This document shows, in pieces, positions 1 to 64,000 of a stretch of 64,000 nt of DNA. Origin of the DNA: Dehalococcoidia bacterium (GTDB lineage: Bacteria > Chloroflexota > Dehalococcoidia > Lucifugimonadales > UBA3495). The DNA is taken from NCBI GenBank assembly GCA_034422355.1, contig DAOUJS010000146.1, positions 898 to 64,897 on the forward strand. Reading direction: 5' to 3'. Position 1 is the stretch's first letter. Every line of letters begins with the position of its first letter. The notes under the pieces were generated by a model. The model made no database searches. It was not told the DNA's origin and saw nothing but the letters and a program-made list of their open reading frames with translations. A program made the translations under genes and the position numbers.

Positions 1-461
1 CACCGGAAAAAGAACTGCTGGAACACATTCCCTTCGAGATACTCGAGACCGCCCAGCATATCTCCAGCAGCGGACCCTTCCTGGTCGCCCAGGAGGTATT
101 GCCCGCCATGCGTGAGCGAGGCGAGGGGTCCATCCTGATTTCAAATAACGCATCATCATTGCGGGGGCGAAAGCGGTACACCGGGCAGTCGCTGTACTAC
201 CCGAGGGTGCTGATGCGCACGCTGGCGCAGGCGCTGACCGAGGAATATTCCGAGTACGGCGTGCATGTTGCCAACGTGGTCATCGACGGGACCATAGATT
301 CGCCGGGCACCCGGGCCCTCCCACGCTCCCAGCAGCAGCCTGAGTTGCTGATGAATCCCGTCAAGATCGCGGAAGCCTTCTATTACCTGCACACCCAGGA
401 CAGGTCCTGCTGGACGCACGAACTCCAGTTGACGCCCTTCGCCACCAAGCCGAGCTTCTGA
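1..461 (+). CDS. SDR-family short-chain dehydrogenase/reductase, C-terminal part (5' end outside window)
   Basis: The frame is open from base 3 (PEKELLEHIPFEILETAQHISSSGPFLVAQEVLPAMRERGEGSILISNNASS...), typical of the C-terminal half of an SDR. The TTG at 99 in the ORF track is internal. Confidence 0.8.
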   Translation, partial: PEKELLEHIPFEILETAQHISSSGPFLVAQEVLPAMRERGEGSILISNNASSLRGRKRYTGQSLYYPRVLMRTLAQALTEEYSEYGVHVANVVIDGTIDSPGTRALPRSQQQPELLMNPVKIAEAFYYLHTQDRSCWTHELQLTPFATKPSF

Positions 462-515
462 GGTCCATTGTCCCTTGGGGACTCATAGCTCAAGTTAATC
501 AGGGGGAGTATCCGA

Positions 516-1580
516 ATGGATGTCGGAATGATGATGATCTTCTCCAGTTACGGCTGGGAAGACGGATCGGACGGCCAAATGTGGGAGGAAGAGCTTCGCC
601 TGGCCGAAATCGCCGCCGACTCGGGGTTCGATTGCCTCTGGTCCGCGGAGCACCATTTCAACGATTACTCCTTCGTGCCGGACAATCTCCAGTTGATGAC
701 CCACATCGCGGCCAGGCATCCCAACATCGACGTTGGGACGGCTGCCGTGATACTCCCCTGGCACAATCCCCTGCGGGTGGCGGAAAACGCTGCCGTTCTC
801 GACCTGTTGAGCAATGGCAGGCTCCGGCTGGGGTTCGGGCGAGGTCTGGCGCGGCGCGAGTTCGAGACCTTTGGCATCAGCATGGACGAATCGCGGGAGC
901 GGTTCGACGAAGCTGCGCCGATGATTGTCGAAGCTCTCAGGACAGGATTCATCGAGAGCGGCGGTCCTTACTACAAGCAGGCGCGGACGGAGATCCGGCC
1001 ACGACCTCAGCATTCCTTTGACGGGCGCATCTACGCCGTTGCCGCCAGCGATGATTCCGTGCTCTCGGCGGCCAGGCTGGGGGCACACATCGTCATGTTC
1101 GCCGACCGTCCCTGGGAAATGCGGATGCCGGGGATCGAGCGCGGGCGGGCCCTGCACCGTGAATTTCACGGCACGGAGCCGCCTGCCCTGATGCTCACCG
1201 AGTTTGTGATATGCGGCGCCGACATTGCCCAGTGTGAAGAAGAAGCGCGCCGATACCAGGGAAAGTTTGTCGAGAGCAACTTCTATCACTACGAGTTCCT
1301 TGGCGACCACTTCCGGTCGGTGAAGGGTTACGACGCCTATCAGCAGAAGGCCGAGATCGCCCGTTCGGCCGGTCTCGAAGGGGCCATCGAAGGGTTTATG
1401 AAAGCCGCCAGTTGGGGCACTCCGGACAAGATTCTCCGGGGGCTTGAGGAGCGTCGTGCCCTGCTCGGCGATTTCGAGTGGAACGTCGCCTTCCGCTTCG
1501 GCGGCACGCCTTTCCATGTCGCGGAGCGGGGCCTCAAACTCTTCGCCGAAGAAGTGCTGCCGGTCCTGAAGTCCTGGTAG
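516..1580 (+). CDS. LLM-class (luciferase-like) flavin-dependent oxidoreductase
   Basis: 354 aa. Motifs LWSAEHHF, ILPWHNPLRVAENAAVLDLLSNGRLRLGFGRG. GGGGGAG SD 8 nt upstream of the ATG. Confidence 0.9.
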   Translation: MDVGMMMIFSSYGWEDGSDGQMWEEELRLAEIAADSGFDCLWSAEHHFNDYSFVPDNLQLMTHIAARHPNIDVGTAAVILPWHNPLRVAENAAVLDLLSNGRLRLGFGRGLARREFETFGISMDESRERFDEAAPMIVEALRTGFIESGGPYYKQARTEIRPRPQHSFDGRIYAVAASDDSVLSAARLGAHIVMFADRPWEMRMPGIERGRALHREFHGTEPPALMLTEFVICGADIAQCEEEARRYQGKFVESNFYHYEFLGDHFRSVKGYDAYQQKAEIARSAGLEGAIEGFMKAASWGTPDKILRGLEERRALLGDFEWNVAFRFGGTPFHVAERGLKLFAEEVLPVLKSW

Positions 1581-2155
1581 TCGCTGAAGCTGACGGCACG
1601 ATTGCGGCGGTGTCTCGCTTCGGGCGGCGGCCCTCCCGAAACGCAACGCCGCCTCCGTTCTACTGTCACACGGTACAGTGTCCACGACGAAGAGGCAGTC
1701 CATGCATCCGCCGTCGAGGTTAGGCGTCCGGACTTGAACGCCGTGCCTATGTTCCTTGGCGGTGCGGACTATGCAATAACGTAGACCGGGCGGAGCGTGG
1801 CCGAGAATACTCCCGCGGGCAAGAATACCGGCGAGCCGGCTGAGGCCACCGACTCCAGGGACGACACACTTCATATCTTTCCCGGAGAGGGCTGCGGTTA
1901 CCGGAACTCCAGGGGAATGTGACTCTTACGCGCAATCCGGCCAATCCTCCGCAATTGGCGGAAATGTCCGGATTTGGCCGGAAAAGTAAATTTTCCCGGA
2001 TTGACCGGGGCTGGGGACCGCCAAGCCGCCGCCAACCCGACCACCTGATGTAACCCACCTGAAATGCAACGCCGCCGACGTTTACCCCGCCTATCGTTGC
2101 GGGCTGGAGGCGGGTATACTCTCCCGGCAAACTGTGCAGGCCAGGTCGAGGCGAT

Positions 2156-2455
2156 ATGAGCGACGAGAAGAGAATCCTGTTACTGGGTAGATACGAGGAT
2201 GTGATGGACCAGATTACAAGGCTTCTGGAGTCAGTAGGGTTCACCGTGACCAGCACCGTCAGCGAGGGAGTGGCCATTGACATGGCTGGTTCGTCCAACT
2301 TCGACGCCCTGCTGATCGGAGAGGAACTGCCCCAGGAAGACCGGCGTTACGTGACCGTCGAGGCCCGCAGGAACGACCCAGGAGTAGCGGTGATCATCGT
2401 CGGCAGCCCGGAGTCGGTGTTGACCCAGATGAAACAGGCAGGAATCGACTTTTGA
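2156..2455 (+). CDS. small CheY-like receiver-domain protein (possibly a pseudo-receiver)
   Basis: 99 aa with a KRILLLG...FDALLIG...VIIVGS beta-alpha pattern like a response-regulator receiver. The conserved acidic pocket is not clearly complete. Confidence 0.5.
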   Translation: MSDEKRILLLGRYEDVMDQITRLLESVGFTVTSTVSEGVAIDMAGSSNFDALLIGEELPQEDRRYVTVEARRNDPGVAVIIVGSPESVLTQMKQAGIDF

Positions 2456-2510
2456 CGTATAAGACGTATAATAGGCTCCGCCCAGGTATCATATAAGGGG
2501 GTAATTGATC

Positions 2511-3227
2511 GTGAAATTGCTGGTGATCTCCGGCGGGAGGCACCCCTATCACGAGTCAACGCCGGTGCTGGAGGGCTTTCTCAAGGCGGCGGGGCATGAC
2601 GTGACCATCACGGAGGACGCTTCGGTCCTCGGGCGCGCCGGCGACATGGACCAGTTCGACGCGCTGGTGTTCAACACGCGCCGGGAGAACGTTCCCGATT
2701 TCGGGGACTCAACGCTAACGGTTGAAGAACGGAACGGGATAAAGGACTTCATCAGCTCCGGGAAGGGGTTCGTCTGCATCCACATCGCCACCTGCGTGCC
2801 CCAGGACTGGCAGGAATACCTGGACATCACCGGCGGCGGCTGGATCTCCGGCACGAGCTTCCATCCACCCTATGGCCAGTTCGAGGTTAACGTCAGCAAC
2901 TCCGGCCATCCCGGCGTCAGCGACGTGTCGGACTTTATGACCAACGACGAGCTGTACATGAACCTGGCCATGCGCGACGGCAACAACGTCTTCATCACCG
3001 GCACCGCGGGAGACGGGACCTATCCGTGGGGTCCGGACCGTGTACCGACCCACATGCCCGCGGGAACGTTCCCGTTGGGGTGGACCCGCCGGTACGGCGA
3101 GGGGAAGGTCTATGTCCTGCTGCTGGGCCACGACGGGCAGAGCTTCGAGACCCCCGGTTTCCAGAAGCTGGTGCTGAACGGGGTGGACTGGGTAACCTCC
3201 AAGTCAGGCAGCAAAGCCACGGTTTAG
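2511..3227 (+). CDS. ThuA-domain (trehalose-utilisation-like) protein
   Basis: KLLVISGGRHPYHES...FDALVFNT...GKGFVCIHIA pattern. GTG at 2511 is preferred over the ORF-track TTG at 2505 because the AAGGGGG SD lies 9 nt upstream. Confidence 0.85.
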   Translation: MKLLVISGGRHPYHESTPVLEGFLKAAGHDVTITEDASVLGRAGDMDQFDALVFNTRRENVPDFGDSTLTVEERNGIKDFISSGKGFVCIHIATCVPQDWQEYLDITGGGWISGTSFHPPYGQFEVNVSNSGHPGVSDVSDFMTNDELYMNLAMRDGNNVFITGTAGDGTYPWGPDRVPTHMPAGTFPLGWTRRYGEGKVYVLLLGHDGQSFETPGFQKLVLNGVDWVTSKSGSKATV

Positions 3228-3264
3228 GGACCGCACCCCTGACCCCGGGCCTTGAGACCAACAC

Positions 3265-3291
3265 GGGCTGCCCGGTAGTCCGGGGCAGCCC
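3265..3291 (+). terminator. GC-rich hairpin after the ThuA gene
   Basis: GGGCTGCCC (3265-3273) pairs with GGGCAGCCC (3283-3291). There is no clear T-tract. Confidence 0.4.
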
Positions 3292-3490
3292 GATGGCCCC
3301 TTCTCAGCGGCTTTGCCCGGATTCATCGGGCGGGGTTGCTTGAGAGGGGTTTCTTAAACTTGTCTAAAATTATAACCAGGACTGTTGATTCTCCTGCCCT
3401 CACATAGGTAACTTCAAAGCAACGCCCCAGTACATCCCGTGGCAGCGGTGGACCGGGGCGGCGAGTACCGGGTTGATTGGAGGTCGGGAG

Positions 3491-3667
3491 ATGGTCACCA
3501 GTAACGAGAGCATTGCCGTACTTAACGAGGAAGGACCAGTCAGCGAGTGCCGTCATCACTGGGTAATAGAGCCGGCCAATGGGCCTGTGAGCCGGGGAGA
3601 ATGCCTGAACTGTCACAGTGTCCGGGATTTCTATAACTCAATCCACGAGCCGGAACGGGAAGACTAG
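3491..3667 (+). CDS. small Cys-rich (zinc-ribbon-like) hypothetical protein
   Basis: 58 aa from the ATG at 3491, with a GGAGG SD 8 nt upstream. Contains C-x18-C-x2-C plus HH (CRHHWVIEPANGPVSRGECLNCH). Confidence 0.45.
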   Translation: MVTSNESIAVLNEEGPVSECRHHWVIEPANGPVSRGECLNCHSVRDFYNSIHEPERED

Positions 3668-3756
3668 AGGACAGCAAGCTATCCCGGCGCCGATTAGTCC
3701 GACAGGCGCCAAGGGACATCTGAATTGCTGTGGACCGGGACCCGGACTGTCCGAAG

Positions 3757-4608
3757 TCAGGCTCCCTTTGCGCCGCCGATGTCCCTGCGCTGGAACAGCC
3801 AGACGGCCACGGCCATAAGCACCGTGGTATAGACCAGCATGACCAACAGGCCGTGGAGGTTCCCAGTCATCGCGCCAGCATCGCCAAAGACGAGCATCCC
3901 TCCCTGGTCCCCACTGTTCGCATCATTGGCGATCCAGGCTTCTACAGCCCTGCCGAGAACGAAGCCAGCAAGACTATCGAACGTATCCGTCGTGGCCAGG
4001 ACTATCGGCACGATGGCTCCTTCAACGACAAACTTGTATACAAGGGTGATGGCCGTTGCCGTGTTTGCGGACGTGGTCAGGACGGCGAAGAACATGGCCA
4101 CGGCGATGTACGGGACGAACGCCAAGGCGGACTTGCCCAAGTGCACAAGTACGGTGGACCACTCGCCCGCTGTGGCGATTCCCCCTTCACCCTCGATGAC
4201 GCCCACCACCAACCCGCTGGCGCCCATCCCGACGCACATCACCAGCAGCCAGGCCACTCCCGTAGCCGCCATCAGCACGAAGATGGCTGCAAGGAATTGC
4301 CAGCGGGCAGCGCCCTTCGCAAGCACGGCCCGAAAGGTCCCCCAACTGTATTCCGACCCCAGTGCTGAAGAGGTCCAGATTACAATCGCCACCACAAGCA
4401 CTGTGTTCCCAAACGTGAGGCCGAGGCCAACACCGTTAGGGAGCAGCAGGGAGTCCAGAAATGCCTCTCCCAAGGCGTTCAGCGCGTACATGGCCCAGTA
4501 GAGGACTTGCGTCGCTGCGATCAGCACTGCCAGCAGCACCCACGGCATCCACCGCCGACGCAGCTTGAACCATTCCCATCTTACGAGGGCCGCGGAGTTA
4601 GAGGTCAC
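3757..4608 (-). CDS. ABC-2 type transporter permease
   Basis: 283 aa, polytopic and hydrophobic. Overlaps the stop of the upstream ATPase gene by 4 nt. Confidence 0.8.
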   Translation of the reverse strand: MTSNSAALVRWEWFKLRRRWMPWVLLAVLIAATQVLYWAMYALNALGEAFLDSLLLPNGVGLGLTFGNTVLVVAIVIWTSSALGSEYSWGTFRAVLAKGAARWQFLAAIFVLMAATGVAWLLVMCVGMGASGLVVGVIEGEGGIATAGEWSTVLVHLGKSALAFVPYIAVAMFFAVLTTSANTATAITLVYKFVVEGAIVPIVLATTDTFDSLAGFVLGRAVEAWIANDANSGDQGGMLVFGDAGAMTGNLHGLLVMLVYTTVLMAVAVWLFQRRDIGGAKGA

Positions 4609-5519
4609 GGCTGTCGCTCTCCATCGTCGGCGGTAACTTCCAGGAAATAACCTTCAAGGGACTGCCGGAGCGGCCACATCTCAGTTACGTAAACCTGGGA
4701 ACGGCTCAGGGCAGCGGTCAGTTCCCAGGCACGGGCTACCGGGCAGGTGACCACGAGGGAAGGACCGTCTACTGCCACGTCTTCAACCCAACTCAACTCT
4801 GCCAGAATCCGGCGGGCCTCCCCATCACTGGTGGTAATCAGCTTCACCCGTTCGCCGGAGCGAATGAGATCAGCCACAGTACCCTGAGCAATCAGCCGTC
4901 CCCTGGACAGGATAGCAACGCTGTCACACACCTGTTCAACCTCGTAGAGCAGGTGGCTGGACAGGAGCACCGTCCGGTTGCCGTCGCCAAGGCTGCGGAT
5001 AAGCTCTCGCACTTCCGCCATGCCGGCCGGGTCCATGCCATTGGTCGGTTCATCGAGGAAGAGAAGCTCCGGGCCGCCCAGGAGGGAGCAGGCAATTCCC
5101 AGCCGCTGCTTCATCCCCAGGGAATAGGTATGGTAACGGTCCCCGGCGCGGTCAGAAAGGCCCACCAGCTCCAACAGCACATCAACTTCCCCCGGCTTAC
5201 CCCGACCCAGGATTCCCTGGAAGTATTCGAGGTTGTGCCTGCCGGACAGGTAGGGATAGAAGGACGGGGTTTCAATGATTGCGCCGATGCGCCGCAGGGC
5301 TTCTGTCTGAGGCGTGTCCGTTCCCAAGAGCCAGTACGTGCCGGAGGTTGGGCGGACAAGGCCGAGCAACATGCCCATGACCGTGGTCTTGCCCGAGCCG
5401 TTAGGGCCCAGCAGGCCGAATACAGAGCCACGGGGCACTTCCAGGGAAAGTTGATCGACAGCCAGGACTCTACCAAACCTCTTGGTCAACCCCTGGGTGT
5501 GGATGACGAGGTCGTTCAA
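4605..5519 (-). CDS. ABC transporter ATP-binding protein
   Basis: Walker A GPNGSGKTT, signature-like YSLGMKQRL, Walker B LLFLDEPTNGMD. Confidence 0.95.
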   Translation of the reverse strand: MNDLVIHTQGLTKRFGRVLAVDQLSLEVPRGSVFGLLGPNGSGKTTVMGMLLGLVRPTSGTYWLLGTDTPQTEALRRIGAIIETPSFYPYLSGRHNLEYFQGILGRGKPGEVDVLLELVGLSDRAGDRYHTYSLGMKQRLGIACSLLGGPELLFLDEPTNGMDPAGMAEVRELIRSLGDGNRTVLLSSHLLYEVEQVCDSVAILSRGRLIAQGTVADLIRSGERVKLITTSDGEARRILAELSWVEDVAVDGPSLVVTCPVARAWELTAALSRSQVYVTEMWPLRQSLEGYFLEVTADDGERQP

Positions 5520-5706
5520 TGAAAACCTTTCAAGGCGCTAACTCGATCTGGACCACTCACCTTTGACGCAGCGGCCACAGATACTTTGCCGATGGTCCAA
5601 ACATGCGCGCAAGTCATCTGGATACGGGTTTGCACGGAAAACGGGCCTGTACTCAGCCTCTTCTCCGAGAGACGCCGGCGCCCGGAACCCTTGCTCCTGC
5701 GCCCTT

Positions 5707-5715
5707 TGCTATAAT
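5707..5715 (+). promoter_or_regulatory. extended -10 promoter element (TGcTATAAT) for selD
   Basis: TGCTATAAT lies about 27 nt upstream of the ATG at 5742. The -35 is weak. GAGG SD at 5735-5738. Confidence 0.45.
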
Positions 5716-5741
5716 GGGCCTCATCCCCTCAATGCGAGGCT

Positions 5742-6788
5742 ATGATGCAAAGCAGCGAAATACGACTGACAGAACTGTCTCACTGCGCGGGTTGAGCCGC
5801 CAAGCTCAGCATGGAGGACCTGGTCCAGGTCCTGAGTCAGCTACCCACGATCACCCATCCCAACCTGCTTGTGGGAACCGAGACCGGCGACGATGCGGCC
5901 GTGTACCGCATCAACCAGGATACGGCGCTGATACTCACCGTGGATTTCTTCACCCCGATCACGGACGACCCCTACGAGTTTGGGACAATCGCGGCAGCCA
6001 ATTCCCTGAGCGACGTTTACGCTATGGGCGGGCGGCCGATTTTGGCCCTCAACGTAGTGGGGTTTCCGGCGGACTTGGCCCGGGACATGTTGGGGCCGGT
6101 GCTGCGAGGCGGCTACGACAAGGCGGCGGAGGCGGGCTGCCTGATTGCCGGGGGCCATACTGTGGACGACTCGGAGCCGAAGTACGGTCTTTCGGTGGTG
6201 GGGTTGGTGGAGCCGGGGAACCAGGTTACCAACGCCGGGGCCCGTCCCGGGGATGTGCTGGTGCTGACCAAGCCCATCGGCACGGGGATAATCACCACCG
6301 GATGCAAGCAGGGAAAGACTCCCTATCCGGTCCTCCAGGGGGCGGTGAACACCATGGCCACCCTGAACAAGGCTGCGTCTGAAGTGATGATGATGGTGGG
6401 CGTCAACGCCTGCACCGACATCACCGGGTTTGGTCTTATGGGGCATTTGCGTTCGATGGTCCGGGGCAGCAACGTGAGCGCCCGGATTCGGTTCGACCAG
6501 GTCCCAGTCCTTCCGGGTACCTGGGACCTGTTGGAGGAGGGAGTTGTGCCGGGAGGGACTCACCGGAACCTGCAAGCCGTGTCCGACACCGTGCATTGGG
6601 AGCCTGGGACCACGGAGGAGATGCAACTCCTTATGTGCGATGCCCAGACATCCGGAGGGTTGCTAATGGCCGTCCCGCCGGAGGACCGGGACAAGCTTAT
6701 GTCCGGCCTGGATGACGCTGGAGTGTCAGCGGCGATCATAGGGGACATAGTGGATGGCTCGCATCACCAGATCCAGGTGCTGAACTAG
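5742..6788 (+). CDS. selD: selenide, water dikinase SelD, selenocysteine-containing (UGA at 5793-5795 read as Sec)
   Basis: The ORF track starts at 5811, but the same frame reads MMQSSEIRLTELSHCAG-TGA-AAKLSMEDLV from the ATG at 5742. This is the SelD N-terminal SHxAG(C/U)xxK motif. The remainder (GTETGDDAAVY, VDFFTPI, LSDVYAMGG) is canonical SelD. Confidence 0.88.
5805..5836 (+). promoter_or_regulatory. candidate bacterial SECIS hairpin
   Basis: CTCA (5805-5808) pairs with TGAG (5833-5836), and GGACCT (5816-5821) with AGGTCC (5827-5832). Apical loop is GGTCC. The hairpin starts about 10 nt after the UGA. Confidence 0.5.
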
Positions 6789-6880
6789 GGGCTGCCATTA
6801 CGCTCCGGCCACCTTATACTCGCGGCGGGACCAAACAAAAGGCCCCGCGGGGTGGGTTGCGGGCAGGCTTCCAGACCTCG

Positions 6881-6909
6881 TTGACACTATTTTGCCCGCC
6901 CGATAACAT
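6881..6909 (+). promoter_or_regulatory. sigma-70-type promoter TTGACA-17-TAACAT
   Basis: TTGACA at 6881-6886, 17-nt spacer, TAACAT at 6904-6909. Gives a leader of about 128 nt before the ATG at 7044. Confidence 0.5.
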
Positions 6910-6975
6910 GATTAGCGGACACAGCGTTGCCTCCGCCCGGCCTCGCCACACTATCGGAGCCGCTGTCAGACTGGA

Positions 6976-7033
6976 GACGGGTCCTATCCGCCGCTCCCCG
7001 GCCGGCACGCTGGCATGGGTGCGGCGTTCTCAG
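6976..7033 (+). repeat. dispersed ~57-nt repeat, copy A
   Basis: GACGGGTCCTATCCGCCGCTCCCCGGCCGGCACGCTGGCATGGGTGCGGCGTTCTCAG. Near-identical 5' module to copies B, C and I. Confidence 0.85.
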
Positions 7034-7043
7034 GAGGTGCCGC

Positions 7044-7661
7044 ATGTTGAGAAAACGGCCTGAACAAGTCAAGACCGCCCCTGACCAGGGTAAGGGAGAG
7101 CGCGTCCCGCCGGGTCAGTTCCTCACCACCAAGTTTCCGGTGCTAACCTACGGCTCCACACCCAAGGTGGACCTGGACACTTTTTCGTTAAAGCTGTTCG
7201 GGCTGGTGGAACGGGAGGTCGAGCTTAGCTGGAAGGAGTTCACGGGTCTTGAGTGGACCACGGTCACGGCAGACTTCCACTGCGTAACCCAATGGAGCCA
7301 GTTGGACAATACCTGGGAGGGAGTTACCCTGGCCACGGTCGCAGGGCTGGCGCGGCCAAAGCCCCAAGCCAAGTTCATCATGGCCCACTGCTACGGCGGT
7401 TACACAACCAACCTGCCGCTGGACCTGGCGATGGAAGAGGGGCTTCTCGCCCACAAGCAGGAAGGGAAGGAACTGGGAGAGGGTCACGGTTGGCCGTTAA
7501 GGCTCGTCGTTCCCAGCCGGTACGGGTGGAAAAGCGCCAAGTGGGTCAACGGCATTGAGTTTATGGCGGAAGACGCCCCCGGATTCTGGGAGCAGCGCGG
7601 TTACAACAATGACGCCGACCCGTGGAAGGAAGAGCGTTTCTGGCCTGAATTGACCCGTTAA
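7044..7661 (+). CDS. sulfite-oxidase-like molybdopterin-dependent oxidoreductase (soluble catalytic domain)
   Basis: FHCVTQWS, GWPLRLVVPSRYGWKSAKWVNGIEF. ATG at 7044 is preferred (AGGAGG SD 6 nt upstream). The ORF-track start at 6927 runs through the repeat. Confidence 0.85.
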   Translation: MLRKRPEQVKTAPDQGKGERVPPGQFLTTKFPVLTYGSTPKVDLDTFSLKLFGLVEREVELSWKEFTGLEWTTVTADFHCVTQWSQLDNTWEGVTLATVAGLARPKPQAKFIMAHCYGGYTTNLPLDLAMEEGLLAHKQEGKELGEGHGWPLRLVVPSRYGWKSAKWVNGIEFMAEDAPGFWEQRGYNNDADPWKEERFWPELTR

Positions 7662-7758
7662 CCCATCGGGCAGGCAATCCTGCCGCCTCACTGAACGCAA
7701 AAAGGCCCGGGGCCAGGCGAAAGCCCAACCCCGGGCCGATCCTTGGAACTCTACTACG

Positions 7759-7944
7759 TCAGGCGACCTTCAGTTCCTGTTCCCTTTCCTCACCGTGCGC
7801 CGGAGCGGGAGCAGACTGCTGCTCCACGAGAGGCAGGTCCTTCAGGTAACCACACTGGAGACAACTCAGGTACTTCCCGAAGATGTCCTCGGCAAGATAG
7901 AGGTCGCCACGGCATTTGGGGCAGAACTTGAACTTGATCATCAC
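7759..7944 (-). CDS. small zinc-ribbon protein
   Basis: MMIKFKFCPKCRGDL...CLQCGY (CxxC-x17-CxxC). Strong GAGGAGGAAAGGAG SD directly upstream. Start is GTG at 7944 or ATG at 7941. Confidence 0.5.
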   Translation of the reverse strand: MMIKFKFCPKCRGDLYLAEDIFGKYLSCLQCGYLKDLPLVEQQSAPAPAHGEEREQELKVA

Positions 7945-7990
7945 TCCTTTCCTCCTCGCGGGTGTCTCCTTCCTCTCTTAGCTCACTCAC

Positions 7991-8029
7991 ATTATCAGCC
8001 TTGACACGGCATGTGTCAATATGTATCAT
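7991..8029. promoter_or_regulatory. overlapping divergent promoters sharing a TTGACA-N7-TGTCAA palindrome (HAIR-like HspR operator candidate)
   Basis: Plus strand: TTGACA 8001-8006, 17 nt, TATCAT 8024-8029. Minus strand: TTGACA (rc of 8014-8019), 17 nt, GATAAT (rc of 7991-7996). Confidence 0.5.
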
Positions 8030-8234
8030 ACAGACACTATCTTAATCAATGAGACTTGGCGATGCCGGACGAAGGGCAGTGGATTACTACCTCCTGGAAA
8101 TTCGTACCTTGTCAATCAGTGTCCTACGAATATCATAACAAGCCGGTATTACCTGTCTATTACGACGAGGAGATATTGCCGGATTCGTCTCGACCGGGAT
8201 ATTCGTCAAATCAGGCCCCGTCGGGCTACCTTAT

Positions 8235-8291
8235 CTGAGAACGTCGCCCCATACCAACGTTCCGGCCGGGGAGCGGCGGATAGGATCCGTC
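8235..8291 (-). repeat. dispersed ~57-nt repeat, copy B (reverse orientation)
   Basis: The reverse complement reads GACGGATCCTATCCGCCGCTCCCCGGCCGGAACGTTGGTATGGGGCGACGTTCTCAG. Confidence 0.85.
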
Positions 8292-8309
8292 CCCAGAGGG
8301 AGCAGACAA

Positions 8310-8813
8310 ATGCAGCAACGTTCTAAAACCAGTGTGCAGACCCAGACCAATACGCGCCGCCAGCGGCAGCCTTCTTTGGCAGAAGAGTCACGGTTGGCGA
8401 GGGCAGCCCACACGCGAGCAGACGAAGCCGCCGGGCCTAATGCACGAGACCAGCAACCGGACCCGCAAATGGAAGGGGTTTACATCATCAGCGTGGCTGC
8501 CCGAATCCTGGACGTTCACCCCCAAACGCTGAGAAAGTACGAACGGCTCGGCCTGATTAACCCCGGAAGGACCCTGGGAATGCTCCGGCTGTATTCCAGG
8601 GAGGACATTCGCAGGGTGCGGCTGATCCAGTACCTGTCCGGCAACCTTGGGTTGAATCTGGCCGGGGTTGAGTTCGCCCTTGGGATGGTGGAGAAACTGC
8701 TCCTGTTCCGGGACAGGGTGGATTCGGTATCCAGGGACACCCCGCTTCAGGAGACTATAGAGCAGGAACTGGCCGCGCTGTTCAAGTCCACCGGCCTTCC
8801 ACTGGACGACTAG
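8310..8813 (+). CDS. hspR: MerR-family heat-shock regulator HspR-like
   Basis: YIISVAARILDVHPQTLRKYERLGLINPGRT...RLYSREDIRRVRLI is a MerR/HspR helix-turn-helix, and the gene lies directly upstream of grpE-dnaK. The start is uncertain. ATG at 8310 has a GAGGGAG SD. An alternative ATG at 8469 would remove a 53-aa low-complexity N-terminus. Confidence 0.8.
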   Translation: MQQRSKTSVQTQTNTRRQRQPSLAEESRLARAAHTRADEAAGPNARDQQPDPQMEGVYIISVAARILDVHPQTLRKYERLGLINPGRTLGMLRLYSREDIRRVRLIQYLSGNLGLNLAGVEFALGMVEKLLLFRDRVDSVSRDTPLQETIEQELAALFKSTGLPLDD

Positions 8814-8878
8814 CCGGTGAGCGAGCAGGACTGGCCAGACAGGCGGACTACATCGAAAGCACAGCAGAGGCGTTGTAC

Positions 8879-9472
8879 ATGACGAGAGAGCAGGACGAAT
8901 GGAAGATCCCACAGGAGGAGTCCGGTCCGGGCCAAACGGACGGTCCGGGCGGAGACCCCGATGGAGCAGACCAGGGCGAGTTGACTCCGGACATGCAGAT
9001 CATGAACCTTAGGGAACAGTTGGAAGCGGCGCTGGCCGACGCCGCCAAGTACCGCGGCGAGGTGCAGTACAAGGAGGCCGAGTTACAGACGGAGCGACGC
9101 CGCTCCGCGGAGCAGCGGGCCGACGCTGCCAAGTACCGGGACGAAGACCTGCTCCGGGACCTGCTCCCGGCAATTGAGGGGCTGGACCTGGCACTGAACG
9201 CCCCGGTCAGCGACCAGTGGGGCGATGGGGTCAAGCTGGCTGTACGCGAGATGAAGCGCCGGCTGGAAATTCGGGGCATCAACCTCATCAACGCCACCGA
9301 GGGCCAGCCTTTCGACCCCAACGAACACGATGCTATAGGGGCTGAGGAGTCCACCAAGCATACTCCGGGCCACATTGTCCAGGCAGTGAGAGGCGGATAT
9401 CGCCTCCACGACCGGGTAATCCAACCGGCGCAGGTAATCGTGGCTACAGAGCGGCACGAGACTGAAGAGTAA
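8879..9472 (+). CDS. grpE: nucleotide exchange factor GrpE
   Basis: [41 protein letters not shown] at 8879 is preferred over the TTG at 8873. Confidence 0.9.
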
Positions 9473-9504
9473 CTTTCCGGAAGCTGGAAGAAAGGAGACA
9501 CGCG

Positions 9505-11415
9505 ATGGCTAAAGTATTGGGAATTGACCTGGGTACGACCAACTCAGTCGCCGCGGTGATCGAGAGTGGCGAACCGGTAGTAGTAGAAAACGCCGAGGGG
9601 GCGCGGCTGACCCCTTCTGTCGTCGCCGTCAACAGCCGCACTGACGAGAGGTACGTTGGCCAGATCGCAAAGCGGCAGGCCGTGACGAACCCGGAGAACA
9701 CGCTTTTCTCTGTCAAGCGACTCATGGGCCGCAAGTTCCGGGACTCAGAGGTCCAGAACGCCATCAACAGGCTGCCGTACAAGATTGTCCAGGCTTCCGA
9801 TGGCGATGCTCATGTTGAGATGAACGGTCAGAGCTATGCCCCGCCCCAGATTTCGTCCTTCGTGCTGCAAAAGATCAAGCAGGACGCGGAGGCCAAGCTG
9901 GGCGAGAGGATCACCCAAGCGGTGATCACCGTTCCCGCATACTTCAACGACTCGCAGCGCCAGGCCACCAAGGACGCCGGGACCATCGCCGGACTGGAAG
10001 TGCTGCGGATCATCAACGAGCCGACTGCGTCCTCCCTGGCTTATGGTGTGGACAAGACCAATACCGATGCCACGGTCGCGGTATTTGATCTCGGGGGAGG
10101 GACTTTCGACATCACAATACTCCAACTCGGTGACGGGGTCTTCGAGGTGAAATCCACCAACGGGGATACCTATCTTGGCGGCGATGACTTCGACCAGCAG
10201 ATACTGGAATGGCTGATCGACGAGTTCCGCCAGGAATCCGGCATTGACCTGAGCAAGGACCGGATGGCCCTGCAACGGCTGCGGGACGCGGCGGAGAGGG
10301 CCAAGGTCGAGCTTTCCAGCGTGCTGGAGACGGAAATCAACCTGCCTTTCATTACCGCCGATGCGTCAGGCCCGGCTCACCTGGTGAAGACCCTCGGCCG
10401 GGCCAGGTTGGAGCAGTTGGTAGGAGACCTGATCGCTCGTACCGAAGGCCCGTGCAAGCAGGCCCTCAGCGACGCCGGTCTGAGCGCAAGCGGCATAGAC
10501 GAGGTGATCATGGTCGGCGGCATGACGCGGATGCCGGCCGTCCAGGAGAAAGTCAAGCAGCTGTTCGGACAGGAACCCAACCGGAACGTCAACCCTGACG
10601 AGGCAGTGGCCCTCGGCGCGGCCATACAGGCCGGGGTGCTGGCCGGAGAGGTCGGAGACCTGGTCTTGCTGGATGTAACCCCACTTACGCTCGGGCTGGA
10701 GACCCTGGGCAACGTCTCGACAACTCTTATCCCTAGAAACACGACCATACCTACCCGCAAGGCCGAGACGTTCACCACCGCTGCCAACGGACAAACTACC
10801 GTAGACATTCACGTGCTCCAGGGGGAGCGGCCAATGGCGGCGGACAACAAGTCCATCGGCCGGTTCATGCTGGACGGGATTCTTCCCGCCCCCAGGGGCG
10901 TGCCCCAGATCGAGGTGATGTTCGACATCGACGCCAATGGGATACTCAGTGTGTCGGCCCAGGACAAGGGCACCGGTAAGGAGCAGAAGATAGTGATCCA
11001 GTCCGGGTCGGGGCTTTCCAAGGATGAGATCGACCGGATGGTCGATGAGGCCAAGACCCACGAGGCGGAGGACCAGCAGAGGCGCGCCGAGGCGGAGACC
11101 CGCAATCAAGCGGACTCGCTGGTCTACAGCACGGAGAAACTGCTGCAAGACAACGCGGACAATATCCCCGAGGACCTCAAGGCCGAGGTGGAGGGCAAGC
11201 TGACCACGCTTCGGACTGCCGTATCGGGCGGCACCATTGCGGAGATTCAGACCGCGATGACGGACCTTAATGCCTCGCTGCAACGGGTGGGTGAGGCAGT
11301 CTACTCTCAGTCCGGCGGGGCCGCCGGAGCCGGTGGAGCTACGGTGGATGACAGCCCCGTGGAAGACGTTCCACCGGATGACGACACGGTGGAAGGGGAG
11401 TTCCGAGAGGTTTAG
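9505..11415 (+). CDS. dnaK: molecular chaperone DnaK (Hsp70)
   Basis: [28 protein letters not shown]-type motifs. 636 aa. GAAAGGAG SD. Confidence 0.98.
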
Positions 11416-11450
11416 GGGCGCACAGCACGATGTTGCCGGGGGCCATCATC

Positions 11451-11459
11451 TGGTATAAT
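11451..11459 (+). promoter_or_regulatory. extended -10 element TGgTATAAT
   Basis: TGGTATAAT at 11451-11459, between dnaK and the following small gene. Confidence 0.35.
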
Positions 11460-11530
11460 GGCCCTCTATTCCAAAATCCTCCCTGCCTGCGAAATCTGGC
11501 GGGTCACGGTCAGTGCTGATGGAGAGGACA

Positions 11531-11814
11531 TGAGCGGAAAACAAGATAGAGTGGACCAAGAGGTTGTGGAAGGCGAAAATACCTGGACAATTGAGGGAGT
11601 CGAGCAGCGGCTGACCCCTTTACAGTACCACTACCTGAGTCTGCTTCAGCGTCTGATCGATACAAAGAACAGCTATCAGACGGACCCGGAATTCGAAGAG
11701 TGGAAGATGGGCGCTCTCAACAAGTCGGTCTATTCAACTCTTCGTGACTGCATCGAGTCGAACGTAGGCGACATTGCCAAGGAAATGCTCAGGGAGACCC
11801 ATAGCGTCAACTAA
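11531..11814 (+). CDS. hypothetical protein
   Basis: 94 aa from the ATG at 11531 (GGAGAGG SD). I recognise no motif. Confidence 0.5.
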
Positions 11815-11884
11815 GCCGAGCGGACTCATCCGGAGATTCATTGGAAACGGCCCGCGGGAAATGGCCCCCGCCCGCACCAATGCC

Positions 11885-11906
11885 GGGGAAGGTGACGGCC
11901 TTCCCC
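11885..11906. terminator. hairpin between convergent genes
   Basis: GGGGAAGG (11885-11892) pairs with CCTTCCCC (11899-11906), immediately after the deacetylase stop. Confidence 0.4.
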
Positions 11907-11908
11907 AG

Positions 11909-13039
11909 CTACCCAGAAATAGAGTGCAACGGAAATAGTTGTCCCCTGACACTGGCCACGGTCTCCACCGCGAATATCCGTGAGTCCCGTTGTACATCTG
12001 CGGGAACCTGGGGTATGAAGGTATCCCGGAGCCGCTCAGCGCCGTGGAGGGCCACGAAGGGTCCAGGCAACCGGTCAGGCCATTCCACGTCCAGCATGAC
12101 TCCGTAGGCCAACGCCCAGGAGCGGGCAACGGCGCTCAGGTCGTAACCGCCTCCACCCAGGGCCAGCCAGGGCACTCCCATCCCGGCAAACTCCCGGACC
12201 GCCTCGACGAATCCTCTGGTGGTCACCTGCAAGTGGGTCAGCGGGTCGCTGTGATAGGTGTCTATGCCCAACTGGGTCACCAGCACGTCCGGCGCAAAGG
12301 CTTTCAGAAGAGGCAGGACGGCGTCTCGAAACACCTCGAGATAGGTCTCGTCGCCGGTATAGGGATATAGAGGCAAATTGACTGAATAGCCCACTCCCGT
12401 GCCGGACCCTATTTCAGATACGAACCCCGTACCCGGGAACAGATACCGGCCGGACTCATGGATGGAAATTGTGAGTACCCGGTCGTCCTCATAAAAAGCC
12501 TCCTGCACTCCGTCGCCGTGGTGCGCGTCGATGTCCACGTAGGCAACCCTCATCCCCCTCCCCAGGAGATAATTGATCGCCACGGCAGGGTCGTTGAAAA
12601 CGCAGAACCCCGATGCGTGTCCGGCTGCGGCGTGGTGCAATCCGCCGGAAATGTTAAAGGCCGCATCCACCTTCCCGTCAGCGACCAGCTCAGCGGCCAC
12701 CAACGATGCGCCGGTGCTGAGGCAAGCGGCGTCGTACATTCCCCGGTAGTAGGGGTTGTCGCCCTGGAGACTGAAGTTGAACCTGCCTGGGTCGTAACCG
12801 CTGAGTCCCAGGCCGAAACTGCGGACGGCAGCGATGTATTCCCGGCTGTGCAGGGTCATAAGCTCCGCTTCCGTGGCAGGACGAGGCGGCACCAGCAGAG
12901 AATCTGCCTGATCGAATGCGCCGAAGGACTCCAATAACTCGTATGTGTACCGGAGTCTCACGGGCCGCATGGGGTGGTCGGACCGGAGCTGGTGCCGGGA
13001 CATCGCCTCGTCATAGATAAACGCCGCTCGTGGACTCAC
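11909..13039 (-). CDS. histone-deacetylase-family protein (AcuC / acetoin-utilisation-type deacetylase)
   Basis: GGLHHAAAGHASGFCVFND, VAYVDIDAHHGDGVQEAFY. The GTG start overlaps the upstream stop (GTGA). Confidence 0.9.
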   Translation of the reverse strand: MSPRAAFIYDEAMSRHQLRSDHPMRPVRLRYTYELLESFGAFDQADSLLVPPRPATEAELMTLHSREYIAAVRSFGLGLSGYDPGRFNFSLQGDNPYYRGMYDAACLSTGASLVAAELVADGKVDAAFNISGGLHHAAAGHASGFCVFNDPAVAINYLLGRGMRVAYVDIDAHHGDGVQEAFYEDDRVLTISIHESGRYLFPGTGFVSEIGSGTGVGYSVNLPLYPYTGDETYLEVFRDAVLPLLKAFAPDVLVTQLGIDTYHSDPLTHLQVTTRGFVEAVREFAGMGVPWLALGGGGYDLSAVARSWALAYGVMLDVEWPDRLPGPFVALHGAERLRDTFIPQVPADVQRDSRIFAVETVASVRGQLFPLHSISG

Positions 13040-13512
13040 AACGCCTCCGAAATAGCGCGTTCAATTTCGGACTTCATGTTGGACCAGTGAGTTCCCCTCC
13101 AGTACAGCCGGAGGCACTGGGGGCAACGCATAAATTTGCATTGGGTGGCCAGAATGTAAGGAGGCAGCCGCGCGGCCACTTCTTCCTTCGCCGCCTGTTC
13201 CAGGGCCAAGTTGCAACAGACGCACCGGGTAAACCCGCTTTTGAAGTCCAGTTTCAGTTCCCTGACCAGTTGCCGCAGTTGTCCTCTCAGGTCATCATCC
13301 TTGATATGGACGACCCGCATCTGGCCCAGGCGGGCAGCCCTGCGCCGGGCAATGCCGGAGTCCCTGGTCACCAGAGTCCGTGACTCCTTCAACGCAATTC
13401 TCACAAGTTCGTTGTCGCCACGCTCACTGGGGAACAAGGCGTCGTACCCCATGATCCTCAGCCACCTTGCCAGGCGGCCCACGTTTACGTCGACGACGAA
13501 CCGATGCTGCAT
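13036..13512 (-). CDS. Mut7-C RNase domain (DUF82, PIN-like plus C-terminal zinc ribbon) protein
   Basis: FVVDVNVGRLARWLRIMGYD...TRD..., C-terminal CVCCN...CPQC. Start at M17 of the ORF (MQHRF). Confidence 0.75.
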   Translation of the reverse strand: MQHRFVVDVNVGRLARWLRIMGYDALFPSERGDNELVRIALKESRTLVTRDSGIARRRAARLGQMRVVHIKDDDLRGQLRQLVRELKLDFKSGFTRCVCCNLALEQAAKEEVAARLPPYILATQCKFMRCPQCLRLYWRGTHWSNMKSEIERAISEAL

Positions 13513-13921
13513 GTTGGTTCCAGCCGGCAGTGTAGTTGGAGACGGGTTGAGTCTATTCAAAAACGTCCATGAGGGTCAAGCTGTGGGAATTGTTGGGAGC
13601 CGTATGGGAAATACAGAGAGGCGTGTCCCGTGCCTGTTCCCACAAAAATCGACCCGGAGGGGTGCGCCAAGCGAGGCCACGTTTTCCATCCTGGACACGA
13701 CAAAATGCTGAAAACTCGCCTTCATAACTCTACGAATCTCCCTGATGATCGGAGGTATATTATGTTTCATGGAAAATTGACGGGGACCATTGGCTGAGTT
13801 GTCCTCCGGGCCCTGCGATCCCAGGATTGCGCGGCGGGGGATAACGCTGATGTTTTCAGCCCAGCCGTATTAAGAGCGACGGGCGGACCGGGGATATGCG
13901 GACAAAGTAAGGAGGCGGGTA

Positions 13922-14551
13922 ATGCTTAGAGGGAACGGGTTTGATCTAACCCTTGATGAGCGGCTTCGGAGGGCGGAAGAGGCCGAGTTAGAGTTGCAGC
14001 GGCTTCAACCAATGGCCGAAGAAGCCCCTAAGCTGCGGGCCACGAAAGCGAAATTGGAGAAGAGGAAAGCCCAGGAGAAGGCCAAAGAGGCCTTGATGAA
14101 TACTGTGGTCACCTCCGTAGAGTCAGCCTCCAACCGCCAGTCCGAGGTCCCACAGCTTCTGGACGGCGCCGGAAGGGCCATCAGGGAGCTTTACGAGGCT
14201 CTCCGGGAGATCGACCGACACCGCAGGGAAGCAACCGACTGCCTTACCAAGATCGACCGCATCGACTATGAGATCGAATTGGAGCAACGGAAGGAGCTGG
14301 AGGAGGCCAACGACAGAGATACTCGCGGGTTGGCCTACGCCGTAGCTGCGCATCACGGCGACACCCGGGTCAAGGGCATGTTGAACGAGCTGGACCCCGA
14401 TTTCGGGTTTGTCAACGGCTGCGACCTGACCAACCCATTGGTCCGTGATACCCTTCGATTCGTGATGAGTCACGCCCTATCGGCCTCAAATATCGAACTC
14501 GAAGAGTATGAGCGGGCTATTGAGGAGGCGATGGAGCCGGCTGAGTCGTAG
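13922..14551 (+). CDS. hypothetical coiled-coil protein
   Basis: 209 aa, charged and heptad-like. Strong AAGGAGG SD. Confidence 0.6.
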   Translation: MLRGNGFDLTLDERLRRAEEAELELQRLQPMAEEAPKLRATKAKLEKRKAQEKAKEALMNTVVTSVESASNRQSEVPQLLDGAGRAIRELYEALREIDRHRREATDCLTKIDRIDYEIELEQRKELEEANDRDTRGLAYAVAAHHGDTRVKGMLNELDPDFGFVNGCDLTNPLVRDTLRFVMSHALSASNIELEEYERAIEEAMEPAES

Positions 14552-14628
14552 CGTCGCCGCGACCAGCCGATGGGTCTCACAAACGTTGGCTGTCAGCAAC
14601 GCGAGACTCCGCCAAGTCATCCAGCCAT

Positions 14629-14664
14629 AAATCGGGCAACCGCTAGTTTACGGTTGCCCGATTT
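14629..14664. terminator. perfect 14-bp hairpin, T-tract on the plus strand
   Basis: AAATCGGGCAACCG-ctagttta-CGGTTGCCCGATTT followed by GCGATAATT. Confidence 0.65.
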
Positions 14665-14704
14665 GCGATAATTGGGCGAACCTGATAAATGGATCGAAGC
14701 CGAT

Positions 14705-15715
14705 ATGAAATTTGGCATCTATAGCTCCATCGCCGACCCGCCCGCCGGGGAACACCTGGACCGGGCAGTGGACGAAGTAATCGAGGAGGCCCAACTGGCC
14801 GAGGCGTCCGGGTTCGATTCCTGCTTCTTTGGCGAGCATCACCAGGACAGGGACGGGTTCCTCCCATCGCCGTTGATCGTGGCGACGGCGGTCGCGGCCC
14901 GGACGAGCAACCTCAACGTCGGGACCTCGGTGATTCTTCTACCTCTCCACCACCCGGTAGGCATGGCCGAGGACGTGACCACGCTGGACATAGTGTCCAA
15001 GGGACGGTTTGTCCTGGGTGTGGGACTTGGATACCAACCGGCAGACTTCCGGGCTTTCAACGTGCCGATGAACGAGAGGGTTGGCAGGTTCGAGGAGTCC
15101 ATCGAAATAATCCGGCGTTCCTGGAGTGGGGAGACGTTCTCCTTTCACGGGAATCACTTCGACCTGGAGGACCTCCACATCCGGCCCAATCCCTACACCC
15201 CGGGCGGTCCGCCACTTTGGATCGGGGCCAGCACCGTTCCGGGCGCGCGCCGGGCGGGCCGGATGGCCGACGCCTTCGTCGCCGGGCCGAGCACGGATAT
15301 GGCAAGCACCCAACGCCTGCTGGACGCCTACCGGCAGGCAGCATTGGAGGCAGGCCGGGAGCCGCAGATAGTTTTGATGCGGGACGCCTGGGTCGCCGGC
15401 AGCCGGGCTGAGGCCGAGGAGACATACGGGCCAGAGGTGGTGACCGCTTACAGGTATTATTGGAGGAACGGCCTGGCGGAGTTCAGGAGCATCGCGTCCG
15501 AGTCAGAGATAACGCTGGACCGGGTTGCCCATGACAGGCTGATCCTGGGCAACCCGGAAGAATGCGCCGCTGAGTTCCGCAGGTGGAGCGAGGAGACGGG
15601 CGCTGACTACTTTCTGCTGCGTCTACGCCACGCCCACTCGGGCGGGCCTCCGCACCACCGGATAATGAACGCCATTTCCACCTTTGGCGAATCCGTAATC
15701 CCCTATTGCAGTTAA
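14705..15715 (+). CDS. LLM-class flavin-dependent oxidoreductase
   Basis: MKFGIY..., FFGEHH, ILLPLHHPV, GRFVLGVGLGY. Confidence 0.9.
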   Translation: MKFGIYSSIADPPAGEHLDRAVDEVIEEAQLAEASGFDSCFFGEHHQDRDGFLPSPLIVATAVAARTSNLNVGTSVILLPLHHPVGMAEDVTTLDIVSKGRFVLGVGLGYQPADFRAFNVPMNERVGRFEESIEIIRRSWSGETFSFHGNHFDLEDLHIRPNPYTPGGPPLWIGASTVPGARRAGRMADAFVAGPSTDMASTQRLLDAYRQAALEAGREPQIVLMRDAWVAGSRAEAEETYGPEVVTAYRYYWRNGLAEFRSIASESEITLDRVAHDRLILGNPEECAAEFRRWSEETGADYFLLRLRHAHSGGPPHHRIMNAISTFGESVIPYCS

Positions 15716-15748
15716 CAAGCCGATTTCATCAGCCGAGGAGGTGTAATC

Positions 15749-16522
15749 GTGGCCACCTTCGATGAATATGCCGACAAGTACCAGCACGTCCGCATGGAGC
15801 GCAGCAACGGAATTTTGCAGATCACCTTGCACACCAACGGAGACAGCCTGCAATGGGGAGGCGGACCCCATGAAGAACTGCCTCGGTGCTTCCGTGACAT
15901 AGGCTCCGACCGGGAGAACCGGGTGGTGATAATGACCGGCACGGGGGAGGCATTCACCGGACCGCCGGGCACACGGGCCTCCCGGCCCCGCCGGGCGCCC
16001 GCCGAGTGGGACAGGACGTACTGGGAAGGCAAGCAGTTGTTGATGAACCTGCTGGACATCGAGGTCCCGATGATCAGCGCCATCAATGGTCCGGCCCTGC
16101 GCCACTCCGAGCTGCCTCTGCTCTGTGACATTGTTCTGGCGGCGGACGGGGCCTCCTTCCAGGACTCGGGGCATTTCATCAACGGGCTGATTCCGGGTGA
16201 CGGGATGCATATCATCTATCCGCTGCTGCTGGGGTTGAACCGGGGGCGCTACTTCCTGCTGACCGGACAGACACTGGATGCACGCCAGGCCCTTGACCTG
16301 GGCTTGGTCAGCGAGGTCCTGCCGAGGGACCAACTCCTGCCCAGGGCATGGGAACTCGCCGGGCAACTGGCGGAACAGCCGGACCTGGTGCTGCGTTACA
16401 GCCGTGTGCTCCTCACGCAGTACGTCAAGCGCCAGATGCAGGACCTGCTGGGCTACGGGCTGGCGCTGGAAGGACTGGGTTCCGCTGACTCGATGCTGGA
16501 CTCGGACACAGCAAGCGGTTGA
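15749..16522 (+). CDS. enoyl-CoA hydratase/isomerase (crotonase) family protein
   Basis: VVIMTGTGEAF..., ISAINGPA pattern. GAGGAGG SD before the GTG. Confidence 0.9.
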   Translation: MATFDEYADKYQHVRMERSNGILQITLHTNGDSLQWGGGPHEELPRCFRDIGSDRENRVVIMTGTGEAFTGPPGTRASRPRRAPAEWDRTYWEGKQLLMNLLDIEVPMISAINGPALRHSELPLLCDIVLAADGASFQDSGHFINGLIPGDGMHIIYPLLLGLNRGRYFLLTGQTLDARQALDLGLVSEVLPRDQLLPRAWELAGQLAEQPDLVLRYSRVLLTQYVKRQMQDLLGYGLALEGLGSADSMLDSDTASG

Positions 16523-16638
16523 CGCACCCGCCGGGAGTAGCAGCCAATTTCGGAATGTTACGTTTCGGGCAGCGATTGCGTCTGAACAGGACGCTATTTA
16601 ACGCCTTGAGTGACAGAAGGAATGTACTTCCCAGGATT

Positions 16639-16664
16639 CAGGAGCACTTGAAAATGTGCTCCTG
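16639..16664 (+). other. 9-bp hairpin pairing an AGGAG with a GTG
   Basis: CAGGAGCAC (16639-16647) pairs with GTGCTCCTG (16656-16664). Either a weak terminator or an SD-start sequestering structure. Confidence 0.3.
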
Positions 16665-16676
16665 TTCTGGCAAGAT

Positions 16677-17591
16677 ATGGCCATGCGTATAGGAGCTTTT
16701 GAACTCAACGAGCCGGTGCCCGAATTGGTGGACCCGCACGTTTTCGCCATGATCCGCCCCTGGGTGGACGTGGGAAGCGTGGGGACACTGACCTTGAACA
16801 GGTTGGAGAGATACCTGGGGTCCAAGGAACTTGGCAAGCTGGTCCGGCCCGGCACATTTTTCGACTTCACCCGGTACCGGCCCACCATGCGCAACGTGGA
16901 TGGACGCAGGGAGGTCAAGATACCCAACAGCATCATCCGTTACGCCAAGACGGAGAACGGGCCGGACTACCTGTTCTTCCATCTTCTGGAACCCCACTCC
17001 AACGGAGAGGACTACACCGACTCAATCCTGGAGTTGGTCAGACATTTCAACGTCAAGCGCTACTGCCGCGTCGGCGCCATGTACGACGCGGTCCCCCATA
17101 CACGGCCATTGCTGGTAACCGGCTCCCTTGGCGAGGTGCCACAGATCAGGCCAGTGGCCAACTTCAAGCTGCGCCGCAGCACCTACCAGGGACCCACCAC
17201 GATAATGAACCTGCTGTCGGAGGGGGTCGAGAGTTCCGAGATCGAATCCATCAACTTCATGGTCCACCTGCCCCAGTACGTGCAGTTGGAAGAGGACTAC
17301 GCCGGCACTTCCAGGATGATAGAGGTGCTGTCCTCGGTGTACGAGGGCATTCCCGCCGACTTGGCCCCGGTGCGCAGGGGACAACGCCAGTACCGCGAGT
17401 TGAACTCCACCGTGGAGCGTAACTCGGAGTTGAAGGACCTGATCCGGCAGATGGAAGCCTACTATGATGCCCAACTGGACTCGGAGGAGTCCAAGAGCGA
17501 GGAGACGGCCACCTCTGCCGATCTTTCGCCCGAGATTGAAAGGTTCCTCAGCGAGTTGGGCGAGCGGTTGGACACCGACAGGGAAGAATAG
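16677..17591 (+). CDS. PAC2-family (proteasome-assembly-chaperone-like) protein
   Basis: Resembles the bacterial PAC2 family (ELNEPVPELVDPHVFAMIRPWVDVGSVG...). The start is ambiguous (GTG 16656, ATG 16677 or ATG 16683). Confidence 0.7.
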   Translation: MAMRIGAFELNEPVPELVDPHVFAMIRPWVDVGSVGTLTLNRLERYLGSKELGKLVRPGTFFDFTRYRPTMRNVDGRREVKIPNSIIRYAKTENGPDYLFFHLLEPHSNGEDYTDSILELVRHFNVKRYCRVGAMYDAVPHTRPLLVTGSLGEVPQIRPVANFKLRRSTYQGPTTIMNLLSEGVESSEIESINFMVHLPQYVQLEEDYAGTSRMIEVLSSVYEGIPADLAPVRRGQRQYRELNSTVERNSELKDLIRQMEAYYDAQLDSEESKSEETATSADLSPEIERFLSELGERLDTDREE

Positions 17592-17691
17592 CCGCCTGTG
17601 CAACCGAACTGACTGGGGCATTGGCCCTGCATTGCTCTCGACCACCCCCTAGCTCCTTCGTGATTTTTCATATTCCTATATGCCCCCATGT

Positions 17692-17720
17692 TTGCTTTGG
17701 CGGCGTTGCGGGGATATGCT
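17692..17720 (+). promoter_or_regulatory. candidate promoter TTGCTT-17-TATGCT
   Basis: About 57 nt upstream of the trpS ATG. Confidence 0.35.
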
Positions 17721-17776
17721 AGACAAGCGCCTTCAGGAGACGGCAGTTATCCACACATCGCTGGCAGGTAAGACGC

Positions 17777-18850
17777 ATGGCCACGCTTGAGAACGGTTCC
17801 GGGAACAGCAGGGGCGTCATATTCTCCGGGATGCGTCCCACGGGACAATTGCATTTGGGCAATTACCTGGGAGCGCTGGAAAACTGGGTAACGTTGCAGT
17901 CGGACTATAGTTGCATCTACTGCATCGTTGACGTCCACGCCCTCACCACCATTGAGACGGGGGAGGAAGCCGCCGAAATCCAGCCCAACATTGAGCAGAT
18001 GGCCCTCGACTGGCTGGCGGCGGGAATTGACCCGGAGGAGAGCATAGTCTTCGTGCAGTCCCACGTGCCGGAGGTAATGACCCTTCACTCACTGCTCAGC
18101 ATGGTGACTCCCCTGAGCTGGCTCATGCGGGTCCCTACGCTGAAGGAGAGGGTCCGGCAGCCCGACGAGCCGGAAGAGAACGCCGACGACGGGCCGGACG
18201 ACGAATTTGTTGACCCTGGCCTGGTCAACTACGGGCTGGTAGGATACCCGGTGCTCCAGACCGCGGACATCATCCTGTACAAGGCGGATACGGTGCCCGT
18301 GGGCCAGGACCAGGTGCCCCACCTGGAACTGGCGCGGGAGATAGTGCGCCGGTTCAACAATCGCTTCGGGGACACATTTCCCGAACCCCAGGCCAAGCTG
18401 ACGGAAGTGCCTCTGATCCTCGGGCTGGACGGCCAGCAGAAGATGAGCAAATCCCTGGACAATCACATCGAGTTGGCCGCGTCTCCCGAGGAGACCACGC
18501 GCCGGGTGCTGACCGCTTTCACTGACCCCCAGAGGCAGCGACGCAGCGACCCAGGCCGTCCCGAGGTCTGCAACGTCTACAGCCTGCACAATATCTTCAG
18601 CCCGGAGACTGAGACCCGCACCGTATACGAGGAGTGCGTCACCGCGCAGCGCGGGTGTGTGGACTGCAAGCGTCACCTGGCTGGCGGCATCAACCATTAC
18701 CTCGCGGAGCTGCGCGAGCGACGCCAGGAGTTCCAGCAGCGGCCCGGCTACGTCCGGGAGGTACTGGCCCACGGCGCGGACAGGGCGCGAGTTATCGCCC
18801 GGCAGACCATCGAGGAAGTCTACGACAGGATGGGGCTGGTCAGCCGCTAG
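17777..18850 (+). CDS. trpS: tryptophan--tRNA ligase
   Basis: Class I HIGH-like GQLHLGNY and KMSKS (QKMSKSLDN). Carries an acidic insertion (DEPEENADDGPDDEF). Confidence 0.95.
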   Translation: MATLENGSGNSRGVIFSGMRPTGQLHLGNYLGALENWVTLQSDYSCIYCIVDVHALTTIETGEEAAEIQPNIEQMALDWLAAGIDPEESIVFVQSHVPEVMTLHSLLSMVTPLSWLMRVPTLKERVRQPDEPEENADDGPDDEFVDPGLVNYGLVGYPVLQTADIILYKADTVPVGQDQVPHLELAREIVRRFNNRFGDTFPEPQAKLTEVPLILGLDGQQKMSKSLDNHIELAASPEETTRRVLTAFTDPQRQRRSDPGRPEVCNVYSLHNIFSPETETRTVYEECVTAQRGCVDCKRHLAGGINHYLAELRERRQEFQQRPGYVREVLAHGADRARVIARQTIEEVYDRMGLVSR

Positions 18851-18874
18851 CTCCCCCTGCATACCAGGAATGAC

Positions 18875-19702
18875 ATGACCTCTGCACCTCAACCGCAAAT
18901 ACCCGCCTCTCGCACCGGCCGCCAGGCCATGGACGTCGTGACCGAGGCAGCGCGTGCCGCCGGGCAGATCATACTGGACCGGTTCCACACCTCCCTGCAG
19001 GTCAGTTTCAAAGGCCGGGCCGACGTCGTAACCGACGTGGACCTCGCCGCCGAAAGGACCGTCCTGGGACTGCTGCGGGACGAATATCCCGATTTCGGGG
19101 TCCTTGCCGAGGAATCCAGCCCGGTCAAAACCGGCTCGCCCTATACCTGGGTGGTAGACCCACTGGACGGCACCCGCAACTACTCGATGGGCGTGCCCCA
19201 CTTCTGTACCGTGGTCGCTCTCGCGCGTGACGGGGAAACGGTGCTTGGCGTGACCTATGACCCGGTGCGCGAGGAGATGTTCATCGCCGAATCAGGCAAG
19301 GGGGCAACGGTCAACGGACGCCCGCTGGAGGTTTCGGACAAGGATGACATCGAGTCGGCGGTGATCGCGTTTGACCTGGGGTACGTGGATGAGAAGGCAG
19401 GCGTGGCCCTGGACCTGGTGCGGTCCTTCTGGCCCAACATCCAGGGTTTCCGCTTGATGGGATCGTCGGCCCTGGGCATGGCCTATGCCGCGGCGGGCAG
19501 GGTGGACCTCTACTTCCACCATGCCCTGTCCCCGTGGGACACCGTTTCAGGGCTTCTCCTGGCACGGGAGGCTGGCGGAGAAGTAGTTGACCGGCAGGGT
19601 GAGCGGGCCGGGCTGCACACTCCCAGCGTGATTGCCTCCAGCCCCCGGCTCATCCAGAGTTTCCTGCGGGCCACCGAAGGCCATCCCTGGAGACTGGGTT
19701 AG
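18875..19702 (+). CDS. inositol monophosphatase family protein
   Basis: AEES..., WVVDPLDGT, ALGMAYAAAGRVD motifs. Confidence 0.9.
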   Translation: MTSAPQPQIPASRTGRQAMDVVTEAARAAGQIILDRFHTSLQVSFKGRADVVTDVDLAAERTVLGLLRDEYPDFGVLAEESSPVKTGSPYTWVVDPLDGTRNYSMGVPHFCTVVALARDGETVLGVTYDPVREEMFIAESGKGATVNGRPLEVSDKDDIESAVIAFDLGYVDEKAGVALDLVRSFWPNIQGFRLMGSSALGMAYAAAGRVDLYFHHALSPWDTVSGLLLAREAGGEVVDRQGERAGLHTPSVIASSPRLIQSFLRATEGHPWRLG

Positions 19703-19742
19703 AACTCGAAACTCTCCCTCTGCAACAAGGGAAACGCGGCTT

Positions 19743-20975
19743 CTACGGAAGTTGCCTTATCTTGGGCAGCCGTACCGCGGTGAATGCGCTGACCACAGCC
19801 AGAACAGCCCCATTTATCATGAGTGCGCCGGGCGCTCCCAGGAACGACGCCACCGAGCCTACTCCAAGATGCCCCACCGGCGCGAGGCCGATGCTCAGCA
19901 CCCAGGATCCCATAGCGCGCCCCCGTTCCTCGTCGGCAACATTGTCCTGCATCAGGGTCTTGTACAGTGTGTCCACCGCCATTGCGCAGGCATTGACAAC
20001 CAGAAGCACGCCCAGGAAAAGGTAGAGGTTGTCCGCCAAAGAGAAGGCCATCAGACCACAGCCAAAACCTCCGGCAATCAGGAACATCATCAGTCCCTTC
20101 CTGCGAATGTTGCCGAACCCGGCCAGCAACCACAGGCCCAGCAGCCCTCCCGCCTGCCTCATGGCGGTCATCACGCCCAGCCCCGTGGCCCCCACGCCGA
20201 GCACATCCTTGGCAAACACGGGGAGCAGCGTCATGTGCGTGAACCCGAATACCTCGGTCACGGCGGTCAAGACCATCAAAGTCATCAGGACTTCATTCCG
20301 ACGGACCAGTTGGATGTAGCCCATCAGATTCTGAAGTACAGGCTCGGATGCGGGGCGGTCGGAACGCCCCGGATTGCGGATGATCAGGACCACCAGGGCG
20401 GAAGCCAGGTAGCAGACGCCAATGGCCACGAACTGCCACCCCGGCCCCACGGTCTCCAGCAGGGTCCCGGACGCCAACGACCCGGCGATGCCGCCGCCCT
20501 GGTTGGCCATCGCGCCGAGAGCCAGGCCGTTCAGGGCAAACCCGGGGCCGACGATGTCGTAGGTGAAAGCCTGGCGTATGGTGATACCGAACGCCATCTG
20601 GGTCCCGAGCACAATCACCAGGAGGATCACGACCCAAACGTTGGTGACGCCTATCAACAGCAGGGCAGCCATAATTGATGCCGCCGCCACCGCGCCCAAG
20701 GTCCCGGCCACCATGAGTATGCGCCGGTCCCAGCGGTCGGCAATCACCCCGGACAGGACACCCAACAGGAAAAAGGGCAGCATACGGGCGGCGGCGCTGA
20801 CGCCCAGGATGAACTCCGAATCGGTCAGCTCAAAGACAAGCCAGCCGACAGATACCTGCTCCATCCCGGTGCCGAGGGCGTAGAGGACGGTAGATACCCA
20901 GAGCAGCCGGAAGTCCCTGAAACGAAAAGAGGCAGCCCAGGCCCCGTGATTCAGGATCTGGGCTATCGAGGCCAT
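19743..20975 (-). CDS. MFS transporter
   Basis: 410 aa with about 12 hydrophobic segments. DRWDRR loop motif. Confidence 0.85.
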   Translation of the reverse strand: MASIAQILNHGAWAASFRFRDFRLLWVSTVLYALGTGMEQVSVGWLVFELTDSEFILGVSAAARMLPFFLLGVLSGVIADRWDRRILMVAGTLGAVAAASIMAALLLIGVTNVWVVILLVIVLGTQMAFGITIRQAFTYDIVGPGFALNGLALGAMANQGGGIAGSLASGTLLETVGPGWQFVAIGVCYLASALVVLIIRNPGRSDRPASEPVLQNLMGYIQLVRRNEVLMTLMVLTAVTEVFGFTHMTLLPVFAKDVLGVGATGLGVMTAMRQAGGLLGLWLLAGFGNIRRKGLMMFLIAGGFGCGLMAFSLADNLYLFLGVLLVVNACAMAVDTLYKTLMQDNVADEERGRAMGSWVLSIGLAPVGHLGVGSVASFLGAPGALMINGAVLAVVSAFTAVRLPKIRQLP

Positions 20976-21003
20976 GAAGACGGTCGTAGGCGCAAGGTAG
21001 CGG

Positions 21004-22236
21004 TCATGGCACGTGGACTACTCCGTCCTGCGCCAACTTGCCGATCTCCTGCTCGGAGAAGCCGGACTCCAGCAGCACTTCCCGGCTGTGTTCGCCCAAC
21101 TCCGGCGCACGCCTGCGGATTCCCCCCGGAGTTTCAGAGAGTTTCACCGGGATGCCGATGTTATGTAATGTGCCGAGCTCAGGGTCTTCCAGGTCCACCA
21201 GCATCTCGCGGGCCTGCACCTGGGGGTCTTGATACACCTGCTCCATGTCATAGATTGGCCCCACCACTACACCGGCGGCGGTAAGGGTGTCAACCCAGTG
21301 AGCGGTAGACTCCCGGCTGAAAGTCTCTTCCAGCAATGCCGCCAGTTCCGACTCCCTGGCCTTGCGGTCGCCAGGCAGCTTGAACCGGGGGTCTTCAATC
21401 AACGGCTCCTGCCCAATGGCCCGGCAAAGCTGCTCCCAAGTCGGCTGGGTGGCCGAGCCGATGTTGATGTACCCGTCCCTGGTGCGCAATGCCTGATAGG
21501 GAGCGGCAACCCGGTGGGCGGAACCCAACGGGCCGGGGACTTCTCCATCTGCGAAGTAACCTGACGATTCCCATATCGTGTAAGAAATGCCCGCCTCCAT
21601 CAGCGAGGTATCGACCATCTGGCCCTGGCCGGTCCTCTGGGCGTGAATGTAGGCACAGAGGATACCGTTGGCCGCGAGCAGGCCGGCGGATATATCGGTG
21701 ATGGGCACGCCCACCTTGGCCGGAGGACCGCCGGGGTGACCGGTGATGCTCATCAACCCGCTCATTCCCTGGGCAATGAGATCGAACCCGCCCTGGTCCT
21801 TGTAAGGCCCCGTGCTGCCGAACCCCGAAATGGCACAGTAGACCAGGCTCGGCTTCACGCGGGCCAATTCAGGGTAGGCCAACCCGAACCGCTCCATGAC
21901 GCCGGGGCGAAAGTTCTCGACCACCACATCGGCGCGGTCAACCAGCCTCTTGAACACCGACTGCCCGGCTTCGCTGCGCAGGTCGAGCACCAGGCTGCGC
22001 TTGTTGCGGTTGGCGGCCATGAAGCCGGCCGAATTGCCGCCGACGAAAGGCGGCCCCATGCGCCGGTTATCTTCTCCGCCGGCGGGCTTTTCCACCTTGA
22101 TGACGTCGGCCCCCATGTCGGCCAACAGCATCGTGCATACCGGGCCGGCCATGATCTGGGTCAGATCGAGCACCACTACGCCAGAAAGGGCCAGGGGTCT
22201 TTCGCCAGTCTGCATGTCACTTCTCACGTCGGTCAT
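21004..22236 (-). CDS. CaiB/BaiF family (class III) CoA-transferase
   Basis: LSGVVVLDLTQIMAGPVCTMLLADMGADVIKVE. The start is uncertain (22236 or 22215). The ORF-track 22347 is probably too long. Confidence 0.88.
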   Translation of the reverse strand: MTDVRSDMQTGERPLALSGVVVLDLTQIMAGPVCTMLLADMGADVIKVEKPAGGEDNRRMGPPFVGGNSAGFMAANRNKRSLVLDLRSEAGQSVFKRLVDRADVVVENFRPGVMERFGLAYPELARVKPSLVYCAISGFGSTGPYKDQGGFDLIAQGMSGLMSITGHPGGPPAKVGVPITDISAGLLAANGILCAYIHAQRTGQGQMVDTSLMEAGISYTIWESSGYFADGEVPGPLGSAHRVAAPYQALRTRDGYINIGSATQPTWEQLCRAIGQEPLIEDPRFKLPGDRKARESELAALLEETFSRESTAHWVDTLTAAGVVVGPIYDMEQVYQDPQVQAREMLVDLEDPELGTLHNIGIPVKLSETPGGIRRRAPELGEHSREVLLESGFSEQEIGKLAQDGVVHVP

Positions 22237-22600
22237 TGGTCTGAGAGCGAGGCCGAGTGCATCAAGTAAATTCCTGCTTGGAATCCGGCGACGGTCAGCC
22301 CTGCGCAGTCCCCTTGGACCGTATGGGATGTCTTGCGCCGTGGGCATCCAAGTATACTAGAGGGGACGTTGACGCGCCCGTGATTCAGAAGCGCAATTAC
22401 AATGGGTCAAAGAGCGGGGAACAGCGAGGCGACGTTCCGTTCCCCGCCTTCACGGGGCAAGTTTGGGTAGTATGGACGATCTGACGGCCGTCGGTGGATT
22501 CCCGCAAAAGCGGGAATTGCGGATGGGGCCGGGTCTGGAACCATCCCCGGTCGAGCCGGGGGAGGCTCTGAATTGCAACGCTACCCAATCAGGCTCGGCG

Positions 22601-23269
22601 CTATTGGCTGGCCCCCCAGCGGTCGTAGAATGTGACCTCGTGGACCGGCGCTCTCCTGGTCGGGCCGTACCTGGCCCCCTCCGCCGGGAAGCCGATGGGC
22701 AACAGAGCCGCAGTCTCCACATTCTCCGGGATGGCCAGCAGTTCCTTGATTTCGTTCTCATACCTCTTGTGCAGGGAGGTGATAACACTTCCCAGACCCA
22801 GCCCCCGGGCGGCAAGCAGCAGATTCTGGACCGCCGGATATATGGACCCGCCGCGACTCATGGCGCTCGGTGCGCCGTCATGCTCGATGCAAGCCAGGAT
22901 CAGCACTGGGACGTCGTGCAGGTGTTCAGCCATGTAGTCAGAGGCGGCGCGGCGACGAGCCGGGATGTTCGACGGTGGAGCGCCCGCGCCGTAGCGGGAT
23001 GACCGGGCCTGATTGTAATATTCACCGATCTTCCGCTTCAGCTCGAAGTCGCGGATTACCAGGAACCGCCAGGACTGCCGGTTGCTCCCGCTGGGAGCCT
23101 TGGTCGCGGCCTCTATCAGCTTGTGTATCATCTCGTCCGGTACGGGATCGGGCTTGAACTCCCGGATCGCCCTCTGGGTGTAGATTGCCTCGAAAGTCCG
23201 ATATCGTCGGGCATTGGGTTGCTCCTCGATTTCTACGGATGGTGTCCAGTCGCAGCGGCGAAAGGCCAT
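22601..23269 (-). CDS. nitroreductase family protein
   Basis: RAIREF..., APSGSNRQSWRFLVI. Confidence 0.85.
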   Translation of the reverse strand: MAFRRCDWTPSVEIEEQPNARRYRTFEAIYTQRAIREFKPDPVPDEMIHKLIEAATKAPSGSNRQSWRFLVIRDFELKRKIGEYYNQARSSRYGAGAPPSNIPARRRAASDYMAEHLHDVPVLILACIEHDGAPSAMSRGGSIYPAVQNLLLAARGLGLGSVITSLHKRYENEIKELLAIPENVETAALLPIGFPAEGARYGPTRRAPVHEVTFYDRWGASQ

Positions 23270-23509
23270 CGCCGCACACGGATTCTACACCGGCGGCGAG
23301 AGTTGCGCACGGCGAGGGGCCTCTCCGGCGGTATTCCATTCCAGGCGGTATGGCCAACCGGCGTCAAGCCGACGGGGAAAATTTCATTTTCCCTGTCATT
23401 TCCGGCCATTTTCACCTGTTTTGGCTCATTGGAACTGGTTGGGGACTGGTCCCGGCAATGGCGTTTGACATGGGAATCTCCCCTTTACCCCGGCCCTCAA
23501 CCCAACCTT

Positions 23510-23527
23510 CTCCCTCTGGGAGAGGGG
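23510..23527. repeat. TCCCTCT-nnn-AGAGGG hairpin (GGGAGAGGG-type repeat)
   Basis: Same palindrome type as at 27714-27734 and 27796-27811. Confidence 0.5.
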
Positions 23528-23761
23528 ACTTTTGAAAGGCCCTGCTCATCACCGGGGCAAGTGTCACGGGCACAAGATATGATAGAGAAGCGCATCCATG
23601 GTTGGGAGGGGGCAAATGTCACTGGCGTAATTGCCTGAAATGGGAACGCTGCTACAGCGATTCCAGTAGTCCAATCGAGTGTTGCAAACGTAGTAGAATA
23701 TGCAACCCGGTTAAACGTTATCGGATTCCCCACAGAATCCCAAGAATGGGGGTGCCCAGAC

Positions 23762-25432
23762 ATGGCGGAGCAATCGTTGGAGACCATGAAACAACCGTCC
23801 CGTTTCTGGAATTCGAGCATAGTCAAAGGGGCGGCAATCGGCGGCGTCCTCACTGCGCCATTGATTGGCCTGATGTACCTTGTGGACAAGTTGGCAGGAC
23901 TGCCGTTCGTGCCATTTATGTTGTTCGACTGGATCACCCGTGTGCTGCCAGGAGGGCTGGTGACCTTTGGCATCGACACGATGATAGACGCGATGCTCAT
24001 GGCAGGGATGAGCGTGGCGGCTGCCGCCAAGACCTCCGAGCAAATCGCGGCGGTGCTGCTCCTGTTTATCCTGGGTATCGTACTTGGATCCCTGTATTTC
24101 CTGGTCATGCGCAAGCTCAATGCCACGCCGCGCCCGCTGACCGGGATTGTACTGGGAGTCATTTTCGGCGCTCCCATGATTGCGGTCAGCATTCCGATGG
24201 AGCAGTCCGGGACCAGCCCGTTGTTTACCATCATAGGTCTCGGCATCCTGTTCCTGGCGTGGGGTTGGGCTTTCGCACCGGCGTACCGGAAGCTGGCGTA
24301 TGAGGGACCCGACATAGAAACCGAAGACGAAATTCGCTGGGCACGCAGCATCAACCGGCGTCAATTCCTGGTCCGTCTGGGGGTGTCCGCGGCGACAATT
24401 ACCGTTATCAGCGGAGGTGTCGGGTCCGTACTTGCCCAAAGGGAACGAAGGCTTCTGGATGAAGCGGTCACGGCTACTGGAGAGGAGCCGGCACAGGTCA
24501 GCACCAGGCAACTACCCAACGACGGGGACCCGGTGGACCCAGCGCCGGGCACACGGCCCGAATACACGCCTTTGGAAGACCACTACAAGGTCTTCATACG
24601 CAGCGAGCCGACCAACATCGACATAAACACCTGGACGCTGCCCATCACCGGGTTGGTGGAGAACCCGATGGTGCTGACCCTTGAGGACATCCGCAACAAC
24701 TATGAGCCGCAGAGCGAGTACGTCACCCTGTCATGCATTTCCAACCGCGTCGGGGGCGACCTGATCAGCACGACCTGGTGGACCGGCGTCAGCCTTCAGA
24801 AGATCATTGCCGACCTCAAGCCACAACCTGAGGCCCGCCACCTGAACATCACCTCCGGGGATGGGTTCCATGAGACGGTGGACCTGGAGATGATAGCGTC
24901 AGATGAGCGAATCATGCTGTGCTACGAGTGGGACGGGAAACCCCTGCCATTCGACCACGGTTTCCCATTGAGGATATGGCTACCGGACAGGTACGGGATG
25001 AAGCAGCCCAAGTGGATAACCGGGATGGAAGTCACATCGGAGTACAATCCGGGTTACTGGGTAGGGCGCGGATGGGATGAAGTTGCGCGGGTGAAGGCGA
25101 CCTCGGTGATCGACACCGTGGCTGTCAAAGACCTGGCAGTGATCGATGGACAGGGATTAGTCCCTGTTGGCGGAATCGCCTATTCTGGGGCCAGAGGCAT
25201 CTCCAGGGTAGAGGTAAGGGTGGATGAGGGTCCCTGGCAAGAGGCGCAACTGCGGTCTCCCCTGTCCGATGCCACCTGGGTCCTCTGGCGCTACGAATGG
25301 CCCTTCCAGGAGGGTGAGCACACTTTTGAGGTCAGGTGCGCCGAGGGCGATGGGACCCCGCAAATCGAGGAAAGAAAGGGCAATCGGCCTGACGGAGCAT
25401 CGGGAATACACTCCCGCCGGACCCGGATTTAG
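23762..25432 (+). CDS. membrane-anchored molybdopterin-dependent oxidoreductase (sulfite-oxidase family)
   Basis: Polytopic region of about 190 aa at the N-terminus, then RRQFLVRLGVSAATI. The Mo domain follows (SCISNRVGG, GFPLRIWLPDRYGMKQPKWITGMEV). Confidence 0.85.
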   Translation: MAEQSLETMKQPSRFWNSSIVKGAAIGGVLTAPLIGLMYLVDKLAGLPFVPFMLFDWITRVLPGGLVTFGIDTMIDAMLMAGMSVAAAAKTSEQIAAVLLLFILGIVLGSLYFLVMRKLNATPRPLTGIVLGVIFGAPMIAVSIPMEQSGTSPLFTIIGLGILFLAWGWAFAPAYRKLAYEGPDIETEDEIRWARSINRRQFLVRLGVSAATITVISGGVGSVLAQRERRLLDEAVTATGEEPAQVSTRQLPNDGDPVDPAPGTRPEYTPLEDHYKVFIRSEPTNIDINTWTLPITGLVENPMVLTLEDIRNNYEPQSEYVTLSCISNRVGGDLISTTWWTGVSLQKIIADLKPQPEARHLNITSGDGFHETVDLEMIASDERIMLCYEWDGKPLPFDHGFPLRIWLPDRYGMKQPKWITGMEVTSEYNPGYWVGRGWDEVARVKATSVIDTVAVKDLAVIDGQGLVPVGGIAYSGARGISRVEVRVDEGPWQEAQLRSPLSDATWVLWRYEWPFQEGEHTFEVRCAEGDGTPQIEERKGNRPDGASGIHSRRTRI

Positions 25433-25501
25433 CTCTTCGCAGCGTTTGGCCATTTGCCCAAGACAGGTTACGGGCGAGCTGGAGGCCGTTGGATTGGACG
25501 A

Positions 25502-25541
25502 CACACTGGCCATTCCCGCATTTTGGGGAATGGCCAGTGTG
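25502..25541 (+). terminator. perfect 16-bp hairpin after the Mo-oxidoreductase gene
   Basis: CACACTGGCCATTCCC-gcattttg-GGGAATGGCCAGTGTG followed by CTTTGC. Confidence 0.6.
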
Positions 25542-25709
25542 CTTTGCTGGGCCAAGCCACTGCATAGTTCCGCTCCGGGTCATTATTGGATACTACTCTG
25601 GCAGATAGCCTATTCAACCGGACAAAAAGTTATTGTATTATTGACTGGCATCATCATCTGCGCTGAGATGAGGTTGCCGACCTGATCCTACCCTGCTGGA
25701 TGACTGTGC

Positions 25710-26399
25710 GTGCCCATTGATTTCGTTCTAGTCCAGAAAATCATAGCCGCGGTGTTCGTCGGCTATCTGCTGGGATCCATTCCCTGTGCGCACATCGTGG
25801 CGCGGCTGCGCGGCAGGGACATATTCTCAACCGGCAGCACCCTGGCGGGAACGGCCAACGTCTATTGGAACGTCGGGCGCAGATCGGGGGCGCTGGTATT
25901 CGCCGGAGACGTGGCTAAGGGCGCCAGCGCCGTGATGGTCGCCAGGTTGCTGGAAGTTCCCGAACACATGACGCTGGTGGTGGCCGGAGCAGCAATCCTA
26001 GGCCACTGGAAGTCCATCTTCTCAAGGTTCCGGGGTGGCGATGGTATGGTGACCCTCATGGGTCTGACCATCGCCATGATGGAGCCAAGGCTTGCGCTGG
26101 TCGGAGTTGTAACGGGCCTGATATTCGTCGCGCTGCTGTGGCGCACCACTTACCGGTCGGCATGGGGCATCGTGGCGTGTTTCACCATCATGCTGGTGCT
26201 AAGTTTCTCTTACCAGATGGAGCGCGGGCTGGTGCTGGGGCTGACATTCCTGGCTGCCATGGTCGTGCTCAGGAGCACGTTGACCCAGCGGCGCCGGGGT
26301 ATGGTCCGCGAAGGGAACAAGGAATTGGATACCGAAGAGGACCTGGACCTGGATGACGATCTGGACGGGGATGCCGATTTCGCGCCCAGGAACGGTTAA
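25710..26399 (+). CDS. plsY: PlsY-like glycerol-3-phosphate acyltransferase paralogue with acidic C-terminal tail
   Basis: GYLLGSIPCAHIVARL...GS...GTANV..., FAGDVAKG. GTG start. The tail is EEDLDLDDDLDGDADF. Confidence 0.8.
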   Translation: MPIDFVLVQKIIAAVFVGYLLGSIPCAHIVARLRGRDIFSTGSTLAGTANVYWNVGRRSGALVFAGDVAKGASAVMVARLLEVPEHMTLVVAGAAILGHWKSIFSRFRGGDGMVTLMGLTIAMMEPRLALVGVVTGLIFVALLWRTTYRSAWGIVACFTIMLVLSFSYQMERGLVLGLTFLAAMVVLRSTLTQRRRGMVREGNKELDTEEDLDLDDDLDGDADFAPRNG

Positions 26400-27574
26400 C
26401 CCGGCCGGTCCGGCTCCTGGGTCTCCTTGAGCCGCCTCAGCTCCAGCACCCAGCCCAGGTCATCGTCGTCTGAAGCCTCAGCTCTCAGGTCCGGTACGAG
26501 GGCCATAGCCCGCTCCAGGTGGAACACGCAATTGTCTACATCACCGCGGTTGGCGTAGAGCCTGGCCGTGTTGTAATGGGCGGCGGCGAAGTCCGGGACT
26601 GACTCCAAGGCTGAGAGATAATCAGCCAGCGCCTTCTCCTTGTCTCCCATAGCTTCAAAAGCGGCTCCCCGGTTGCTCAATGACTCGGCGAAGTCCGGCC
26701 TCAGCTCGACCGCGCGTCCATAGTCGGCTACGGCCCGCTCATAATCGCCTACGGCGTCAAAGGCCAGCCCCCGGTTGTTCAGAGCCTCGGCATCTTCGGG
26801 ATCGAGTTCCAGTACCTGCGAATAGTCGGCTATCGCGGCATCTATCCGCTCCAGGTAATAGTGAGTCCTGGCCCGGTTGAAGTAGGCGTCGGCGTTAGCC
26901 GGGTTGTGCTCGATGGCGGTACTGTAGTCCTCGATTGCCTCGTGGTGCTGTCCCAGTTCGTCCAGCGATGCGCCCCGGTTGAGATAGGCATTGGACAGGT
27001 CAGGGCGCAGTCCGATGGACCGGTCGAATGCCTCCACCGCTTCCCGGTGCCGGTCCATCCGTGCCAGGACGACTCCGTAGTTGTAGACTGCCTGAAGGTA
27101 GTCAGGCCTTATTTCCAGCGCCTTCTCGTAGTCAGCAACCGCCTTGTCACGCTGCCTCAGATCATCGTAGGCATTGCCCCGCTGGTAGTACGCCTCTGCC
27201 AACCGGGGTTCTCGGTCCAACACGGCGTTCAGTTCGTTTACTGCTTCACAGGGTTGACCTAGCCTGAGATGGGCCAGTCCCAGGTTGAAACGAGCATCGG
27301 TGTACTCCGGGTCGTCCAGAAGCACCTGTCTGAAGGCTTCAAGGGCATCCGCGTAACGTCCCAAGGCGAAGCAGCCGTTGCCGTAAAGAATCCCCTCTTC
27401 TCCACAGGCCGCGGCAACTTGATTCAGAGCCTCTTCGACTTCCTGACGGGAATATCCGGTGAGACGGCCACCCCTGGGCCGCGGGGTAAGCCGGGACACG
27501 CCGATGGAGTATTCCTCCAGCAGCTCAGCCAGCTTGATTAACGGTGGAGTGTCTGGTTGAGTCAACTTCGGCAA
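26396..27574 (-). CDS. tetratricopeptide (TPR) repeat protein
   Basis: About 9 tandem 34-aa A-x-Y-N-x-G...A...Y..AL...P repeats. TTG start. Confidence 0.85.
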   Translation of the reverse strand: MPKLTQPDTPPLIKLAELLEEYSIGVSRLTPRPRGGRLTGYSRQEVEEALNQVAAACGEEGILYGNGCFALGRYADALEAFRQVLLDDPEYTDARFNLGLAHLRLGQPCEAVNELNAVLDREPRLAEAYYQRGNAYDDLRQRDKAVADYEKALEIRPDYLQAVYNYGVVLARMDRHREAVEAFDRSIGLRPDLSNAYLNRGASLDELGQHHEAIEDYSTAIEHNPANADAYFNRARTHYYLERIDAAIADYSQVLELDPEDAEALNNRGLAFDAVGDYERAVADYGRAVELRPDFAESLSNRGAAFEAMGDKEKALADYLSALESVPDFAAAHYNTARLYANRGDVDNCVFHLERAMALVPDLRAEASDDDDLGWVLELRRLKETQEPDRPG

Positions 27575-27713
27575 CCGTCCTGTTGAGGGTTACGTTGATG
27601 GCCCTGGAAGAACCCGGGGCAACGCTTGTTTTGGTCGCGCAAAGTAGCATACCACGGAAAACGCCCCCAAGTGTGCTTCCTGCGCAGGACCTTCAAATTG
27701 TCGGAGAAATGTT

Positions 27714-27734
27714 CCCTCTCCCAGAGGGAGAGGG
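27714..27734. repeat. CCCTCTCCC-aga-GGGAGAGGG perfect hairpin
   Basis: 9-bp stem followed by an extra AGAGGG unit. Lies in a divergent intergenic region. Confidence 0.6.
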
Positions 27735-27795
27735 AGAGGGTGTCCTTTCACAGGAAGCCGCTGCTGATGTTAAGGATTCTCCTCACCTCCGGCCC

Positions 27796-27811
27796 TCTCC
27801 CTCAAGGGAGA
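27796..27811. repeat. TCTCC-ctcaa-GGAGA hairpin (same repeat type)
   Basis: CCCTCTCCCTCAAGGGAGAA. Confidence 0.4.
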
Positions 27812-27846
27812 ACTAAAAGACCCTGGTGGCTTCCTGCAGACTGCCG

Positions 27847-27875
27847 TTGAACGGGAGACGGTTCCAGCTTACAAT
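27847..27875 (+). promoter_or_regulatory. promoter TTGAAC-17-TACAAT
   Basis: TTGAAC at 27847-27852 and TACAAT at 27870-27875. This argues for the GTG at 27913 as the glutaredoxin start. Confidence 0.45.
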
Positions 27876-27912
27876 GGGCATTGTCCAAGCAATACGACAA
27901 GGGGAGTCTGAA

Positions 27913-28143
27913 GTGACCCAAGCCGCAGATACCGATGTAACCATTTACACCCACCCCGATTGCGCTTATTCCGCCGCCGCCAAGATGGACTACCGCAAGC
28001 GAGGCGTAGCATACCTGGAAATCGACGTCGCCAAGCAGCCTGACAAGGTGTCCGAGCTTCTGGAGCACTCCAAGGGAGAACGGGTAACGCCGGTCATTGT
28101 CGAGAATGGCGTTGCCACCATCGGGTTCAAGGGCGGGTATTGA
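27913..28143 (+). CDS. glutaredoxin-like protein with CxxS active site
   Basis: VTIYTHPDCAYS...VTPVIVENG..IGF. AAGGGGAG SD 6 nt before the GTG at 27913. Confidence 0.75.
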   Translation: MTQAADTDVTIYTHPDCAYSAAAKMDYRKRGVAYLEIDVAKQPDKVSELLEHSKGERVTPVIVENGVATIGFKGGY

Positions 28144-28373
28144 GACTTCTAATCCGGGCCGGTCGGCCCACAGATTCCTGAGAGCGCCTTTGCCGCCCAT
28201 CCTCTCCCAAGCGGACAAATTTCCGTCTTTACTGACATTTGCTCGTTGTGGGGGCCGAAAACGCTATGCTAGGATTTCCCTAGACCACGACAGCAGGCAC
28301 CCACCAAATTCACCATGACATGGCCAGCCGCCGGGGAAGCGGGGCAGCCTGTCAATGCGAAGGAGCAGTCAGG

Positions 28374-29456
28374 ATGGCAGGGACGGAACGGGACAAAGAG
28401 GCCGCGTTGGAGATCGCCCTTGGGCGCATCGAGAAAGACTATGGCAAGGGCGCAGTTATGCGCCTCGGGGAGATGAGCCAGCAACTGGCTACAGAGGTAA
28501 TCCCCACCGGGTCATTGGCGCTGGACGTTGCGCTGGGAGCAGGCGGGATCCCCAAGGGCCGGGTGACTGAAATCTTCGGCGCGGAATCCGCGGGGAAGTC
28601 AACCCTGGCGATCCACATCATGGCCCAGACTCAGCTACAGGGCGGAACAGCCGCTTATGTGGATGTGGAACACGCCCTCGACCCCTACTACGCCGCGAAT
28701 TGCGGCCTGAACCTGGACAGCCTGCTGATCGCCCAGCCGGACAGCGCGGAGCAGGCCCTGGACATCACCGAGCAACTGGTCCGCAGCGGCGCTATCGACT
28801 CGGTAGTTATCGACAGCGTGGCCGCCCTGGTCCCCCAGTCAGAGATCGAGGGCGACATGGGGGATACCCATGTGGGCGCACAGGCCCGGCTGATGTCGCA
28901 GGCGTTGCGGAAACTCACCTCAGCCATACACCGCTCGCACACCGCCGTGATCTTCATCAATCAACTAAGGGAGAAAATCGGCATCTCCTACGGCAATCCC
29001 GAGGTCACACCCGGCGGCAGGGCCCTGAAGTTCTACAGCTCTGTGCGCATCGACCTGCGCCGCATTGAGTCGATCAAGCAGGGATCGGAGATCATCGGAA
29101 ACCGCGTGCGGGCCAGGATCGTCAAAAACAAGATCGCCGCGCCCTTCCGTGTTGCCGAGTTCGACATTATGTTCAATCAGGGCATAAGCAAGATGGGGGA
29201 TCTCCTTGAACTAGGCACCAGTCAGGGCATCATCAAGAAGTCCGGGTCCTTCTACTCCTATGGCGAGACCCGCCTGGGCCAGGGCAGGGAGAATTCCAAG
29301 GAGTTCCTCACACAGCACCCCGAAATCGCCGCCTCTGTGGAAGCTCGAATCCGTGGCATGGAACCATCACAGGAACCGGCACGGCCGGCTGCCACAGCGG
29401 AGGACGGGGCCGATTACAGGCTTCCCGCCGTTTCTGACGCGGACGGCGAAGAATAA
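28374..29456 (+). CDS. recA: recombinase RecA
   Basis: [42 protein letters not shown] before the ATG at 28374. Confidence 0.98.
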
Positions 29457-29499
29457 GCGGAGCCGGTAGCCCCGCCATCATCAGAGACCGGCGGATATC

Positions 29500-30024
29500 G
29501 TGAGACGCGGAAACTGGAACACCGGGGCGACGCTGGACAACTCGGCGGAGCGAGGGCTGGCAGCCGGACTGCGGATGCTGGCCCACCGCGCTCGTACTGA
29601 GGCGGAGGTACGTAACCGGCTCACACAGCGGTTCACCCTGGAGGTCGTGGCCCAGACCATTGCCCAGCTCAAGGAGCGCCGGTTTCTGGATGACGCCGCA
29701 TTCGCCAGGGGCTGGCGTGATAGCCGGGAAAGCCGCCGTCCCCGGGGAGAAGCGTTGTTGCGCCAGGAGCTATTGCAGCGGGGAGTCGCCCTGGATGTGA
29801 TAGAAGAAGCACTTCAGGGCTTCGATGCCGCCTCCAGCGCCTACCGGGCCGGATGCAAGGTGGCACGGCGCATTTCAGCGGCCACTGGGCAGGATTTCCG
29901 CCGCCGGCTGTGGGCGCACCTGCGAAGGAAGGGATTTGAGCAGGATGTGATCCGGGAGACGGTGGAACGCCTGTGGCAAGAGTTACCGGAGCTTCAGCAT
30001 AGCCAGGTAGACTCCCACAGCTAG
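29500..30024 (+). CDS. recX: recombination regulator RecX
   Basis: Directly follows recA. Helical repeat pattern (LAHRARTEAEVRNRL, FLDDAAFARGW). Confidence 0.85.
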   Translation: MRRGNWNTGATLDNSAERGLAAGLRMLAHRARTEAEVRNRLTQRFTLEVVAQTIAQLKERRFLDDAAFARGWRDSRESRRPRGEALLRQELLQRGVALDVIEEALQGFDAASSAYRAGCKVARRISAATGQDFRRRLWAHLRRKGFEQDVIRETVERLWQELPELQHSQVDSHS

Positions 30025-30519
30025 GGCCAGGAGGGTGTAGATGCTGAAAAACGGACCCAGCAACACGGCGATGGCGTAAGAGAGAATCACCGATGCCCCG
30101 GCAGCCCATGAGAGTAGTATGCTGCGTTTCCGGTTAACAGTCCGGCTGACTATCTCCCCGGAAGCGAGGCCGATTACTATTCCCGCCAAAGCCAGCAGCA
30201 GGGCCGGGGCAAACCCATCGAACAGATACCTGACAAGGTAATTGTAGACTCCCCATAGCACCCCACCACCGATTCCCATCATAATCGCGGTTGTCAGACC
30301 ACGGAGGTAGTACAGAGGCCGGACTTCGTAAGTGGGGTTAGCGACAGGTCTGCCGCAGTCCCGGCAGCGGATACCGACAGGCGCCTGCACCATACATTGA
30401 GTGCAAATGGACTTGCCACAATGGCTGCAGGAAAGTCCGGTCTCAATCTCTGGGTGCCAAGCGCAATAATGCACGGTCCCCGGCCCCCGACCTACCTCTT
30501 GTGTCTGGTCAGCGCTCAA
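29983..30519 (-). CDS. B-box-type zinc-finger membrane protein
   Basis: N-terminal CAWHPE...CSHCGKSICTQC...CRDCG, then about 4 TM helices. TTG start with a GGAG SD. Its 3' end overlaps recX convergently by 42 nt. Confidence 0.65.
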   Translation of the reverse strand: MSADQTQEVGRGPGTVHYCAWHPEIETGLSCSHCGKSICTQCMVQAPVGIRCRDCGRPVANPTYEVRPLYYLRGLTTAIMMGIGGGVLWGVYNYLVRYLFDGFAPALLLALAGIVIGLASGEIVSRTVNRKRSILLSWAAGASVILSYAIAVLLGPFFSIYTLLALAVGVYLAMLKLR

Positions 30520-30539
30520 GTTTCATCTCCAGAAATATG

Positions 30540-31220
30540 CTAGTCTGAGGTGCGCGGGGACCTGTGGACCCAATCGGCGTTGTCGTCCACGTCCCGGTCG
30601 AGGAACAGCCGGTTGAACAGGACTTTTTTCCTGTTCAACCCTGGATGCAGCGGCGTCCAGTTGGACAGCAATCGCTTCGCTACGACCAGCGCCAACGCGC
30701 CAACACAATACCAGACTACCACAACCGGGTCTCGGGCAATAACCGTCCACAGGGGAAGCAGCACCAGGGCGATCAGAACCCAAACCCCGGAACTGCGAGT
30801 CAGGAGCCAGCCAATCCCCACCATGACAAGGGATACAGCCAGGACTATGGGGGAAAGGACCGCCAAACTGCCAACTACGACGGCGACGCCGCGTCCACCC
30901 TGGAATTTAAGAAAGACCGACCAGTTGTGCCCGGCCAATGCGAATAGGGGAACGCCTATCATGGGGCCGGATTCCGGGCGCAGGTCAAGGAGGTAAGCGC
31001 CAGCAACCAAAGGCACGGACCCTTTACCCAACACGTCGAATAGGAAAAGCGGAATCCACGGCCACTTTCCCAGATGCCGGAATGCGTTGGATGCTCCGAC
31101 GTTGCCGCTGCCATAGTCCCGGATATCGATGTTCCTGGATACCTTGGCAACGATGTACGCTGTCGGAATGGAGCCTATCAGGTAGGAGCAGATGTAGAGT
31201 CCGGCGATCTCTATCAGCAC
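30540..31220 (-). CDS. plsY: glycerol-3-phosphate acyltransferase PlsY
   Basis: SYLIGSIPTAYIVAK...DIRDYGSGNVGASNAFR, FDVLKG-like motif. GTG start. Confidence 0.9.
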   Translation of the reverse strand: MLIEIAGLYICSYLIGSIPTAYIVAKVSRNIDIRDYGSGNVGASNAFRHLGKWPWIPLFLFDVLGKGSVPLVAGAYLLDLRPESGPMIGVPLFALAGHNWSVFLKFQGGRGVAVVVGSLAVLSPIVLAVSLVMVGIGWLLTRSSGVWVLIALVLLPLWTVIARDPVVVVWYCVGALALVVAKRLLSNWTPLHPGLNRKKVLFNRLFLDRDVDDNADWVHRSPRTSD

Positions 31221-31241
31221 TGTCGGGATGCTCCCCAGCCG

Positions 31242-32078
31242 CTAACGCAGCTTACGTGCCGCATCCTCCAATCGTTCCACTGTTTCCAGCGACGGTCCCA
31301 AGGTTCCTGGCAGCAACTCACCGGCATTGCCCAACCCATGATAGTCGCTGCCCCCACAGGGGATGAGGTCGTATTCCTCCGCCAATTCGGCAAGGTGGTT
31401 AACCGTTTTGGAATCGTACTGGGCATAGTGGACCTCCATGCCCATAAGACCGGCGTCCTTGAGCAACGCAATGGCGGGTTCCATGTCGGCCAGATAAGCA
31501 GGGTGGGCCAACACCGGGACTGCGCCGAAACGAACCAGCAGGTTGACGGCCTGTTCCGGCGACATTTTGGTGCGTTCGACATATGCCAGACCGTTACGGC
31601 CAAGATACTCGGGGAAGGCGTCCTTCGGCTCCTTGCAATAGCCCTTTTCGACCATCGCCAGCGCGATGTGGGGCCGGCCCACTGCCCCATCTCCGGCAAT
31701 CTCCTTGACCCGCTTCCAATCTATGTGGATGCCCAGGGTGGCCAGCTTGTCCACCATCGCCTTACCGCGCTCCAGGCGTCCGTCCCGGAAGCGTCCAAGC
31801 AGGGACTGTAGCTCCGGGTCCTCATGGTTGAGGAAGTAACCCAGCATGTGGACTTCGTCGCCGGGTATATCGGTGCTGATCTCGATGGCCGGGATTATCC
31901 TCAAGTCGGGGAACTCCCTGGCAGCCTCGAATGCTTCGGCAAGACCTTCAGTAGTATCATGGTCCGAAATCGCCACCTGCTTCAACCCCTGGCTGGCAAC
32001 CAAATGCACCAACTCAGTGGGAGACAGCCGTCCATCCGAGGCCGTGGTATGCAGGTGCAGGTCAACTAAAGTGTCCAT
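31242..32078 (-). CDS. PHP-domain phosphoesterase
   Basis: VDLHLHTTASDG...AISDHDT... Confidence 0.85.
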   Translation of the reverse strand: MDTLVDLHLHTTASDGRLSPTELVHLVASQGLKQVAISDHDTTEGLAEAFEAAREFPDLRIIPAIEISTDIPGDEVHMLGYFLNHEDPELQSLLGRFRDGRLERGKAMVDKLATLGIHIDWKRVKEIAGDGAVGRPHIALAMVEKGYCKEPKDAFPEYLGRNGLAYVERTKMSPEQAVNLLVRFGAVPVLAHPAYLADMEPAIALLKDAGLMGMEVHYAQYDSKTVNHLAELAEEYDLIPCGGSDYHGLGNAGELLPGTLGPSLETVERLEDAARKLR

Positions 32079-32079
32079 T

Positions 32080-32847
32080 CTATTTCACCATCCTGTCCAT
32101 CCTGTCAATTGACAGGGCCTTGCCGGACTCCGAGTCAATTTCGACCAGCACCGAGTTCATGACCACCGGCCCACTGGCGACGGTTAGCCGGTTGGGCAGA
32201 CCGGTCAGAAACCGGTCCAGCACCGCGCTTGAATCACTGCCAATTACGGAGTCTACGGGACCCGTCATGCCCACGTCGGTAACATAGGCTGTCCCCGCCG
32301 GGAGGACTCGCGTGTCCACGGTCCCCACGTGAGTGTGAGTGCCCACGACGGCGCTGACTCGGCCGTCTAGATACCATCCCATCGCCTGTTTCTCCGACGT
32401 TGCCTCGGCGTGGAAATCGACCAACACAACCCTGGGACCGTCCTCGGGGACCTCATTCAGTATGCTGGCGGCAGTGCGGAAAGGGCAGTCCAACGGAGCC
32501 ATGAACACGCGGCCGATAAGGTTCATCACCATGACACCGTCGTGGACTATATAACCGCGCCCCGGAGCGTCGGGGTAGTTGGCGGGACGTACCAGGGGCA
32601 GGCCCTCGTCCATGTGCGGGACTATCTCCTTCTGGTCCCAGATATGGTTCCCGGAAGTGAGGACGTCCACTCCGTTCTCCAGGAGCTCGTAAGCCGTCTC
32701 CAGGGTCAGTCCGAACCCGCCGGCAGTATTTTCCGCATTGGCTATTACCAAGTCGATACCATGCTCCTCACGCATTTCTGGAACAAGGCTCCGGATGGCC
32801 CGTCTGCCGGGGCGTCCGATAATATCGCCAATCATGAGTATACGCAA
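32080..32847 (-). CDS. ymdB: YmdB-type (TIGR00282) metallophosphoesterase
   Basis: The TTG at 32847 gives MRILMIGDIIGRPGRR, matching the canonical YmdB N-terminus. Lies immediately downstream of rny. Confidence 0.85.
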   Translation of the reverse strand: MRILMIGDIIGRPGRRAIRSLVPEMREEHGIDLVIANAENTAGGFGLTLETAYELLENGVDVLTSGNHIWDQKEIVPHMDEGLPLVRPANYPDAPGRGYIVHDGVMVMNLIGRVFMAPLDCPFRTAASILNEVPEDGPRVVLVDFHAEATSEKQAMGWYLDGRVSAVVGTHTHVGTVDTRVLPAGTAYVTDVGMTGPVDSVIGSDSSAVLDRFLTGLPNRLTVASGPVVMNSVLVEIDSESGKALSIDRMDRMVK

Positions 32848-33005
32848 TCGAAGACTCTCCCAGAGGTTTGAACCCCTGTACAACCGAAGGGGGCCGGGAT
32901 TGGCCCCGTGCCCCCTTCGTGCGTTCAGTGCTTAGCCCGCACAGCACGAGCCTCTTGTTCGTACCGGCGGGAGACCGAACCGGCGGGCGTTTTTGCAACC
33001 CTCCG

Positions 33006-34532
33006 CTATCTGGCGTACTCTACGCTCCGTGTTTCCCGGATCACAGTTACCTTGATCTGTCCCGGGAATACCAGGTCTTCCTCGACCTTGCGGGCGATGT
33101 CCCTAGCCAACTCTGCGGAGTGCGCATCATCCATATCGTCCGGCTTGACCATGACCCTCACTTCCCGTCCGGCCTGGATGGCGAATGCTCTCTCCACACC
33201 GTCGAATCCGGTAGCCGCTTCCTCAAGATCGCGGAGCCGTTTAACGTACATTTCCAGGGACTCCTTCCGCGCCCCCGGACGCGATGCACTGATGGCGTCG
33301 GCGGTGGCGATTAGGAAGGACTCGATGGTCTCATGCTCGTCGCTATGATGCTCAAGAATGCCCCGGTAGGAACTGTAGTTAATACCGTGCTTCTGGGCGA
33401 TTTCCGCGCCAATCTCCGCGTGGGGGCCAGGCACCTCATGGGTCAGGGCCTTGCCAATGTCGTGCAACAGCCCCCCCACCTTGGCCACCTGCTCATTGGC
33501 GCCCACCTCGGCGGCGAGCATCCCCGCGAGCAGTCCCACCTCGATGGAGTGCTTCAGGACGTTCTCGCCATAGCTGTATCGGTATTTGAGCTGCCCCAGC
33601 AGCCTGAGGATCTCAGGGTCGAGGCCACTCACTCCCACATCGAAGGTTGCCTGCTCTCCGGCCTTACGGATGGTTTCCTCGATGTCCTTCTGGGACCGGT
33701 GCACAACATCCTCAATGCGCGCGGGCTGAATGCGACCGTCGGAGATGAGGCTTTCCAATGACAGTCGGGCTACCTCCCGCCTCACAGGGTCAAAGCAGGA
33801 AATGGTAACGACTTCTGGGGTGTCGTCGATGATTACGTCCACCCCGGTAAGGGATTCCAAGGTCCTGATATTTCGCCCTTCGCGGCCGATGAGACGACCC
33901 TTCATCTCATCATTGGGCAGGGATACTACAGAGGTTGTGGACTCGGACACAACGTCCGTGGCCAGTCGGTTAATGGCAAGGGTAACGATACGGCGGGCGT
34001 TTTCGTCTGCGCTCGCCTTGTGCTCTTTTTCGAGTTCGTAGTAGCGGCGGGTCAAGTCCTGGCGAGCTTGCTCTTCGCCTCTCTTGACCACCAGCTCACG
34101 GGCCTCAGCAACGTTGAGGCCGGCTATATCCTCGAGAGCCTTTACTTGCTCGACCTTGAGCTTCTCGGCCTCTTCGAGGGCCTCCTGCACCTCGGACTCC
34201 CTGGCCTTGACGCTCAATTGCTGCTTCTCAACGGCCTCAGCCTTTTTCTCCAACTGCTCTTCGCGCTGCATGTGGCGGCGTTCCATGCGGTTAACCTCTT
34301 GCCGCCGCTGCTTGACCTCATTTTCTCCGGCAGTACGCAGTTGCAGGACCTCTTCCTGGGCCGAGAGTATGAGTTTCCGGTGCTCCTCCTCCGCCTGTCC
34401 TCGAATTCGCTCGGCGTCCTCTTTGGCGTTGCCTACCCGTTGCCCATTAACCCTGTTTCTGTAGAACAGCCAACCGGCTGTCCCGAACCCCGCTACCGCT
34501 AGGACGGCCAGGATAATGTCTATAGCTATCAC
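33006..34532 (-). CDS. rny: ribonuclease Y
   Basis: N-terminal TM helix, coiled coil, KH domain ([12 protein letters not shown]) and HD domain (LLHDIGKA). Confidence 0.95.
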
Positions 34533-34691
34533 GCTATCACCTACCCCTTTCCGCCTAGTACGCAGAGTTGGGAGACCCAGCCTCCCACAGGTTCATGCTA
34601 CCGACAAGCGTATCCGGTGTCAAGGAGACCCAATGCCCGGCTCCGGGTCTTTCATGGCCTCCAACGCCTGAATCGAGCGCCTCCAGAGCTA

Positions 34692-34720
34692 TTGAGGCGG
34701 TTGCCCCGCTGCCCTATAAT
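34692..34720 (+). promoter_or_regulatory. promoter TTGAGG-17-TATAAT upstream of dnaJ
   Basis: TTGAGG at 34692-34697 and TATAAT at 34715-34720. Confidence 0.55.
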
Positions 34721-34790
34721 TGGATTAAGAATAGCCAAATTTTTGGGCTTGGCCGCAGACCTCAAAGCGTATCCCAGCAGGTGGCTTTTA

Positions 34791-35960
34791 ATGGCGAAAC
34801 GAGACTATTACGAGGTCCTGGACGTCTCCCGGACCGACAGCGAGGAAGAAATCCGGAGGGCCTTCCGCAAGAAGGCGATGGAGTTTCATCCCGACAGGAA
34901 CAAGAACCCCGACGCAGAGGAAAAGTTCAAGGAGGTCAACGAGGCATATCAAGTCCTGTCAGACCAGAAGAAGCGGAGCCAGTACGACCGGTTCGGACAT
35001 TCGGCTGGAGCTAATGGAGGTTTCGACCGGCCATTCGACGGGTTCGACACCTTCGGCTTCGGCGGGTTCGGGGACATTTTCGACTCATTTTTCGGAGACG
35101 TTTCAGGCCGCGCCGCCCGGCGGCCGCAACGGGGCGGAGACCTGCAACACCGGGTGGTGCTGAGCTTTGAGGAATCGGTATTCGGCGCTGAGAGGGAGAT
35201 AGAGACAAACCGTCTGGAACGGTGTCAGACGTGCTCCGGGGCCGGGAATGAGCCGGGCACCCCGGTGGACGAATGCTCAACCTGCCGGGGAGCGGGCCAA
35301 GTCCGCCGGGTCCAAAGAAGCGTCTTTGGCCAATTCTCCCAAATCGCTCCGTGTACCACGTGCCGCGGCTCGGGTACCGTTATCCAGACATACTGCTCGA
35401 CCTGCAAGGGGTCCGGAAGCGAGCGCCGGAAGCGTACCAGGGCAGTCTCAATTCCAGCGGGAATTGAATCCGGAATGCAGGTAAGAATCACCGGCGAGGG
35501 AGATATAGGGCAGGATGGCGGTCCCGCCGGAAATCTCTATGTCTACGTCGATGTCAAAGAGCACGAACATTTCTACCGCGAGGGAAATGATCTGGTATAC
35601 GTTCTACCGGTGAACCTTGCCGAGGCTTCGCTGGGGACGAAGAAGAGAGTGCCCACGCTGGATGGCGCAGACCAGATTCTCACCGTGCCACAGGGTACGG
35701 CAAGCGGCGCACAGTTCCGCCTCAGGGGAAAGGGAGTGCCGGACGTGCGCAGCAACCGCCGGGGCGACCTCCGTGTGATGATCGACCTCCAGGTGCCCAC
35801 CAAGGTGACCGCCAAGCAGCGGAAGCTCCTGGAAGAATTGGCCAGGTCTTTCGGGACGGCAGAATATATCGACGATGACCCCAGCGTTGATGGGCCGGGC
35901 GAGGATGAAAACGACAAGGACAAGGGCCTGTTCGAGCGGATAAAGGGGGCTTTCGGCTAA
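34791..35960 (+). CDS. dnaJ: molecular chaperone DnaJ
   Basis: [14 protein letters not shown]...HPDRN J-domain, G/F region, four CxxCxGxG zinc motifs. Confidence 0.95.
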
Positions 35961-36072
35961 CCATCGCTTACGCCATCCGCCGCAGGATATGTGTTGCCCA
36001 GCGTATGTGCGGCCCGGACTTTTCCTTCTGACCCAACATCACCACTCCTCATGTCCCTTGCCGGAGAAAAGC

Positions 36073-37029
36073 ATGGTCTGGCAAGAACTCAGCATAAGAG
36101 TCCCCTACGAGTACGTTGAGCCTGTGTCCTACCTGTTCAGCCGGTATGGACACGGACTTTCCATGGAAAAGGCCGGGGAAAAGGCCGGGGAGAAAGACGC
36201 TGCGGACGCACCGGATTCCGGTGGGGAAACCGTAGCCTGGGGCAACCCTGACGTGGACGGGGAATGGGACAGGATAGAGCGCGTCACGTTGCGCACGTAC
36301 CTGCAACACACGTCCCGGCAGCGGCTGGCCCGCATTGAGGTAGGACTGAAGCTGGTGGGGTTGCTGGAACCGCTGGAAGAACTGACCATCACTCCGGTCC
36401 CGGACATGGAGGACTGGCAGACTCAATGGCGCAGCCACTTCGATCTGCTCCGGGTAGGCAGCCGCCTGGTGATCAAACCGACCTGGATTCCCTACGAGCC
36501 AACCGGCGATGACGTTGTTATCGAGCTGGACCCGGGGATGGCGTTCGGAACAGGCTACCACCCCACCACCTATACCTGCCTGGAAGCCCTGGAAGACCTG
36601 GCGCAGCCCGGTATGAGGGTGCTGGACCTGGGGACAGGATCCGGGATCCTATCAATCGCGGCAGTGCGCCTGGGGGCCTCGGAGATCGTGGCGCTGGACA
36701 TTGACCCGCAGGCAGTGCGCGCGGCACGCCAGAACTTCCGCCGTACCAGGGTGCAAAGGCAGGTCAGCCTGACTCAGGGAACAGTCCCTCATCCACTGGC
36801 CGGGGAAGGCCGGTTTGACCTGGTAGCAGCCAACATTTCGGCGCGGGCGGTAGCGGACCGGGCGCCTTTCATTGCACCCACCCTGAAGCCGGGCGGCACC
36901 CTGATAGCATCCGGAATCATGCTTGAACAACAGGCGGGGGTCGAGGAAGCTCTGACCGGTCTGGGTCTCCGCCTGGAAAAGACCTGGACCAGGGACGATT
37001 GGATTACCCTCGGATACCGTACTCCCTAG
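36073..37029 (+). CDS. prmA: ribosomal protein L11 methyltransferase
   Basis: Follows dnaJ. FGTGYHPTT, VLDLGTGSGILSIAA. Confidence 0.9.
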   Translation: MVWQELSIRVPYEYVEPVSYLFSRYGHGLSMEKAGEKAGEKDAADAPDSGGETVAWGNPDVDGEWDRIERVTLRTYLQHTSRQRLARIEVGLKLVGLLEPLEELTITPVPDMEDWQTQWRSHFDLLRVGSRLVIKPTWIPYEPTGDDVVIELDPGMAFGTGYHPTTYTCLEALEDLAQPGMRVLDLGTGSGILSIAAVRLGASEIVALDIDPQAVRAARQNFRRTRVQRQVSLTQGTVPHPLAGEGRFDLVAANISARAVADRAPFIAPTLKPGGTLIASGIMLEQQAGVEEALTGLGLRLEKTWTRDDWITLGYRTP

Positions 37030-37079
37030 TCGGTTAGCTGGGACAGCAAGACACGTCCGTCAACAGGAAGCAGCGGCGC

Positions 37080-38015
37080 TCAACCCGTATCGCTCTGATG
37101 GCCGCTACCCTGACGGAATTGGGGAACGACGTCGCTGGCGATGCGCTGCATCACCGCGGTGATCGCGGGCACGTCGCCGGAGTTCAGGGCCAAGACCACG
37201 TGGTCCAGACCGGCGTCCTGGTAGGCTTGAATCACTGCGGTCATCCCTTCCGGGTCATCTCCAGACAGGCGGGAGCGGCTTGCGGCACGGTCGCTGGAGG
37301 GAACACCGTGCACCTCCACCTCAACCCGGAGTGACATCACCATCGAGTCCGGGTCTCGTCCGGCAGTCTCAGCCATGTTGCGGATTTCCTGCCTGCCGAT
37401 GCTGAACTCCTCCAGGGAGAGACCCGAGGGGTGCCAGCCGTCACCTCGGGTCGCCGCCCTGCGTAGGGCGCCTGGGCTTGCGCCGCCTATCCAGAGGGGA
37501 ATGTGGGGTTTCTGCAACGGCTTGGGAGAGAAACGAAGGTCGGAAAAATTCCAGCGTCGGCTGTGGTAACTGGGATTAGGGTTCGTCCAGAGCTCCTTCA
37601 TTATGTCAATGGACTCGTTGGTCAAGGAAGCGCGCTGGGTCATGGGGATTCCGAGCGCCTCGAACTCCTCGGTCATCGCTCCGACGCCGACGCCCAGGGT
37701 CACACGGCCCCCGGAAATCTGGTCCAGGCTGGCGGCATACTTGGCCAGCTCCACAGGGTTGTGGTAAGGGAGGACGAGGACCGAGGTGCCCAGGAGCACA
37801 CGGCGAGTTGTGGCCGCCAAGTAGGACAGCGTGGACAGCGGGTGGTAGTAAGGCTTATCCTCCAAGCGTTCCCGGATGTAGCCGGTGTTGAACAGGTGGT
37901 CCATCACCCACAGGGAGTCGTACCCCAATTCTTCGGCCAGAGGACCCAGGTCGAGCACCTGTTGAGGGTCGGCCACTCCCCAGTTGTTGGGTATGGTGAC
38001 ACCGAATTTCATCAC
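37080..38015 (-). CDS. LLM-class (F420/FMN-dependent) oxidoreductase
   Basis: MKFGV..., SLWVMDH, VLVLPYHNPV, GRVTLGVGVG. Confidence 0.9.
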   Translation of the reverse strand: MMKFGVTIPNNWGVADPQQVLDLGPLAEELGYDSLWVMDHLFNTGYIRERLEDKPYYHPLSTLSYLAATTRRVLLGTSVLVLPYHNPVELAKYAASLDQISGGRVTLGVGVGAMTEEFEALGIPMTQRASLTNESIDIMKELWTNPNPSYHSRRWNFSDLRFSPKPLQKPHIPLWIGGASPGALRRAATRGDGWHPSGLSLEEFSIGRQEIRNMAETAGRDPDSMVMSLRVEVEVHGVPSSDRAASRSRLSGDDPEGMTAVIQAYQDAGLDHVVLALNSGDVPAITAVMQRIASDVVPQFRQGSGHQSDTG

Positions 38016-38117
38016 TGCCTCCCTGGTTCGAGGGTTGAGGACGGTCCGGGGTATCTTACCCTATGCGGCCAAGCGTTCGTGGCGCCTGCGGATTCTGCGC
38101 AAGCCCTGCTTTCCGGG

Positions 38118-38591
38118 CTATGCGGTCTTGATAGCCTGCACCAGGCGGGCAGTCTCGATGGCTGCGACCGCGGCATTGCTGCCCAGATTCCCGGACTTAC
38201 CGCCGGCACGGTTGATGGCCTGGTCCATGTTCTCGGTGGTGAGAACTCCGAAGATGGTTGGCACCCCGGTCTCAACGCCCACGCGCCCGATGCCGCTGGA
38301 AGCCTGGCCCGCAACCATGTCGTAATGGCTGGTCTCTCCGCGAATCACCGCGCCAAGGCATATCACCGAGTCGTACTGTCCCGATTCGGCGAAGGTCTTG
38401 GCCACCACAGGCAACTCAAAGGAACCGGGCACCCAAGCTACACTGATGTTGGAGTCGGCGACCCCGTAGCGTTCCAGAGTATCCAGCGCGCCCGAAAGGA
38501 GTTGGCGAGTAACCACTTCGTTGAATCGGGCGACCACAACCGCTACTCTGAGTCCGCGGCCGTCGAGTTCTCCCTTAAGCTCGTTGGGCAA
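38118..38591 (-). CDS. ribH: 6,7-dimethyl-8-ribityllumazine synthase
   Basis: VAVVVARFN..., [20 protein letters not shown]. Confidence 0.95.
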
Positions 38592-38668
38592 GATGGAATC
38601 TCCTGTCTAATTTTGAGTGGGTGCGGTTATAGCAGAAGGGACAGTGAACGCAGGGACATCGGTCTCCG

Positions 38669-39379
38669 CTAACCCTCGTCATCACTGCCGGTACGGACAC
38701 CGGCTTCCAGCACTCGCTCCAGCAGACCTCCCTCATCGACAGCGCCAGCGAAGCGGATGTGCTCGTTGATGACGGTGAGGGGAACAGAACGCACCCCGTA
38801 GGTCTGGCCCAGGCGCGGGAATTCCTGCACCTCGATAACGTCGGCGTGTATGTGAGAGTTCTCCAAGGCCATCGCATGGGCCATGTGGGACAGGCCCGGG
38901 CAGTAGGGGCAACTGGGCGTGACGAATACCTGGATGTGGACGTCCTGGTTGACCTGGCGCAGCTTCTTACGGGTGTCCATACTCAGGGGGCTGACGCCCC
39001 TGGAGATGGTCTTGATGCCCTCAATGATGGTGGCCATCTCATAGCCGACGGGAGCGCCGTAGAACTTGAGGCGGGCCTGTTTGTCCATGTTGGCGGAACT
39101 CAAAAGGACTGCGGGGATTCGGGCAACACCCCGTTCTTCCGCAATCGTCGGGTCGGCGTAAAAGTCGACGACCTCCAGGTTGATCTTGGGAGAGAGGTCT
39201 GCCACCTCCTCCATCAACTGCTGCGTCTCGGCGCAGTAACGGCACTCACGACCCGGTATGGTGATGACCGAAGGCTTCTGGGTGAAGACCTGCAAGTTGA
39301 CATTGTCCTTGAGGTCCTTGCGGAAGGTCCGCTTGAGTTGGGTCTTGTCCTGGTCCGATATCAGGTTCTGTTGGGTCAT
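38669..39379 (-). CDS. two-domain thioredoxin-fold protein disulfide oxidoreductase (CRYC and CPYC sites)
   Basis: Two Trx-like halves with CxxC motifs, similar to glutaredoxin-like PDO proteins. Confidence 0.7.
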   Translation of the reverse strand: MTQQNLISDQDKTQLKRTFRKDLKDNVNLQVFTQKPSVITIPGRECRYCAETQQLMEEVADLSPKINLEVVDFYADPTIAEERGVARIPAVLLSSANMDKQARLKFYGAPVGYEMATIIEGIKTISRGVSPLSMDTRKKLRQVNQDVHIQVFVTPSCPYCPGLSHMAHAMALENSHIHADVIEVQEFPRLGQTYGVRSVPLTVINEHIRFAGAVDEGGLLERVLEAGVRTGSDDEG

Positions 39380-39533
39380 TCAGCGGGCTCCGTCATTTAG
39401 TCAACGTGGAAATACACAAGCCCGGGAAATGCGCCGTCCGTCAGGCTCTCCAATCCCGCCTCCCGTACACAGTGGCAAACGGGAAACGCTGTTGAAGAGT
39501 AGGCTGCCATTAGTTTACACGGGAAGCGAGGCG

Positions 39534-40190
39534 TTATCCACCCTGATCAAGCTTGCCCCTGATGGTAAACATGCGCTGGAACAGGGTGAAGCAGGAAACG
39601 GCAGCTATGATGAGCAAGACCCAGAAAATCTGGCCGATAATCAGACCGATGCCGAGCAACACGACTCGCTCTGGCCGGGTCATCAGGCCGGACCGGATAA
39701 ATACGCCAAGGCCCTCGCCTCTGGCCCGGAGGTAGCTGACGCCCTGGGAAAAAATCAACGCCAGCAGCAGAACAGTGATGAATAAGACCAGTTCGCCCCC
39801 CTTGAATCCAGGCTGGAGAGCAATGAGCGAGACCAGTTCGCCGTTCTCAAATCCGGCCCGCATGGCATAGACTGCCAGACCCAGAAACAACGCCGCCTCA
39901 CCCAAGCGGTCGAAGACCGAGTCCAACAATGCCCCGAAGGGGGTCGCCTTGCCGGTGAGCCGGGCCAGTGCGCCGTCGAAGAGGTCAAGCCCCCCGCCCA
40001 GCAGGAATACGATGCCACCGGCCAGCATCAGATCAATCGCCACCAAGTACGCCGACACGACGCAGACCCCGAAACCCATAAGGGTGACCGCGTTGGGCGT
40101 CAGCTTCAGCGCATGGAGGAAGCGCGCGCCCGGCTGTTCGACGTAGCGGAGTACCGCACCTCTAAGCTGTTCGCGTCCTGGAATAACCAT
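39534..40190 (-). CDS. CDP-alcohol phosphatidyltransferase (phosphatidylinositol-phosphate-synthase-like)
   Basis: DLFDGALARLTGKATPFGALLDSVFDRLGE equals D-G-x2-A-R-x8-G-x3-D-x3-D. ATG at 40190 is preferred (GGAGGG upstream). The longer ORF overlaps the GT4 gene. Confidence 0.85.
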   Translation of the reverse strand: MVIPGREQLRGAVLRYVEQPGARFLHALKLTPNAVTLMGFGVCVVSAYLVAIDLMLAGGIVFLLGGGLDLFDGALARLTGKATPFGALLDSVFDRLGEAALFLGLAVYAMRAGFENGELVSLIALQPGFKGGELVLFITVLLLALIFSQGVSYLRARGEGLGVFIRSGLMTRPERVVLLGIGLIIGQIFWVLLIIAAVSCFTLFQRMFTIRGKLDQGG

Positions 40191-40212
40191 CTGAGAAGCT
40201 GACCCTCCGCGA

Positions 40213-41367
40213 TTACTCCGGCCTTCCACCACGCAGAGGACCCGCGTTCCCGGCGACGAGTCCCGAGCAGGCCAGGTAGAAGTCTTCAACTTGTCCGGCC
40301 ACACGTTCCCACCGGTATTGTTCCACATCTTCGCGGCCTCTGGCGCCCATATAACCTGCAAGCTCGGGGGAGTCGATCAACTGAACCAGGGACGCAGCGA
40401 GGGCTTCCGAGTCCTTGCGGGGGAATAACAGACCTTGCCGTCCGTGTTCGATGATGGCATTGTAGCCGTCTATGTTGGAGGCGATCACGGGTTTGCCGGA
40501 CGCCATCGCCTCGAGCAGCACATATCCAAAGCTCTCCGACCCGGTTGCCGGGGAGCAGCAGATGTCAGCGGTGGCGTAGTAACGCGGCAGGTCCTCGTCG
40601 GAGACCCGCCCTGCGAACACCACGTCCTGCAACGCCCGCGAACTGAGGATTTGCTGGGAGTCCCGGTCAGGGTTTCCCGGCCCGACCACCAGCAGGCGGG
40701 TTTCTGGCCTGTCCCACTTGACCCGGGCGTAGGCTTCGAGCAGGTGCTTCAACCCCTTGCGCCTCTCCAGGCGTCCGACGAACAGGATGTTGGTCTTGCC
40801 GTCCTGGTACTGGGGCCAGGGGGCCGGGTTTTCGGCGAAGCGGCCCACATCAATGCCGTTGGGGATGATCTTGTAATCGCCGGGAAAGACGCTGCTGACG
40901 TAGCGCCGCGCAGCGGGCGAAACGGCAATGCCGCCGTGCAGCCGCTGGTACCAACGCTTGATGATTGGGTGACTCATCCGGTAGAGGTGCTGGCGTTGGT
41001 AGGATGCGTGGAACGTACCGATGTTTACGGCCTGGGAGAACTCGAGGACGCAGAGGGGAAGGATGGGCGCCAAGGGCTCATGCAGGTGAACAATGTCGAA
41101 ATCCTCTTCGCGGAGCAATGCACGCACCTTGGGATAGAGCCACCAAGACAAAGACACCCTGGCAATTGAGCCGCCGCTGGGCAACGGGACCGACCGACCC
41201 AGATGCACGAAATTTTCCCCGTCTTCGCGTTCCCTGGAAGGGGAGTAGGGGGCCAGCACCCGCACGTCGTGACCCACCCGCGTCAACTCGCGGCTCAACT
41301 GTGTTACGTGAGCCGTCACCCCTCCCGGCCAGGTGAAGTCATAGGGTGACACCATTGCAATTTTCAA
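40213..41367 (-). CDS. GT4-family glycosyltransferase (PimA-like)
   Basis: MKIAMVSPYDF..PGGV..H, C-terminal E-x7-E region (GYVLLEAMASGKPVIAS). Confidence 0.88.
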   Translation of the reverse strand: MKIAMVSPYDFTWPGGVTAHVTQLSRELTRVGHDVRVLAPYSPSREREDGENFVHLGRSVPLPSGGSIARVSLSWWLYPKVRALLREEDFDIVHLHEPLAPILPLCVLEFSQAVNIGTFHASYQRQHLYRMSHPIIKRWYQRLHGGIAVSPAARRYVSSVFPGDYKIIPNGIDVGRFAENPAPWPQYQDGKTNILFVGRLERRKGLKHLLEAYARVKWDRPETRLLVVGPGNPDRDSQQILSSRALQDVVFAGRVSDEDLPRYYATADICCSPATGSESFGYVLLEAMASGKPVIASNIDGYNAIIEHGRQGLLFPRKDSEALAASLVQLIDSPELAGYMGARGREDVEQYRWERVAGQVEDFYLACSGLVAGNAGPLRGGRPE

Positions 41368-41451
41368 GCAGTGCTCCCTTCTCCTCCCTGCTTCCCCGCC
41401 CGCTATTGAAAGGGGCCGGCTTCCAGGGCAGGAGAGGATGCTTGGGCTGCC

Positions 41452-42555
41452 CTAATCTGCGTCGGTGGTCTCCATGTCAGCGACCTCTACGTCAGTGATA
41501 AACGACTCGACCATTTCCCGGGCAACGTCGTCGGTGTACTGTTGGGGCGGAGACTTCATAAAGTATGCGCTGGGCCCGGGAAGCGCTCCGCTGATGCCCC
41601 GGTCCAGGGCCAGCTTGGCGCATCGCACCGCATCAACTACCACACCGGCCGAGTTAGGGCTGTCCCAGACTTCCAGCTTGGCCTCCAGGTTGATCGGAGC
41701 GCCGCCGAAAGAGCGTCCTTCGAGACGTATGTAGCACCACTTCCGGTCCTGCAGCCAGGGCACATGGTCGCTGGGGCCTATGTGGATATGGTCAGGGTCT
41801 ATGCCGTCTTCCATTTGGGACGTGACTGACCCGGTCTTGGATATCTTCTTGGAGACCAAACGCTCCCGTTCCAACATGTTCAGGAAGTCGGTGTTGCCCC
41901 CGAAATTCAACTGATAAGTGTTCAGAATCTCAACGCCCCGGTCCTCGAAGAGCCGGGTAAGCACCCGGTGGGTGATGGTCGCACCCACCTGTGATTTGAT
42001 GTCGTCGCCAACGATGGGAACTCCACATTCCTCAAAGCGGCCCCGCCAGTACTCTTCGCGGGCGAGGAAGACCGGAATGCAGTTCACCATCGCGCAGCGT
42101 GCATTGAGGATTTGCTCCACGTACCACTTGGTGGCCATTTCACTGCCCACGGGCAGATAGTTGATGACCACATCAACGTCCCGCTCCCGGAGGATGCCTT
42201 CGATGTTCGCAGTTGAGTGGTCGGACTTCTTGACCAGATGGGAGACGTAACGGCCTATGCCATCATGGGTCATCCCGCGTTCCACCGGCACTCCCATGTA
42301 GGGAACATCGGCGAACTTCAGGGTGTTATTGGGCTGGGTGAAGATGGCTTCAGAAACGTCCTTGCCGACCTTGTTCTCGTCGATATCGAAGGCGGCAACC
42401 ACCTCTATGTCGTCGATACGGTAACCGCCAAGGTTGGCGTGCATGATTCCTGAGACGTCTTCATCGTCCGGCAACTCGACGTAATTATGGATACCCTGAA
42501 CCAACGAGGAAGCACAGTTCCCCACTCCGATAATGGCGACTTTAATTTTCCCCAA
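41452..42555 (-). CDS. ino1: myo-inositol-1-phosphate (inositol-3-phosphate) synthase
   Basis: [17 protein letters not shown]..., 367 aa bacterial/archaeal MIPS pattern. TTG start with a GGAGG SD. Confidence 0.9.
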
Positions 42556-42613
42556 TGCTTAAATTCCTCCGTTGGGCCGGGTCACGCACACTGGCGTGGT
42601 TATGGGCCGACAA

Positions 42614-42642
42614 ATTGTAGCAAGTTGCGAAAACCGCTACAA
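42614..42642 (-). promoter_or_regulatory. promoter TTGTAG-17-TACAAT for the ino1 operon
   Basis: rc of 42637-42642 is TTGTAG and rc of 42614-42619 is TACAAT. Confidence 0.5.
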
Positions 42643-42697
42643 GTGTCCGATTTTCGGATACGGACCGAAGCGTGGGCTATCGGGGCATCGACAGTTG

Positions 42698-43378
42698 CTA
42701 TGAGTCGAAGAAACGGAAGATCGCGGTGCGGTCGTCGTGGCGGGAGCGGCGGCCCAACTGTTCGGGGACCTGCCCCTCGCCGATGCGTTCTTCTACCAGG
42801 CTGTTCACCTGCTCCGCGGCCTCTTCCGGGGTCGCCGCCGCCCGTACAATGTCGGCCAACTCGGAAACCATAACATTGTCTGTAACGCCGTCGGTTGCCA
42901 GCACTAGGCGGCTACCCGGCTGAATCTCGACTTCGGTGCGGACCAGGGTGGGCGGACGCTGCGCGGCACCGATTGCCTTGGCGACTCCCACATGGAGAAA
43001 CCCGCCAACTCTGCCGGTGAGTTGCTCTACCGAGTCGGATCCGACGAGGAAAATCGGGCTATCTCCCGCCCCCATAACGTGCAACCGGCCGTCCAGGTAG
43101 AGTGCGCCGGAGAAAGTGGTGAGCAGGAATCGTCCTCCGCCCACCTGGTAAAACTCTTCGTTTAGATCGTTGAGAACGTTGATCACGTCTTCCGGCCCGG
43201 TCAACAGCCCGGACTCCAGGGCCTCGACTACGGACTGGCTCGCTTCCTCGCCACCGTGTCCGGTGACCCCGTCCATTACTGCGTCCAGGAACGAGTTGTT
43301 ACCCAGGTCACGGACCAGGTAGCTATCTTCTCCGTGGGCTGAGTTATCCTGAAATGATGCTACAGTGCTTCCGAGCAT
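42698..43378 (-). CDS. PP2C-family Ser/Thr phosphatase
   Basis: GEDSY..., AVMDGVTGHGG, LVLATDGVTDN. Confidence 0.75.
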   Translation of the reverse strand: MLGSTVASFQDNSAHGEDSYLVRDLGNNSFLDAVMDGVTGHGGEEASQSVVEALESGLLTGPEDVINVLNDLNEEFYQVGGGRFLLTTFSGALYLDGRLHVMGAGDSPIFLVGSDSVEQLTGRVGGFLHVGVAKAIGAAQRPPTLVRTEVEIQPGSRLVLATDGVTDNVMVSELADIVRAAATPEEAAEQVNSLVEERIGEGQVPEQLGRRSRHDDRTAIFRFFDS

Positions 43379-43480
43379 ATGCGTTGGTCCTCACAGTTGC
43401 CCGTTTCTTTATGAGCCGCAAGTTTGATTTGCCATTGGATAGGAATACCGCTGGATAAGAACACCGGCCGGCAACGCGGC

Positions 43481-44503
43481 TCATTGGCTCAAGCCCGCCA
43501 ACTCGGTATCGGCATCGAACAGATAACGTGTCCAGTGGTCGCCGCGCAGGAGGTCCAAAGCCTCGGACCATGCCCGGCGGGCCTGGTCGAAGTTTGGGAG
43601 CTCCCGGTTCCGGGCAGCCACCGCATCCAGATAGGCGTTCAGGTCGTCGCGGAAACCGTCAAGGCCGGAATAGCTGCGCTCCTTCAGCCGGTCAATCATG
43701 CGGTCTGCCGCACCCTGGACCGCGGAATCAGTGTTGTTATAGCTCAACGACATCTCTTCCAGTTCCTGCATATAGTTGACCACCGGGCGCTGGCCGTAGG
43801 GTTCCCGGTAGCCATCAGCTTGATCGGGCGGTCCCTGGGGCGTCGTGTAAAACTTCAGTATCTCCAGGTAGGAGTCGAACGCGGTGCGGGGAGGGCCTCC
43901 CCTGATGTTGGCCTCTCCCTCCACAGGGACCAGGTCGGCGCAATCAATGATGGTCAGTTGGCCGGCGCCGGGCTGGTAGAACAGGTTCTGGGGACGCATG
44001 TCCAAGAGCACGTAACCGGCTTCCAGGAAGGATTCCTGGACCTCCAGCAATTGGCGGTGGACAGGGAAGGGATCGCCCTGGTCTACCGGGACCAGCGGGT
44101 GGAGGGTAAAGAGGTTCTGCCCGATGCCTGTGGGAACGCGCTGAATTCTTGCCCGCATGTCCCCCACCATCAACGGGATGCCCCTGGCGCGTTCCTCAAC
44201 GATTACCCGGTACTCATTGCCCTGGGAATCTCCGTAGAACTCATCGTGGTTGGCCCGCTCCGAATACCCAATCAGGGAAGCAATGCCGGGAGTGTTGGCC
44301 GGGAGGCGCTCCAAGGCTTCCAGCATCCGGTCGGTGCGGGCCTCGGTGCTGCCGTGCATCCCGCGGCTGATCATCTGGGGTACGGGCCGTTTCAGCACCA
44401 CCGGCGCGCCGCTCTCCTGGTCGATGGCGGAGCGCACTTCATAGTCAGCGCCCGACCCTAGCAGGCCGGTTATCTGAAATCGGTTGAGGTCCACTAACTG
44501 CAT
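43481..44503 (-). CDS. atypical protein-kinase-fold protein
   Basis: G-loop GSGADYEV, VVLKRP (VAIK-like Lys), LLDMRPQNLF (D-x-K/R-P-x-N), IIDCAD in place of DFG. I do not recognise the C-terminal ~140 aa. Confidence 0.65.
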   Translation of the reverse strand: MQLVDLNRFQITGLLGSGADYEVRSAIDQESGAPVVLKRPVPQMISRGMHGSTEARTDRMLEALERLPANTPGIASLIGYSERANHDEFYGDSQGNEYRVIVEERARGIPLMVGDMRARIQRVPTGIGQNLFTLHPLVPVDQGDPFPVHRQLLEVQESFLEAGYVLLDMRPQNLFYQPGAGQLTIIDCADLVPVEGEANIRGGPPRTAFDSYLEILKFYTTPQGPPDQADGYREPYGQRPVVNYMQELEEMSLSYNNTDSAVQGAADRMIDRLKERSYSGLDGFRDDLNAYLDAVAARNRELPNFDQARRAWSEALDLLRGDHWTRYLFDADTELAGLSQ

Positions 44504-44570
44504 ACTTGCGACGCGTACCGATAGCCACAAGGATGGTACATTTTCGACCTGGATAATGCAACCGATTGGA

Positions 44571-44636
44571 GACGGGTCCTATCCACGGCTCCAAGGCCGG
44601 CTCGCATGTTCGCATGTGTGGGGCCGTATCCGCCGG
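44571..44636 (+). repeat. dispersed ~57-nt repeat, copy I (5' module conserved, 3' half diverged)
   Basis: GACGGGTCCTATCCACGGCTCCAAGGCCGGCTCGCATGTTCGCATGTGTGGGGCCG... The first ~32 nt nearly match copy A. Contains a TCGCATGT tandem duplication. Confidence 0.75.
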
Positions 44637-44639
44637 TCA

Positions 44640-46067
44640 TTATGTATCCCGCCGCTCCGGGTCCTGTTCACTTCGCTCCTGCTCTTCTACAAACTGGCTC
44701 AATTCCGTCCAATCCGACCGCAGCCTGTCCAGTTCCTCGTCTGACACCTGGGACGCGCCGTAGTAGGCAACCTGGAAATCATCCACGATGCGCCCCACCG
44801 GAGCGACGGGTAAAGCGCCGTCCAGAGTTCCCTCGTGTTCCTTCGGAGTCTGCCAGTCCGCCCGGTTGCGTCCACGTCGCGCCGCCAGGGTCAGCATCGC
44901 GTGGTAGAACTCGCGCGGGTCCCTCGGAACAGGAGGACGCGGCAGCCTGCGGCGGCCCAGGGACATCACGTTGCCCAGAAGGCTGTTCGCCAGTGCGGAG
45001 AGGTCGTCATTTACCCGGCTCCAACTGAACACCGACTCGCGGGTCTCTTCCACCTGGCCAGGGGACCTCAGGAAACGCCGGAATCTGTAGATCTTGTAAA
45101 GCAGCCAACCGGCCAGGGAAGCCCCGATCAGGAATCCCAGGAGCTTCAGAGCAGCGACCAGCAGTGGAGGCAACCCATTGTCGCCGACTCCTTCCCGCAT
45201 CGTCTCGTGAAACTGGCGTATCTGTTCCTGCGCCCTGGCCAGACCGCTCAGGTCTCCGCCGCCGAACCGCTCGGAGACCCAGGTGCCCAGGGCAACCAGC
45301 AGCCCGGCGATGTAACCCAACGCCAGCAGGACCGGTTTCAAGACCCAGAAGCCTATGGCGCCTATCAGCTTCAACAGCCAGCGGGTGACGTCATCCAACC
45401 CTCCCAAGCCCGCCGCGCTCAGCACAAGGCCGGCCAGGAGCACCAGCCCGACACACACGGTGATGGGAATCCACCAGTTCATCCCCATCACCTGGCCCTC
45501 CCCGGCCTCTGACGAGAACCTGGCCAGCGACAGGCCCACCAACCCAACCCCAAAGAATCCAACGATCAGGAAACCATTGATCAAATCGGCGGAACTCATG
45601 CTGTGTAGGACCACCGCAAAGAACAAGACCACCAGCCCCCATTGGAACGAAGTGCGCACGGCATCCAGGGATACTTCGTCATGGGCAAGTGAACTGCTCC
45701 TCCACCAAAGCAGTACCAGAAATGCGAATGCCAGCACTTGCCGCAAGGCAACCCCGATTCCTCCATCCATGAACGCGCCAATAGGGATGATGCCGTTCCC
45801 TGTAGCCATGTGGGACAGGATGAGCACAGACGCCAGGCTGGCCGCCAACCCGATTGTCCCTCTAAGGTTGGCGGTGAACCGGGTCGTCTGCACGTACAGA
45901 GACAGGAGGTAGGCCCACAATACCCCCAGCCACACGACCCAGAAGGGCAGCACGGGCAAGCGTTGCTGCACCGCAACACCGACAATGTTGAATATCAGAT
46001 AGAAGCCGCAGGCTTCCAGGAACATCACCACGCCAGTGACCAGGCTAGTGCGAAGAAGCGGACTCAT
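44640..46067 (-). CDS. polytopic membrane protein with C-terminal DUF4129-like domain
   Basis: About 9 TM segments. C-terminus DPREFYHAMLTLAARRGRNRADWQTPKEH...FQVAYYG fits the DUF4129 pattern. Overlaps the DUF58 gene. Confidence 0.7.
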   Translation of the reverse strand: MSPLLRTSLVTGVVMFLEACGFYLIFNIVGVAVQQRLPVLPFWVVWLGVLWAYLLSLYVQTTRFTANLRGTIGLAASLASVLILSHMATGNGIIPIGAFMDGGIGVALRQVLAFAFLVLLWWRSSSLAHDEVSLDAVRTSFQWGLVVLFFAVVLHSMSSADLINGFLIVGFFGVGLVGLSLARFSSEAGEGQVMGMNWWIPITVCVGLVLLAGLVLSAAGLGGLDDVTRWLLKLIGAIGFWVLKPVLLALGYIAGLLVALGTWVSERFGGGDLSGLARAQEQIRQFHETMREGVGDNGLPPLLVAALKLLGFLIGASLAGWLLYKIYRFRRFLRSPGQVEETRESVFSWSRVNDDLSALANSLLGNVMSLGRRRLPRPPVPRDPREFYHAMLTLAARRGRNRADWQTPKEHEGTLDGALPVAPVGRIVDDFQVAYYGASQVSDEELDRLRSDWTELSQFVEEQERSEQDPERRDT

Positions 46068-47268
46068 GCCCGTCCAATGCCTCCAGGGACCTCCCTACCC
46101 GGTATATGCGCAGTCCGGGCGGTTGAATCTGGGGTGCGCCATCACCAGCGAACAGCACCTCAACCCGGTGCCCTTCGCCCTTTATCTGCTCTATTTCCTC
46201 AACGAGAGTCTGCGTCATCACGGCCGTTACAAGCATCACCGTCGCCCCCGGTGGGAGGGACGCCCGCTCCTCGCGGAGCACTTCCGCCAGAGGCGTCACA
46301 ACATAGGGACCGGCCATTGCCAGGGCTTCCAGGACCAGGCTGAGTTGAGAAGGGGAAGCGCCCATCGGAACCGTCAACCACTTGCCCGAGTAGCTGGCAA
46401 CGGCATTGCTCGCCAGTCCGAAGGTATGCCCCTGCGTCCTTGCATGGTGAGCCACTGACGCGGCGGCGGTGACGGCGCGCTCAAAGTAGCGTCGGTTGCT
46501 GCCCTGCCAGGCATGTTCGCTGGTGGTGGCGTTAAGGGCGATAAGCACGTTCAAGGAGACCACCGGCTCAAACACCTTGGTCTGAAGGCGGAGCCTCCGC
46601 GCCGTCGCTTTCCAGTCGATGTGTTTCATCGGGTCGGTGGACATGTAGTCCCTCTGCCTCAGAAACCGGGTTGTGTCCTGCAAAATCGGCCTCGGCCCTT
46701 TGGCCTGTCCCAAGGGGTGCTCCTCCGGAAATACGAGGCGCCCCAGGTCCACGATCCTGGGGTAGACCAGCAGATAGTCGACCCGTGACATGTTGGCTTC
46801 AGATGCGCTGAAACCGAATATGTCGCCGCTGCGGAGCCGCACCGGCCCTATCCGGTGGTAACCCCTGGAAGTGCAACGAAGGGAGTATTTCCAGGAAGCT
46901 CTCTGGTAGGGCAGCAACGATGTGGTGATCGTATGCTGCTTGGTCACGTCGGTATTGCTGCCTCGGAGGATGGCCCCCGGCAGCTCTAGCCCTTGTGGAA
47001 AGGTGTCCTGAATGTCCACCCAGATCAGGGGCAGCAACTTCTCGTTTGAGAGGGTAACGGTATATTCGATGGAGTCCCCGATGAAGGCCCGCCCCTGGGA
47101 AAGTTCCCGCCGGTGGTCAACGCGCCGAAAGGCGAAGCGGTCCCACACCCGCGCCGCCAATGAGACGATGACAGCCAGCGAACCTACCACCAGCAGAAGG
47201 CCCTGGCTGGCCACGAGACCGAAAAACACCAACAGCCCGCTCGCTGTTAGCCAGAGTTCATTGCGCAT
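46045..47268 (-). CDS. DUF58-domain protein
   Basis: Two N-terminal TM helices. GDIFG..., RDYMSTDPMKHIDWKATAR (the DUF58 signature). Confidence 0.85.
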   Translation of the reverse strand: MRNELWLTASGLLVFFGLVASQGLLLVVGSLAVIVSLAARVWDRFAFRRVDHRRELSQGRAFIGDSIEYTVTLSNEKLLPLIWVDIQDTFPQGLELPGAILRGSNTDVTKQHTITTSLLPYQRASWKYSLRCTSRGYHRIGPVRLRSGDIFGFSASEANMSRVDYLLVYPRIVDLGRLVFPEEHPLGQAKGPRPILQDTTRFLRQRDYMSTDPMKHIDWKATARRLRLQTKVFEPVVSLNVLIALNATTSEHAWQGSNRRYFERAVTAAASVAHHARTQGHTFGLASNAVASYSGKWLTVPMGASPSQLSLVLEALAMAGPYVVTPLAEVLREERASLPPGATVMLVTAVMTQTLVEEIEQIKGEGHRVEVLFAGDGAPQIQPPGLRIYRVGRSLEALDGHESASSH

Positions 47269-47483
47269 ACGGCTCCTCTGAGAAGTGGTTCCTCCGCGCA
47301 GAGGACCCGCCTTTCCAGCCAGGAACTTCGCCCCATGCCGCCGTGCTGGCCGGGAAAACTCCGGATCCGGGGCTTGAGTAGGATGCTTCCCCCGGTGTGT
47401 TCAGTGTTTGTGGGTGGCAATAGTTAGCATCCAATATCGAGCACCCGGGTAGTCGCCCCCTGACCATCGACTGTATGCCGCTG

Positions 47484-48452
47484 CTACACCGGAACCTGTA
47501 CCTGCTCCAGGATTTCATCAATGACCCGTTCCGGGGTCATTTCGCGGAGCCGGGCTTGGGATTTCAGGATAAGACGGTGGCAAAGGGTATACGGAGCCAG
47601 AACCTTGATATCGTCGGGGGTCACGTAGCTCCGGCCCTGGACCGCGGCCATTGCCTGACTGCACCGGAATAGCCCCATCGTAGCCCGGGGACTGGCCCCC
47701 AGCTCCACATCGGCGTGGCAACGGGTGGCCTGCACCAACCGCACGACGTATTTGCGCAGGACCGGTTCCAGGTGCACGTGACGAATCGCCTCCTGGTATG
47801 CTACCAGATCGGCGCCCTCTGCCACAGCCTTGATCTCCGACAGAGGGTCCGCCGTCTGGAACCGGGACAGCATAGCCTCTTCTTCAGATTCCATTGGGTA
47901 GCCCAGCCGCAGACGCAGCAGGAACCGGTCTAGCTGCGCTTCCGGGAGAGGGAAAGTGCCCTCAAGCTCGATGGGGTTCTGGGTAGCGATGACCATGAAG
48001 GGGTTTGGCAGGGCTATGGTAACGTCGTCCACCGTCAACTGCCGCTCGGCCATTGCCTCCAGCAGCGCCGACTGGGTGCGGGGAGTGGCGCGGTTAATCT
48101 CGTCAGCCAGAACGACCTGTGCGATTACCGGACCGGCGCGGAACTCGAATTCCCCCTCTTTCTGGTTGAAGTAGTGGATGCCGGTAATATCGGAAGGCAT
48201 CAGGTCCGGGGTGAACTGGATCCGCTTGAAGGTACAGTCGAGGGAACTGGCGAGGCTGCGGGCCAAGGTGGTCTTGCCTATGCCAGGTACATCTTCCACC
48301 AGGATGTGGCCCCCGCTGAGCACTGCGGCCAGCGTCAACTCGATAACCCCGCCCTTGCCGACCAAGACCGTCTCGATGTTGGCCTTGATCCTGGCGGCCA
48401 GTCCCGCGACCGCGCCGGTCAGGGAGGAAATTGAAGCCTCTTGCTGTGCCAT
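47484..48452 (-). CDS. MoxR-family AAA+ ATPase
   Basis: GHILVEDVPGIGKTTLA, VVLADEINRATPRTQSALLEAM. Confidence 0.92.
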   Translation of the reverse strand: MAQQEASISSLTGAVAGLAARIKANIETVLVGKGGVIELTLAAVLSGGHILVEDVPGIGKTTLARSLASSLDCTFKRIQFTPDLMPSDITGIHYFNQKEGEFEFRAGPVIAQVVLADEINRATPRTQSALLEAMAERQLTVDDVTIALPNPFMVIATQNPIELEGTFPLPEAQLDRFLLRLRLGYPMESEEEAMLSRFQTADPLSEIKAVAEGADLVAYQEAIRHVHLEPVLRKYVVRLVQATRCHADVELGASPRATMGLFRCSQAMAAVQGRSYVTPDDIKVLAPYTLCHRLILKSQARLREMTPERVIDEILEQVQVPV

Positions 48453-48617
48453 GACCGTTCGGAGCGCTTGGCGCAGTCGAAGGGCGTTCCACCAAGAACG
48501 TCGCCCCACACCGCGATGCCAGCCGGGGAGCGTCGGTAGGAACCGTCCCCCGCGAGGGGAAGGTCAGCCGCCGCCACTGGCCGGTCCAGTGGGCCGTATG
48601 GAGCCGACTTTCTCGCG

Positions 48618-49319
48618 TTATCGACGACTCAGGTGCTCTTCCACCTCCCGGAGGTCCTTGAAGGAATCGACACTCCGCCAGAATGCCCTGGACTTGAGCG
48701 CAGAGATCTTGCCAGCCTCGGCCAACCGGGGGAACGTCTCAGTCTCGTGGTCGCCTGTCTCCGGCAGTTCCTGGGCCATCCGGCGGTCAAAGAGGTAGAC
48801 GCCAGCGTTGATCCAGTGGGGCAACTCCACCTTCTCCCGGAAGCCGGTGACACCGCCGTTGTCGTCCATATCAACCAGACCGTAGGGGCTAACGAATGGA
48901 ACGACCATGATGGTGGCCTGATGAGAAGGGTCCGCTGCCTTGCTCTCCCGGTATCGCCTGGCGATGGCGTCGAAGCTCTCGTCAGTTACCACATCTCCGT
49001 TGAGGACTGCTACCGTGTCTTCCTCTTCGGGCACATGGGGGAATCCCAGCTTGATGGCCCCGCCGCGGCCCAGGGGCGAGTCTTCGACGCTGTAGTGGGC
49101 GCGGACCCCGAAGTTGCGCCCGTCGCCGAAGAAGTCCTTGATAACCTGCCAGCGGTATCCCGCCAGGAAAACCACATCGGTAACGCCGCCGGACTTGAGC
49201 CACTCGATCTGGTGCCACAGAATCGGCTGGCCGTGCACGGGCACCATCGGCTTGGGAACGGTATCGGTCAGGGGCCGAAGCCTCTCGCCCTTGCCGCCTG
49301 CGAGAATCAGGGCATACAT
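48618..49319 (-). CDS. sugar-phosphate nucleotidyltransferase
   Basis: MYALILAGGKGERLRPLTDTVPKPMVPV. Confidence 0.9.
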   Translation of the reverse strand: MYALILAGGKGERLRPLTDTVPKPMVPVHGQPILWHQIEWLKSGGVTDVVFLAGYRWQVIKDFFGDGRNFGVRAHYSVEDSPLGRGGAIKLGFPHVPEEEDTVAVLNGDVVTDESFDAIARRYRESKAADPSHQATIMVVPFVSPYGLVDMDDNGGVTGFREKVELPHWINAGVYLFDRRMAQELPETGDHETETFPRLAEAGKISALKSRAFWRSVDSFKDLREVEEHLSRR

Positions 49320-49444
49320 GGACGCTGTCCTCGCACTGATGTATGGGATGCGCCGGTATTCTGGTTGGGGCCTAATATAACCGCATTGAGGTTAGGCGGT
49401 CAAATGAGCGATCTGCAATACCGGCGCGTGATGGAGGAGCGATA

Positions 49445-49505
49445 GGATGTGGCTACCCAAGCGGGTCACGGGGAACTCTGAGAGGTACTGTTCTCAGTAA
49501 GGTAG
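49445..49505 (+). repeat. dispersed repeat, copy G (3' module conserved)
   Basis: GGATG...(53 nt)...TGTTCTCAGTAAGGTAG. Shares GTTCTCAG(A)TAAGGTAG with copy B and has the same GGAT-to-CTCAG length as copy E. Confidence 0.55.
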
Positions 49506-49713
49506 AGGTTCGATGATACCCGTAATGTGGGTTAGGCGCTACCGCTCTATGTGGTTGAGAAAATTGCGAAACCCACTTGTGCGGAGAATGGGCTGCGGAA
49601 GGGGATTAATCCGTGACGACAACCGCAATCGGCAAGTTGGAAGTGGTCAATGAGTTTCAAGGAAAAGTGGCTTGAGTGACACGTCTCCGGTTCGTTTGTT
49701 GTTTGCAAAAATG

Positions 49714-49738
49714 AAAAGGGCCGGAAATCCGGCCCTTT
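49714..49738 (-). terminator. rho-independent terminator (bidirectional)
   Basis: AAAA-GGGCCGG-aaat-CCGGCCC-TTT. On the minus strand the stem is followed by TTTTCATTTTT. Confidence 0.75.
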
Positions 49739-49748
49739 GTTTATCGGT

Positions 49749-49889
49749 TCAGACATCCCGTGATGGGGTTCGGGTAACATCGCGCTTTGGTGGCGGCGGT
49801 GGCGGCGGTGGCGGCTTGGTGACGTTATTAGGCTTCGGATTGAATCCCTTTTTAATTGTGCTGGGTGGAGGATTCGGTACTCTTACCAT
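49749..49889 (-). CDS. 46-aa proline-rich basic peptide (not in the ORF track)
   Basis: MVRVPNPPPSTIKKGFNPKPNNVTKPPPPPPPPPKRDVTRTPSRDV. GGGAGG SD 6 nt upstream. Starts 22 nt after the upstream stop and is followed by the terminator. Confidence 0.4.
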   Translation of the reverse strand: MVRVPNPPPSTIKKGFNPKPNNVTKPPPPPPPPPKRDVTRTPSRDV

Positions 49890-49911
49890 TTCTTACCTCC
49901 CTGTCAGTAAC

Positions 49912-50499
49912 TTATCTCGACCTTAGGTATTCTACCATAATGACGTCGTTTGCGGGAACGACTACAGCGACCACGTCCTCCAAGGGTATACGGCACTCTC
50001 CATCTAGCCATTCAGCGTCAGCGATCCTGAAGTGGCCTCTGTCGGGACTGGACGGCCATTCCTCCGGCCATCCGTATAGTCGTCGGTCTCCTTGTAAATG
50101 TAGAACCACATAGCAGTCGTCATTTTTGAAGAAGGAAGAGTACCATACCGATGGATAAGCGCCTTCTTTGGTAATCTTGATGAATCGAAGCAGTGCATGT
50201 AACCAGTCGTGGTTGAAGACTAAAGAAGCGAGCAACCCCATTAGTACTGCGATTATCGCAGCTAGGATAATATCTACATGTTGACGTTCATGAAAGTCTA
50301 TCAGGGGTGTTTTGTTGCTTATCCATAGAATAAATACTGTGATCGCCTGGATCAAGCTGGTGAAAATCAGAGCCTGGAATATACGCTCGAATTCACTGGG
50401 CTTCGGATGAGATGTGAGAGAATGGAAAATAGCTCCGGCCACGAAACCAGGCAGCAGAAAAGTGAGGATGTTTACAATTTCACTAGATGCCCAATTCAA
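49912..50499 (-). CDS. hypothetical membrane protein (3-4 N-terminal TM helices plus soluble C-terminal domain)
   Basis: 195 aa in a visibly AT-richer segment. TTG start. I cannot place the family with confidence. Confidence 0.6.
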   Translation of the reverse strand: MNWASSEIVNILTFLLPGFVAGAIFHSLTSHPKPSEFERIFQALIFTSLIQAITVFILWISNKTPLIDFHERQHVDIILAAIIAVLMGLLASLVFNHDWLHALLRFIKITKEGAYPSVWYSSFFKNDDCYVVLHLQGDRRLYGWPEEWPSSPDRGHFRIADAEWLDGECRIPLEDVVAVVVPANDVIMVEYLRSR

Positions 50500-50648
50500 G
50501 GTATCGTTCCATGTTCCTGATGTCTAATGGAGGCTCCATAGCCAGACTCAACCCTTAAGAGAGGAGAGCAATTGCCAAGGTGATGATCGGCCATGACCTC
50601 ATGGTACATTATCTCACCAAGGAGGTCTCCAGTCATGAGGTAAATGAG

Positions 50649-50719
50649 CTACCCGGCCTGGGTTCGAACCAGGGATTTCAGCTCCAAAGGCTGACGTGTT
50701 GCCACTACACTACCGGGCA
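50649..50719 (-). tRNA. tRNA-Gln (anticodon UUG)
   Basis: Manual cloverleaf. Acceptor TGCCCGG/CCGGGTA with U1-A72 and G73. D stem GTGT/ACAC. Anticodon stem TCAGC/GCTGA with loop CTTTGGA. T arm CCTGG-TTCGAAC-CCAGG. CCA is not encoded. Confidence 0.9.
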
Positions 50720-50770
50720 ATTCGCGGGGCTGCGGGAGACGCCCCATATATCCATTCTGCTACCGGAGGC

Positions 50771-51229
50771 TTAGGGCGTCAAGTAATCCGGGGCATGGCC
50801 GGTCCCGGACGCCAGGAACCGCTCCAGTATAAGCATGGCCGACGCCTCATCCACCGAACCTCTCCGGCGGGAAGGCTGTTGGCCAGATTCGCGCAAGAGG
50901 GCCTCGGCCTCTACCGAGGTGAAACGCTCGTCGGTCGTATACACGGGGATGGAGGTGCGCTTTCTCAGGGCACTGGCAAACCTGCAGGCACGGCGGGCCT
51001 GCGGACCCGTGCTTCCGTCGAGGGAGTAGGGCATCCCCACCACGAACCCATCTGCCTCCCGGTCTCGCGCCGCCGCGAGTACCCTGTCCAGGTCCTCAGA
51101 TAGCTTGGTACGGGCCAGGTGGCCAGCGGGGAAGACCAGCGTGGTGGAAGTGTCCCCAAAGGCCATGCCGATACGCCGCTCTCCCAGGTCCAGCGCCAAA
51201 AATCTCAGCGCCAAGTCCTCCTTGACCAC
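50771..51229 (-). CDS. ruvX: Holliday-junction-resolvase-like RuvX (YqgF)
   Basis: LALDLGERRIGMAFGD. Lies downstream of alaS, as in many bacteria. Confidence 0.9.
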   Translation of the reverse strand: MVKEDLALRFLALDLGERRIGMAFGDTSTTLVFPAGHLARTKLSEDLDRVLAAARDREADGFVVGMPYSLDGSTGPQARRACRFASALRKRTSIPVYTTDERFTSVEAEALLRESGQQPSRRRGSVDEASAMLILERFLASGTGHAPDYLTP

Positions 51230-51285
51230 TCCAGGATTAGGAATGTGGGTTCCCGTTAAAACTGGAGTGTGGGATAGGGCCGCGG

Positions 51286-54216
51286 TTATGTCAACGCCTG
51301 ACGAACCAAATCCGCCACGCCGGAGAGGGCCTCGTCCAGCTTGTCGGCGCGCCTGCCACCGGCTTGGGCAATCTCCGGACGTCCGCCGCCCCCGCCGCCC
51401 ATTACCCTGGCAGTATCGCGGGCCAGGTTGCCGGCGTGGAGGCCCTTGTCCACCAGGTCGGGCGTCACCATAGCCACCAGGAGCGGGTTGCCCTCGGCCA
51501 CGCAGCCGAGTATCACGACTGCGCTTTCGAGCCTTGCTTTCAGGAAGTCTCCCATTTCCCGCATCGCGTCCGGGCCAGTGGCCGACGTGCGGGCGGCTAC
51601 TACCTTCACGCCGCCCACATCGGCAGCGCGGCCCAGGATGGCCTCGGCCTCGGACCGAAGGGTTGCCCGCTCCATCGCGGCCAGCCGCCGACGCATGTCT
51701 TCGTTATCCTGGATGAAGCTCTCCAGCCGGGTCTCCAGGTCAGCAACCGGGGTTTGCAGCCTTTGGGAAAGGGCGTCCAGCCGGGACGCCTGCTCTACGA
51801 ACAACTGCTCAGCAGCCCGGCCCGTCACCGCCTCGATGCGCCGCATTCCGCCGCCGATGCTTGACTCCCCGAGGACGAACATCGTGCCCACCTGCCCGGT
51901 GGCCGAAACATGGGTGCCACCGCATACCTCGACGCTGAAGGGTTCGTCATTGGACATGCGGACGACCCTGACCACGTCGCCGTAACGGTCGCCGAAGAAT
52001 GCCAACGCCCCCTGGCCCACGGCCTCGGTGTAGGTGGTCTCGCGGGACGACACTTCCAGGTTTTCCCGCACCTTGTCGTTGGAAAGAGACTGCACGGATA
52101 GTATCTCCTCGGGCGACATGGGGCTTACGTGGCTAAAGTCGAACCGCAGCCGCTCCGGGGCCACGTGAGAACCGGCCTGCCTGACGTGCGCGCCCAGCAC
52201 CGAGCGAAGGCTGGCGTGCAGCAGGTGAGTGCCGCTATGGTTGCGGGCCGCGTCCAGACGCCGGTGGGAGTCCACTTCCGCGTTAACCCGCTCGCCTATG
52301 GAAATGTCCCCTCGCTGTACCACCCCACGATGTACGACAAGCCCGGCCACGGGACTCTGGGTATCTTCCACACTCACGACGGCGTTGGCAGATATGATGG
52401 TCCCCTGGTCTCCCACCTGGCCGCCGCCTTCGGGATAAAAGGGCGTTTCCAACAGCACGACCTCGACGCTCTGGCCCTGGGTAGCGAATCCCACCGACTC
52501 GCCCTCGACCATCATGGCGGCCACCACTGACTCCTGGCGGAGGCCGTCGTATCCGACGAACCGGGTCCGCTCCACTCCCAGGTTCTCGTAGGCCGACAGC
52601 ATCTCCATGCTGCCGCCGAAAGCCTGGGCTGCCCTGGATTGCTCCCGCCGGGACTCCATTTCCCGCTGGAAGCCGTCCATATCTACATCCAGCCCGGCCT
52701 CGCGGGCAATCTCGGCGGTAAGTTCCGGGGGAAACCCGTAGGTGTCGTAGAGGACAAAGGTCTCCTTGCCCGTAATATCCCCCATCAGCAGCGCGGCCGC
52801 CTCCTTGCGGCGGTCGTTGCGCCGCTGTTGCTCAGGGGACGAGGCTTCGTAAATTTCCTTCGCCAGGTCGGCAACCGCCTCGGTGTACAGCCTAACGGCC
52901 ACGTTATCCCCCCTAGATTCTCCGCCGAGCACACCCGGATTTGCTTCCACCCACTGGAGAGGGGTAGGCAACTCCACCCTCCGGGCAGCGCAGTCCTCCG
53001 CTACCTCAATGTATACTTCCCTTAGCGCCATCAAGTCCCGGAGAATCTCACTGCCGCGCTCGAAAGCCTCTGTGAACCGTTCTTCTTCCAGCCGTATCAC
53101 ACGCAGGATGAAGTCCCGGTTTTCCGACAGCTCCCGGTATCCGGACTGGAAGTTGTCTATGACGGCCTCGGCCACCTGGGACAGGAACGGTCCCTCCAGG
53201 CCCAACTGCCGGCCGTAGCGGATTGCACGCCGGACCACGCGGCGCAGCACGTAGCCCCGGCCCTCGTTGCCCGGTACAACCCCGTCGCCAATGAGGAACG
53301 TCGCCGCCCTGGAATGTTCGGCCACCACCCGCAGGGAGTAGTCAGTCTCCCGGTCTGCGCCGTAACTCTTGCCGGTAAGCTCGCAGGCTTTGGCTACCAT
53401 CGGCCACAGGAGGTCCGTCTCGAACACGTTGGACTTCTCCTGCAAAACAGCGGCGGCGCGCTCAAGGCCCATTCCCGTATCCACGCTGGGCGCGGGCAAT
53501 GGAGAGCGGTTGCGCTCCGGGTCCTGGTAGAACTGCATGAACACCAGGTTCCAAAGTTCCACGAACCGCTCGCAATCGCAGTTGGGGTGGCAGCCGGGGA
53601 TTGGTTGCGACGTCCCGCTGTCCCGCTCTTCCCGGAGCAGGGCAGTAAGCACGTCCGGTTCAAGCATTGGTGAGCAACCCTTCTCAGCGCCGCCGTCGTA
53701 GTGCAGTTCCGAGCATGGGCCAGTGGGACCTTCGGTGCCGGCAGGTCCCCACCAGTTGTCCGAATCGCCGTAGCGGTAGATGCGTTCCGGAGGGATGCCA
53801 ATCTGATCACGCCAAATCCCGTAGGCTTCGTCGTCGTCCAAATGGATGGTGACGAAGATACGGTCGGCCTCAAGCCCGAAACCCTGGGTCATCAACTCCC
53901 AGGCGAAGGCCACGGCGTCGTTCTTGAAGTAGTCGCCGATGCTGAAGTTGCCCAGCATCTCAAAGAAGGTCAGGTGCTTGTGGTCCCCCACCTCGTCGAT
54001 GTCAGTGGTGCGGAAACTCTTCTGGATGCTGGTCAGGCGGCGGGAAGGGGGCGTCTGCTCGCCCATGAAGAAGGGCTTAAAAGGAACCATCCCGGCGCTG
54101 GTAAAAAGCAGCGTTGGATCGCCTGCCGGGATGAGAGACGCGCTGGGCATTCTCAGGTGGCCGCGCTCCTCGAAAAAGCGGGTGTACAACTGTCTTATCT
54201 GGTCGCCCGTCATCAT
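51286..54216 (-). CDS. alaS: alanine--tRNA ligase
   Basis: MMTGDQIRQLYTRFFEERGH..., FTSAGM, editing-domain HSGTHLLH, C-terminal DHHA1. The ORF-track start at 54315 is too long. Confidence 0.97.
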   Translation of the reverse strand: MMTGDQIRQLYTRFFEERGHLRMPSASLIPAGDPTLLFTSAGMVPFKPFFMGEQTPPSRRLTSIQKSFRTTDIDEVGDHKHLTFFEMLGNFSIGDYFKNDAVAFAWELMTQGFGLEADRIFVTIHLDDDEAYGIWRDQIGIPPERIYRYGDSDNWWGPAGTEGPTGPCSELHYDGGAEKGCSPMLEPDVLTALLREERDSGTSQPIPGCHPNCDCERFVELWNLVFMQFYQDPERNRSPLPAPSVDTGMGLERAAAVLQEKSNVFETDLLWPMVAKACELTGKSYGADRETDYSLRVVAEHSRAATFLIGDGVVPGNEGRGYVLRRVVRRAIRYGRQLGLEGPFLSQVAEAVIDNFQSGYRELSENRDFILRVIRLEEERFTEAFERGSEILRDLMALREVYIEVAEDCAARRVELPTPLQWVEANPGVLGGESRGDNVAVRLYTEAVADLAKEIYEASSPEQQRRNDRRKEAAALLMGDITGKETFVLYDTYGFPPELTAEIAREAGLDVDMDGFQREMESRREQSRAAQAFGGSMEMLSAYENLGVERTRFVGYDGLRQESVVAAMMVEGESVGFATQGQSVEVVLLETPFYPEGGGQVGDQGTIISANAVVSVEDTQSPVAGLVVHRGVVQRGDISIGERVNAEVDSHRRLDAARNHSGTHLLHASLRSVLGAHVRQAGSHVAPERLRFDFSHVSPMSPEEILSVQSLSNDKVRENLEVSSRETTYTEAVGQGALAFFGDRYGDVVRVVRMSNDEPFSVEVCGGTHVSATGQVGTMFVLGESSIGGGMRRIEAVTGRAAEQLFVEQASRLDALSQRLQTPVADLETRLESFIQDNEDMRRRLAAMERATLRSEAEAILGRAADVGGVKVVAARTSATGPDAMREMGDFLKARLESAVVILGCVAEGNPLLVAMVTPDLVDKGLHAGNLARDTARVMGGGGGGRPEIAQAGGRRADKLDEALSGVADLVRQALT

Positions 54217-54323
54217 TCCGCACCCCATTCTCGTTGCATTACGGATTACGTTACGTTGTCCGAAATTGTATGCCACGAGGAAATTAGCGTCAATTACCGG
54301 GCCGAGCCGGAACACTAAGGCTG

Positions 54324-54353
54324 TTGACCCTCGGCAATCGCGGGCACTAGAAT
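54324..54353 (+). promoter_or_regulatory. candidate promoter TTGACC-18-TAGAAT
   Basis: Upstream of the SWIM gene in the divergent alaS intergenic region. Confidence 0.35.
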
Positions 54354-54435
54354 TGATAGAGTGATAGCAAGGTCGCCATCATCCTCGATCCTGCTGGGCG
54401 ACCGTAATCACTGTCTAAGGGGCATGGAGGTGTAA

Positions 54436-54690
54436 ATGGACTCCAGCATCATCGGCAAGATCGATAAGGCCAGGAAATACGCTGAGGAGAAAGAGCGGGT
54501 CACCATCTCCGAGTTGAGTGTCCTATTTGAGGGGAACCACAACACCTATCAAGTGGACTTCAGGTCGGGTACTTGGTCTTGTGAGTGCCACTTTTTCCAG
54601 ACCAGGGGTGTGTGCAGCCACATCATGGCCCTTCAACGCATGCTGGCTGGGATGCTGGTCCAGAAGGAGAACGCGACGGCGGCATCCTAA
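54436..54690 (+). CDS. SWIM zinc-finger protein
   Basis: CECHFFQTRGVCSHIMAL equals CxC-x9-CxH. GGAGG SD. Confidence 0.7.
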   Translation: MDSSIIGKIDKARKYAEEKERVTISELSVLFEGNHNTYQVDFRSGTWSCECHFFQTRGVCSHIMALQRMLAGMLVQKENATAAS

Positions 54691-54692
54691 GG

Positions 54693-54750
54693 GACGGATC
54701 CTATCCGCCGCTCCCCGGCCGGCACACTGGCATGAGACGACGTTCTTCAG
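54693..54750 (+). repeat. dispersed ~57-nt repeat, copy C
   Basis: GACGGATCCTATCCGCCGCTCCCCGGCCGGCACACTGGCATGAGACGACGTTCTTCAG. Starts 3 nt after the SWIM stop codon. Confidence 0.85.
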
Positions 54751-54854
54751 TGTGGGCAGTGGCTAACCACTCATTTCACTAGCCGCTGACAACCGGCCAC
54801 CAACCACCCGAGGCACGGGTCCAAGACGCGCGCACCGGCCCCACACACCGGAAA

Positions 54855-54911
54855 CGTGGATCCTCAGCGTCCGCTCCGGTCCTCCGCCAGTGTATGGGGC
54901 AACGTTCTCAG
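54855..54911 (+). repeat. dispersed ~57-nt repeat, copy D (diverged)
   Basis: CGTGGATCCTCAGCGTCCGCTCCGGTCCTCCGCCAGTGTATGGGGCAACGTTCTCAG. Lies 59 nt upstream of the MFS start. Confidence 0.7.
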
Positions 54912-54969
54912 ATATGAAGGGCCGCACAGGTTGCAGCAAGAAGAAGGTCAAACAGGCTCCAAGACCCGC

Positions 54970-56262
54970 ATGTCCCTTCCGCCCGCCCTCCAGTATCCGG
55001 CATACCGCCTCTACTGGCTTGGGATGCTGGTCTCGGTCAGCGGGTTTCAGATGTTCCGTGCGGCCCAGGCCTGGTTTGTCTATGAACTGACCGGATCTCC
55101 TCTTTTCCTGGGCTACGCCGCCGCCGCCAGCGCCGCGCCCGGCATCGTATTCAACCTCTTCGGCGGTGTGTTCGCCGACAAGCTGGACAAACGCCTGCTG
55201 GTAATGGCCACCCAGGCAGCCAATGCCGGCCTGATCCTCCTCCTCGGCATAATGACTCTGTTGGACGTCGTGGAGGTCTGGCACGTACTGGTCATAGTGT
55301 TTCTGTCCGGCTCGGTGGAAGCTTTTGACACCCCGGCGCGCCAGGCAATCTATCCCCACCTGATAGATCGTCGGGCAATGATGAGTGCCGTCGCGTTGAA
55401 CTCCTCGGTCTGGTCGGGCAACCGTATCGTCGCCCCGGCGATTGCGGGCTTCATCATCGCCCTGACCAATATGGAGACCTCGTTCTTCGTCGCCGCCTTC
55501 TGCTTTTCCGTAATGGCGGTCGTCATGGTTTTTCTGAAAGTACCCGCCATACCACAGGGAGGCCGGGGCAACCCCCTTCAGGATATGTTCGAGGGGCTGA
55601 GTTTCATCGGCCGCAACTCCATATTCTCCTTCCTGATCGGGATGACCTTCTTCAACAGCTTCTTTGGCATGGCCTACGTCTTCCTGATGCCCATGTTCGC
55701 CCAGGACAGCCTTGGCTTGGGCGCGGGCGAGTACGGCACGCTCCTGAGTGCCGGCGGCGTCGGCTCGCTGCTCGTGACCCTCTGGCTCGGTTCCAGGAGG
55801 GACACCCGGTACAAAGGGCTGCTGATAATCGGTGGCGCAGTGTTGTTCGGCATATCGCTGATCGTGTTTGGGATCACATCCAAGTACATCGGCTCCTTCG
55901 AGCTGGCGCTGGTAATCCTGTTCCTGATGGGCGCCGTCACGTCGACCTACATGATCTCGATTCAGAGTTCGCTGCAAATGATGGTGCCCGACCGGATGCG
56001 CGGTCGGGTCATGGGCTTCTACGGCATGACCTGGAGCATAATGCCCATGGGAGGGCTACAGGCGGGGGCTTTGGCCAACATCGCATTCATCGGAGCGCCC
56101 TTTGCCGTGGTCATAGGCGGGCTGGCAGTGGCCGCCTTTGCCATCGGCCCGGCCCTGCTCAACGGAAAAGTGCGCAACCTGGGCTGGGAGCTCAACCAGG
56201 CCGAAACAGCAGCCGTGGCAGACCTCCAACCCCAGCCGGCCACGTCTTCAAGCGACAATTGA
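54970..56262 (+). CDS. MFS transporter
   Basis: MSLPPALQYPAYRLYWLGMLVS... with about 12 TM segments. The ORF-track start at 54856 runs through repeat D. Confidence 0.85.
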   Translation: MSLPPALQYPAYRLYWLGMLVSVSGFQMFRAAQAWFVYELTGSPLFLGYAAAASAAPGIVFNLFGGVFADKLDKRLLVMATQAANAGLILLLGIMTLLDVVEVWHVLVIVFLSGSVEAFDTPARQAIYPHLIDRRAMMSAVALNSSVWSGNRIVAPAIAGFIIALTNMETSFFVAAFCFSVMAVVMVFLKVPAIPQGGRGNPLQDMFEGLSFIGRNSIFSFLIGMTFFNSFFGMAYVFLMPMFAQDSLGLGAGEYGTLLSAGGVGSLLVTLWLGSRRDTRYKGLLIIGGAVLFGISLIVFGITSKYIGSFELALVILFLMGAVTSTYMISIQSSLQMMVPDRMRGRVMGFYGMTWSIMPMGGLQAGALANIAFIGAPFAVVIGGLAVAAFAIGPALLNGKVRNLGWELNQAETAAVADLQPQPATSSSDN

Positions 56263-56312
56263 ACCCTGCACCCCGCACGTCAGACACGCTAATCACCGCA
56301 TTTGCGCCGTCG

Positions 56313-56341
56313 TTGACATGCGATTGGGCTGCGGTTACACT
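56313..56341 (+). promoter_or_regulatory. promoter TTGACA-17-TACACT upstream of hemA
   Basis: TTGACA at 56313-56318 and TACACT at 56336-56341. The leader is very short. Confidence 0.5.
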
Positions 56342-56361
56342 CCAACCTGGGCAGGTATATA

Positions 56362-57720
56362 TTGCAGCAGTCTTTGTTGGGATTTCTCGTTGTCGGACTG
56401 AACCACCGTAGCGCGCCCTTGGAAGTGCGCGAAAGGTTATCCCTTAACCCCGGCCAGATACCCGGCGCATTGGCAGCCATGGACCAATTCGGGGTTCCCG
56501 GCGCTATTATTTCCACATGCAACCGCTCCGAGTTTTACACTCTGGAGCCGAGTGGCCCTGTGGGCGCCGGACACTCCCAAGGACGGATCCTCAACAGCCG
56601 GGGCGGCCCCACCCCGGGTACGGAGCCGCATTCTCAGTGGGGAATCGGTGACCGACGATGCAGGGAATTCCTGGTCGACTACTTCGACATTCCACTGGTG
56701 GAAGTTGAGCGATACCTGTACTGCCACCGGGACCAGGACTGCATCAGACACCTGTTTCGCGTTGCTTCCAGCCTGGACTCCATGATTCAGGGTGAGGACC
56801 AGATCATAGGCCAGGTCCGGGAGTCCCTGGAAATCGCGTTGCACGCAGGGACCATCAAGGGCCCCCTGCTCCAGTTGTTCCAGCAGGCGCTCCGCGTGGG
56901 ACGGAAGGTGCGCCGGGAAACCGGAATCGGAAAGAACGCGCTCTCCGTCAGCCGCGCCTGCGTCGAGATGGCCAGGGGCACACTGGGAGACCTGAGTCAA
57001 CTCCAGGCGATGGTGGTAGGCGCAGGAGATGCCGCCGGGCTGGCTGCGAAAGTCCTGAACCTGTCCGGGGTCAGGGAAATAACCGTGACCAACCGCACCC
57101 ATGAACGTGCGCAGGAACTGGCAAGGAATCTTTCCGGCCGGGCGGTCCCGTTCAACTGTATGCAAGGAGCGCTCACGCAGGCCGACCTGGTAATTTCCTG
57201 CACCGGTTCTCCCGGCTACGTCCTGACTTCTGGGGCTGTAAAGTCTGCAATGGAGGCACGGCCGGACCGCCCGTTGTTCCTGCTGGACATAGCCGTTCCC
57301 CGGGACATTGACCCCGCTTCTGCAAACATCGGCAATGTGACCCTACATGACGTAGACGACCTGGACGCGATTTCCGACACATACCGGCTGGAGCGGACCG
57401 CCGAGGCAGGAGAGGCAGAGCAGGTCGTCGAGGAAGAGACCGGCAAGTTCGTCGATTGGTGCGCCGCTCAAAGGTCTCTGTCCACCGTCGTGGCGTTAAG
57501 GGAGCAGGCCGAACAGATGCGCCTGCACGAGATTCAGAAGACCGTTCGCAGAGCAGACCTGGAGTTCAACCCCGAGCAGATAGCCGCCTTGGACGCAATG
57601 ACCAAAGCGCTGGTCAAAAAGCTGCTACACGGTCCGACGGTCTACCTGAAGGACCACGGCGACTCCGTAGACTTGGGCTTGACCAGGGAAATGTTTCAGC
57701 TACCACAGGAAGACCCATAA
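56362..57720 (+). CDS. hemA: glutamyl-tRNA reductase
   Basis: VVGLNHRSAPLEVRE, STCNRSEFY, ASSLDSMIQGEDQIIGQV, VVGAGD. TTG start (56362, 56374 or 56377). Carries a ~27-aa insertion after the catalytic-Cys motif. Confidence 0.9.
   Translation: MQQSLLGFLVVGLNHRSAPLEVRERLSLNPGQIPGALAAMDQFGVPGAIISTCNRSEFYTLEPSGPVGAGHSQGRILNSRGGPTPGTEPHSQWGIGDRRCREFLVDYFDIPLVEVERYLYCHRDQDCIRHLFRVASSLDSMIQGEDQIIGQVRESLEIALHAGTIKGPLLQLFQQALRVGRKVRRETGIGKNALSVSRACVEMARGTLGDLSQLQAMVVGAGDAAGLAAKVLNLSGVREITVTNRTHERAQELARNLSGRAVPFNCMQGALTQADLVISCTGSPGYVLTSGAVKSAMEARPDRPLFLLDIAVPRDIDPASANIGNVTLHDVDDLDAISDTYRLERTAEAGEAEQVVEEETGKFVDWCAAQRSLSTVVALREQAEQMRLHEIQKTVRRADLEFNPEQIAALDAMTKALVKKLLHGPTVYLKDHGDSVDLGLTREMFQLPQEDP
56582..56637 (+). 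repeat. dispersed ~57-nt repeat, copy E, inside the hemA coding sequence
   Basis: GACGGATCCTCAACAGCCGGGGCGGCCCCACCCCGGGTACGGAGCCGCATTCTCAG. Same termini and length as the intergenic copies. Confidence 0.65.
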
Positions 57721-57786
57721 CGGCCCGGCCCTCTAGCTGCGGCAAACTGACCGACAAGTCTTGGAGCATCAACAAAGTCTCACACA

Positions 57787-58446
57787 GTGACCATGCCATC
57801 TCTAGTTGATAAATACGCCCTGCTCCCCAACGAGATCGACGACCTCAGCCTCCGCATGGTGGAAGACTCCCTGCCAGAGTCTCTCGATCTGACCGGCGGG
57901 GAACGCTACGTGGCGTGCCGCATCGTGCGCGCGGAAGGGGACCCTGACATCGCCTCTGACATCCGTTTCAGTCCCGGGTCCGTGGAGCGCGGACTCGATG
58001 CACTGAAGAATGGGGCTGATGTTGTCACCGACGTCCGCATGGTCCAGGTGGGCATATCCCGTGCATTGCTCAACCGTTACGGAGTTTCGACCCACTGCAT
58101 GATTGACACCCCGCAGACCCATGAAAGAGCGCGAAGGGAAGGCACGACCCGTTCCGTGGCGGCGGTCCGGGAGCTTGCCCCGCAGATGGAAGGCGCGGTG
58201 GTGGCCGTCGGCAATGCCCCAACCGCCCTGCTGGCCCTTCTGGATCTAATCAGGAACGGCGAGGTATCCCCGGCCCTCGTCATAGGGATGCCTGTGGGCT
58301 TCGTCGCTTGCGCCGAGTCCAAGGACGAGCTAATCGCAACCGACGTCCCGTATATGACCATCGTCGGGCGCAGGGGCGGCAGCTCTGCCGCCGCCGCAAC
58401 GGTAAACGCACTGCTGGGACTGATGTCCCATGGAGCAACGTCATGA
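57787..58446 (+). CDS. cbiC: precorrin-8X / cobalt-precorrin-8 methylmutase
   Basis: VVAVGNAPTALLALL, ALVIGMPVGFV..ESK. Confidence 0.9.
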   Translation: MTMPSLVDKYALLPNEIDDLSLRMVEDSLPESLDLTGGERYVACRIVRAEGDPDIASDIRFSPGSVERGLDALKNGADVVTDVRMVQVGISRALLNRYGVSTHCMIDTPQTHERARREGTTRSVAAVRELAPQMEGAVVAVGNAPTALLALLDLIRNGEVSPALVIGMPVGFVACAESKDELIATDVPYMTIVGRRGGSSAAAATVNALLGLMSHGATS

Positions 58447-59357
58447 CCCAAGTGAATCGTCCCGACTCCAGGGCGGACAATAATAGTCCCCGCGGCCCCT
58501 GGGGTGTGGTGCTGGTTGCCCACGGCAGCCAGCGGGGGGCCACGTCCGCCGAATGTTCCTGCTCCTGGGGCATTCCGGAGTCGGAAACGCCGGAGTGGTG
58601 CCTTCATTGCCCCAACACTCCCAAAGGACTCAACGACGCCACCGTCCGGCTCCAGGAAGCGCTGGGAGAGGACCGGGCCAGGGTGCAGCTCTCCTGCCTG
58701 GAGTTCATAGAACCCCGGCCGGACCAGACGATTCAGGATATGGCCGCCCAGGGATTGCAACGGGTAGTAGTTATGCCCTACCTGCTTGGCCAGGGAAAGC
58801 ACGTTACCCTGGAAATGGACGAAGTGCTGGATGAGGTGAGGGGCGACCTGCCGGGCGTGGACCTTCATCTGGCCGATGTGCTCGGACCAGACCAGCGGAT
58901 GGCCGATGTGGTGGTGGAACGGGTCCTGTCTCTGGACAGCCCGCCCCCGTCCGAATCGCATACGACAGGAGTTCTGATAGTTAAGGCCGGCACCAAGAAC
59001 CAGTACGACGATTGCATCTGGCTCCACGAGTTGGGCAGTATCGTGGAGTCAGACTTGGGCGAGGGCTACGCCGTGGCCGTAGCCCAGTCCCACTACGGAG
59101 ACCCTACCGTAGAAACAGGTGCAGCCCAACTCGTGGACGACCGTGGGGTATCCCGCATAGTCGTCGTTCCGTATGTCTTCTTCCCCGGCCTGATCCTGAA
59201 GCGAAACGTGCTGGGAGGGTTGGACAGGCTGAGCGCCAAGTATCCGCATATCTTCATGGCCGTTACCCCCCCGTTGGGCACCGACGAAAGAGTGGTCCAG
59301 GTGGCAGCCGACCGCGTCCGCCAGGTGTGGGACCGGGCCGGGCAGCACAGTCACTAG
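58443..59357 (+). CDS. cbiX: two-domain sirohydrochlorin cobaltochelatase CbiX
   Basis: VVLVAHGSQRG..., VVVMPYLLGQGKH, second half VVVPYVFFPGLI. ATGA overlap with cbiC. Has a Cys-rich insertion. Confidence 0.82.
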   Translation: MTQVNRPDSRADNNSPRGPWGVVLVAHGSQRGATSAECSCSWGIPESETPEWCLHCPNTPKGLNDATVRLQEALGEDRARVQLSCLEFIEPRPDQTIQDMAAQGLQRVVVMPYLLGQGKHVTLEMDEVLDEVRGDLPGVDLHLADVLGPDQRMADVVVERVLSLDSPPPSESHTTGVLIVKAGTKNQYDDCIWLHELGSIVESDLGEGYAVAVAQSHYGDPTVETGAAQLVDDRGVSRIVVVPYVFFPGLILKRNVLGGLDRLSAKYPHIFMAVTPPLGTDERVVQVAADRVRQVWDRAGQHSH

Positions 59358-59383
59358 AGCAACTGCAGAAGCAAGAGTCCAAG

Positions 59384-60583
59384 ATGACCGAACAGTCCAA
59401 CAGCCAGACCCATGGCGAAAGCGACTACAGCCGCCAGACGGTGCGCCGGCGCGGGATGCGCACCGGGTACACCACCGGGTCCACCGCCGCGGCTGCAACC
59501 AAGGCCGCTGCACTGACCTTGCTGACCGGAAACGAGACCCGTGACGTCACCATATCCCTGCCGGTGGGGCGGGATGCAGAATTCTCGGCACACAGGAGCG
59601 AGATCTCGGCAGACGGCGGCAGAGTAACCTGTGCCGTTCTCAAGGACGGGGGAGACGACCCGGACGTGACCCACGGAGCGGAGATTTGCGCCACGGTCTC
59701 CCTTGAGCCCAGCGGCACGGTGGGCGACCCGGTACGCGGAGGCGTGGGCGTCGGCACCGTCACCCGTCCGGGCACCGGCATCCCGGTGGGAGACCCGGCG
59801 ATAACACGAGTGCCCAAGCGCATGATTCTCCAGTCGTTGGAGGACGCCGCTGCACTATGCGGCCTGCCCGACGGGATGGAGTTGGCCGTCGAGATCTCGG
59901 TGCCTGACGGAGTGGAAATAGCCAAGAAGACCACCAACAGCCGTCTGGGAATCCTGGATGGCATCTCCATACTGGGAAGCACCGGCGTGGTGCAGCCCTA
60001 TTCCACCGCCGCGTGGCGGGCCAGCGTCCATCTCGCCATCGACGTGGCGGCGGCCAACGACCTGTCTCACCTGGTGCTGACCACCGGCACGCGCAGCGAG
60101 GCGTTCGCCAAGCAGCGCCTCGACCTGCCGGACATGGCGTACATCGAAGCAGGGATTTTCAGCGGACATTCGATGAAGCGATGCGTCATGCGGCAGGTGG
60201 GCCGCGCGACCCACGCCGGCATGGTGGGCAAATTCTCCAAAATGGCGATGGGCTACTTCGTCACCCACGTCGCGGGCAACCAGGTGGACACGTCATTTCT
60301 TGCCAGGCTTGCCGCCGAATGCGGCGCTTCTCCCAAGGTGCAGGAAGAGATGGCCGGAGCCGCCAGCGCCCGCCACTTCCAGGAAATCGCCCAGGAAAAC
60401 TCGCTCCTTTCGGTGTTTCCCCTGATGTGCCAGCGTGTCTGCGAGCAAAGTCAGAAGTATCTGGGGGACGACTCCGAGTCCCTGGTCATAGATGCCCTTT
60501 GTTTCGACTTCGACGGCACCCTGCTGGGGTCTGCATCCACGTCCCCGGACGGCATCCCGCTCCTTCCCGACCCCGGAGCCTAG
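59384..60583 (+). CDS. cbiD: cobalt-precorrin-5B (C1)-methyltransferase
   Basis: GMRTGYTTGSTAAAATKAA, GGDDPDVTHG, GILGSTGVVQPYS. Confidence 0.92.
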   Translation: MTEQSNSQTHGESDYSRQTVRRRGMRTGYTTGSTAAAATKAAALTLLTGNETRDVTISLPVGRDAEFSAHRSEISADGGRVTCAVLKDGGDDPDVTHGAEICATVSLEPSGTVGDPVRGGVGVGTVTRPGTGIPVGDPAITRVPKRMILQSLEDAAALCGLPDGMELAVEISVPDGVEIAKKTTNSRLGILDGISILGSTGVVQPYSTAAWRASVHLAIDVAAANDLSHLVLTTGTRSEAFAKQRLDLPDMAYIEAGIFSGHSMKRCVMRQVGRATHAGMVGKFSKMAMGYFVTHVAGNQVDTSFLARLAAECGASPKVQEEMAGAASARHFQEIAQENSLLSVFPLMCQRVCEQSQKYLGDDSESLVIDALCFDFDGTLLGSASTSPDGIPLLPDPGA

Positions 60584-60587
60584 TCTC

Positions 60588-61202
60588 ATGGTTGAGACCC
60601 GCAATTCTACTGCGTATAGGCCACTGGGTCTCTCTGACGAGGACTTCGAGCAGCGCCGTCCTCTCAGAGGCCAGATCACCAAGCGGGAAGTGCGGGCCAT
60701 GACCCTTTATTCCCTGGGTCTGAGACCGGACAGCATCGTCTGGGACATTGGCGCGGGCACAGGGTCCGTCTCGGTGGAAGCCGGGCTGATCGCCTGCCAG
60801 GGAAGGGTCTACGCCATCGAACGGGATGAACAGAGCATCCCCCTTCTGCAACACAACCTGGACCGGTGGGGCGGCGGCAATGTGTCCATCGTGCCGGGAG
60901 AGGCTCCGGAGGCGCTGGCCCAGTTACCAGACCCGGACTCAGTATTCGTGGGCGGCAGCGGCGGCAACCTGGAGGGAATCCTGGATGTTGTGGGGCAGCG
61001 CATCTCCCGCGCAGGCAACATCGTAGCCAACCTGGCCGCCCTGGAACGCACCCAGGAGGTCTACCGGCGACTCAGTGACATGGGGTTCGCAACCGATCTG
61101 GTTATGGTAAGCGCAGCGCGGGGAAAGCAACTGCCGGACGGCACTCTCCGCCTGGAGTCACTGAACCCTGTATTCATCGTGACGGCCAGGCGGGAGGAGT
61201 AG
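60588..61202 (+). CDS. cbiT: cobalt-precorrin-6B (C15)-methyltransferase, decarboxylating
   Basis: ITKREVRAMTLYSLGLRPDSIVWDIGAGTGSVSVEA. Confidence 0.88.
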   Translation: MVETRNSTAYRPLGLSDEDFEQRRPLRGQITKREVRAMTLYSLGLRPDSIVWDIGAGTGSVSVEAGLIACQGRVYAIERDEQSIPLLQHNLDRWGGGNVSIVPGEAPEALAQLPDPDSVFVGGSGGNLEGILDVVGQRISRAGNIVANLAALERTQEVYRRLSDMGFATDLVMVSAARGKQLPDGTLRLESLNPVFIVTARREE

Positions 61203-61206
61203 TGGA

Positions 61207-61932
61207 ATGAGCGTTGGAGAGTCCACCGCCAGGTTTGGCTGCCTGTATGGGGTTGGGGTCGGACCCGGCGACCCGGAGTTGGTCACGCTCAAGGCAATGC
61301 GGGTGCTTCAGGAAGTCCCGGTCATTTGCGTCCCTCAGGCTGAGACCAGCCGGGACAGCTACGCGCTGGAAATCGTCAAGAGCTATCTTGACGAGGACAA
61401 GCAGGAAATCCTGCGCCTTACCTTCCCGACCGATGACGAGGAAGCGGCGGGCGCGGTGTGGCGGGGAGCGGCTAATTCGGTTGGGGAGCGGCTCGCCAAG
61501 TCCCAGGACGTCGCTTTCATCACCGAAGGCGACCCAATGCTGTACAGCACGTTCTCCTATGTTCTAGACGCAGTCTGCCAAAACTTCCCGGAGGCCCAGG
61601 TAGAGATCATCCCCGGCGTTTCCTCGGTAATGGCGGCGGCGGCCAGCGCCGGTGTTCCCCTGGTCACCCACGGGCAGAGGCTGGCTATCCTGCCGGCGGT
61701 CTATGGCATCGACGACCTTTCCGAGGCCATCGCCAACTACGACACTATCGTTCTGATGAAAGTGAACCGGACGCTGCTGCAAGCCCTGGCCAACCTGGAG
61801 CAACTGGGGCTGGCGGGAAAGGGCATTTACGTACGCAGGGCTTCCACTGCCAGAGAAGAAGTCGTCCGGGACCTGCGCCGCCTGTCCTCCGAGGACTTGG
61901 ACTACTTCTCCCTTCTCATCATCAAGAGGTAA
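61207..61932 (+). CDS. cbiL: cobalt-factor II / precorrin-2 C20-methyltransferase
   Basis: LYGVGVGPGDPELVTLKA..., FITEGDPMLYSTF, IPGVSS. Confidence 0.9.
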   Translation: MSVGESTARFGCLYGVGVGPGDPELVTLKAMRVLQEVPVICVPQAETSRDSYALEIVKSYLDEDKQEILRLTFPTDDEEAAGAVWRGAANSVGERLAKSQDVAFITEGDPMLYSTFSYVLDAVCQNFPEAQVEIIPGVSSVMAAAASAGVPLVTHGQRLAILPAVYGIDDLSEAIANYDTIVLMKVNRTLLQALANLEQLGLAGKGIYVRRASTAREEVVRDLRRLSSEDLDYFSLLIIKR

Positions 61933-61937
61933 CGAGT

Positions 61938-62747
61938 ATGACTATCACGACCGGCAAGGTCTACATCGTGGGCGGCGGCCCCGGCGACCCGGAACTGCTG
62001 ACCCTGAAAGCCAAGTCCGTGATCGAATCGGCAGACGTGATTATCTACGCCGACTCGCTAGTCCACCCCTCCATCGTCGATTTCGCCAAGCCGGGAGCGG
62101 ATGTCTACGGCAGCAAGACCTTGAGCCTGCCCGAGATAATGGACCTGACTCTCAAGTCAGTCCGGGAGGGGAAAACCGTTGCCCGGGTCCAGAGCGGCGA
62201 TCCCTCCATCTATGGCGCGGTCCTGGAGCAGATGCGAGTCCTTGAGGCGGAAGGGGTTGACTTCGAGATCATACCCGGAGTGAGCGCAGCCTTCGCCGCT
62301 GCCGCCCGCCTGAAGACCGAGCTGACAGTCCCCGACGTTTCCCAGACAGTGATCATGACCAGGTTCGAGGGGCGAGTGCCAATGCCCGCCGGAGAGCAAC
62401 TCAAGGACCTGGCTGCCCACGGCTGTACCTTGGTCATTTTCCTGAGCATCACCCGGATGTTCACTATCGTCCGCCAGCTTCTGGAGGCCGGGTACAGCGA
62501 GGATACCCCGGTGGCGGTGGTCTACCGGGTGGGCTGGCCCGATGAGCAGATCATCCGGGGAGACCTGACGGACATCGTGGTCAAAGTCCGGGAAGCGAAA
62601 ATCACGCTCCAGGCCATGATCATGGTGGGGAAGGCTTTCGACCCCGGACTGCTCAAGACCGAACCGGGCGCGGAAAACGGCTTCTCCTCCTCCCACCTTT
62701 ACTCCAGCGACTACACCCATCTCTACCGCCGCGCCCAGGCAGGATAG
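61938..62747 (+). CDS. cbiF: cobalt-precorrin-4 / precorrin-4 C11-methyltransferase
   Basis: KVYIVGGGPGDPELLTLKA, VARVQSGDPSIYGA, IPGVSA. Confidence 0.93.
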   Translation: MTITTGKVYIVGGGPGDPELLTLKAKSVIESADVIIYADSLVHPSIVDFAKPGADVYGSKTLSLPEIMDLTLKSVREGKTVARVQSGDPSIYGAVLEQMRVLEAEGVDFEIIPGVSAAFAAAARLKTELTVPDVSQTVIMTRFEGRVPMPAGEQLKDLAAHGCTLVIFLSITRMFTIVRQLLEAGYSEDTPVAVVYRVGWPDEQIIRGDLTDIVVKVREAKITLQAMIMVGKAFDPGLLKTEPGAENGFSSSHLYSSDYTHLYRRAQAG

Positions 62748-62802
62748 TCCTAAACAGCGCTACTATGGCTACCAAAGCGCCCATAGCGCAGAGTGTCCCG
62801 CG

Positions 62803-63948
62803 ATGAGCCACATAGCCGTAGTTGCCATATCCCGAAACGGTGCGCGTCTCGGACGGGGTCTCTCCGCTGCCCTTGCTCCCGACGCCGCCTTTTTCGTTGA
62901 CCGGCGGTTCATGCTCCACGGGGACAATGGGCATCCCTTCGACCTCCCGGCCAGGCCCGTGGTCCAGCAGGCATTCCGGGGCTACGAGTCCCTGGTCTTG
63001 ATCATGCCGGTGGGGGCAGCGATACGCTTGTTGGCGCCCATGTTGGTCCACAAGCACCACGACGCCGGGGTGGTCTGCGTAGATGACGCCGGAACTTTCG
63101 CGGTCAGCCTGCTCTCCGGCCATTTCGGAGGCGCGGACCGGTTGACCCGGCGGGTCGCCGCGATCATTGGCGCGACTCCCGTCATCACTTCGGCATCCCA
63201 CACCGGCGGAACACTCGCCGTTGACTTGCTGGGCGAGGATATGGGCTGGACGTTGGAGGCCGACTCGACCACCGTTACCAGGTCCAGCGCCGCCGTGGTG
63301 AACGGCGACCCGGTTGGAGTCTACCAGTGCGCCGGAGAACGCGACTGGTGGCAGCCGGGCTCACCTCTGCCGGCGAACATTCACCTCTTCGCCAGCCTGG
63401 AAGAACTTGCCTCGTCTCAATGCGCCGCCGCCCTGGTAATCAGCGATCAGGTCTGCCCCTCTCCCACGTCCCGCAGTGGATACGCCGAATCACTGCCGGG
63501 CAAGGCGGCGGTCGTCTACCGTCCCAAGAGCCTGGTAGTAGGAATGGGTTGCCGCCGGGGTGTGCCGCTGGATGAACTGGAGGCGCTGCTGGACGAAACA
63601 CTGGAGCAGAACAACCTCGCCAGGGCCAGCGTCCGCTGCATCGCCACTGCCGAAATCAAGAGGGACGAAGTGGGCATCTTGCTTCTTGCAGAGAAGCTGG
63701 GAGTAAGTTTAGAGTGCTACAGTGTTGAGGACCTGAACTCCATATTCGAGACTGAGGACACTCCGGAGCCTGCAAGCGTTCCCGGCAGACTTCGGCCCAC
63801 CCCTTCACCTGTAGCGCACAGACTGCTGGGCGTGTGGGGAGTTTCCGAACCAGCAGCCCTGTTGGCTTCAGGGTCTCAAGGCTTACTCGTCACCCGGCAA
63901 AAGACCACCAGGGCCACAATTGCCGTGGCGCGCATCCCGTTTCCATGA
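62803..63948 (+). CDS. cbiG: cobalt-precorrin-5A hydrolase CbiG
   Basis: Three-part CbiG architecture (AVVAISRNG..., VCVDDAG.FAVSLLSGHFGGA, C-terminal VVGMGCRRG...IATAEIK). Confidence 0.88.
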   Translation: MSHIAVVAISRNGARLGRGLSAALAPDAAFFVDRRFMLHGDNGHPFDLPARPVVQQAFRGYESLVLIMPVGAAIRLLAPMLVHKHHDAGVVCVDDAGTFAVSLLSGHFGGADRLTRRVAAIIGATPVITSASHTGGTLAVDLLGEDMGWTLEADSTTVTRSSAAVVNGDPVGVYQCAGERDWWQPGSPLPANIHLFASLEELASSQCAAALVISDQVCPSPTSRSGYAESLPGKAAVVYRPKSLVVGMGCRRGVPLDELEALLDETLEQNNLARASVRCIATAEIKRDEVGILLLAEKLGVSLECYSVEDLNSIFETEDTPEPASVPGRLRPTPSPVAHRLLGVWGVSEPAALLASGSQGLLVTRQKTTRATIAVARIPFP

Positions 63949-64000
63949 CCGTTGCCGCAGTCACACCCCGCCCCAGCGATGACAGGATTTTCCGCAATAC
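63945..64000 (+). CDS. start of the next gene in the cbi cluster (identity not determinable, 3' end outside window)
   Basis: ATGA overlap with the cbiG stop. Only 18 codons are visible (MTVAAVTPRPSDDRIFRN). Confidence 0.3.
   Translation, partial: MTVAAVTPRPSDDRIFRN

Follow-up and report, generated by a model that had tools for sequence, protein, structure and literature searches.

The 64-kb window analysed here, a stretch of a metagenome-assembled genome (MAG) of a Dehalococcoidia bacterium, carries a selD gene whose reading frame contains a single internal TGA. The question that this locus raises is whether the TGA ends translation or is read as selenocysteine (Sec). Among bacterial selenoprotein families, SelD ranks second in breadth of distribution; its Sec lies in the N-terminal loop, and it can keep the Sec trait in place where FdhA is seldom found (PMC1794560, PMC13188914). 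The genome to which the window belongs (hereafter referred to as G000) comprises 4.75 Mb in 204 contigs with 61.5% G+C, and is 98% complete with 7% estimated contamination. It was analysed together with 40 relatives from the same genus, family or order, giving 41 genomes searched. We assign a probability of about 95% to the reading that 5742/5745–6788 on the forward strand encodes a complete SelD with Sec as the catalytic residue of the N-terminal loop, specified by the UGA at 5793–5795 and decoded via SelB and a hairpin at 5815–5833. The features on which the following sections draw are collected in Table 1.

Table 1. Coordinates and matches of the selD locus and of the selenium-related genes of G000. 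Plain numbers are positions in the window; numbers preceded by C refer to contigs of G000.
Feature	Location	Strand	Details
selD CDS (selenide, water dikinase)	5742..6788	+	348 codons including one UGA, predicted Sec; stop TAG 6786–6788
Possible extended -10, TGcTATAAT	5707–5715	+	read directly from the sequence
Possible Shine-Dalgarno, GAGG	5736–5739	+	read directly from the sequence
Gly codon GGU directly 5' of the UGA	5790..5792	+	entropy 0.36, lowest 3% of 144 four-fold columns
In-frame UGA, predicted to be read as Sec	5793..5795	+	residue 18 counted from ATG 5742
CUCA, 5' half of the proposed lower stem	5805..5808	+	partner UGAG 5833–5836; can be drawn, unsupported as a conserved element
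Internal ATG (Met24)	5811..5813	+	false start of the standard ORF 5811..6788
SECIS apical hairpin	5815..5833	+	5' arm AGGACCUG 5815–5822, loop GUC 5823–5825, 3' arm CAGGUCCU 5826–5833
ABC transporter ATPase and ABC-2 permease	3757–5519	-	upstream of selD
Oxidored_molyb domain protein	6927–7661	+	downstream of selD
selA	C152:42124–43464		555.3 bits, cut-off 267.9
selB	C46:141013–142869		641-aa open frame; 320 bits (350.2 with the C-terminal piece), cut-off 242.25
tRNA-Sec (selC)	C152:83494–83590		RF01852, 68.2 bits (match at 83498–83590), gathering score 47; ARAGORN tRNA-SeC, anticodon tca
GrdC-beta equivalog	C46:184352–185851	+	NF040746, 631 bits, cut-off 450
GrdE/GrdG-like protein	C171:28749–30137	-	174.5 bits, below its cut-off
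GrdA			U43; NF040748, 191 bits against 130
GrdB-family selenoprotein B			U347; TIGR01918, 473 bits
UGSC family, three genes			U96, U102, U108; NF041046 / PF24696
Thioredoxin-like/NHL protein			C-U-I-N-C; Thioredoxin-like and NHL families
CMD/AhpD-like protein			CxxU; PF02627
BtuF-like periplasmic binding protein			CxxU; PF01497
DUF3179, two genes			UPLC; PF11376
Rhodanese			U-QGGIRS; PF00581
Peroxiredoxin			U46; PF00578
Loci of the preceding 12 genes, part 1	C46:+187600; C93:+21441; C73:+2943; C120:+8339; C91:+30932; C131:+35823		
Loci of the preceding 12 genes, part 2	C162 24959; C133 31184; C22 2537; C199 1260		reverse-complement positions
Loci of the preceding 12 genes, part 3	C171, upstream ORF piece at plus coordinates 27658–28698; C46, plus coordinates 66170–66172	-	C171: TGA immediately 3' of the ORF piece

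The selD reading frame and its internal UGA

Direct translation of the window showed that the selD frame is open from the ATG codons at 5742 and 5745 to the TAG at 6786–6788 and that the TGA at 5793–5795 is its sole interruption, which agrees with the original prediction of a frame open back to ATG 5742. Translated through the TGA, the frame gives MMQSSEIRLTELSHCAG-U-AAKLSMEDLV.... At this locus, the mechanical ORF list has only the segment 5811..6788 (325 aa) and thus truncates selD, as had been pointed out. The true start is probably the second ATG, at 5745, since most relatives align from residue 2 and since the possible Shine-Dalgarno sequence is 5 nt from this codon and only 2 nt from the ATG at 5742. 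A promoter/terminator consensus scan gave no call upstream of selD, including at 5707–5739, where the possible -10 and Shine-Dalgarno elements of Table 1 lie. The neighbours of selD, namely the ABC transporter genes and the gene for the Oxidored_molyb protein, beyond which hspR/dnaK follow, were examined and have no evident link to selenium.

Two NCBIfam SelD equivalog profiles matched the read-through product: TIGR00476 with 394.9 bits against a cut-off of 125 (residues 8–315 to profile positions 1–310), and NF002098 with 378.9 bits against a cut-off of 299 (residues 2–344 to profile positions 1–344 of 347). Because both profiles align from their position 1, the 17 residues preceding the UGA belong to SelD. 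The best solved-structure match was E. coli SelD (3u0o; 277.4 bits, E = 1.7e-81, residues 3–339 to 2–337). In this alignment of the read-through product with a Cys-type enzyme, U18 falls on Cys17 and K21 on Lys20 (SHCAG-U-AAK and SHGAG-C-GCK, respectively), so that the UGA occupies the Cys/Sec site of the SHxAG(C/U)xxK motif, where it had been predicted to lie. The Gly-rich N-terminal loop to which Cys17 and Lys20 of E. coli belong is essential for catalysis in SelD. The Asp-containing motifs DDAAVY, DFF.PI.D.P, SD..AMGG and TD.TGFGL, which we take to be the ATP/Mg ligand motifs of the PurM-like fold, are identical or conservatively replaced relative to 3u0o. The Aquifex aeolicus SelD chain 2yye, from an enzyme that is natively a selenoprotein and was reportedly crystallised with Cys, has GCAAK at the Sec-loop position and aligns over residues 7–337 (E = 9.3e-70). 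As judged from these matches, the read-through product is a full-length SelD and a predicted selenophosphate synthetase.

Of the 41 genomes, 38 gave a SelD match over the full length that is interrupted by a single in-frame TGA; protein identity falls as low as 44%, and these genes contain no other stop or frameshift. At all of the 30 loci examined, the TGA lies in one and the same column (...AG*A[AGS]K..., with the asterisk for TGA) and the peptide before it, RLTELSHCAG, is conserved despite variation at its synonymous sites. Met24, encoded by the ATG at 5811, is not conserved; relatives have L, I, Q, P, H or R in its place. Thus, relatives whose selD begins at the internal Met, with no conserved upstream frame, were not encountered; 30/30 loci keep both the TGA and the peptide before it.

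These observations bear on the possibility that the TGA at 5793 is a true stop, with selD starting at the ATG at 5811 and the upstream 17 codons forming an untranslated leader. The standard ORF does begin at this ATG, which follows the TGA by 15 nt, but a protein started at Met24 would lack the loop that, in the alignment to E. coli SelD, contains the catalytic Sec and Lys (Cys17 and Lys20 of the E. coli enzyme). Moreover, both equivalog profiles extend across the TGA to their first position, the upstream codons are conserved as protein in 30/30 loci while their synonymous sites vary, and the proposed initiator Met is itself replaced in relatives. We consider a true stop very improbable.

Alternatively, selD could be a pseudogene, or the TGA could be an assembly or sequencing error for a Cys codon, TGC or TGT, from which it differs by one base, in a genome that is a MAG. 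Such an accident is hard to reconcile with the presence of the TGA in 38/41 independently assembled genomes, to 44% identity and without other stops or frameshifts, and with an adjacent RNA hairpin that is under selection (see below). In our estimate, this explanation has a negligible probability, and the reading of the UGA as Sec within a complete SelD is preferred over both.

Some genomes deviate in gene number. G010 and G022 have selA and selB and no SelD match; these MAGs may be incomplete or may have lost selD. In G018, an additional N-terminal piece of selD, 50 codons long and containing a TGA (C1:176072–176221), lies just upstream of the full gene, and G027 has two copies of TGA-selD.

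The hairpin downstream of the UGA

A bipartite hairpin with a GGACCU/AGGUCC stem and a lower CUCA/UGAG stem had been proposed downstream of the UGA. The apical part proved to be real: GGACCU/AGGUCC is contained within an 8-bp stem, which starts 19 nt from the UGA and whose loop starts 27 nt from it. We aligned 54 nt from the UGA on, without gaps, for 28 distinct sequences, such that columns 23–30/34–41 correspond to 5815–5822/5826–5833 of the window. In this alignment, 97.8% of the cells of the 8-bp stem were paired, and three pairs had compensatory double changes. No shuffle attained the observed paired fraction, and controls in which the stem was slid along the alignment reached at most about 50%. 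RNAalifold, applied to the relatives' alignment, returned exactly the helix 5815–5833 and nothing else. The first base of the loop, G at 5823, is invariant, although the encoded residue is V, G or A.

The lower stem fared differently. Taken alone, CUCA/UGAG was paired in 84.8% of the cells, two of its four pairs were broken in 7 and 9 cells, and 213 of 500 shuffles were as good; it is also absent from the RNAalifold prediction, and we rejected it as a conserved element. Folding the single sequence gave an energy that was not significant (z = -1.17, 23/200 shuffles as good), and its minimum free energy (MFE) structure contained a small hairpin that pairs the UGA itself, which was rejected because it has no compensatory change. 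Since the single-sequence energy is no better than that of shuffles, the case for the apical helix was built on the comparison with relatives. In an Rfam search of the window, only a tRNA-Gln was found, with no family match to the SECIS hairpin.

A Cys-type selD, which would have served as a hairpin-free control, was sought among the relatives and not found, and a synonymous-site test was therefore used instead. It was run on the selD genes of 29 relatives, in which 144 conserved codon columns are four-fold degenerate. The third-base entropy over these columns had a mean of 1.39 bits and was 0.6 or lower in only 8 columns. The stem codons at 5820, 5829 and 5832, with entropies of 0.36, 0.49 and 0.49, respectively, account for three of these 8 lowest columns, and the loop Val codon at 5823 is free (1.69). 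The stem overlaps the conserved peptide EDLVQVL, and part of the nucleotide conservation thus comes from the protein, from which the synonymous-site test separates the RNA contribution only statistically. These comparative results, taken together, show RNA-level selection on the hairpin at 5815–5833.

The Gly codon directly 5' of the UGA, with an entropy of 0.36, is a fourth member of the 8 lowest columns. The third base of this GGU is nearly frozen, being U in 27/29 relatives despite the 61.5% G+C of the genome and the free variation at other four-fold sites. This is possibly a context requirement for recoding.

Decoding machinery and other selenoprotein genes

A Sec codon in selD implies a full Sec-decoding system elsewhere in the genome, as had been noted, and selA, selB and one tRNA-Sec with the anticodon UCA were indeed found in G000 (Table 1). 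The tRNA is the only tRNA-SeC (tca) among the 48 tRNAs called by ARAGORN. Within G000, selD, selA/selC and selB sit on three different contigs, and we checked relatives because a MAG can mix organisms. G003, which belongs to the same genus, has a single-contig chromosome and a SelD that is 99% identical, and carries TGA-selD, selA, selB and tRNA-Sec on that one contig, which mitigates the concern about contamination and split contigs. Absence of selA, selB and selC, which would have spoken against recoding, was thus observed neither in G000 nor in G003. Among the 41 genomes searched, selA was present in 39 and selB in 39, and in 36 the tRNA-Sec family model gave a hit that exceeds its gathering score.

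Two more RF01852 matches in G000 (C70:8521–8608 and C194:16751–16836) scored just over the gathering score, with 52.6 and 50.2 bits, respectively; they are not tRNA-SeC by ARAGORN and are probably long-arm class II tRNAs. ARAGORN also reported a 'tRNA-???' with a 2-base anticodon at C140:68856–68930.

With these components, SelB-GTP loaded with Sec-tRNA-Sec would bind the apical hairpin at 5815–5833, within the coding sequence. From this stem, which starts 19 nt beyond the UGA, it would hand the tRNA to a ribosome that has paused on that codon, where release factor 2 competes with it. Both the binding of SelB to this hairpin and the actual incorporation of Sec at the selD UGA are what we infer from the gene set and the conserved RNA element.

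An in-frame TGA throughout a lineage would also be expected after a genome-wide reassignment in which TGA specifies a standard amino acid, as it does in codes 4 and 25. However, TGA is the commonest stop of long ORFs in G000, ending 1259 of the 3097 ORFs of at least 300 codons (41%), and the only tRNA with a UCA anticodon is tRNA-Sec by both ARAGORN and Rfam. In addition, in-frame TGAs occur only where known selenoprotein families have a catalytic Cys-equivalent residue, as described below. Reassignment is extremely unlikely on these grounds, and we retain the reading of UGA as a Sec codon at specific sites.

The original prediction had further anticipated that other selenoprotein genes of this genome would be split by an in-frame TGA, naming fdhA, grdB and prx-like genes. 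We scanned G000 for ORFs joined by one in-frame TGA. A first filter, which used coding score and hairpin, was swamped by terminators after true TGA stops, and a two-sided coding filter and a Sec/Cys paralogue test were therefore needed: coding potential was scored on both sides of the TGA, and either a SECIS-like hairpin or pairing with a Cys paralogue was required. The best candidates were tested against NCBIfam and Pfam. In at least 12 further genes, a single in-frame TGA occupies the place equivalent to a catalytic Cys (Table 1), and this list is probably incomplete. The 12 read-through ORFs match curated families, in line with the expectation, and the alignment to the listed family spans the U in 11 of them; for the rhodanese, Pfam gave two matched stretches, of which only the first is listed (residues 15–123). 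The families of all 12 genes are listed as known prokaryotic selenoprotein families (PMC13188914). The named genes were thus recovered in part: the list includes a GrdB-family gene and a peroxiredoxin, but a Sec-type FdhA was not found, as all five PF00384 (molybdopterin oxidoreductase) matches in G000 are without an in-frame stop.

Within the 64-kb window, no further convincing TGA-interrupted candidate was found. Elsewhere in G000, a candidate on C177 (88 aa) had no Pfam family match, and one at C194:+57437 (410+279 aa) looks like two adjacent genes in the same frame. A transposase-like ORF with an in-frame TGA, GTIVDATIIEAP*SAKN (C63, reverse-complement position 43669), was rejected as probably a pseudogene and not a selenoprotein.

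Two of the 12 genes have partners nearby. The GrdC-beta equivalog lies about 1.7 kb upstream of GrdA, and the GrdE/GrdG-like protein, whose score is below its cut-off, adjoins the GrdB-family gene. This arrangement suggests a predicted Grd-type reductase in this Dehalococcoidia genome. Since no Sec-type FdhA is among the five PF00384 matches, SelD, and not FdhA, is the core selenoprotein in G000. A broader proposal, that the Sec trait is anchored order-wide by Sec-SelD rather than Sec-FdhA, and supports a selenoproteome of 13 or more genes with a Grd-type (glycine/sarcosine/betaine-like) reductase among its products (GrdA, GrdC-beta, the GrdB-family protein and the GrdE/G-like protein), is tentative and, in our judgement, rather doubtful. 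If it were true, these Chloroflexota would be selenium-dependent reducers of glycine-type osmolytes, an activity that is usually linked with Clostridia and a few Deltaproteobacteria.

Consequences for annotation and comparison with known systems

Standard gene calls leave selD 23 codons short, with its catalytic loop gone. At least 12 other genes of G000 are likewise split or truncated, and metabolic reconstructions of these uncultured Dehalococcoidia that rely on such calls will consequently overlook or misread their selenium-dependent enzymes. The lineage appears to be one more in which Sec-SelD, not FdhA, maintains the Sec trait, a situation already discussed for marine metagenomes (PMC13188914). 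The selD case itself is a well-known recoding event that implies no new mechanism, and its value lies mainly in the annotation of this genome and its relatives.

The reference bacterial SECIS is that of E. coli fdhF, which has a GGUC loop with a bulged U, and the rule used by bSECISearch sets the spacing between UGA and loop at 16–37 nt. Like the fdhF element, the selD hairpin is a stem-loop within the ORF that closely follows the UGA, and its apical loop starts with G-U; the spacing of 27 nt between UGA and loop is within the above range. It differs in that no bulged U is evident, that the spacer between UGA and stem is longer (19 nt), and that, in place of the GGUC with its bulge, there is a loop of 3 nt, which grows to 5 nt if the G-C pair that closes it opens.

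As an enzyme, the product shares the catalytic loop and the Asp-containing motifs with E. coli SelD, which has Cys where the Dehalococcoidia SelD is predicted to have Sec; because its residue 17 is Cys and not Sec, E. coli selD requires no SECIS element, and ORF finders predict it correctly. The closest counterparts are the Sec-SelD systems of Haemophilus influenzae and A. aeolicus, which are alike in enzyme family, Sec site (G-U-x-x-K), an intragenic SECIS after the UGA, and selA/selB/selC. The lineage-specific details are limited to the hairpin sequence, the spacer of 19 nt and the frozen GGU that precedes the UGA. Compared with these two systems, the one described here belongs to a Dehalococcoidia (Chloroflexota) lineage and has a hairpin of its own, AGGACCUG-GUC-CAGGUCCU, and is otherwise no different in kind.

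Follow-up and report, generated by a model that had tools for sequence, protein, structure and literature searches.

A hairpin-forming 63-bp repeat family in a Dehalococcoidia genome, probably a non-autonomous insertion element

Related short palindromic elements

In REPINs, conserved inverted ends flank a variable spacer, which nevertheless folds into a hairpin (PMC3337134). The repeat described here resembles the REPIN/RAYT systems in that it is tens of bases long, non-autonomous, predicted to form a single-strand hairpin, vertically inherited and lineage-specific (PMC3337134). It has the two inverted, conserved short repeats and the variable hairpin spacer by which REPINs are recognized. 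However, a GTAG-type 5′ tetranucleotide is absent, and each end is not a clear REP palindrome. Furthermore, the copies apparently number in the tens (5 strict sites per 4.3 Mb), whereas REPINs occur in hundreds, and two copies lie in coding sequences, whereas REPINs are predominantly extragenic. The described REPIN/RAYT systems are mostly in Proteobacteria, whereas the host of the present repeat belongs to Chloroflexota.

Rickettsia palindromic elements (RPEs) make in-frame fusions in unrelated housekeeping genes, where they are translated as extra peptide, and they also occur between genes (PMC10969869). The present repeat is likewise a palindromic selfish repeat that lies in-frame in unrelated protein-coding genes, since its presence is predicted to add 21 amino acids to the products of both hemA and a GT2 glycosyltransferase gene. 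However, RPEs are ~100-150 bp long, A+T-rich and found in obligate intracellular Rickettsia, whereas the present repeat is 63 bp long, has a G+C content of 64-75% and belongs to an environmental Dehalococcoidia MAG with a 4.3-Mb genome. We know of no sequence resemblance between RPEs and this repeat.

The Correia, ERIC and Chunjie MITEs are also short and non-autonomous, with inverted ends and stem-loop transcripts, and like the present repeat they insert into leaders and operons without destroying the operon. However, they show target-site duplications when young and have identifiable IS parents, whereas here no duplication was seen at the two defined junctions and no parent IS in the ~110 kb read. 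Insertion without target duplication and strand-specific imperfect hairpins characterize the IS200/IS605 family. The palindrome-associated elements derived from this family are similar to our repeat in both respects. In those elements the left and right ends each have a hairpin of their own, and insertion takes place 3′ of a tetra- or pentanucleotide that is fixed, whereas our repeat has no fixed 5′ flank; CA or CT often precedes it. Integron attC sites were rejected because the ends of the repeat, CTGRGGACG / CGTTCTCAG, are not R″/R′ (RYYYAAC ... GTTRRRY), and an attC cassette array was rejected because the copies are scattered among housekeeping genes in both orientations.

The window, the whole 64-kb stretch of Dehalococcoidia DNA analyzed here, had been the subject of a sequence-only reading, which listed the copies A, B, C, D, E, I and G of a ~57-nt repeat. 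All the listed sequences were found where they had been placed. In our view the repeats are likely to be a lineage-specific, non-autonomous insertion element of 62-64 bp. We class it with the REP/REPIN and RPE kind, so the kind of element is already known.

Copies in the window and their surroundings

With three or fewer mismatches allowed, GGATCCTATCCGCCGCTCCCCGGCCGG matched the window at A (6979-7005, +), B (8262-8288, -) and C (54696-54722, +), where no match was expected. This 27-nt 5′ module is common to the three copies with at most one mismatch each. RCGTTCTYAG matched three times in the window (0.33 expected) and ACGGRTCCT six times (1.27 expected). The spaced pattern TCCT-N36-52-TTCTCAG gave six matches, namely A, B, D, E, H3 and the H2 region, against 0.41 expected; this agrees with the previous remark that the distance between the conserved termini is constant. 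The repeat family is real, and the module of A, B and C is not a chance product.

A core HMM was derived from A, B, C, H1 and two copies of a relative, all six near full length, and membership was tested with models trained without the copy under test. The core HMM detected I (5′ 40 nt only, E=4e-6), H2a (5.6e-5) and the 3′ 22 nt of D (0.003). The shared 5′ module proposed for A, B, C and I thus stands as a 27-nt match in the first three (0 expected) and over the 5′ 40 nt of I in the HMM. In the same search of the window, E (E=3), G, H3 and H2b were not detected. A covariance model found D over its full length (24.6 bits, E ~8e-4), E (21.6 bits), H2a and I, and added a diverged copy head-to-head with H1. 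The orthologue of E in the hemA gene of a relative (L006 7608-7669) was found independently by the core HMM (E=0.0025), and it is far nearer to the consensus than copy E. Thus, copy E is a genuine old copy. D, E and I are diverged or truncated members of the family. The full unit is CTGRGGACGG...CGTTCTCAG with a length of 62-64 nt, so that the ~57-nt repeat is borne out as a repeat but its full unit is slightly longer. The copies and possible variants in the window are as follows.

Copy A, 6971-7033, plus strand: full length, 63 nt; covariance model 82 bits
Copy B, 8235-8296, minus strand: full length, 62 nt, nearest to the consensus; 85.8 bits
Copy C, 54687-54750, plus strand: full length, 64 nt; begins at the TAA that terminates a SWIM zinc-finger gene
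Copy D, 54847-54911, plus strand: diverged; termini conserved, interior different
Copy E, 56576-56638, plus strand: 63 nt (21 codons), in-frame and sense in hemA (56362-57720)
Copy I, 44566-44627, plus strand: 5′ module and GGGGCCGT block kept, apical part enlarged, without the terminal GTTCTCAG
Copy H1, 48491-48553, minus strand: full length, 63 nt; HMM E=1.5e-15, 74 bits
H1′, 48553-48616, plus strand: probable, diverged copy; covariance model 15.8 bits, E=0.11 for the whole window
H2a, 47317-47392, minus strand: diverged copy in the MoxR-DUF58 spacer; HMM E=5.6e-5, covariance model E=0.012
H2b, 47278-47312, minus strand: possible short variant, GCGGGTCCTCTGCGCGG...CTTCTCAG; not detected by the HMM
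H3, 40191-40250, minus strand: possible variant, with GCGGGTCCTCTGCG and CTTCTCAG in common with H2b; missed by both models

H1, H2a and the probable H1′ are three further copies beyond the first list. G (49445-49505) had been counted as a member; however, it was detected by neither the HMM nor the covariance model, and it sits on a duplication of the flank of tRNA-Gln. The duplicated flank accounts for the first 14 nt of G, at the border of a 1.19-kb segment that is strain-specific. A match at 58919 (ACGGGTCCT) is a chance match inside cbiX.

The 1.19-kb segment occupies 49459-50648 in the window and is absent from the 96%-identical OZ242009.1. It lies at the 3′ end of tRNA-Gln(TTG) (50648-50719, -), is flanked by the 7-nt direct repeat GCTACCC, with G on its left edge, and contains a DUF6338 gene (49912-50499, -). 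From these sequence features, the segment looks like a remnant of a tRNA-targeted integrative element.

In the ThuA-like protein (gene 2511-3227, +), a loop of ~20 residues (GDGTYPWGPDRVPTHMPAG; 3006-3075) is encoded by DNA that weakly resembles the element (covariance model E ~0.08). More distant homologues are without the loop, but those at 54-69% identity have the same peptide segment; it was therefore rejected as a copy and regarded as an old protein feature.

The leader of a molybdopterin oxidoreductase gene (ATG at 7044; Pfam) contains copy A, the 3′ CTCAG of which adjoins the GGAGG ribosome-binding site; the relative L004 has the orthologous copy with one difference. Copy B ends 14 nt upstream of a MerR/HspR-like gene (ATG at 8310), downstream of plus-strand promoter-like sites, and is probably antisense in the hspR-grpE-dnaK leader. 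Copy D is ~58 nt upstream of the likely start of an MFS transporter gene, and copy E is ~10 residues past the catalytic STCNR motif of glutamyl-tRNA reductase. Copy I is antisense, between two minus-strand genes. H1 is in the leader of a MoxR AAA ATPase gene and forms an inverted doublet with H1′, the spacer being ~120 nt longer than in the relative L009. H2b directly precedes the ribosome-binding site and ATG of the DUF58 gene, and H3 bridges two genes, taking in the stop codon of one (GT4) and the start of the other (CDP-alcohol phosphatidyltransferase).

The heat-shock operon that has copy B in its leader extends over 8310-11415 (+) and comprises the MerR/HspR-like gene, grpE and dnaK. At 7991-8029 there are two strong sigma-70-like promoter pairs that point towards each other, and the HspR operator (HAIR) consensus near copy B was not above chance. 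Upstream of the MFS gene, a block at 54918-54965 (+; GGGCCGCACAGGTTGCAGCA...CAAACAGGCTCC) is conserved in L006 and L009, the remaining spacer being unalignable; this block may be part of the MFS coding sequence, as its true N-terminal region, or else a leader element. The copy D orthologue of the relative L005 (6553-6605) has an extra ~24 nt (AGCATCGGACAATGTTCCCAGTGT), which looks like a diverged tandem duplication of the 3′ arm of the element.

The copies are often near one another. A and B are 1.2 kb apart; I, H2a/b and H1/H1′ are within 4 kb; C, D and E are within 2 kb; and L001a and L001b, both from a relative, are 150 nt apart. About nine copies of all kinds are present in the 64-kb window, which is probably richer in copies than the genome average. 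Among 185,579 species genomes, the strict 5′ module was found in one, the Dehalococcoidia MAG OZ242009.1 (4.31 Mb), at five sites. Two of these sites, in stretches that match the window at 96% identity, hold the orthologues of A and C. A two-block pattern gave 25 matches in JGI metagenomes, none with the internal consensus and none HMM-positive; all are chance matches. The 71 kb from more distant relatives (hemA 78-86% identical) contained no copy except that of hemA. The six-frame peptide concatenate of the element, too short a query for the method, gave no scored match against a collection of 5.8 billion proteins. The element appears to be confined to one lineage, with a low apparent copy number.

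Anatomy and folding

The conserved ends are imperfect inverted repeats (5′ CTGRGGACGGRTCCTAT, 3′ ATGGGGCRRCGTTCTCAG), of which the terminal 9 bp read CTGRGGACG / CGTTCTCAG. On the given strand, the ends pair as a basal stem with G·U (G·T) wobbles: the 5′ arm (CUGGGGACG GA UCCUAU) is complementary to the 3′ arm (AUGGGG CGA CGUUCUCAG), and two G·U pairs of this stem are invariant in ten sequences. In copy C, the basal stem has one extra base per side. The conserved arms are 15-17 nt long, and the enclosed ~30 nt are variable between copies yet self-complementary. The apical 15-30 nt are subfamily-specific, with GCCGG-N4-CUGGC in A-C and CCGGGG...CCCCGG in E, and the interiors of D and E differ from that of A-C. 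The earlier description of self-complementary interiors that differ between copies was therefore correct.

Two inner pairings were compared. In one, UCCUAU pairs with AUGGGG; in the other, GCCGCUCCC pairs with GGGGGCGGC and the 11-nt stretch GGAUCCUAUCC is bulged. Both gave 86-88% paired cells, against 40-52% in slid-register controls; since they fit equally, the two pairings cannot be told apart. Compensatory changes for the second pairing were read directly in A′, I, L003 and L001b. The RNAalifold consensus showed little covariation, and single copies were no more stable than dinucleotide shuffles (z -1.4 to +0.7). The given strand mostly folds better than its complement, and this G·U asymmetry could simply go back to a single master copy. 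Five of the six frames are open in the consensus copy (B), and 4 or 5 of 6 in individual copies. Thus, with a length of 21 codons and mostly open frames, in-frame loop insertions leave the reading frame open.

We considered whether the copies are a cis-acting structured RNA (a riboswitch, a protein-binding leader, or a hairpin for RNase processing or stabilization) and mark a regulon. A, H1, H2a/H2b and L001b are indeed 5′-leader copies that have the orientation of the downstream gene and end by its ribosome-binding site; the G·U pairs of the stem form on the given strand only; and the 11-nt GGAUCCUAUCC is highly conserved. However, a search of the whole window with Rfam 15 at the gathering threshold gave only tRNA-Gln, and around A and B (6900-8400) nothing relevant appeared even at E up to 10. 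The downstream genes share no theme (Mo oxidoreductase, MoxR, DUF58, MFS transporter, GT2). The copies have no orientation bias relative to transcription: about eight (A, C, D, E, H1, H2a, L001b, L002) are sense to the local transcript, and 5 of ~13 (B, I, L001a, L003, H1′) are antisense. Furthermore, two copies lie within coding sequences and are predicted to be read as peptide, the same leaders of relatives are without copies, sequence conservation follows copy age and not structural position, and folding is no better than that of shuffles. As a general function, the structured-RNA reading is unsupported and largely refuted, and we regard it as highly improbable.

The sequence-only reading had offered a structured RNA as one alternative, and it is this part that is not supported as a general function, given the in-frame coding copies, the lack of orientation bias and the lack of an Rfam match. 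Its statement that no single riboswitch or operator role fits agrees with the varied contexts and unrelated neighbor genes, and its failure to recognize a described motif agrees with the Rfam result.

Insertion sites and the route of mobilization

The hemA gene of the window encodes 452 aa, as do its homologues at 97% and 86% identity. Homologues at 82% identity or less encode 431 aa or similar, with a single 21-aa gap exactly over copy E in the alignment. Since all the outgroups are without the 21-aa segment, the segment is a gain. At the DNA level (junctions are marked by ^), the empty sites read TTACT^GGGGGATCGG (L007) and GCCT^GGGGCATCGG (L009). The filled site of the 86% relative (L006) reads CGCT^TTGGAGGGACGG...GCGTTCTCAG^GGGGAATTGG, with a unit of 63 nt; with longer ends it is CGCT^TTGGAGGGACGGATAC...GGGGCAGCGTTCTCAG^GGGGAATTGG, and its 3′ half is nearly the family consensus. 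Copy E of the window is the same insertion as that of L006, more decayed and mostly in a different reading frame. When HemA was aligned to a solved GluTR (4n7r), the extra residues fell in the 5-residue connection after the catalytic strand. The AlphaFold model of HemA, with a mean pLDDT of 54, was of no use for placing them.

The second in-frame case is the GT2 glycosyltransferase gene of the relative OZ242009.1, which contains copy L001a in antisense. The 273-aa alleles of GT2 carry AENVAPCRWTGRGAADRIRPS, that is AENVAPC(R/Q)WTGRGAADR(I/L)RPS, which is what the element encodes when translated on its reverse strand. This peptide is lacking from the 252-aa alleles, which belong to the same 90% protein cluster and are up to 96% identical. 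The empty site (L039) reads CTCCA^A^GTCTTC and the filled site (L001) reads CTCCA^TTGAGGGACGG...CGTTCTCAG^C^GTCTTC (3′ end also AACGTTCTCAG), again with a unit of 63 nt. At this junction one base is changed, which gives Leu to Met in every filled allele. The 21-aa gains in HemA and GT2 are both without stop codons, as read from the sequence, and both known in-frame additions are discrete blocks of exactly 63 nt. For GT2 as for hemA, the outgroups speak against a loss of the block from a filled ancestor.

Other sites are also polymorphic. In L006 and L009, the orthologous SWIM-MFS spacer contains neither C nor D, and L001b, in the GT2 leader, is common to L001 and L039 and absent from L037 and L038. 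The copies are DNA insertions, present or absent among close relatives, and in-frame copies have been retained in two lineages. Identity is 67-89% between paralogous copies and 95-98% between orthologous copies of the two strains; thus, most copies predate the strain split. The GT2 insertion is younger than most copies. The other full-length paralogues with which this young copy was compared are only 75-81% identical to it, so that its source copy is unseen.

Taken together, the presence/absence of copies, the identical 63-nt unit in two unrelated genes, the insertion in either orientation and the unrelated neighbors argue for a mobile non-autonomous DNA element, and the same four observations argue against a regulatory RNA. 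The element lands in leaders, within-operon spacers and coding sequence, in either orientation and often near another copy. Effects on neighbor genes, for example those of a leader hairpin by a ribosome-binding site, would be incidental and would not account for the existence of the copies.

The local clusters (A/B, C/D/E, H1/H1′/H2/I and L001a/L001b) could also be expected if the block were not mobile as a unit and had spread by illegitimate recombination, template switching or gene conversion at short homologies. The hemA empty target CTGGGG..GATC resembles the 5′ end CTGGGGACGGATC, and the GT2 empty target TCTCCAG resembles the 3′ end TTCTCAG. However, these microhomologies are only 4-6 nt long and were noticed after the fact, whereas hemA and GT2, two unrelated genes, each gained a unit of precisely 63 nt bounded by the same ends. 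Since an enzyme that recognizes the ends explains this more easily, spread by recombination seems very unlikely to us.

No target-site duplication was detected at either of the junctions defined by filled and empty alleles (hemA and GT2), one of which is recent. This result bears on a classical MITE, that is, an internally deleted derivative of an IS with a DDE transposase, moved via its terminal inverted repeats by cut-and-paste or copy-paste. The ends do form a short imperfect inverted repeat (CTGRGRACG), the length of 62-64 bp fits the range of MITEs (<~500 bp, with repeats of 4-30 bp), and IS630-like and IS5-like transposase genes are present 3-9 kb upstream of the window on the same scaffold. 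Moreover, the direct repeats of prokaryotic MITEs fade with age (PMC10969869). However, a length of 63 bp is at the very bottom of the MITE size range, the G+C content of 64-75% contrasts with the A+T richness usual in MITEs, and no IS end like the element was seen in ~110 kb of two genomes. A classical MITE is therefore a poor candidate, if a better one than the RNA and recombination readings. The previous suggestion of a hairpin REP/MITE-like element holds for its REP-like part, on the presence/absence insertions, but not for a classical MITE, on the lack of the duplications that it had proposed to look for.

The upstream flank was taken from the ENA scaffold ERZ23495174 NGUY21-1...scaffold_269 (184.8 kb), which is 100% identical to the window. 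An IS630-like (DDE_3) gene and a split IS5-like (DUF772 + DDE_Tnp_1) gene were located there (L041 1-966 and 5458-6263), and their ends are unlike the element. A 12-nt match to the 5′ end of the element (AGGGACGGATCC, L041 5575-5587, minus) is internal to the IS5-like ORF and is not an IS end; it is probably due to chance.

For the non-autonomous insertion element, mobilization in trans by a host- or IS-encoded enzyme is envisaged. Because there is no target-site duplication, this enzyme would not be a DDE transposase. The route that we favor, tentatively, is a HUH/Y1 enzyme that recognizes single-strand hairpins, like RAYT or the IS200/IS605 transposases; no RAYT (HUH/Y1) gene was found within the loci read. 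It is a more doubtful proposal that the family is the first REPIN-like single-strand hairpin transposon system described in Chloroflexota, with a unit fitted to exactly 21 open codons and placed in coding loops of essential enzymes by an HUH-type or other enzyme without duplication. If this were true, such a system could colonize loops in a free-living bacterium, for example in GluTR ~10 residues from the catalytic cysteine.

Short palindromic selfish DNA inside protein-coding genes is thus not limited to intracellular Rickettsia and occurs also, as a 63-bp unit, in environmental Chloroflexota. The exact junctions (a 63-nt unit and no duplication) constrain the mechanism of mobilization, and since filled and empty alleles coexist among 96%-identical strains, both the mechanism and the effect on the protein are directly studiable. 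For annotation, the copies add 21 residues to hemA and the glycosyltransferase, adjoin ribosome-binding sites in leaders and give rise to spurious ORFs. They should be masked before gene calling or motif searches in these MAGs.

One further annotation concerns selD (selenophosphate synthetase; 5742-6788, +). The frame upstream of the called start at 5811 reads MMQSSEIRLTELSHCAG*AAKLSMEDLV, in which the stop is the TGA at 5793-5795. From the sequence, selD appears to be itself a selenoprotein gene, with this TGA at the catalytic Cys/Sec position. Thus, the selD call of the scaffold itself (325 aa) would be truncated.

Follow-up and report, generated by a model that had tools for sequence, protein, structure and literature searches.

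A dispersed 63-nt repeat as the probable source of an in-frame insertion in hemA of a Dehalococcoidia bacterium

The hemA gene of an uncultured Dehalococcoidia bacterium carries, a short distance after the codon of its catalytic cysteine, an in-frame segment that close relatives lack, and this locus raises the question of where the segment came from and how the enzyme came to tolerate it. We analyzed the gene within a stretch of 64,000 nt (the window), which is approximately 96% identical to parts of OZ242009.1, the 4.3 Mb chromosome of a Dehalococcoidia MAG. An earlier note on this DNA had proposed that a dispersed repeat became a coding insertion in hemA. This proposal was supported by the insertion boundaries, by profile homology, and by a precedent in a Rieske oxygenase gene. 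Our reading, to which we give a probability of about 0.85, is that a dispersed repeat of approximately 63 nt inserted into hemA and has since been a tolerated passenger that drifted.

The hemA gene and its extra segment

The hemA gene occupies positions 56362-57720 on the plus strand and encodes a glutamyl-tRNA reductase (GluTR) of 452 amino acids, as judged from Pfam, PDB matches, an AlphaFold2 model, and dN/dS. Pfam detected GlutR_N (E = 1e-40), Shikimate_DH (E = 2e-37), and GlutR_dimer (E = 4e-21); the protein thus has the three-domain make-up of this enzyme (GlutR_N, an NADPH-binding Shikimate_DH-like domain, and the dimerisation helix) together with a cysteine in TCNR. The codon of this catalytic residue, Cys53, lies at 56518-56520 (plus strand) within the active-site motif TCNRSE (STCNRSEFY), and C53, N54, R55, and E57 were invariant in an alignment of 89 homologues. 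The PDB matches, 4n7r and 1gpj, showed clear similarity to the Arabidopsis and Methanopyrus crystal structures, and the AlphaFold2 model (mean pLDDT 84.6) gave TM scores of 0.70-0.79 against GluTR crystal structures including 4n7r and 5yjl. On the 3' side, hemA is followed by cbiC, cbiX, and cbiD and then by more corrin methyltransferase genes, and the cbiC-cbiX-cbiD synteny with hemA was kept in the loci of relatives. The reading frame had been said to stay open through the extra segment, and the 452-aa ORF was indeed intact, with all three domains. When the insert was left out, dN/dS between insert-bearing lineages was 0.07-0.15, indicating that hemA has been functional since the insertion and is not the pseudogene that the earlier note had considered as an objection. 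Judged by its sequence, hemA is an intact gene under purifying selection.

The extent of the extra segment was given by comparison with relatives. HemA proteins P0004 to P0009 (76-90% amino acid identity) are 21 residues shorter at one place. Insert-free hemA DNA (L003/L004, L006, and L007/L008, with up to 90% amino acid identity to the window HemA) reads ...CACT/GGGGAA..., and the window reads ...CAC(T CCCAAG GACGG...TTCTCAG)TGGGGAA..., with the insert in parentheses, leaving a clean 63-nt gap in the insert-free relatives. The insert lies at 56575-56637 (plus strand, sense, in frame), or alternatively at 56574-56636, its boundary being ambiguous by 1 nt, and its 63 nt form 21 codons encoding residues 72-92, SQGRILNSRGGPTPGTEPHSQ. 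The 56-nt string noted earlier, which begins with GACGGATCCT and ends with GCATTCTCAG, was located at 56582-56637, once in the window and in frame in hemA. It had been taken as part of about 27 extra residues next to the catalytic cysteine. An extra segment is present, but relative to the closest relatives it amounts to 21 codons (63 nt), and it lies 19 residues downstream of the cysteine in sequence. The figure of about 27 can be explained as the 21-codon insert plus a loop extension that is common to the wider clade when compared with the E. coli or plant enzymes. The objection that all HemA homologues might carry the insertion does not hold, as close homologues without it exist.

The insert was found in four independent assemblies from different samples, namely the window, L002, L005, and L001. 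The HemA of L002 shares 97% and that of L001 86% amino acid identity with the window protein, and both inserts are 63 nt long; in L005 the insert is 51 nt, with 12 nt (4 codons) deleted at the 5' junction. Predicted tryptic peptides of the window insert are ILNSR and GGPTPGTEPHSQWGIGDR.

The repeat family and its copies inside genes

Repeat finding and profile searches revealed four strong and three weaker or partial intergenic copies of one repeat in the 64 kb of the window. The strong copies gave nhmmer E-values from 1e-13 to 1e-21. One lies at 6970-7033 (plus strand; 61.5 bits, E = 8e-18), and its 3' end abuts a Shine-Dalgarno sequence, the ATG of a molybdopterin oxidoreductase gene (identified by Pfam) following directly at 7044. 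The copy at 8235-8297 (minus strand; 71.5-72.8 bits) matches the family consensus best, and that at 48492-48553 (minus strand; 48-57 bits and a spacer alignment) occupies the spacer between the NTP-transferase and MoxR genes. The fourth, at 54687-54750 (plus strand; 59-69 bits and an alignment), is located immediately 3' of the stop codon of an 84-aa gene and upstream of an MFS gene. The same spacer contains a variant copy at 54858-54921 (plus strand; GGATCCTCAGCG...GTATGGGGCAACGTTCTCAG), which was matched by a profile of the hemA inserts with E = 5e-4, is the intergenic copy most like these inserts, and shares 70% identity with the L001 insert. Two degenerate copies with internal insertions were found at 44561-44645 (plus strand; 22-40 bits), between two minus-strand genes, and at 47309-47398 (minus strand; 22-43 bits and an alignment), in the spacer between the MoxR and DUF58 genes. 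These copies form a genuine repeat family.

The consensus is (C)TGGRG-GACGGATCCTATCCGCCGCTCCCCGGCCGGCACGCTGGCATGGGGCGACGTTCTCAG, and the unit of approximately 63 nt runs from (C)TGGRG-GACGGATCCT to GCGACGTTCTCAG. The core from GACGG to CAG measures 56-58 nt, mostly 57, and the unit reaches approximately 6-7 nt further in the 5' direction. Five of the six frames of the consensus are free of stop codons. In the window, the hemA copy and most intergenic copies are oriented like the transcript next to them (sense). Comparisons of filled and empty spacers with L006 and L001 were not clean, whole spacers having been replaced, and the ends of the element were not definable from them. A pattern scan of species-representative genomes, using the conserved 5' half of the repeat as the query, yielded at least seven true copies, all from two Dehalococcoidia MAGs (including OZ242009.1), together with five chance matches. 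When JGI metagenomes were scanned for GTATGGGGCNNCGTTCTCAG, a pattern from the 3' end, the 12 loci that matched included no family member. Judged from the two MAGs of the genome scan and the chance matches in the JGI data, the family is therefore narrowly distributed. When the complete window was searched against Rfam with gathering thresholds, and positions 6900-8400 with E-values of up to 10, none of the repeat copies matched a family.

We compared the hemA inserts with this family using a profile of 13 copies, trained without any hemA sequence, and nhmmer searches of both strands of 226 kb, an excerpt of the genomes concerned, OZ242009.1 and CATOSP01 among them. The L001 insert was matched over its full length with 13.1 bits (E = 0.0098). 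The window insert also aligned over its full length, with 6.5 bits, a score that is not significant alone (E = 1.1). Among dinucleotide-shuffled sequences, the real score was reached by 2 of 3000 for the window, 0 of 3000 for L001, 5 of 3000 for L002, and 14 of 3000 for L005. The result with the 13-copy profile and the shuffles (2/3000) indicate that the match of the window insert exceeds chance. In the reciprocal search, the profile was trained on nothing but the four hemA inserts, and all of its top nine non-self matches were family copies in the same orientation; the list was headed by the variant copy, matched at 54858-54911, and a canonical copy in L020 (E = 0.0047). Global identity between the window insert and family copies was 61-66%, with the termini matching best and the interior diverged, and the L001 insert keeps much more family sequence (...GGCCGG..CAC..GGTATGGGGCAGCGTTCTCAG), at 68-71% identity. 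The earlier note had recognized the insert by the termini and length of the repeat family. The ends do match best, but the unit is 63 nt rather than 56 nt, and ends and length alone make a weak match. The alignment of HemA homologues that it suggested showed that the insertion edges coincide with the repeat-unit edges to within 1-2 nt. As far as sequence comparison goes, the L001 profile match, the shuffles, the reciprocal profile, and the coincidence of boundaries establish that the hemA insert is homologous to the repeat family.

The earlier note had also asked whether other coding sequences contain copies, and they were found among the repeat-containing loci in a Rieske oxygenase gene and probably in a terminase gene. 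In L014, a locus of a second Dehalococcoidia MAG that was retrieved solely for containing the repeat, a canonical copy (61.8 bits) lies antisense and in frame in the gene for the alpha subunit of a Rieske ring-hydroxylating oxygenase. Exactly 21 residues are missing at this place in 24 of the 24 other homologues aligned, one of which is 87% identical, and P0121, a 98% identical homologue, carries them. In the DNA comparison, 63 nt were cleanly inserted and the junctions showed only an ambiguous CGG (3 nt); on this basis the Rieske case can be regarded as a second, proven in-frame insertion of the 63-nt unit. In L010, an antisense copy in the same reading frame as that of L014 (…AADR[IT]RPP) lies in the ORF of a prophage terminase large subunit, and the PHROG match of this terminase spans both sides of the copy; it is a probable third case of an in-frame repeat. 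Approximately 3 of 14 independent copies are thus inside genes, and both verified insertions (hemA and Rieske) are exactly 63 nt. A concatenate of five open-frame peptides, searched against 5.8 billion protein sequences, gave no match, the matches being too short for E-values.

These observations suggest how the hemA insert may have arisen. Its source would have been a short dispersed repeat that is non-autonomous and confined to a narrow group of Dehalococcoidia, and one copy would have entered hemA in the sense orientation, in a transposition-like event, within the loop between the strand after TCNRSE and the next helix. Its length of 63 nt, a multiple of three, would have kept the downstream frame. 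The near absence of stop codons from the consensus frames and the disordered, length-variable nature of the target loop would both have helped the enzyme to survive the insertion. Thereafter the hemA copy would have drifted, with its termini best kept.

Status and history of the insert

In the AlphaFold2 model, residues 66-91 of HemA are coil with pLDDT < 50, flanked on one side by the strand following the catalytic motif (56-61) and on the other by helix 95-108. The structure-model check proposed earlier thus placed the insert in a disordered loop. Among 89 Chloroflexota homologues, the loop from Y59 to F103 ranged from 16 to 43 residues, mostly 23, with unrelated expansions in other lineages. 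The insertion site lies in a disordered loop of variable length and is therefore permissive. The L001 insert is one base out of register and is read in another frame, giving GGTDTQRSGRPRTGYGAAFSG in place of SQGRILNSRGGPTPGTEPHSQ, and the family as a whole is used in at least three different reading frames across its host genes. Between the window and L002, the insert differs at 6 of 63 sites and the four-fold sites at 19 of 218, consistent with neutral drift of the insert. In the comparison of the window with L001, differences affect 11 of 57 sites of the insert core as against 76 of 199 four-fold sites (Fisher p = 0.005), which on these counts would not be expected for a purely neutral passenger as old as the split between the two lineages. 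We infer an absence of function, and the insert peptide is best read as a tolerated passenger that is most likely not a functional module.

The descent of the insert is less straightforward. Quartet sites supported window + L007 (130), L001 + L007 (106), and window + L001 (77), forming a mosaic along the 6.8-kb alignment and a near-trichotomy. In the flanking DNA, the two lineages with the insert (window and L001) do not group together; a single ancestral insertion therefore requires recombination or lineage sorting, and a single insertion followed by one of these processes is the most economical reading. The foremost alternative, which we consider unlikely, is that two insertions took place 1 nt apart in the window and L001 lineages, or that the insert was precisely excised in the L007 lineage. 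It would account for the 1-nt offset and the different frames, for which a single origin needs two simultaneous compensating indels, and for the differing 5' ends (TCCCAAG vs TTGGAGG). It also agrees with flanks that put the insert-free L007 at least as near the window as L001, with an insert core less diverged than four-fold sites, and with the lack of a target-site duplication. However, both inserts have in common a derived interior, CTCARC.G.CGGG.CGGCCCC.CACCGGGTA, that is missing from the canonical copies, and the immediate 5' flank GGCGCSGGACRCT (amino acids GAG) is exclusive to insert-bearing alleles. Moreover, the informative sites around the insert are few and mixed, and the incongruence can be accounted for by recombination among close populations. 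Double insertion or excision would imply that the element strongly prefers its target or that it is moved by an excision-competent mechanism without target-site duplication. Elements of the IS200/IS605 family are mobilised without such duplications.

A broader version of this alternative, which we regard as rather doubtful, holds that the 63-nt, codon-multiple element of Dehalococcoidia habitually colonises coding sequences (3 of approximately 14 copies). It would move without target-site duplication and either excise precisely or be strongly site-specific, for example by a Y1-type "peel-and-paste" mechanism, and the hemA pattern would reflect repeated insertion or precise excision. This reading rests on the one-base offset, the frame difference, the phylogenetic conflict, and an insert that appears younger than its flanks. 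Precise excision or site targeting, if true, would point to an uncharacterised mobilisation system.

Domestication of the insert is improbable. Under this explanation, the peptide would modulate GluTR close to the active site or to interfaces with partners, or the insert would act as an RNA or DNA element in the hemA-cbi transcript. The insert has been kept in an important gene by at least three diverged lineages, its nucleotide core is more conserved than four-fold sites between the window and L001, and the hemA copy shares its sense orientation with most intergenic copies in the window, all of which is in keeping with such a role. Against it stand the use of two translation frames, the 4-codon deletion in one lineage, the neutral rate between the window and L002, and the predicted disorder of the loop. 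At the RNA level, the inserts showed no consensus structure with canonical copies (-4.4 kcal/mol), the folding z-scores were -1.3 to +0.8, and Rfam gave no match. The insert is thus better regarded as a passenger.

It is very improbable that the resemblance arose by chance, the loop having grown by slippage or indels so that the 10-mer at its start, the 7-mer at its end, and its length are coincidental. A profile of just the four strong window copies assigned the window hemA segment E = 12, and GACGGATCCT with at most one mismatch occurred 8 times in the window against an expectation of 5.65, which is no enrichment; the loop is moreover a hot spot of unrelated expansions in other Chloroflexota. 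These points are outweighed by the shuffle tests, the significant L001 ortholog, and the nine family copies heading the reciprocal profile search, and the indel has the same length, 63 nt, as the canonical copy whose insertion in the Rieske gene is proven. An assembly chimera, or a decaying hemA with another copy active, can be practically dismissed given the four independent assemblies, the intact ORF with three domains and invariant catalytic residues, the dN/dS of 0.07-0.15, and the conserved cbiC-cbiX-cbiD synteny.

Significance and relation to known repeat elements

In-frame colonisation of genes by short dispersed repeats is well known chiefly from Rickettsia, REPs supplying scattered cases in other organisms. 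The insertions described here extend it to free-living, uncultured Dehalococcoidia (Chloroflexota), where one lies in a Rieske oxygenase and another in the first enzyme of tetrapyrrole (haem and B12) synthesis. Sister lineages read the same DNA in two frames, and the locus would therefore amount to a natural experiment on the tolerance of a protein to random 21-residue loop insertions. The finding is also of practical use for annotation, as repeat copies lead to false ORF extensions at the N-terminus and to "lineage-specific insertions" that might wrongly be taken for functional adaptations.

We looked for features of mobility in the element itself. Comparison of filled and empty sites showed a target-site duplication of at most 1 nt in hemA and the ambiguous 3-nt CGG in the Rieske gene, and the flanks of intergenic copies were unmatched. 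The 5' end CTGGGGACG and the 3' end CGTTCTCAG can form nine pairs, three of which are G-U wobbles; as DNA, 6 of 9 are Watson-Crick pairs. On either strand, RNA folding was no more stable than that of shuffled sequences (z-scores of -1.3 to +0.8). A consensus fold of the four canonical copies reached -20.6 kcal/mol with three compensatory pairs and was branched and weak; when the hemA inserts were added, no shared structure was found and the consensus fold collapsed to -4.4 kcal/mol. Approximately 18 proteins run through Pfam gave no match to transposase families. With no consistent target-site duplication, termini that depend on G-U pairs, and folding like that of shuffles, classical MITE or REP mechanics are unsupported.

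Terminal inverted repeats at the level of DNA and target-site duplications characterise prokaryotic MITEs such as ERIC, BOX, and the Anabaena MITEs, which occasionally form in-frame ORF fusions (PMC10969869). The Dehalococcoidia element resembles them in being non-autonomous, too short for a transposase, present or absent among close relatives, and occasionally inserted in frame in ORFs. Its termini pair in part via G-U wobbles, and, in contrast to MITEs, no consistent target-site duplication was seen; assignment of this 63-nt element to MITEs failed on the latter test. REPs are single hairpins of 20-40 bp with an 8-9 bp stem, a 4-5 nt loop, and a short tail, often arranged as head-to-head dimers (PMC3733652). 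The intragenic GTAG- and CGTC-tagged REPs described by Di Nocera et al. in 2013 are mostly extragenic, lie occasionally in genes, where they add tens of residues, and are without functional constraint, the CGTC type being without a dedicated transposase (PMC3733652). Like intragenic REPs, the Dehalococcoidia element has CGTC near both ends, on the antisense strand and in subterminal position. However, its unit of 63 nt has a branched, weak predicted fold in place of the 8-9 bp stem and 4-5 nt loop, GTAG is absent, and no dimers were seen, and the element was not classed as a REP.

RPEs were reportedly studied by Ogata et al. in 2000 (Science 290:347) and in 2002 (Genome Res 12:808). According to PMC10969869, RPEs are clearly palindromic elements of approximately 100-150 bp that code for a conserved peptide and are found in alpha-proteobacteria with AT-rich genomes and an obligate intracellular life. 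They sit, in the same account, both between genes and in frame in housekeeping genes at fold-compatible positions. The Dehalococcoidia element is likewise intergenic and also in frame in unrelated genes, intact in the cases of hemA and Rieske and joined by the in-frame terminase copy, and it is open in several frames. Its insertion site in hemA is also fold-compatible, being a coil with pLDDT < 50 in a loop of 16-43 residues. Unlike RPEs, it is 63 nt long and GC-rich, is used in at least three frames, and belongs to a free-living host, and with its shuffle-like folding it has no stable palindromic hairpin of the RPE type. With its 63-nt unit and its Dehalococcoidia host, it was not assigned to RPE-1 to RPE-10, a distinction drawn from the descriptions of these elements, and relatedness in sequence would not be expected. 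On this comparison, the element appears to be a new repeat family, while the phenomenon itself is already known from RPEs and intragenic REPs.

Repeat copies within genes

In CATOSP01, a second Dehalococcoidia MAG, a canonical copy of the repeat was found within the gene for the alpha subunit of a Rieske ring-hydroxylating oxygenase (L014:555-623, + strand; host ORF L014:1-1374, - strand). The copy forms a clean 63-nt (21-codon) insertion that is antisense to the host ORF and in-frame, and this insertion was absent from all 24 of the other homologues in the alignment. Another copy (L010:6866-6936, - strand) lies in an ORF (L010:6088-7686, + strand) identified as a terminase large subunit by its match to phrog_2 (E = 8e-39). 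This copy is also antisense and in-frame, encodes the peptide …EDTAAYLRPGTGAADRTRPP…, and is located between the ATPase part and the nuclease part.

Divergence of the hemA insert

The core of the insert in hemA (56581-56637) was compared with that of the orthologous insert in a relative (L001:7612-7676). The two cores differed at 11 of 57 sites, whereas 76 of 199 four-fold degenerate sites differed in the same gene; divergence of the core was approximately half that of the degenerate sites, despite the different frames in which the two inserts are translated. Possible reasons for this low divergence are constraint at the nucleotide level, a later transfer, or insertions that occurred separately.

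Downstream of hemA in the window lie cbiC, cbiX, cbiD, and a number of genes for corrin methyltransferases (56362-63900), an arrangement that looks like an anaerobic-type cobalamin cluster. No cobalamin riboswitch was detected in the window at Rfam gathering thresholds.

Intergenic copies and their orientation

Of the six longer intergenic copies in the window, five are sense to the adjacent transcript, the exception being the copy at 44561-44645; the copy in hemA is likewise sense to its host transcript. In the other MAG, both copies found within genes are antisense. Taken together, these copies are too small a sample to judge whether orientation matters. In the window, the spacer that separates an 84-aa gene from an MFS transporter gene (54691-54938) contains two repeat copies and could not be aligned with L001; both of its flanks are 87-93% identical between the window and L001. 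In the same spacer of another relative, L002, the second copy is longer by approximately 21 nt. At 7027-7046, the 3' end of a repeat (…TTCTCAG) directly joins GAGG; the resulting AGGAGG is a Shine-Dalgarno sequence that precedes the start codon of a molybdopterin oxidoreductase gene (ATG at 7044). The repeat is wrongly read through in the longest ORF, which starts at 6927.

A segment beside a tRNA gene

A segment of approximately 1.19 kb (49459-50647), containing a DUF6338 ORF (49912-50499, - strand), is present in the window but missing from L002 and L019, two relatives with 96% identity. The segment directly adjoins a tRNA gene (50649-50719, - strand) and may represent a small element inserted beside it.
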